The notes beneath the pieces were generated by a model. It searched no databases. It was not told the DNA's origin and saw only the letters and a list, made by a program, of their open reading frames with translations. Of a DNA stretch of 22,995 nucleotides, positions 1-22,995 are shown piece by piece (the first letter of the stretch is position 1; each line of letters opens with the position of its first letter). The DNA is from Candidatus Fraserbacteria bacterium (GTDB lineage Bacteria > Bipolaricaulota > Bipolaricaulia > RBG-16-55-9 > DRXL01): contig CAMTVK010000013.1 in NCBI GenBank assembly GCA_947085185.1, forward strand, positions 1-22,995. Reading direction: 5' to 3'. The position numbers were made by a program, and so were the translations under genes.

Positions 1-2
1 AG

Positions 3-164
3 TCGAGCCATCATCGAGCGGGCCTGCTGAAGCTCGATGCCACCTTCGAGGGCAAACCGCTGATCACGAAAGAGACGAGGTATATCGAATTAGAGCTGAA
101 GGAGATCGGTGTCCCCTCGCGGCTCTTCAAGTGGGAAGGCGTTTCTCTATGGTCCAATCAATAG
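3..164 (+). CDS. 3' end of a hypothetical protein, truncated by the window edge (…SSHHRAGLLKLDATFEGKPLITKETRYIELELKEIGVPSRLFKWEGVSLWSNQ*)
   Basis: Open frame from 3 to TAG at 162-164 with coding-like codon usage; ends just before the AT-rich promoter region. Confidence 0.7.
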   Translation, partial: SSHHRAGLLKLDATFEGKPLITKETRYIELELKEIGVPSRLFKWEGVSLWSNQ

Positions 165-170
165 CTAGAT

Positions 171-206
171 TTGACCAATGTCAGTTAATTAGTTGACATT
201 TGTCAC
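171..206. promoter_or_regulatory. tandem palindromic operator-like sites overlapping the -35 element
   Basis: TTGACCAATGTCAG (171-184) and TTGACATTTGTCAC (193-206), both TGAC-N4-GTCA, 22 bp apart. Confidence 0.65.
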
Positions 207-222
207 ATCGCTGGAATATAAT
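193..222 (+). promoter_or_regulatory. sigma70-type promoter of the DOMON operon
   Basis: TTGACA (193-198), 18-bp spacer, TATAAT (217-222); SD GGAGGT at 230-235 before ATG 243. Confidence 0.85.
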
Positions 223-242
223 AGACTCCGGAGGTGAGGCTA

Positions 243-845
243 ATGTTCAAACGAATCGGGACGTTCGTGTTGGGACTGGCGGTCTTGGGGCTTCTGGGCA
301 GCGCCAGCGTGGCGCAGTTTAAAGCCCCAAAGATAGACGGCAAGATCGACAAGTTCGAGTATCGCAATCTCTATCACAATAACGCCATTAATATGACGCT
401 GTACTGGACTATTGATGGCGATACGCTCTATATCGGGATGGAAGCTCCGGCCAAAGGCTGGGTCTCTTGGGGGATCGTTACAGAGGCGGGTGCGGATATG
501 GTCTTGGCTTTTATGAAAGATGGCAAGCTCAATATATCGGACACTTTCGGTAAGCCGCATCAAACTCATAAAGCCGACACCGATCAGGGTGGCAAGAACG
601 ATCTTTTAGCTTCAGCCGGAACGGAGAGCGAAGTCGAGACGGCCATCGGGAAAGTCACTCTGACCGTCGTCGAGTTCAGCCGCAAGCTCAACACCGGAGA
701 CAAGGCAGATAACGCTGTTGTTGAAGGTGCGCTGAGGACTTTCTTGGCCTACGCCGACGCCGACGACTTCGTGACGTATCACGGCAGAGACAAGCGAGAG
801 GATGCTCAGATCAATTACTTTAAGGGAACGGTCAACGACTTCTGA
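243..845 (+). CDS. exported DOMON-domain protein (paralogue 1)
   Basis: Signal peptide MFKRIGTFVLGLAVLGLLGSASVA; DOMON motifs LYWTIDGDTLYIGM, GWVSWG, GADMVL, VEFSRKLNTGD, TYHG. Start moved from GTG 234 to ATG 243 because of the SD. Confidence 0.85.
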   Translation: MFKRIGTFVLGLAVLGLLGSASVAQFKAPKIDGKIDKFEYRNLYHNNAINMTLYWTIDGDTLYIGMEAPAKGWVSWGIVTEAGADMVLAFMKDGKLNISDTFGKPHQTHKADTDQGGKNDLLASAGTESEVETAIGKVTLTVVEFSRKLNTGDKADNAVVEGALRTFLAYADADDFVTYHGRDKREDAQINYFKGTVNDF

Positions 846-857
846 GTTGAGGGAGCA

Positions 858-1592
858 GTGAAGCACAAAGTTGCACGACTGCTGTGGCTCAGTTTGTTGT
901 TGGTGGGCTTGAGGGGGGCTGCCAGTGCTCCGGCGCAAGCGCAGCTCCCCTCCATTGACGGCCAGATCGCTGAGAGCGAATACGCCAATCGCTATTTGGC
1001 CGAGGCTATCGGCATGGAGCTGCACTGGACGATCGAGGGTGAATATATCTACATTGGGCTGCGAGCGCCTGCGCAGGGCTGGGTAGCCGTCGGATGGAGT
1101 CCTACAGGCGCAATTAAAGATGGCGCGGATATCGTCATTGGCTATCTGCGCGGCGGCGAGCTTTTTTTCCAAGATTACTTCGCTAATACTTCCGTCTCAC
1201 ATCTCAACGACGTCAGCCTCGGCGGACGCGACGATCTCTTGGAATCCTCCGGCTCTGAAGCGACTGGGCCGCAGCCCCAGACGACCATTGAGTTTCGGCG
1301 GCGTCTCGATACAGGCGATAAATTCGACCGGCCGGTCGTGCCGGGGGCGCAGACGGTGCTGCTGGCCTACTCCCCCAACGATGATTTTGTGACTTATCAC
1401 GGCGAGAAGCGCACAGTAGTCAAGCTCGATTTCTTTGCGGGGAGCGCACAAGAAGCGGGGCTCTTCGCCCGGTCGCGCGCGCTCGGCTTTGATCAGCTTT
1501 TGCAGGCTTGGTTGTGGACAGTTCTCACCGGGGTAGTGATGATCATCGGCCTGAGCGCTGCTTATCTTCTATGGCCGGTGAAGAAGTTATAG
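858..1592 (+). CDS. DOMON-domain protein (paralogue 2) with C-terminal membrane anchor
   Basis: Signal peptide; LHWTIEGEYIYIGL, GWVAVGW, GADIVIG, IEFRRRLDTGDKFD, TYHG; hydrophobic C-terminal helix followed by VKKL. Confidence 0.85.
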   Translation: MKHKVARLLWLSLLLVGLRGAASAPAQAQLPSIDGQIAESEYANRYLAEAIGMELHWTIEGEYIYIGLRAPAQGWVAVGWSPTGAIKDGADIVIGYLRGGELFFQDYFANTSVSHLNDVSLGGRDDLLESSGSEATGPQPQTTIEFRRRLDTGDKFDRPVVPGAQTVLLAYSPNDDFVTYHGEKRTVVKLDFFAGSAQEAGLFARSRALGFDQLLQAWLWTVLTGVVMIIGLSAAYLLWPVKKL

Positions 1593-1607
1593 AAGGGAGC
1601 AAGAACG

Positions 1608-2231
1608 TTGCAAGTCCCAGCACCAGAGGCGGAACGGATCGCTTGGCACACGATCACGGCTGAGTTGAGCGTGGGGATGTTAACGCTAGCTTTCGTCAGC
1701 GTCATCATCAAACTCTTGGGCGTTTGGAGCAAAAGTGACCACCCGCTCTGGCGGAGCTTGACTTGGATGGCCGAGCCCACAGCGTATCTGGCTGCTGTCG
1801 GTGGACTCTTGTCCCTGAGCGCTGGAGTCTTCACGGGCTTCACTTATACTTGGCCTGTAGAAGTCTTGCTGACTTCTTCAGTGGTCTTGAACAAGATTGC
1901 GCTCAGTGTTTTTGCGCTCACGTTTTGGCTCATCTTTGTTTTGGTGCGTTCGTTTTACGGCGGGAGGCTGTGGGAGCAAGCCAAGGTCCGACGGCTCTAT
2001 GTGACGCTCTCTGTGGGAGGCTTTCTGTCGTTGGCGCTGATCGGCTCCACGGGAGGGCACTTGGCAGGCAAGCGCAGCGCCTTAGATATCGTGCTGCATC
2101 ATCTGGGCATCAACACGCACGCGCTGTTTATTCTATCTGAGACAGCGATCTGGTCGCTGCTGGCTGTAGTAGTGATATCTCTGGCGGTAGCGCTGGGGCT
2201 GCGATGGCGCAGGGACCCCCGCTGCTCTTGA
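1608..2231 (+). CDS. multi-pass membrane protein, DUF2231-like
   Basis: About 5 hydrophobic segments; N-terminal His (AWHTIT) and GSTGGHL motif resemble the DUF2231 pattern; TTG start after GGGAG. Family assignment is tentative. Confidence 0.65.
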   Translation: MQVPAPEAERIAWHTITAELSVGMLTLAFVSVIIKLLGVWSKSDHPLWRSLTWMAEPTAYLAAVGGLLSLSAGVFTGFTYTWPVEVLLTSSVVLNKIALSVFALTFWLIFVLVRSFYGGRLWEQAKVRRLYVTLSVGGFLSLALIGSTGGHLAGKRSALDIVLHHLGINTHALFILSETAIWSLLAVVVISLAVALGLRWRRDPRCS

Positions 2232-2256
2232 CAATAGGAGCCCGGAGAGCTATAAT
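2228..2256 (+). promoter_or_regulatory. consensus sigma70 promoter upstream of the sigma factor gene
   Basis: TTGACA (2228-2233, overlapping the upstream TGA stop), 17-bp spacer, TATAAT (2251-2256). Confidence 0.9.
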
Positions 2257-2296
2257 AACAGTACTGTGCGCCAGAGCCCTGTATGACGTCTTTGGT

Positions 2297-2320
2297 ACCC
2301 TCGGGGTGAGGGTTTCTTTG
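2297..2320 (+). terminator. intrinsic terminator-like hairpin in the sigma-factor leader
   Basis: ACCCTC-GGGGT-GAGGGT followed by TTCTTTG. Confidence 0.45.
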
Positions 2321-2350
2321 TGTTGAACCCATAAGAATCCCAAGTGATAT

Positions 2351-3346
2351 ATGAAGAAGGAGTTTGTGATGCCCATGCACACCGACGAGGAAACGGAGAT
2401 CTTCGAGATGGCCAATGAAGAAGAGCTTGAAGAAGAGTTTGAGGAGGAGCTCGAGCCAGAGCTAGCTGAAGAGCAGCTGGAGGGCGACCTCTCGGAAGAC
2501 TTGGTCAAGCTCTATTTGCAGGAGATCGGCAAAGTCCCGCTCTTGACGCGCGAGGAGGAAGTGAAGCTGGCCAAGCGCGTCGCCCGCGGCGACAAGAAAG
2601 CCAAGGAGCAGCTCGCGTTGGCGAACTTGCGCTTGGTCGTCTCCATCGCCAAGAAGCACCAGGGCAGCGGGCTCTCTCTGTTGGATTTGATCCAAGAGGG
2701 CAATATTGGCCTGATGAAGGCTATTGAGAAATTCGACTATCGCAAGGGGTATAAGTTCAGCACCTACGCGACGTGGTGGATTCGTCAAGCGATCAGTCGA
2801 GCCATTGCCGATAAAGCCCGGACGATTCGCATCCCTACGCACGTGTTGGAGCTCATGCGACGGATCTACAAAGCCGAGGAAGAGTACGTTCAAGAGAACG
2901 GGGAGCCGCCCAGCATCCAAGATCTCTCCAAGATGCTCGGTGTTCCCGCAGAAGAAATCGAGCGCGTCAAGAAGATCAGTCCGTACACGCGCTCGTTTGA
3001 GGAGCCCATCGGGGACGAAGAAGAGGGCTCGGTGCTGGGCGATTTCATCGGGCGGACGAAGTCCTCGCCCCTTCAAGAAGCATTCTCAGACATCCAGCGC
3101 GAAGAGCTGCGTCGGGCCATTGATGAGCTGGGCGAGCGCGAGCGCAAGGTCTTAGACTTGCGCTTTGGGTTGAGCGGACAGCAGCCGCTCACCTTGGAAG
3201 AAGTGGGCAAGGTCTTTGGGCTCAGCCGCGAGCGCATCCGCCAGATCGAGAAAGAAGCCCTCGAGCGCTTAAAAGCTATGAAGCTGCGCCAGAAGCTTCT
3301 TTCTTATGAGAACCTCATCCAAGAGAGCGAGATTCACATGAACTGA
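2351..3346 (+). CDS. rpoD: RNA polymerase sigma-70 factor, RpoD/SigA-like (group 1 or 2); start may be 2369
   Basis: Region 1.2 [21 protein letters not shown]; region 2 [10 protein letters not shown]…[37 protein letters not shown]; region 4 [26 protein letters not shown] at 2357-2362 favours ATG 2369. Family certain, symbol less so. Confidence 0.85.
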
Positions 3347-3438
3347 GTCAGCGCATCTCTCGCAGGCGCCTGATCACCACGAGAAGAAGCAGGGCGACGA
3401 CGCCCAGAACGATGAAGTGTGGCCATGGTCCTCCTTAC

Positions 3439-3759
3439 TTAGTGACTACAGCTGCAATCTCCTTGGGGCTGAGCTTTGGGGTTATCTATAAAGAACCCCT
3501 GTTCTGGGCCATCCATGAAGTCGAGCGTCGCTTCTGCAAGGAGCGCACTGCTCATCTGGTCCAAGAAGATCTTGATCTTTCCAGCGTGGATGATCGTATC
3601 TCCAGGGGCGCTCTCCTTCTCTAAGAAGAGCCCGTAAGCCGGGCCGCAACAGCTACAGCCGCCCTCTTGAGCGACAATGCGCAGGGCGTAGGTGGTCTTG
3701 CCCTCGCTTTGGAGAAACTCATAGAGCGCCTGTGCTGCTCGTTCTGTGACCGTGAACAT
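3439..3759 (-). CDS. iscA: A-type Fe-S cluster carrier (IscA/HesB/ErpA family)
   Basis: TVTERAA, LRIV..GGC, ATLDF, GFFIDNP and C-terminal CxC; SD AAGGAG upstream. Confidence 0.9.
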   Translation of the reverse strand: MFTVTERAAQALYEFLQSEGKTTYALRIVAQEGGCSCCGPAYGLFLEKESAPGDTIIHAGKIKIFLDQMSSALLAEATLDFMDGPEQGFFIDNPKAQPQGDCSCSH

Positions 3760-3791
3760 GGTGTCCTCACTCCTTGGTCTGTGATGATGCT

Positions 3792-3800
3792 ATTATAGCA
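3792..3800 (-). promoter_or_regulatory. extended -10 promoter for iscA
   Basis: TGCTATAAT on the minus strand, within the palindrome TGCTAT-N-ATAGCA. Confidence 0.7.
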
Positions 3801-3836
3801 ATATTTTGTGAGCAACCAAAATGGCTGGGTGGGGCC

Positions 3837-3865
3837 TTGCAAAACTCGGACTATTTTAGTATACT
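3837..3865 (+). promoter_or_regulatory. sigma70 promoter for the RseC-family gene
   Basis: TTGCAA (3837-3842), 17-bp spacer, TATACT (3860-3865). Confidence 0.7.
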
Positions 3866-3874
3866 TTCAGCACT

Positions 3875-4417
3875 ATGAAAGATTCTGCTGAAGGGATCGT
3901 CATTGAACAGATTGCTGATCGCGTGCGCGTCCGAGTCTATCGCTCCGGGACGTGCGAAAACTGCACGTGCGTGCTGAGCACTGCGTGCTCGCCTGAAGAA
4001 GTAGATCAGCGTCGTGGGGTTTTGGGCAGTCTCTTTCGGCAATCTTCGGTAATAGAGATCGAGGCGCTCAACGAAGTTGGCGCCGCCCCCGGCGATCGCG
4101 TTGAGCTCCAGCTCAAATCGAACGCCTCCGTTGTGAAAGCTTCAGCGTTGCTCTATCTCATCCCGGCGATCATGTTTGTCGTTGGGGTGGTCTTGGGCGG
4201 GTGGTGGAGCTCCACGCGCTGGGGCTTTGTGGGGGACGCCGTCATACTCGCTCAGGTCGCTTTTGGCTTTGGCCTGATGATGCTGAGCTTCGCGTTCGCG
4301 GCCCTCTATGCGAAACTGCGCGAGCGCGCTGAGTTCACTCCCATTGTCACTAAAGTGCTCTTCAGAGCTGGGGATCAACGTGTACTGTCACTAGATCAGC
4401 CAGCTTCAGCTCTGTAA
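3875..4417 (+). CDS. SoxR-reducing system RseC/MucC family membrane protein
   Basis: EGIV…RSGTCENC…C, NEVGAAPGDRVEL, ASALLYLIP and two transmembrane helices. Confidence 0.85.
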   Translation: MKDSAEGIVIEQIADRVRVRVYRSGTCENCTCVLSTACSPEEVDQRRGVLGSLFRQSSVIEIEALNEVGAAPGDRVELQLKSNASVVKASALLYLIPAIMFVVGVVLGGWWSSTRWGFVGDAVILAQVAFGFGLMMLSFAFAALYAKLRERAEFTPIVTKVLFRAGDQRVLSLDQPASAL

Positions 4418-6566
4418 GGGCTTCCCCAAGGGCCTTCTGTGCGAATCCTTCCGTGCTCTTGAGCATGAGCTGCCACCGATAGCGCCCTCGCCACCGATAG
4501 GGGAGGGCGCGCGCCGGACCAAGCACCTCGCCGATCTTCAGCTCTTCTAAGTGTTGCTTGAGGGTTTCAGAGTGTTTGGTCGCTTGGGCTTCGCTGCTGT
4601 GTTCGACGATCACGAAGATCAACCGCGAAAATGGCGGGTATCTGAGGGCTTGGCGCAGCTCAAGCTCGTGCTCGTAGAATGCACGATAGTCGTGTGCGGC
4701 AGCCAAACAAATGATCTCGTTATCGGGGTGTCGGGTTTGAATGATCACTTCTCCGGGGCGCTCGCCGCGGCCCGCTCGCCCTGCGGCTTGGGAGATGAGC
4801 TGAAACGTGCGCTCCCCCGCACGAAAGTCCGGGAAATCTAATAGAGTATCTGCCGAGACAATCCCCACCAGCGTCACGTTGGGGAAATCTAATCCCAGCC
4901 CGATCATCTGGGTGCCCACGAGCATCTGAATCTGTCCCTGACGAAAGGCTTCCAAGATCGCAGCATGCTCGCCGCGCCGCACGCTCTCGGAGTCCATCCG
5001 ACGCATATGGATATGGGGGAAGTTTTTCCGGACTTCAAGCTCCAATCTCTCTGTGCCCGCCCCTGCAAAGAGCAGTTCCGTCGAGCCACAGGAGCGGCAT
5101 TTGGGCATCTTGAGACGATACGCGCAATATCGGCAGCGCAGCTCTTGCTCGCGCATGTGCACCGTGAGGGCGATCTGACATGCCGGGCACTTCACCGTCT
5201 GGCGACAGCGCCGACAGATCGCAATAGAGTACCCCAATCTGTTGAGAAAGAGAATGACTTGCTCGCTATTGTTTAGTCTCTGCTCGATCTTGGCGCGCAG
5301 GATTGGGCTGAGCAGTTCTTGGCGGTCGCCCATGTCTATAATTTTGATCGTCGGCGGCTGGGCGGGGACGACGCGCTCAGGGAGCTCCAGCAATGTGAAG
5401 TGCCCATGCTGCGCATGAAAATAACTCTCGATGCTAGGGGTAGCGCTGCCCAGGACGACGGTCGCTCCGGCGAGCTCGGCACGCTTGAGTGCGACTTCGC
5501 GCACGTGATATCGGGGCGCAAGATCGTCTTGCTTGTAGGTGCTCTCGTGCTCTTCGTCAATCACTATAAGTTTGAGATTGGGGCAAGGCGCAAAGATTGC
5601 GGCGCGTACGCCGATGGCGATCTGAGCTTCGTGAGTTTTGAGGCGCTGCCAGGTGCGGGCGCGCTCAGAGTCGGTGAGCCCGCTGTGATAGACCGCGATG
5701 CGTTCGCCAAAGAGATTGCGAAAGCGCGCGATGAGCTGGGGGGTGAGCGAGATCTCTGGGACGAGCACGAGCGCTTGGCCGCCGCGCTCTAAGACGCTCT
5801 GGCAAGCTCGGAGATAGACTTCGGTCTTGCCGCTGTTGTTGACCCCGTGGAGGAGAAAGACCCGGCCCTCACTCCCAGATGGGAGAGGGGAGAGGGGCCG
5901 GGGGTGAGAGGGGCTGGGAGCGAGGGCCTGCGCGATTCTGTCTACAGCGCGTTGCTGCCAGCTTGTGAGCGCGACTCTTTTGGGCACTTCGTGGAATTCG
6001 ATGCGCTCGCGAGGCTTCTTGGTGACGGTGACCAGGCCCGCTTGGGCAAGAGCGCGCAGCGGCCCCGGCCCACATCCCACCTGGGCTAAGAGCTCTCGTT
6101 CTGGGAGGATCTCTGTACTCAGCAGCGCGCGGAGTATGGCAGCTTGCTGTGGGGCGCGCGTGGCGCGCTGCTCGATCTGAGCCAACAGCTCCGTCAGTGG
6201 GATGGTGAGTTTGACGTATCTGACGGCGTTCTCGCGCTTGGGGAGGGAGTGTCCTGGAGCTGTGGTCTGCAAGACGATCCCCAAGGGAGCTCCGTAATAT
6301 TCCGCGATCCAGCGCGCCAGGGCCAGATCGAGTTCGCTGAGCTCTGGTTCCGTCGTGACGAGAGTGACGATCTCGCGCAGGCGGCTCTCAAATGGGCTTT
6401 GCTCTTTGAGAGCGATGACGAACGCTTCGATCTTATCGCGCTCACGGAAGGGCACGAGCACCCGCTGCCCCACACGGATCCGCCCGCGGAGCGCTTCGGG
6501 GATTTTATAATCGAACGTCTGGTCTACGGCAATGGGGATGGCGACCTCAGCGATAGAATAGCTCAT
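4362..6566 (-). CDS. priA: primosomal protein N' (replication restart helicase)
   Basis: N-terminal FDY/GQRVLVPF 3'-binding domain, SGKTEVY, LVPEISLTPQ, IDEEHE..YKQ, four CxxC Zn pairs, GLDFPNVTLVG, QAAGRAGR, YPPF. Confidence 0.97.
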   Translation of the reverse strand: MSYSIAEVAIPIAVDQTFDYKIPEALRGRIRVGQRVLVPFRERDKIEAFVIALKEQSPFESRLREIVTLVTTEPELSELDLALARWIAEYYGAPLGIVLQTTAPGHSLPKRENAVRYVKLTIPLTELLAQIEQRATRAPQQAAILRALLSTEILPERELLAQVGCGPGPLRALAQAGLVTVTKKPRERIEFHEVPKRVALTSWQQRAVDRIAQALAPSPSHPRPLSPLPSGSEGRVFLLHGVNNSGKTEVYLRACQSVLERGGQALVLVPEISLTPQLIARFRNLFGERIAVYHSGLTDSERARTWQRLKTHEAQIAIGVRAAIFAPCPNLKLIVIDEEHESTYKQDDLAPRYHVREVALKRAELAGATVVLGSATPSIESYFHAQHGHFTLLELPERVVPAQPPTIKIIDMGDRQELLSPILRAKIEQRLNNSEQVILFLNRLGYSIAICRRCRQTVKCPACQIALTVHMREQELRCRYCAYRLKMPKCRSCGSTELLFAGAGTERLELEVRKNFPHIHMRRMDSESVRRGEHAAILEAFRQGQIQMLVGTQMIGLGLDFPNVTLVGIVSADTLLDFPDFRAGERTFQLISQAAGRAGRGERPGEVIIQTRHPDNEIICLAAAHDYRAFYEHELELRQALRYPPFSRLIFVIVEHSSEAQATKHSETLKQHLEELKIGEVLGPARALPYRWRGRYRWQLMLKSTEGFAQKALGEALTELKLADLVTVHVDPQL
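5864..5928. repeat. 65-bp palindromic element embedded in frame in priA
   Basis: GGCCCTCACTCCCAG (5864-5878) and CTGGGAGCGAGGGCC (5914-5928) form a 14/15 inverted repeat around a G-rich core. Confidence 0.7.
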
Positions 6567-8407
6567 GGCACCAGCTCGATCTGCCAGGGAGATCTTACGA
6601 TGATCTGCGGCTGCCCCTGATACTGAGAGAATTCCCCGGTCACGCGGATCTTCTTCTTCGTGTAGAACGACGCCGGGTCGATGCCCAGCCCGCGAAAGCG
6701 CGGCTCATAGCTCTTGAAAATTATCACGGAGAGATGGTTTGAAAAATCTCTGTCAGACTGTATTCGGATGACGCTCCCTGAGACTGTCGTAGCGGCGACG
6801 GTGAACTCCGTCGTGACGAGCTTTTTTAGGAAGCGTTCGGGCTGAGATTCCAGCGCTTGTCTGGGGGTGAGCCCCAGCACGACGCGCTCGCGGGTATTGG
6901 TGCGCCACTGCGGGCCGAGACATTTCGTCGCCGCTTTACAGTCCAAGTCGTCGCAGTCTGGAGAGCGATCCCCGTCGTTGTCAATAGTATCATCGCAGTC
7001 GCACTCCTTGCGCGCCCCGACGATGGGACAGAACGGTGCTCGCACATCGCGCACAAATTCGTTGGACCATTCCGTGAATTGATTGTTCACAAAGCCGCGC
7101 ATCCGATAGAACCAACGCTGTCCGGGCTGGACGTCTTCGTCGACAAAATAGCGATAATGTGCGGGGATCTGGGAGTAGACGCGCTCACAAGGACCAAACG
7201 ACCCTTTGGCGCGGCAGAGCTCATAGAAATCTACAGAACTGACAAGATGGGGCCGCCACTCGATGCGCGCTAGGACGTCTTGGGTATTATAGTGACGGAG
7301 AGTGACGCGTGGCGGCAGCGTCGGCGTCCTATCGTAAAGCAAAGCGTCTTGCTTGAGGCGCTCAAAGTGCTCTGTATAGGCGCGAGCGAGTTCTGGGTTT
7401 TCGAGCACCAAGAGATTCTCGTCATTGCTGAAAAGCCCACTATCCGACCAGTTGGTCGAGCCGGCGATCACAGTCGTGCCGTCAATCACGGCAAACTTAT
7501 GGTGCACTAACCCAGGGAGGGCATCGACGACACCGATCCCTAGTTGCAGTGCGTCATCGATCTCAGAATCTTCGAAGCGCTCCCAGCCGCGAAAGTCCCA
7601 GACGGCGTCGATCTTCACACCTCGGGTTTGCGCGGCAGCCAACTCCGCCATCAACAAATCGTCCGTGAAATAGAACATCGCGATCTGTATAGTTTTTTTC
7701 GCTTGGCGGATCGCGTCGCGCATGATCTTCTGAGGAGCGCCGCTGGGGGTGAAGTACACCCCCACGGTCGTCGAGCCGATCGTATAGGTACGCAGCTGTG
7801 TAAAGACTTTTCCGTCGTATTTCTGCTGCCCAAAGCGATCTTTGAGGAACATCTCATTGAACTCGGTCGTGAAGAGCCGGGCGAGTCGCCCGTCACGGAT
7901 CACGAGCGCATTGTTGGCGTCGAAGAGGAGTTCCCTGTCGGTCCAGTTGAGTGATCCTGTCCAGACTACAGAGCCATCAACGACCGCAAATTTATGGTGC
8001 ATCGTGTGCTCGAAGCGTTCGCGGGCGTCGGCGTTGATGTCGGTCTTGATGGTCGCGCACGGGAGATTTTGTACCTGAGTAAATTCGCTGGAAAACTCCT
8101 CAACAGAAGACTGATCTAGGACGAGCCTCACCGTGACGCCGCGGGCGCACGCGCGCTGCAGCGCGGCAATGACAGGGAGATATGCCAGGCGATAGACTGC
8201 AATATCTATGTTCTTGTGTGCTGAATCGATCAGGGCGATCAGCGCACTGTCTACCCCGTTGGCTTGCTTGTCGGGTTTGTCCATCCACGGAAGCCCTGCT
8301 ATAGGATTCGTGAAATAAACCGTAACAAGATCGCCGGCTATCTGCGCTGATGGCGCCCATCCCAAGGCCAGAATAGACACCAGCGCAACGAACAAAAATC
8401 TCTTCAT
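6563..8407 (-). CDS. secreted phospholipase D-family protein (two HKD motifs) with FN3-like, Cys/Asp-rich and OB-fold-like C-terminal domains
   Basis: Signal peptide; HHKFAVVD…TGSLNW and HHKFAVID…AGSTNW; SD GGAAGGAGG; ATGA overlap with priA. Confidence 0.88.
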   Translation of the reverse strand: MKRFLFVALVSILALGWAPSAQIAGDLVTVYFTNPIAGLPWMDKPDKQANGVDSALIALIDSAHKNIDIAVYRLAYLPVIAALQRACARGVTVRLVLDQSSVEEFSSEFTQVQNLPCATIKTDINADARERFEHTMHHKFAVVDGSVVWTGSLNWTDRELLFDANNALVIRDGRLARLFTTEFNEMFLKDRFGQQKYDGKVFTQLRTYTIGSTTVGVYFTPSGAPQKIMRDAIRQAKKTIQIAMFYFTDDLLMAELAAAQTRGVKIDAVWDFRGWERFEDSEIDDALQLGIGVVDALPGLVHHKFAVIDGTTVIAGSTNWSDSGLFSNDENLLVLENPELARAYTEHFERLKQDALLYDRTPTLPPRVTLRHYNTQDVLARIEWRPHLVSSVDFYELCRAKGSFGPCERVYSQIPAHYRYFVDEDVQPGQRWFYRMRGFVNNQFTEWSNEFVRDVRAPFCPIVGARKECDCDDTIDNDGDRSPDCDDLDCKAATKCLGPQWRTNTRERVVLGLTPRQALESQPERFLKKLVTTEFTVAATTVSGSVIRIQSDRDFSNHLSVIIFKSYEPRFRGLGIDPASFYTKKKIRVTGEFSQYQGQPQIIVRSPWQIELVP

Positions 8408-8505
8408 GAGTCCCTCCTTCCTTGCACTCGCACCTCACAGAGTAGTCTATCTCGCCCCTGGATGACGATCAAGTGCGGGTCTCGCCCTGGGGGCGTCTCT
8501 CGCAT

Positions 8506-8511
8506 ATTATA
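8506..8511 (-). promoter_or_regulatory. possible -10 element for the PLD-priA unit
   Basis: TATAAT on the minus strand about 100 nt upstream of the PLD start; no good -35. Confidence 0.45.
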
Positions 8512-8600
8512 CGCATAGGAAGCGAAAAATCATGATCTCCTCACCACACGCTTGGACCTGTGTTCATCTCTAAGAGGGACTGGGATCACAGGTGTTACTC

Positions 8601-8629
8601 TTGACATAAAAAAAAATTTCCTCTATACT
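8601..8629 (+). promoter_or_regulatory. near-consensus sigma70 promoter driving the leader and Lys-rich peptide
   Basis: TTGACA (8601-8606), 17-bp spacer containing A9, TATACT (8624-8629). Confidence 0.85.
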
Positions 8630-8635
8630 CACAGC

Positions 8636-8896
8636 GGGAAGTGTCTCAACGGTGGTGTATGGAACATATGAAAGGAGCGTCGAAGAACCCTTTGGAGAAC
8701 GAGAAAAGATCTTATCACAGCGATCTTTTTCCCTGTACCAATACACCACCGATCTCCTGTCACCTACTCTTTCCCTCTTCCTTCCTGTGGAGCATCTCTG
8801 AAAGAACTCACGCGCGCAAAACTCGACCTTGGCCTCCAGCTTCATAAACCCATGAATCACTATCCCAATCTTCGCACACAGAGGAGGTGACAGAGC
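8636..8896 (+). promoter_or_regulatory. long structured 5' leader (putative cis-regulatory RNA) with anti-SD
   Basis: 11-bp perfect stem 8650-8660/8741-8751 enclosing two hairpins; 8757-8770 is complementary (13/14) to the SD region 8880-8893. Confidence 0.7.
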
Positions 8897-8968
8897 ATGG
8901 CGACGAAGAAGAAAGCCGCCACCAAGAAGAAGACGACGGCGAAGAAGACGGCCAAGAAGAAGAAGTAA
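8897..8968 (+). CDS. 23-aa Lys/Ala/Thr-rich basic peptide MATKKKAATKKKTTAKKTAKKKK (histone H1-tail-like)
   Basis: Strong SD GAGGAGGTGA at 8881-8890, ATG 8897, TAA 8966-8968, codons almost all G/C-ending, own promoter and downstream hairpins. Confidence 0.8.
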   Translation: MATKKKAATKKKTTAKKTAKKKK

Positions 8969-8975
8969 GAGAGCA

Positions 8976-9010
8976 GCCCTCGACAAAGTTCTCCACCCCT
9001 TGTCGAGGGC
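8976..9010 (+). terminator. 11-bp hairpin after the peptide gene (terminator or 3' stabiliser)
   Basis: GCCCTCGACAA (8976-8986) / TTGTCGAGGGC (9000-9010); no U-tract, lies between convergent genes. Confidence 0.6.
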
Positions 9011-9016
9011 CGGATA

Positions 9017-9045
9017 GTAGGGGGCGACCAGCCAGTCGCCCCTAC
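9017..9045. repeat. GTAG-type REP-like palindrome
   Basis: GTAGGGGGCGAC-CAGCCA-GTCGCCCCTAC, with GTAG/CTAC ends and a GC stem. Confidence 0.65.
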
Positions 9046-9061
9046 TTCTATTGTACCCACC

Positions 9062-10084
9062 CTAGGGGTGAAGGAGCAACTTTCCGAACTGTTCGCGGTT
9101 TTCGAGCATCTCCTGCGCGGCGGCCGCCTCTGCCAAGGGGAACGCCTTGGCGATCACAGGGCGGAGTTTCCCCGCCCAAACTAAGCGGAGCACCGTGTGC
9201 AGATCGCGTCGTGTTCCCATGGTCGAACCAAAAATCTGAATCTGTCTCCAAAAGACCAAGCGAATATCGGTCTCGCCGATGGGCCCGCTGGTCGCGCCGC
9301 ACGTTACTAAGCGTCCGTTGCGCGCCAAAGCCCGCAAGCTCTTGGACCAGGTCGCCTGCCCGACACTCTCGATCACTACGTCAACGCCGCGCTTGTTGGT
9401 GAGCTTCCAGACTTCTTTGTCGAAGTCTGTCTTGGCATAGTTAATCACGAGATCAGCGCCGAGTTCTTTCGCTTGAGAAAGTTTTTCGTCGGTGCTGGCG
9501 CACGCGATGACCCGCGCGCCGCAGAGCTTGGCGATCTGGATCGCCGCGCTGCCCACACCGCTGCCAGCTGCTAAAACTAAGACGTCCTCGCCGGGGCGGA
9601 CCTTCGCACGCGTGACCACCATTCGCCACGCCGTCATGAAGACTAAGGGGACGGCTGCCGCTTCGTCGAACGAGACATGATCAGGAATCTTTATAATATT
9701 GCGCGCGGGGACTTTGACGAACTCTGCATAGCCGCCAGGAGCGTGCTCACCTAAGATCCCATACTGGACGCAGAGACTATCTTCGCCCATCTGACAATAT
9801 TCGCACTCCCCACAGGTCAAGTTGGGGTTGAGCACGACGCGCTCGCCCACTCTTATATCTTTCACGGCCGAGCCGACTCGCTCGACAACGCCGGCGACGT
9901 CCGCTCCGGGGATGTGCGGGGGCTCCAGCCCCGGAATGCCCCGGCGCACCCAGATATCTAAATGATTGAGCGCACACGATTTGACGCGAACTAATACCTC
10001 GTGCTCCGCAATCTCTGGAATAGAGATCTCTTCGAGCTTCAGTTTTTCTGGGCCACCGTGTTCACGAATGACGATCGCTTTCAT
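9062..10084 (-). CDS. zinc-binding MDR-family oxidoreductase (alcohol dehydrogenase/quinone reductase-like)
   Basis: MKAIVIREHGGPE, LNHLD in place of the catalytic-Zn Cys, structural Zn CGECEYC…C, AGSGVG nucleotide-binding loop, FGKLLL end; SD TAAGGAGG. Confidence 0.92.
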   Translation of the reverse strand: MKAIVIREHGGPEKLKLEEISIPEIAEHEVLVRVKSCALNHLDIWVRRGIPGLEPPHIPGADVAGVVERVGSAVKDIRVGERVVLNPNLTCGECEYCQMGEDSLCVQYGILGEHAPGGYAEFVKVPARNIIKIPDHVSFDEAAAVPLVFMTAWRMVVTRAKVRPGEDVLVLAAGSGVGSAAIQIAKLCGARVIACASTDEKLSQAKELGADLVINYAKTDFDKEVWKLTNKRGVDVVIESVGQATWSKSLRALARNGRLVTCGATSGPIGETDIRLVFWRQIQIFGSTMGTRRDLHTVLRLVWAGKLRPVIAKAFPLAEAAAAQEMLENREQFGKLLLHP

Positions 10085-10110
10085 GGTTGGTCCTCCTTAA
10101 ATTTTTTTTT

Positions 10111-10716
10111 TCAGAGCTGAACTCTTCCGGCCAGCGCCCGCGAGAGCGTCACCTCATCAGCGAATTCCAAATCGCGCCCCACCGGCACCCCATGCGCAAT
10201 CTGCGTGATCTTCATGCCAAAGGGCTTGATCTTGCGTGCAAGATACATCGCTGTGGCTTCGCCCTCGACCTTGGGATCGAGTGCGAGGATGACTTCTTGG
10301 ACATGCCCCCTACTTAAGCGCACTAAAAGCTCTTCAATATGGAGCTGCTCCGGCCCGATGCCGTTCACCGGTGAGAGCAGCCCTCCAAGCACGTGATAGA
10401 GCCCGTGATATTCCCGCGTCTTCTCGAGCTTGAGCAGCTCTTGAGGATGGCTGACCACGCAGATCACCGACGGATCGCGCTTGGGATCGCGACAGATCTC
10501 GCAGAGCTCGTTCTCGATCTCCGTGAAATTGAAGCACTCTTTGCAGGGGCGGATCTGCTCTTTGACGTGGATGATTGCTTGGCTGAGGGCTTCCAGCTCC
10601 TGGGGAGGCTGAGCGAGCAAATAGAACGCGAGGCGCTCCGCGGTCTTGCGCCCGATGCTCGGCAGCTTCTGAAATTCTCTGATGAGATTCTCTAACGGCT
10701 CAGGGTATTTATCCAT
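10111..10716 (-). CDS. recR: recombination mediator RecR
   Basis: LPSIGRKTAERLA HhH, CxxC…CxxC, YHVLGG.LSP..GIGP, EGEATA.Y, TQIAHGVPVG. Confidence 0.98.
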   Translation of the reverse strand: MDKYPEPLENLIREFQKLPSIGRKTAERLAFYLLAQPPQELEALSQAIIHVKEQIRPCKECFNFTEIENELCEICRDPKRDPSVICVVSHPQELLKLEKTREYHGLYHVLGGLLSPVNGIGPEQLHIEELLVRLSRGHVQEVILALDPKVEGEATAMYLARKIKPFGMKITQIAHGVPVGRDLEFADEVTLSRALAGRVQL

Positions 10717-10717
10717 C

Positions 10718-11050
10718 TCACAAGCCTAATCCCGGAATATTGGGGAGCCCCATCTGCCCCATGATGCTCGCCATCTCGCGCTGCGCCAGCTCCTTCGATT
10801 TTGTTTGCGCTTCTTTGATCGCAGCTAAGATCAAGTCCTCGAGCATCTCGATGTCGTTAGGATCCACGACGTCTTTGGAGATTTCTATGTCCACGATCTC
10901 TTCTTTGCCGTTAGCAATCACTTTGACCATGCCGCCGCCCGACGACGCCTCGACCCGTAAGTTCGCGAGCTCTTGCTGTTTTTGCTCCATGAGCTCTTGC
11001 ATCTTCTTGATCTGCTTCATCGCCTCTTTCATCCCGCCGGGGAATTGCAT
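10718..11050 (-). CDS. ybaB: YbaB/EbfC nucleoid-associated protein
   Basis: SSGGGMVKV, D.EMLEDLILAA; lies between dnaX and recR. Confidence 0.96.
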   Translation of the reverse strand: MQFPGGMKEAMKQIKKMQELMEQKQQELANLRVEASSGGGMVKVIANGKEEIVDIEISKDVVDPNDIEMLEDLILAAIKEAQTKSKELAQREMASIMGQMGLPNIPGLGL

Positions 11051-11077
11051 AGCGCCTCCTTATTAAAATAATTGAGA

Positions 11078-12541
11078 CTACGATACAATTTCACCATCGA
11101 ATGCTTTTTTGAGCAGTTCGGCCTTTTCACGGACTTCTGCGCTCTTGCTCTTGCGCCGCAAAGGAGCTTTTGTGTCTTGAGTGACAGCGATCTCGACCCG
11201 GCGCTTCCCATAGACCCGCGCGACGACTTCTTCCAGATACGTTCGGTGCTTCTCTAGGCGCTCTTTATGAAAAGTGTGTTGGGGATCGTACTCGATGCGC
11301 AGCACCTCGGGAAGCTCCACGGGCTGACCGTCGAGCAGGAGTGCGTGCACCGTGCCGCGCCGGTCGCGCTTGACGGCTTCAAGCAGCTGCGTCCATTGGT
11401 CCTGAGTTGTCGTGTCCGCTGATGCGCCTTTCATATGGACTTTTTCCCCCTGCCCCACAGAGGGAGGAGTCTCTTGGTCTGGCGCAGGGATTGTCTGAGT
11501 CAGCTCAAGTGCCTTCACTTCAAGCAAGATGCGCTTCTCCCAAGCACGACCGAGCTCGCGCTTAAGCTCTACCAGGTGGGTACTCAGCTCGATGAGCGTC
11601 TCTAAGCGCGTTGCCACGGGCAACGGGTGCCCGTCCAGTGCTGTGATCATCCAATCGCGCATCTGCTCGATGAGCTCATCCACAAAGAGCTCTAAGTCTT
11701 TGCCGCGCTCTGCTACATCCGCGATGATCTGGAGAGCCCGACGCCCTTGATGTGTCAGCAATGCTTGTAAGAACTCCGTGACGGTCTGCTCGCTGGCCAA
11801 GCCCATGATCTCATACAGATCGTGCTCTTCGATGCGCGCTGCCCCTTTATATGAAGCGAGCTGCTCCAGCATAACAATAGCATCGCGCAGGGCTCCACGT
11901 GCCCGATGGGAGATCGCCGTGAGTACATGAGGGCTGGCGTCAATGTGTTCAGCGTTGCAGATCTCTTGAAGACGCTTCTCGATCTGTTCCGGTGGCACGA
12001 GCTTCAGCTCAAACGCCTGACACCGACTGATGATCGTCAGCGGGACCTTGTGCGGCTCCGTCGTGGCAAAGAGAAAGACCACGTGCTTAGGCGGTTCTTC
12101 TAAAGTTTTCAGGAGCGCGTTGAACGCTTCATTCGTCAACATGTGCACTTCGTCGATGATATAGACTTTATAGGTGGCTTCGGCAGGGACGAAGTTGACT
12201 TCTTCGCGGAGTTGTCTGATCTGATCAATGCCGCGATTGCTAGCCCCGTCAATCTCGATGACGTCCAACGCATTGCCACGCGTGATCTTTCTACACATGT
12301 CGCACTGGTTGCACGGCTCGCCCTGCTGGGGGTTGAGACAATTGATCGCTTTGGCGAAGATGCGGGCTATAGAAGTCTTGCCGACGCCGCGGGGGCCAGC
12401 TAAGAGATACGCGTGGGCGATCTGATTGGCGAGGATCGCGTTCTGGAGCGTGCGCACCGTGTACTGTTGGTGGACGACGTCGGCAAAGCGTTGCGGGCGC
12501 CACTTGCGATAGAGCGATTGATACTCGTGGGCCTCGGTCAT
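11078..12541 (-). CDS. dnaX: DNA polymerase III subunit gamma/tau
   Basis: LYRKWRPQ.F, HAYL..GPRGVGKTS, EIDGASNRGID, IIDEVHML, FNALLKTLEEPP, TIISRCQ. Confidence 0.98.
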   Translation of the reverse strand: MTEAHEYQSLYRKWRPQRFADVVHQQYTVRTLQNAILANQIAHAYLLAGPRGVGKTSIARIFAKAINCLNPQQGEPCNQCDMCRKITRGNALDVIEIDGASNRGIDQIRQLREEVNFVPAEATYKVYIIDEVHMLTNEAFNALLKTLEEPPKHVVFLFATTEPHKVPLTIISRCQAFELKLVPPEQIEKRLQEICNAEHIDASPHVLTAISHRARGALRDAIVMLEQLASYKGAARIEEHDLYEIMGLASEQTVTEFLQALLTHQGRRALQIIADVAERGKDLELFVDELIEQMRDWMITALDGHPLPVATRLETLIELSTHLVELKRELGRAWEKRILLEVKALELTQTIPAPDQETPPSVGQGEKVHMKGASADTTTQDQWTQLLEAVKRDRRGTVHALLLDGQPVELPEVLRIEYDPQHTFHKERLEKHRTYLEEVVARVYGKRRVEIAVTQDTKAPLRRKSKSAEVREKAELLKKAFDGEIVS

Positions 12542-12555
12542 AATCTATTAGAGAG

Positions 12556-12627
12556 TCGGAGAGGCCGGATTTGAACCGGCGACCTCTTGGTCCCAAACCA
12601 AGCGCGCTGCCGCTGCGCCACTCTCCG
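12556..12627 (-). tRNA. tRNA-Pro(TGG), CCA not encoded
   Basis: Acceptor stem CGGAGAG/CTCTCCG, D stem GCGC/GCGC, anticodon arm CTTGG-TTTGGGA-CCAAG, T arm GCCGG-TTCAAAT-CCGGC, discriminator A. Confidence 0.97.
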
Positions 12628-12638
12628 AGTTCTCTCAT

Positions 12639-12666
12639 ATTATATCTGAGGAGCGGCTCTCGTCAA
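12639..12666 (-). promoter_or_regulatory. sigma70 promoter for tRNA-Pro/dnaX
   Basis: TTGACG (12666-12661), 16-bp spacer, TATAAT (12644-12639). Confidence 0.8.
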
Positions 12667-12692
12667 CCCTCAGCACGCCCTCAGGGTATCAC

Positions 12693-12724
12693 TTGACAAA
12701 AGCAGACCAATATGGTAGGATTTT
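12693..12724 (+). promoter_or_regulatory. suf operon promoter with overlapping Rrf2/IscR-like dyad
   Basis: TTGACA (12693-12698), 17-bp spacer, TAGGAT (12716-12721) with TG extension; dyad AAAAGCAGACCA-ATA-TGGTAGGATTTT. Confidence 0.7.
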
Positions 12725-12758
12725 CATGGGACTACATTCCCCAAAGAGAGGTTTGACC

Positions 12759-13547
12759 ATGGCGCAATTAGAGATCAAAGATCTCCACGTGAGCGTCGAG
12801 GGCAAGGAGATTTTGAAGGGCTTGACGCTGACGGTGAAGACTGGAGAGATTCACTCGATCATGGGGCCCAACGGCTCTGGCAAGAGCACGTTAGCGTTAG
12901 CGTTGATGGGCCATCCCAAGTACGAAGTGACCAAGGGCGAGATCCTCTTCAAGGGACACAATATCGTCGATCTGGAGCCCAACGAGCGGGCGCGCTTGGG
13001 GTTGTTTTTGGCGTTTCAGTACCCCTTGGAGATCCAAGGTGTCCCGCTAGGGCGGTTTCTGTGGGCGGCCAAGAAAGCCCTCTTAGGGCACTCCCAAGAC
13101 GGCCAGACCGATAAGAGAGCCGACGCTAAGATGCTCTCACAGTTCAGAAAAGAGCTGCAAGAGAAGATGAAACTGCTCAAGATGGACGAGTCGTTTGCGC
13201 AACGCTATCTCAATGTAGGCTTCTCCGGCGGCGAGAAGAAGCGCGCGGAGATCATTCAGATGCACATGCTCAAGCCGGAGATCGCCATCTTGGACGAGAC
13301 CGATTCGGGCTTGGATATAGATTCAGTGAAGATTGTCGCCGAAGCTGTCAATCAATTGCGCGGGCCAGACTTTGGCGCGCTCGTTATTACGCATTATCAA
13401 CGTATTCTCAATTTCTTAAAACCCGACTTCGTGCACGTCATGATTGATGGGCGTATCGTGCGCAGCGGTGATGAGAGCTTAGTTCATGAACTTGAAGCCA
13501 AGGGCTACGACTGGCTGGTGAACGAAGTCAAGGAGGAGGTAAGATGA
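12759..13547 (+). CDS. sufC: Fe-S assembly ATPase SufC
   Basis: [54 protein letters not shown]. Start set to ATG 12759 after GAGAGG; the TTG at 12693 is the -35 box. Confidence 0.97.
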
Positions 13548-16500
13548 CCAAGAAGCTCGAAGAAGTCCGCCATTTAGGGGAGAAGAAGCGCCCCACTACG
13601 ACCGTGACCAAAGAGACCTACGATCGAGATTACTCTCGTTATGCGTTCAGCTATCCAACGGATAAGTATAAGTACGTGCTCCAGCCGGGGCTCTCCCGCG
13701 AGGTGGTCGAAGAGATCTCGGCGATCAAGGACGAGCCCCCATGGATGCGGGAGTTTCGCCTGTACGCTTATGAGGTCTTTCTGAAGAAGCCCATGCCCAC
13801 GTGGGGCGGCGATCTTTCTGCGATCAATTTCGACGCGATTACGTACTATGCGACGCCCACGGATAAGGGCGCACGCCGGTGGGAGGACGTCCCTGAGGAA
13901 GTCAAGAAGACCTTTGATCGTTTGGGCATTCCCGAAGCCGAACGAAAGTTCTTAGCAGGCGTCGGCGCACAATACGACTCGGAAGTCGTCTATCATTCCA
14001 TTCGCGAAGATTTAGCGAAGAAGGGCGTGGTCTTTCTCAGCATGGACGACGGCCTGCGCGAGTACCCGGATTTAGTGAAGGAGTACTTCGGCACGGTCGT
14101 GCCCCCCACGGACAATAAATTCGCGGCGCTGAACTCTGCCGTCTGGTCGGGAGGATGCTTAACGGCTGATGCCCAGGTGTTTACTGTCGAGGGAATCAAA
14201 TCTATTGCTGAAATCCGCCCAGGGGACATGGTAGCAGCTCTGTCGCCCAAAGGGGAGCTTGTGTCTGCTCCGGTGGTCGCCCAGATCTACAGCGGTCGCA
14301 AGCCTGTCTATCGATTTCGTGTGGCTGGCCGCATGCTGGAGGCGACCAGCAATCACATGTTTCTGACCTTAGAGAAATCCTCCGTTCCGCTTGACTGTGT
14401 TGGGCGCAAGTGGAGGATGGTGTGGAAACCCCTGGCGCAGCTTAAGGTAGGTGACATCATTGCCATTGCCAAGCGGATTCCCTGGCAAGGGCAGAGCAAG
14501 GCGCTCCCCCCATTGCCAAGCTATCGGAAGAACCATCACCTGCGGCGCTCCTTGTGCGCTCCTGCGAGGACTAGCCCAGACCTCATGTGGCTGTTAGGGA
14601 TATGGGTAGGCGATGGCAACACTTACGCTCCCCATCCGCATATGCGCTTCATTAACTTTGCTCTCCCTCAGAATGACCCTGCGCGCCTGGAGGTCGTCCG
14701 GCTTCTGAAGAAGCTCTTTCACTATACGGTTAAGACACAGACTCCCCAAAGCTTTACGGTATACTCGAAGGCACTCGGCGAGTGGCTTGCTGAGTTGGGT
14801 TTTGTGGGCAAGGCTAAGACAAAGCGTATTCCTCCCTGGGTCTTCGGGCTGCCGTTAGGAGAGAAGCTCGCTTTCCTTGGTGGACTGTTGGACTCAGATG
14901 GTTGGGTGGAAAACGAAGGCAAGACGGTGTGCTTTGAGTTGGCCAACGAAAAGCTCATTGAAGACATCAAGCTGCTTGCTATCTCGTGCGGTCTCTTCAG
15001 TGATGGAAAGATCAGAGAGCGCCGTCGTCGTTCGGCTCTCTTGAAGCAAGAGAAGCGTCAGATTGTCTCTGGTAGAACGTATGCCTGTCGCATCACCGGG
15101 AATGTAGCGCTGATAGGGAGCCGCAACCCACGCTGGCGAGCTCTCTTCGATCGAGCGCAGAAGCGTACCTTTGATAAGTATACAACCATCACGGGTGAGA
15201 ATTTTTCCAGCTTGGCAACGGAGGAGATCGGCTTTGCCCCAATTCGTGAGAAGCAGTATATCGGCGTGCGCGACGTGTACGATATCCAAGTAGAAGGATA
15301 CGCAAATTTCGTAGCTAATGGGATCGTTGCTCACAATAGCTTCATCTATGTGCCCAAGGGCGTGCACGTGGAGATCCCATTGCAAGCGTATTTCAGAATC
15401 AATGCGCCGCAGATGGGGCAGTTTGAACGGACGCTCATCATCGCCGATGAAGGAGCACGCGTGCATTATATAGAAGGGTGCTTGCCAGGGGGCGAGCAAA
15501 TCAGCGTAGGTGACCGGTGGACGAACGTCGAAGCCCTCAAACCCGGTGACTTCGTGATCGCCGATAACGGCGAGAGAGCCCGCGTCCGAGCCGTGATGGT
15601 CCGCCCCTATCGCGGAGAGATGCTCACCATCCGGCCTATCTCGCCATACAATGCGTTTAGGTTGACTCCAGAGCACCCCGTGCTGGTCGTGCGTCGCTCC
15701 AGCGTCTTACGGAGACGCAGATCGCGCAACGGGTGGCTTCCGGAAGTAGACACGAAGAAGCTACTTGCGGCTCAGCCAGAGTATGTGCCAGCGGGCGAAC
15801 TCACCGTCGGGGATTTTCTAGTCTTTCCCAAGGTGCAAGCCCAGGGCTATAACCCCAAATATTCTTCAGAGCTGCTCAAGCTTCTGGGGTACTATCTTGC
15901 CGAGGGCTCGGCGTTTATACACAAGACGCTCAATGTGCCGGTGGTCAGCTTCACGTTCGGCGCAAACGAGACGGATGTCGTCGCCGAAGTCTGTGATCTG
16001 ATTACTCAGACCACGGGCAAGAGGGCCTATGTAACCGAGCTCAAAGGGAGACACGCCGTGAACGTGACGGTCTATTCCCAAGAGCTCTTTGAGCTGTGCA
16101 GAAGCTCTTGTGGTAATGGTGCGGCAACAAAGCGCTTGAGCGACGAGCTTATGGCACTCCCTCCAGAGCAGATCGAGCCCTTGCTGACGGCGTATTTCGC
16201 TGGGGATGGCAACGTCTGCGACAAAGGCAATAGCGTGATGTATCGTGCAGCTACGGCCTCAGAGACGCTCGCTCAACAGCTTCAGGAGCTCCTTGCTCGC
16301 CAGGGCATCTATGCGAGTATTCAGGTGCGCCCCGGCGGCGACGACGTGATCAACGCCAGAAAGATCCAGCGAAAAGATCAATATATCATCACGTATACGG
16401 TTGACCAACAGTGGAGCGAGATTCGCCAGACGGACAGATATTTCTTGGTGCCCATCAAGGGCATCGAGCGAGCGCCCTATGAGGGCTTCGTCTTCAATCT

Positions 16501-17260
16501 CGACGTCGAGGGACCTAATTCGTACTTGGTGCGGGGCTTTGCTGTGCACAACTGCACCGCACCTATCTATTCGAAAGAATCGCTGCACTCTGCGGTCGTC
16601 GAGCTCATCGCCAAGCGCGGCGCCCATCTGCGATATACGACCCTACAAAACTGGTCCAACGACGTCTATAACTTAGTGACCAAGCGCGCAGTGGCCTACG
16701 AAGAGGCTACGGTGGAGTGGGTGGACGCCAATATCGGTTCTCGTATCACTATGAAGTATCCGGCTGTATATATGCTGGGCAAGGGCGCACGCGCAGATAT
16801 TCTCTCCGTGGCGTTTGCCGGCAAAGGCCAGCACCAAGACACCGGGGGCAAAGCGATCCACGCGGCTCCGTATACGACGTCTACAATCGTCTCTAAGTCC
16901 GTCAGCAAGGACGGCGGGCGCGCCACCTATCGTGGACAATTGGTCGTTGCTAAAGGGGCCCATCATGCCAAGTCCAACGTGCGCTGCGATGCGCTGCTCT
17001 TAGATGAGCGCTCTCGCTCGGATACGTATCCGTATATTGAAATTGACGAGGACCAAGTGACCATCGGACATGAAGCGACCGTCGGAAAAGTCGGCGACGA
17101 CCAGATCTTCTATCTGATGAGCCGAGGGCTGTCCGAATCGGAAGCTCTGTCCATGATCGTGCTGGGATTTATGGAGCCGTTTACCAAGACATTGCCAATG
17201 GAATATGCTATTGAATTCAATCGGCTCATCCAACTTGAAATGGAAGGCTCGGTTGGGTAG
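13544..17260 (+). CDS. sufB: Fe-S assembly scaffold SufB precursor containing two inteins (about 486 aa after splicing)
   Basis: LGIPEAE…[83 protein letters not shown]. Confidence 0.97.
14156..15337 (+). mobile_element. intein 1 in SufB (394 aa) with LAGLIDADG homing endonuclease
   Basis: [12 protein letters not shown]…ATSNH (block B)…LLGIWVGDG…[10 protein letters not shown]…VYDIQV…[10 protein letters not shown]. Confidence 0.95.
15479..16552 (+). mobile_element. intein 2 in SufB (358 aa) with LAGLIDADG homing endonuclease
   Basis: [12 protein letters not shown]…LTPEHP…LLGYYLAEG…LTAYFAGDG…VFNLDV…[10 protein letters not shown]. Confidence 0.95.
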
Positions 17261-17271
17261 AATTACACTGA

Positions 17272-17338
17272 CCCCTCTCCCCTCCTTAACTGCCCAACCC
17301 CCCTCCTCCGCCCTGGAGAGGGGGGTGCTTTGAGAGGG
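17272..17338. repeat. nested C-rich/G-rich palindrome between sufB and sufD
   Basis: Inner stem ACCCCCCT(C)CTCC/GGAGAGGGGGGT (17297-17326); outer CCCTCTC/GAGAGGG. Confidence 0.6.
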
Positions 17339-17355
17339 ATCACCTAGGTGATTTT

Positions 17356-18624
17356 ATGAATACGCTCACCCGTGATGTCGTGGCGGAGCTTGCTCAAGAG
17401 TATCGAGAGCCCGCGTGGCTGGTGCACAAGCGTCTTGAGGCATTCGAATCAGCGCAGAAGCTGCCCATGCCGGAGTCGCGCTACACCAAGATCCGAGGGT
17501 TTGATCTCCAGAGTTTTGATCTTATCGGGCGGGATGGTGGAAGCGCTCACGTGAGCGAGTTTGCCACGGAGCGTGAGGCCGTGCATATTCAGATTGATGG
17601 GAAGATCGTCACGACGCAGGTGTCGGAGTCACTACGCTCCAAAGGGCTTATCTTCTGTGATATGGCGACGGCGGTGCGCCAGTATCCCGATCTTCTACAA
17701 GAATATCTCTTCCAAGTAGTCTCCCCGCATGAAGACAAGATGACGGCTCTTGTAGGCGCGCTCGCCCATACTGGGATTTTTATCTATATCCCTAAAGAGA
17801 CCGTGCTCGATGAGCCCTTGAGATTGGTATATCTGTTAGATAAGCCCTGTATGGCTGCATTGGCGCATCAGGTGATCGTCATTGGATCTGGGAGCCGCGC
17901 TACGGTGCTCGAAGAAGCCTATGCCAAGCACCCTGATGGGGGAGAGGCACACATGCACGCGGCGATCTCGGAGGTCTATCTGGGCGATGGGGCGCAGTTG
18001 CAGTTTGGGGCCTTACAGAATTGGAATGAAGAGACGTTCAGCTTTGTGCGGCGTCGCGCACACGTAGGACGCGACGCGAAGCTTCAGTGGACGATCGGGT
18101 GGCTGGGCGGCAGGCTCACTCGAAGCTATGTAGAGAGTCAGCTCCGAGGTCCCGGCGCCGAGATGGAAGATATTCAAGTGCTCTTTGGGCGCCACAAGCA
18201 GCACTTCGATCTGACGAGCTCTCTGAGAAATATGGCTCCGCACGTCAAGGGCCAAATTCACATGAAGGGCGTGATGAAAGACCAAGCTCGCTCGGTGATG
18301 TACGGCTTCATCCGGGTTGAGCCGGAAGCTCAGCAGTCCAATTCGTATCAGTTGGCTCAGGGGCTGTTGCTCAACGACGGGGCCCATTGTGACGCGATTC
18401 CCGGGCTGGAGATCGAAGCCAACGACGTGCGCGCGACTCATGGGGCCTCCATTGGGCCGATTGACGAGGAGCAGATCTTTTATCTCCAGAGCCGTGGCTT
18501 AGAGCGCGAGCACGCGCAGCGTACTATCGTTGAGGGGTTCTTGACACCCACGTTGGAGCAAATCCCCATCGCGGGGGTGCGTGAGCGCTTTCACGCGTTT
18601 GTCGAGCAGAAATGGAATGAGTAG
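17356..18624 (+). CDS. sufD: Fe-S assembly protein SufD
   Basis: EPAWL…R, beta-helix SufBD core, IPGLEIEANDVRATHGASIG.IDEEQIFYLQSRGL. Confidence 0.95.
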   Translation: MNTLTRDVVAELAQEYREPAWLVHKRLEAFESAQKLPMPESRYTKIRGFDLQSFDLIGRDGGSAHVSEFATEREAVHIQIDGKIVTTQVSESLRSKGLIFCDMATAVRQYPDLLQEYLFQVVSPHEDKMTALVGALAHTGIFIYIPKETVLDEPLRLVYLLDKPCMAALAHQVIVIGSGSRATVLEEAYAKHPDGGEAHMHAAISEVYLGDGAQLQFGALQNWNEETFSFVRRRAHVGRDAKLQWTIGWLGGRLTRSYVESQLRGPGAEMEDIQVLFGRHKQHFDLTSSLRNMAPHVKGQIHMKGVMKDQARSVMYGFIRVEPEAQQSNSYQLAQGLLLNDGAHCDAIPGLEIEANDVRATHGASIGPIDEEQIFYLQSRGLEREHAQRTIVEGFLTPTLEQIPIAGVRERFHAFVEQKWNE

Positions 18625-18626
18625 CT

Positions 18627-19022
18627 ATGGTCGTTTCGGCAGACTTAGATTTTATCATCGAGCACTATAAGAACCCCCAGAACTTCGGGCACTTGGAGAA
18701 CCCCGATATTGTGCATGAGGAGGGCAACCCCAGCTGCGGGGATCAGATCCGCATCGAGCTCAAGATCGAGGATAACAGAATTGCTGACGTGCGCTTCAGC
18801 GGCAGGGGATGCGCGATCTCCCAAGCGGCCGCTTCGATCCTCACCGAGGAGATCAAGGGCAAGACGCTTGACGAAGTGAAAGAGTTTGATAAACAGAAGA
18901 TGCTCGATCTGCTGGGAATTGAGCTGAGTGCCATGCGGCTCAAGTGCGCGTTGCTCGCGTTGAAAGTGGTCAAAGCGGGGATCTACGGGATCACGGCGTG
19001 GCCAGGAGAAGAAGAAGGATGA
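18627..19022 (+). CDS. sufU: SUF system NifU/SufU-family sulfur-transfer/scaffold protein
   Basis: IEHYKNP.N.G, NPSCGD, GCAISQAAAS, RLKCALL. Confidence 0.93.
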   Translation: MVVSADLDFIIEHYKNPQNFGHLENPDIVHEEGNPSCGDQIRIELKIEDNRIADVRFSGRGCAISQAAASILTEEIKGKTLDEVKEFDKQKMLDLLGIELSAMRLKCALLALKVVKAGIYGITAWPGEEEG

Positions 19023-19330
19023 GCAAGAAGATCAAGATCGCGACAGTTGGTGAACTTGCCCCTGGACAGTACAAGAGCGTCGAGATTGAGGGGGAGCGCA
19101 TTGCGCTCTTCAATATTGATGGGAAGTTCTACGCGCTCAAAGATGTCTGTACGCACGACGGGGGCATCTTGACGGGAGGGACTCTCAGGGGCTATATTAT
19201 CGAGTGTCCTCGACACGGGGCGCAGTTTGATGTGCGCACCGGCGCAGTGGTGCGCCTGCCCGCGTATGTTGGCGTTGAGACGTATTCCGTGCACGTCGCA
19301 GGAGACGAGCTCTTTATAACTCTTGAGTAA
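19019..19330 (+). CDS. Rieske [2Fe-2S] ferredoxin
   Basis: CTH…CPRHGAQFD Rieske motifs; ATG 19019 overlaps the sufU stop (ATGA). Confidence 0.93.
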   Translation: MSKKIKIATVGELAPGQYKSVEIEGERIALFNIDGKFYALKDVCTHDGGILTGGTLRGYIIECPRHGAQFDVRTGAVVRLPAYVGVETYSVHVAGDELFITLE

Positions 19331-19342
19331 GAAGGTGACACC

Positions 19343-20593
19343 ATGGCCGCTCGGCCCGACGCTTGTAAAACTCTTGATCCATCTGTTCTGCGCCACGACT
19401 TCCCCATCTTCACCCGGACCGTGCATGGGAAGCCCTTAATTTATCTGGACAACGCTGCCACGACTCAGCGCCCCAGCGCCGTGATCCATGCCATAACAGA
19501 GTATTATTCTCGCTACAATGCGAACGTCCATCGCGCGGTACACACGCTCTCCCACGAAGCGTCGGTCGCCTATGAGGACGCCCATAAGAAAGCTGCGAAA
19601 TTCGTCAATGCGCGCTCGTGGCGCGAGATCGTCTTCACCAGAAATGCTACCGAAGCGATCAACTTGGTCGCGTATGCGTGGGGACTGCATCATCTGCAGC
19701 CGGGCGACGAAGTCTTGCTGACTATTATGGAGCATCACTCCAATATCGTCCCGTGGCAGATGCTCAGAGAGCCCAAGAAGATTGAGCTCAAGTTCTTAGA
19801 TGTCACCGATGAGGGGCGCCTCAAGTTCGCCGACCTCCCCAAACTCTTAACGCAGCGCACCAAGCTGGTCGGAGTGGTCTACGCCAGTAACGTCTTAGGG
19901 ACGATCAATCCGATCCGAGAGATCATTGAAGAAGCCAAGCGCGTCGGAGCCGTGACCCTCGTAGACGCTGCCCAGGCCGCTCCGCACCTCCCTATAGACG
20001 TCCAAGCTTTGGGATGTGACTTCCTGGCCGTCTCCGGACACAAGATGCTCGGCCCCACAGGGATCGGCTTTCTCTACGGGCGCAAAGAGCTTCTGGAGGC
20101 AATGCGCCCGTTTTTGCACGGCGGCGATATGATCTCCACAGTCACCACGGAGAGCGTGACGTTCAACGAGCTGCCCTGGAAGTTCGAGGCGGGCACGCCC
20201 AACATCGCCGGGGGGATTGGGTTGGGCGCAGCGATTGACTATCTTTCGACTTTGGGGCTAAAGAACGTCTACGCCCACGAGCAGAAGATCCTAGAGTACG
20301 CTCTGGAAAAACTCTCCCAGATTCCTGATCTGGAGATCTACGGGCCTAAAGACACTCAAGATCGTCTTGCGGTGATCTCGTTCAATCTCAAGGGCGTGCA
20401 TCCGCACGATGTCGCGGGGATCTTAGACGAAGCAGGGATTGCCGTGCGCAGCGGGCACCACTGCGCGCAACCATTAATGAGAAGGCTAGGGATGGAGAAC
20501 ACAGCACGTGCGAGCTTTTATATCTATAACTCCGAAGACGACGTGGACGCGCTGGTGGACGCCCTCAAGACCGTGCGCAAGCTCTTCGCTTAA
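19343..20593 (+). CDS. sufS: cysteine desulfurase SufS (group II)
   Basis: YLDNAATTQ.P, MEHHSNIVPW, SGHKMLGPTGIG (PLP Lys), EAGTP, RSGHHCAQP. Confidence 0.97.
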   Translation: MAARPDACKTLDPSVLRHDFPIFTRTVHGKPLIYLDNAATTQRPSAVIHAITEYYSRYNANVHRAVHTLSHEASVAYEDAHKKAAKFVNARSWREIVFTRNATEAINLVAYAWGLHHLQPGDEVLLTIMEHHSNIVPWQMLREPKKIELKFLDVTDEGRLKFADLPKLLTQRTKLVGVVYASNVLGTINPIREIIEEAKRVGAVTLVDAAQAAPHLPIDVQALGCDFLAVSGHKMLGPTGIGFLYGRKELLEAMRPFLHGGDMISTVTTESVTFNELPWKFEAGTPNIAGGIGLGAAIDYLSTLGLKNVYAHEQKILEYALEKLSQIPDLEIYGPKDTQDRLAVISFNLKGVHPHDVAGILDEAGIAVRSGHHCAQPLMRRLGMENTARASFYIYNSEDDVDALVDALKTVRKLFA

Positions 20594-21657
20594 CTCAGCA
20601 ACTCTCGACACTCCCGAATGAACTCCGTAGTGAGCCTCACGGTGTTTTCAAAATCGTCCAAGCGCAACAGACTCCACGGTGAATGAATATACCGGCAGGG
20701 GACGGAGAGCACGCCAGACAGAATGCCCCCACGGGCGGTGTGAATCGCTCCAGCGTCGGTGCCGCCGTAGACAGGGAGCTTATATTGATAGGCGATCTTG
20801 AGTCTCTCGGCGAGCTTCTCTAGAGCTTCGACGACGCGACGGCTGACCACAAGAGAATTATCAGCGATGGTGATCGCGGGGCCTTTGCCCAAGGCCGTCG
20901 GCTGGCGCGCCGCAGCGACGCCAGGGACATCTGCTCCAATCGTCCCTTCCAAAGCAAGCGCCACCTTGGGATTAATACTATATGCGGCCGCACGTGCCCC
21001 GCGCAGCCCCGTCTCTTCTCCAATGGCAAAATTGCAGACCAACGTCAGGTTTAAATTTTCTCTCTGAAGCTCTTGGAATGCTCTGATGGCGACAGCGCAG
21101 CCCGCCCGATCGTCGAAGGCTTTTCCGCCCACGACCTGGTCGCTTAAGCGCTCAAACGGATAATACGGTACAGCCGGATCCCCAATACGAATCCCGATCT
21201 TCTGCACCTCTTCGAGGGAAGAAGCGCCGACGTCAATGAAGAGATCTTCGAGCCTGAACGGCTTCTCTCGGTCTTCGGGCTTGAGCACGTGGGGCGGGAT
21301 GCTCCCAATGACCCCTGTGATGAGCCTTCCTTCACGCGTGCGTACTTTGACGACTTGAGCGGGCAAGATTCTTATATCCCAGCCACCAAGGGTCGCGAAG
21401 CGCAAGAACCCCTTCTCTTCGATATGACTGATCATAAGCCCCACTTCGTCCATATGCGCGTCGAGCATGAGCGTGAAGTCTGAAGATCCCTTGCGCGTCA
21501 CGATGAGATTGCCCAGGGGATCAACGCGCATCTCGTCGACGAGGGGCTTCACAAGCCGTGAGATCACGTCTCGCACGTCGTCCTCAAAGCCAGAGACGCC
21601 AAACGCCATCGAGAGCTGTTCCAGCACCTGAACGCTAGGAGAAGAGTCTGTCGCCAT
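20590..21657 (-). CDS. M42-family (TET-like) metalloaminopeptidase
   Basis: GVSGFE, DAHMDEVG, KAFDDRAG, EETGLRGA, GGTDAG, RYIHSP; stop overlaps the sufS stop (TTAA). Confidence 0.93.
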   Translation of the reverse strand: MATDSSPSVQVLEQLSMAFGVSGFEDDVRDVISRLVKPLVDEMRVDPLGNLIVTRKGSSDFTLMLDAHMDEVGLMISHIEEKGFLRFATLGGWDIRILPAQVVKVRTREGRLITGVIGSIPPHVLKPEDREKPFRLEDLFIDVGASSLEEVQKIGIRIGDPAVPYYPFERLSDQVVGGKAFDDRAGCAVAIRAFQELQRENLNLTLVCNFAIGEETGLRGARAAAYSINPKVALALEGTIGADVPGVAAARQPTALGKGPAITIADNSLVVSRRVVEALEKLAERLKIAYQYKLPVYGGTDAGAIHTARGGILSGVLSVPCRYIHSPWSLLRLDDFENTVRLTTEFIRECRELLS

Positions 21658-21658
21658 A

Positions 21659-22903
21659 CTAGATCTTTCTCAACAAGATAGCCGAATTATGTCCACCAAA
21701 GCCAAAAGAATTCGAGAGCGCAATATGCACTTTTGCGGGGCGGGCCTTGTGAGGGACATAGTCGAGATCGCACTCTGGATCAGGATTGTCCAAGTTGATC
21801 GTGGGCGGCAAAATCCCGCGATCGAGCGCCATCAGGGTAGCGATCGCTTCGACAGCGCCGGCCCCCCCCAGCAGATGGCCGATCTGAGATTTCGTCGAGC
21901 TGACGGCAAGCTTATAGGCGTGCGCCCCAAAGAGTCTCTTGATCGCGCGCGTCTCGCTAATGTCTCCCAAGGGCGTCGCCGTTCCATGAGCGTTAATATA
22001 ATCAACTTCTTCTGGGCGAACTCCAGCGCGCTCCAGCGCCATGAGCATCGCTTTGCGCGCGCCCTCACCTTGCTCATCCGGCGCGGTGATGTGCTTCGCA
22101 TCGGCGCTCATCCCGATGCTGGCAAGCTCCGCGTAGATATGGGCGCCACGCGCACGAGCGTGCTCTAAACTCTCCAAGATGAGAATCCCTGCGCCTTCGC
22201 CTACGACAAAACCGTCACGGTCCCTGTCAAAGGGACGCGACGCCCTCTCGGGAGCATCGTTGCGACGCGAGAGCGCTCCCATCTGATCAAAGCCTGCAAA
22301 CGTCAACGGGCGAGAGACCGACTCTGTTCCCCCAGCGATCATAACGTCGGCGTAGCCGTAGCGAATCGCATCGGCGGCAAGTCCGAGAGCGTGATTGGAG
22401 CTCGCGCACGCTGAGACCGTCCCATAATTGGGGCCACGCACCCCCCACTCAATCGAGATCTCCCCGACGACCGCGTTGGGCATGAACGTGGGGATAAAAA
22501 ACGGGCTGACCCGACCAGGCCCCTTCTGCAAGAGAATATCGTAATTTTCTGTCAGGGCTTCGATGTTGCCGATCCCCGTCCCGATGACGACCCCAATGCG
22601 CTCGCAGTCTTCTTTCGTAAGATCAAGGCAGCCGTCCTCAAGAGCGAGCCTTGTCGCAGCCAGAGCTAACTGCGAAGAGCGTCCCAGGCGGCGCGCCCGC
22701 TTTTTATCCATAAACTGCAACGGGTCGAACTCCCGAATATACGCGCCGATCTTGACCGGGATATCTCTCAGATCGACGACGTCATCGACGCGGGTGACCC
22801 CGCTCTTGCCCGTGGTCAGCCCTTCCCAAAATGCTTCTTTCCCGATGCCGATGGGCGTGACGACCCCAATTCCTGTGATGACGACTCGTTTGGACTCGCT
22901 CAT
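21659..22903 (-). CDS. fabF: 3-oxoacyl-ACP synthase II
   Basis: [56 protein letters not shown]. Start set to ATG 22903. Confidence 0.97.
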
Positions 22904-22913
22904 AAACTCTGCT

Positions 22914-22942
22914 ATGATAACGAATACTCTCTCACTCAGCAA
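22914..22942 (-). promoter_or_regulatory. possible sigma70 promoter for fabF
   Basis: TTGCTG (22942-22937), 17-bp spacer, TATCAT (22919-22914), 10 nt before the ATG. Confidence 0.5.
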
Positions 22943-22995
22943 GGTCTCTTGCTGCTGTGGTGTTGATTTGCTAAGATTGTTTCTGTTCGAGATCG

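Follow-up and report, generated by a model that had tools for sequence, protein, structure and literature searches.

The 22,995-nt stretch of DNA analysed here (the window) carries a one-peptide unit, made up of a promoter, a long leader, a 23-aa ORF and two 3' hairpins, in which translation of the leader appears to control synthesis of a lysine-rich micropeptide. The reading that we favour, with moderate confidence, is a translation relay of the mok/hok or mgtQ kind, in which ribosomes on an upstream reading frame (uORF1) likely melt the pairing that hides the Shine-Dalgarno (SD) sequence of the peptide gene and so gate the polycation. The gating itself we infer with good support, and the direction of the effect we infer as well. 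All features of the unit were confirmed where a first-pass annotation had placed them. That annotation had described the leader as an SD-sequestering element of 260 nt; the leader does not look untranslated, because it holds two conserved reading frames, uORF1 and uORF2.

In a DNA search of 61 genomes, 16 of the family's 18 genomes, that of the window among them, proved to carry a complete unit; of the remaining two, one is 69% complete and gave no match, and the other has a contig end (L013, dropped). The promoter pattern, run on metagenome contigs, added four loci, among them L059, which is identical to a genome unit and was dropped. The 19 distinct units comprise 15 genus-type units (from the window's genus), three from a second genus (L014-L016) and one from a third genus (L017), and the promoter, the SD, a peptide of 16-30 aa and the hairpins are kept in every one of them. 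L022, L024 and L025 are weak DNA matches that were rejected as peptide genes. In the window the unit lies between a divergent phospholipase D-family gene (PLD; 6563..8407, minus strand, PF13091) and a convergent zinc-binding dehydrogenase gene (MDR; 9062..10084, minus strand, PF00107 and PF08240). A search of relatives for a conserved ORF between these two genes, proposed as a check on the first reading, came out in its favour, with both flanks holding in 15 of 16 genome units: MDR lies downstream in all 16 and PLD upstream in 15, its place in L017 being taken by another gene. The leader and the first 3' hairpin are single-copy in the genome, on which ground a REP-like repeat was rejected, and the terminator has one look-alike. 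An acidic 171-aa frame from 8887 and minus-strand frames of 138 and 62 aa were read as shadows of AAG repeats and set aside. Elsewhere in the window, positions 13544-17260 hold a SufB-like ORF of 1238 aa in which two intein-like inserts (Cys start, His-Asn end) were seen by eye, with one LAGLIDADG-like motif in them.

The unit begins with a sigma-70-type promoter on the plus strand (8601..8629; TTGACA at 8601, 17 nt, TATACT at 8624-8629) that matches the consensus at 11 of 12 positions, predicts a start near 8636 and is kept in 19 of 19 units, which bears out the strong promoter claimed earlier. Positions 8000-9800 contain three promoter-like sites compared with 0.7 +/- 0.8 in shuffles, and genome-wide this promoter is one among 118 sites that score at least 11/12. 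Its spacer (8607-8623), an A-tract followed by a T-tract, is conserved across the family and is possibly a bend or a binding site. A palindrome at 8576..8589, 11 nt before the -35 box, resembles sites of what we take to be the CRP/FNR family. Thirteen of the 15 genus-type units have GTGA-N6-TCAC at this position, the deviations being a degenerate left half in the window and the right half in L012; L014-L016 have GTA-N8-TAC there and L017 has none. Since GTGA-N6-TCAC is enriched in the 1.7-Mb genome (44 sites vs 13-21 for spacers of 4, 5, 7 or 8) and the genome carries 12 cNMP-domain matches, most of them in frames of 209-271 aa, it is plausible from these patterns that a CRP/FNR-type regulator acts at the palindrome.

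The peptide gene (8897..8968, plus strand) is unannotated, and its product was correctly described beforehand as a 23-aa polycation: 12 residues are lysine and the others, besides the start Met, are Ala and Thr. Its SD (8880..8893, plus strand) is very strong: the energy of its pairing to the 16S tail of the genome, -17.6 kcal/mol, lies past the 5th percentile (-13.8) for 952 long ORFs of the genome. Searches of Pfam and NCBIfam at E 10, whose sensitivity for such peptides is low, gave no match for the 23-aa and 30-aa peptides, and PDB searches, which are weak for low-complexity peptides, gave none either. The Atlas contains similar sequences as unnamed hypothetical proteins, and among the Atlas clusters that have a family the closest is HC2 (score 0.86, 17% of members), which we take as a lead only.

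Upstream of this gene, uORF1 (59 codons, 8668..8847, plus strand, with a further in-frame ATG at 8659) spans the 3' arm of one RNA helix (P1) and the anti-SD arm of a second (P2), both described below. It is open in 19 of 19 units, runs for 42-63 codons from an ATG whose position is fixed (in L014-L016 it lies four codons later, with the frame unchanged) and stops 31-50 nt ahead of the peptide start. Within the 15 genus-type units its length changes by whole codons only: the distance from a GGTGGTG motif to the anti-SD is 98, 101, 104, 107 or 110 nt, one frame throughout, unlike the non-coding stretches of the same units, which vary by 1-2 nt. The other two leader frames are open in three and six of these units; the long one of them (MVVH...), open in six units that all belong to one clade, was set aside. 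Leader composition alone keeps a single copy of uORF1 open 15-45% of the time. All 15 copies stayed open together in none of 2000 column permutations (mean 7.1) and in none of 300 tree simulations (mean 5.8), figures that are to be read with the frame having been picked after inspection and the units being kin. The likely SD of uORF1 is GGTGGTG (8651-8657), which pairs with the 16S tail at -8.6 to -12.1 kcal/mol across the genus-type units (genome median -7.8); its spacing of 11 nt lies in the long tail of the genome range, where 14 of 197 counted sites have at least 11 nt.

The residues of uORF1 behave differently from its frame. Its dN/dS is 0.66, vs 0.10 for a control, the last 60 codons of MDR at 14 of the 15 genus-type loci (L008 was left out of this control only); with synonymous divergence equal, uORF1 shows five times the non-synonymous divergence of MDR. 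Identity by codon position is 0.59/0.61/0.57 in uORF1, with no third-position excess, compared with 0.90/0.95/0.61 in MDR. The conserved codons are those that fall in the RNA helices, where His-to-Tyr changes preserve the pairing by wobble. Comparison among relatives therefore indicates that uORF1 is real and under selection, in the manner of a regulatory uORF in which the frame matters and the residues matter little. These figures also bear on an alternative that we regard as unlikely, namely that uORF1 encodes a genuine small protein that evolves fast, or what is left of one, within an operon of two or three genes, with the SD pairing a static damper or a by-product. A dN/dS below 1, falling to 0.22 over five CHLLF codons, would suit such a protein, as would three loci in another family of the phylum (L193, L194, L200), where a similar basic peptide is preceded, at a distance of 40-43 nt, by the end of a 76-77-aa ORF that has an acidic tail and two Cys-x-x-Cys motifs. 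The flat codon-position profile, the non-synonymous divergence and the coincidence of conserved codons with wobble-preserved helices argue against it, as does the fact that the uORF1 product has no match in Pfam, NCBIfam or the Atlas.

The consensus fold of 12 genus units contains two helices: P1, between the GGTGGTG region and a stretch of uORF1, and P2, between the anti-SD and the SD. The arms of P1 (8650..8660 and 8741..8751, plus strand) are complementary at 11 of 11 positions in the window, so that the 5' arm includes the likely SD of uORF1 and the 3' arm lies inside uORF1. One compensatory change sets the window (T-A) apart from its relatives (C-G). In folds at 37 C that extend to ATG+15, the predicted probability of P1 is at least 0.92 in 12 of 15 units, a figure without a shuffled null. 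For P1 we relied on pairs called sequence by sequence, because the ungapped count takes the wrong register in L014 and L016 and alignment A2 shifts the P1 arm of the window. When the window's leader is folded step by step, GGTGGTG stays about 55% unpaired for lengths of up to 110 nt; at 120 nt and beyond it is closed.

P2 joins the anti-SD inside uORF1 (8757..8770, plus strand) to the peptide's SD (8880..8893), and the reverse complementarity reported earlier, 13 of 14 positions covering the whole SD, was reproduced. Its duplex energy in the window, -20.2 kcal/mol, exceeds that of all 48 other strong-SD genes of the genome and that of 199 of 200 block shuffles of the leader. Among the 15 genus-type units, 13 have an anti-SD duplex that likewise outdoes every one of the 48 background genes. 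In L060 and in L014-L017 the duplex does not rise above background; L014-L016, three sequences only, have a local hairpin over the SD instead. The predicted anti-SD/SD gate is thus genus-specific. Compensatory SD/anti-SD changes had been proposed as a further check: in the genus-type units, to which the anti-SD is confined, the 13 anchored pairs of P2 hold in 12-15 of 15, through changes that mostly keep wobble pairing, and a change on both sides occurs only once, because the SD hardly varies.

How firmly P2 forms depends on the fold considered. With folds to ATG+15 at 37 C its probability is at least 0.91 in 13 of 15 units; in full-length folds it is below 0.4 in nine of 15 at 37 C and at least 0.63 in 11 of 15 at 60 C. 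The window's copy departs from its relatives here: folded to ATG+15, it is predicted to form the exact 14-bp helix with a probability of 0.00 at 37 C, rising to 0.49 at 60 C, and its SD is still predicted to be paired (unpaired 0.13-0.14), but with other C/U tracts. The sequestration of the SD proposed by the first-pass annotation is retained as a prediction, and in the window's own copy the particular helix proposed is not the dominant predicted fold. A bulged extension of the pairing over the AUG is not conserved either: 13 of 15 units leave the AUG unpaired with a probability of roughly 0.5 or higher (fold to ATG+15, 37 C). The stability of the window's 276-nt leader fold is not unusual (z -0.66). 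With the anti-SD held open, the SD becomes cheaper to open in 14 of the 15 units, L012 being the exception; in the window the cost goes down from 12.1 to 7.9 kcal/mol at 37 C and from 9.4 to 4.2 kcal/mol at 60 C. By this folding proxy, translation of uORF1 would raise translation of the peptide.

P1 and P2 are conserved helices, and between 37 and 60 C the opening cost of the window's SD drops from 12.1 to 9.4 kcal/mol; these two points would also fit a leader that acts as an RNA switch without uORF translation, its SD being opened as a thermometer, by a ligand-binding element or at a protein-binding site. We consider such a switch improbable. It leaves the kept start, frame and stop of uORF1 unexplained, and the stretch enclosed by P1 shows little shared structure. 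The riboswitch or RNA thermometer logic that had been suggested found no backing in Rfam, whose covariance models gave no match at family threshold over the unit, whether to a riboswitch, a thermometer, 6S RNA or tmRNA, and only a tRNA elsewhere in the window. A tmRNA identity was rejected, the genome's tmRNA having been found by Rfam on another contig; the ARAGORN output listed no tmRNA. For 6S RNA there was no match in the genome, which is 96.8% complete, and the same model matched in only five of 14 control genomes.

The favoured relay further calls on uORF2 (12 codons, 8852..8890, plus strand), which begins 4 nt past the uORF1 stop and has its TGA inside the peptide's SD. Its ATG is present in all 15 genus-type units and in L017, and absent in L014-L016. 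uORF1 ends either on this ATG or 4-5 nt before it, with an ATGA overlap in nine relatives. uORF2 has no SD of its own in the window (energy near 0) and none in most units. In ten genus-type units and in L017 its stop falls inside the peptide's SD; L008 has the stop just past the SD, L057 and L058 have it over the peptide start, and in L012 and L060 uORF2 is fused to the peptide. In the relay that we propose, a ribosome would load on uORF1 during the phase in which the first ~110 nt are accessible and P1 has yet to close, and its passage would open both P1 and the anti-SD, so that the message stays open for later ribosomes. The ribosome would stop 40-50 nt before the peptide start, re-initiate on uORF2 and finish at the peptide's SD. 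Messages that miss early loading would fold shut at both sites, and the peptide would be made only from messages already under translation; peptide output would therefore follow the coupling of translation to transcription. The opposite direction is also conceivable, as ribosomes on uORF2 could occlude the peptide's SD.

A stronger version of the relay is a self-latching switch, which we put forward tentatively and judge to be considerably less probable than not. The codons of uORF1 would shut both SDs unless a pioneer ribosome enters within ~110 nt, so that each message would be all-on or all-off, and the switch would meter a micropeptide resembling the tail of histone H1; the peptide, by favouring RNA annealing, or an antisense RNA from the 3' end may close the loop. 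If true, it would offer a regulatory handle on when cells make polycation micropeptides. In this family the gene carries an elaborate, conserved gate that is predicted to act on translation, and control this tight suggests that it is important when, or in what amount, the peptide is made.

The two terminal hairpins described earlier were found and are kept in all 19 units. The first (8976..9010), after the stop codon, is single-copy in the genome. Its C-rich loop (8987-8999) is nearly invariant in the genus, where the leader is far more variable, and differs in other genera; no partner for the loop was found. The second (9020..9043) is terminator-like and lies between the converging peptide and MDR genes, its stem kept and its sequence changed in relatives. 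Just beyond it, a minus-strand TA(C/A)AAT occurs in 19 of 19 units with TTG(C/G)TC 17-18 nt upstream; in the window this putative antisense promoter (9050..9079, minus strand) reads TTGCTC at 9079-9074, 18 nt and TACAAT at 9055-9050. Its -35 lies inside MDR codons and its -10 doubles as the plus-strand T-rich tail of the terminator. The motif may accordingly be an antisense promoter or a terminator tail only. The search for an antisense RNA that had been recommended thus turned up a conserved promoter-like motif at the 3' end, and the promoter scan called no minus-strand promoter there or over the leader.

These observations matter for a type I toxin-antitoxin-like locus, in which the polycation would be harmful when over-made and a minus-strand RNA from near 9043 would repress it. 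The mok-like uORF, the sequestered SD and the long leader are what such a locus would have, and, of the 1622 stop codons in the genome, only 28 have within 10 nt a hexamer of the TA(C/A)AAT type, which is found here in all 19 units. We give this explanation little credence. The peptide is not hydrophobic, and the unit is single-copy and syntenic across the family; the promoter scan supports no minus-strand promoter, and none overlaps the leader as Sok and RdlD do. Pairing of an antisense-strand hairpin loop with the leader was rejected, being no better than shuffles in 15 of 15 units, and the minus-strand motif has its other role in the terminator tail.

Similar peptides extend far beyond the family. 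A pattern of GGTGA, a start and the first few residues, narrow as it is, matched at least 120 loci in the eight parts covered, out of 64, of a collection of species genomes, with an estimated ~1000 stretches in the collection. Among the 124 matches listed, 111 are closed ORFs of at most 45 aa, nearly all Lys/Ala-rich to the end, and the bacteria represented include Acidobacteriota, Chloroflexota, Nitrospirota, Methylomirabilota, Verrucomicrobiota, Planctomycetota, Eisenbacteria and candidate-phyla bacteria; several archaea are listed as well. The 115 listed peptides of at most 50 aa consist of 56% K, 27% A and 5% T, and 84 of them end in KKK; their Lys codons follow genome GC, and their stops are TAA or TAG in 114 of the 115. 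A general anti-SD was not seen in this wider class (mean -13.0 vs background -14.6 kcal/mol for 108 listed loci, with the family member L093 excluded from the count). Basic peptides are also present in other families of the phylum, and by inspection the leader of the genus-type units was not recognised in nine loci from them. A Pfam survey of 144 fragments flanking the peptide gene in the first 80 of the wider loci, which picked the longest frames and so misses genes in GC-rich DNA, found no common neighbour of the class, and Rfam, run on 20 of the 120 wider loci listed, gave no match. A peptide profile run over 184 genomes found six copies and is uninformative on absence, because it missed most of the known ones. 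A literature search found no description of the peptide class or the leader, most subscription papers and supplements lying outside its scope; small-protein catalogues may list such peptides in their supplements. The class is widespread, unannotated and without a family profile, and its function is read from charge.

Several subsets of the wider class show features of their own. Five Acidobacteriota-labelled loci (L061, L084, L088, L178, L180) share, in the ~150 nt before the peptide start, a different conserved, apparently structured leader that ends at the SD (Rfam on L061: no match). Eleven mostly Eisenbacteria-labelled loci (L072, L074, L075, L142, L148, L153, L154, L157, L161, L165, L170) share a conserved motif of ~17 nt after the stop and before the terminator hairpin (Rfam on L072: no match). 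Tandem peptide genes, each with its own SD, occur in L067, L076, L086, L090, L095, L117, L130, L163, L169 and L173. In L064 and L124, two loci only, the peptide gene has polyphosphate kinase or Ppx/GppA genes beside it, which is of interest for the idea of polyphosphate binding.

The wider class also offers a view on whether the peptide could be a small basic ribosomal or ribosome-associated protein, presumably of the bL37, bTHX or eL41 type, with the leader as its feedback control. Its size and charge, its strong SD and its stand-alone promoter agree with this. A zf-HC2 anti-sigma-type gene precedes the peptide gene in L065, L102 and L106, which is where mycobacteria carry their bL37 gene, and an L28 gene is nearby at three loci. 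We nevertheless hold the ribosomal explanation to be very unlikely, given that peptide length is free (10 to 45 aa and more), tandem copies exist, the composition is nearly Lys and Ala only, the neighbours are mostly unrelated to translation and the weak PDB searches gave no match. Going by charge, the peptide is predicted to be a polycation that binds nucleic acid, whether DNA or RNA, or polyphosphate, and it most likely works like a free tail of the histone H1 type.

Chlamydial Hc2 is a histone-H1-like protein with a Lys/Ala tail. In AlgP (PMC9239181), in PhaF with its KPAA region (PMC12818456) and in Hc2, such Lys/Ala stretches have DNA, polyphosphate granules or mRNA leaders as their targets. 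The peptide shares with these tails a disordered-type, low-complexity composition rich in Lys and Ala; it differs in that the tail is the whole protein (16-30 aa), Thr replaces the Pro repeats and there is no folded domain. No Pfam or NCBIfam profile places it in an H1-like family, at the low sensitivity that such profiles have for peptides of this kind.

For the leader, the nearest precedents are tiny ORFs behind upstream frames. In the available portion of one account, translation of the upstream mok ORF in a structured leader is required for the tiny hok ORF of plasmid R1, and translation of ldrX has been proposed to be required for ldrD in E. coli (PMC4147584). The unit has in common with both, on that partial account, a long structured leader with an internal upstream ORF before a tiny ORF, and the type I mRNA comparison drawn earlier fits better than it did then, because a mok-like upstream frame is present, with predicted coupling. 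A long SD-sequestering leader is predicted for the genus-type units only, in another register in the window's own fold. Where Hok and LdrD are hydrophobic membrane toxins, the product here is a Lys/Ala polycation (12 of 23 residues Lys); uORF1 stops short of the gene, with a second short frame bridging the gap, and the unit is chromosomal and syntenic, with its candidate antisense motif at the 3' end and not over the leader. We do not class the unit as a type I toxin-antitoxin system, because the peptide is not hydrophobic and any antisense antitoxin is putative. A second precedent is the mgtQ uORF of Salmonella mgtCBRU, whose translation frees the downstream ribosome-binding site from inhibitory structure (PMC8092293, in the text available), and Sinorhizobium uORFs couple to downstream translation, such coupling being reported as widespread in the accessible part of that study (PMC13285730). 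An upstream ORF that releases, or is coupled to, a downstream ribosome-binding site would be common to these systems, so far as the sources go, and to the unit, where it is predicted: the RBS-sequestering strand (the anti-SD) lies inside uORF1, as in an mgtQ-type arrangement. Unlike mgtQ, uORF1 has 42-63 codons and no conserved sensing residues outside the helices; its pairing bridges about 100-130 nt, and its codons are predicted to shut the SD that serves uORF1 itself. A uORF selected for its frame and not its residues, and closing its own SD in this way, would extend mok-type logic beyond toxin genes.
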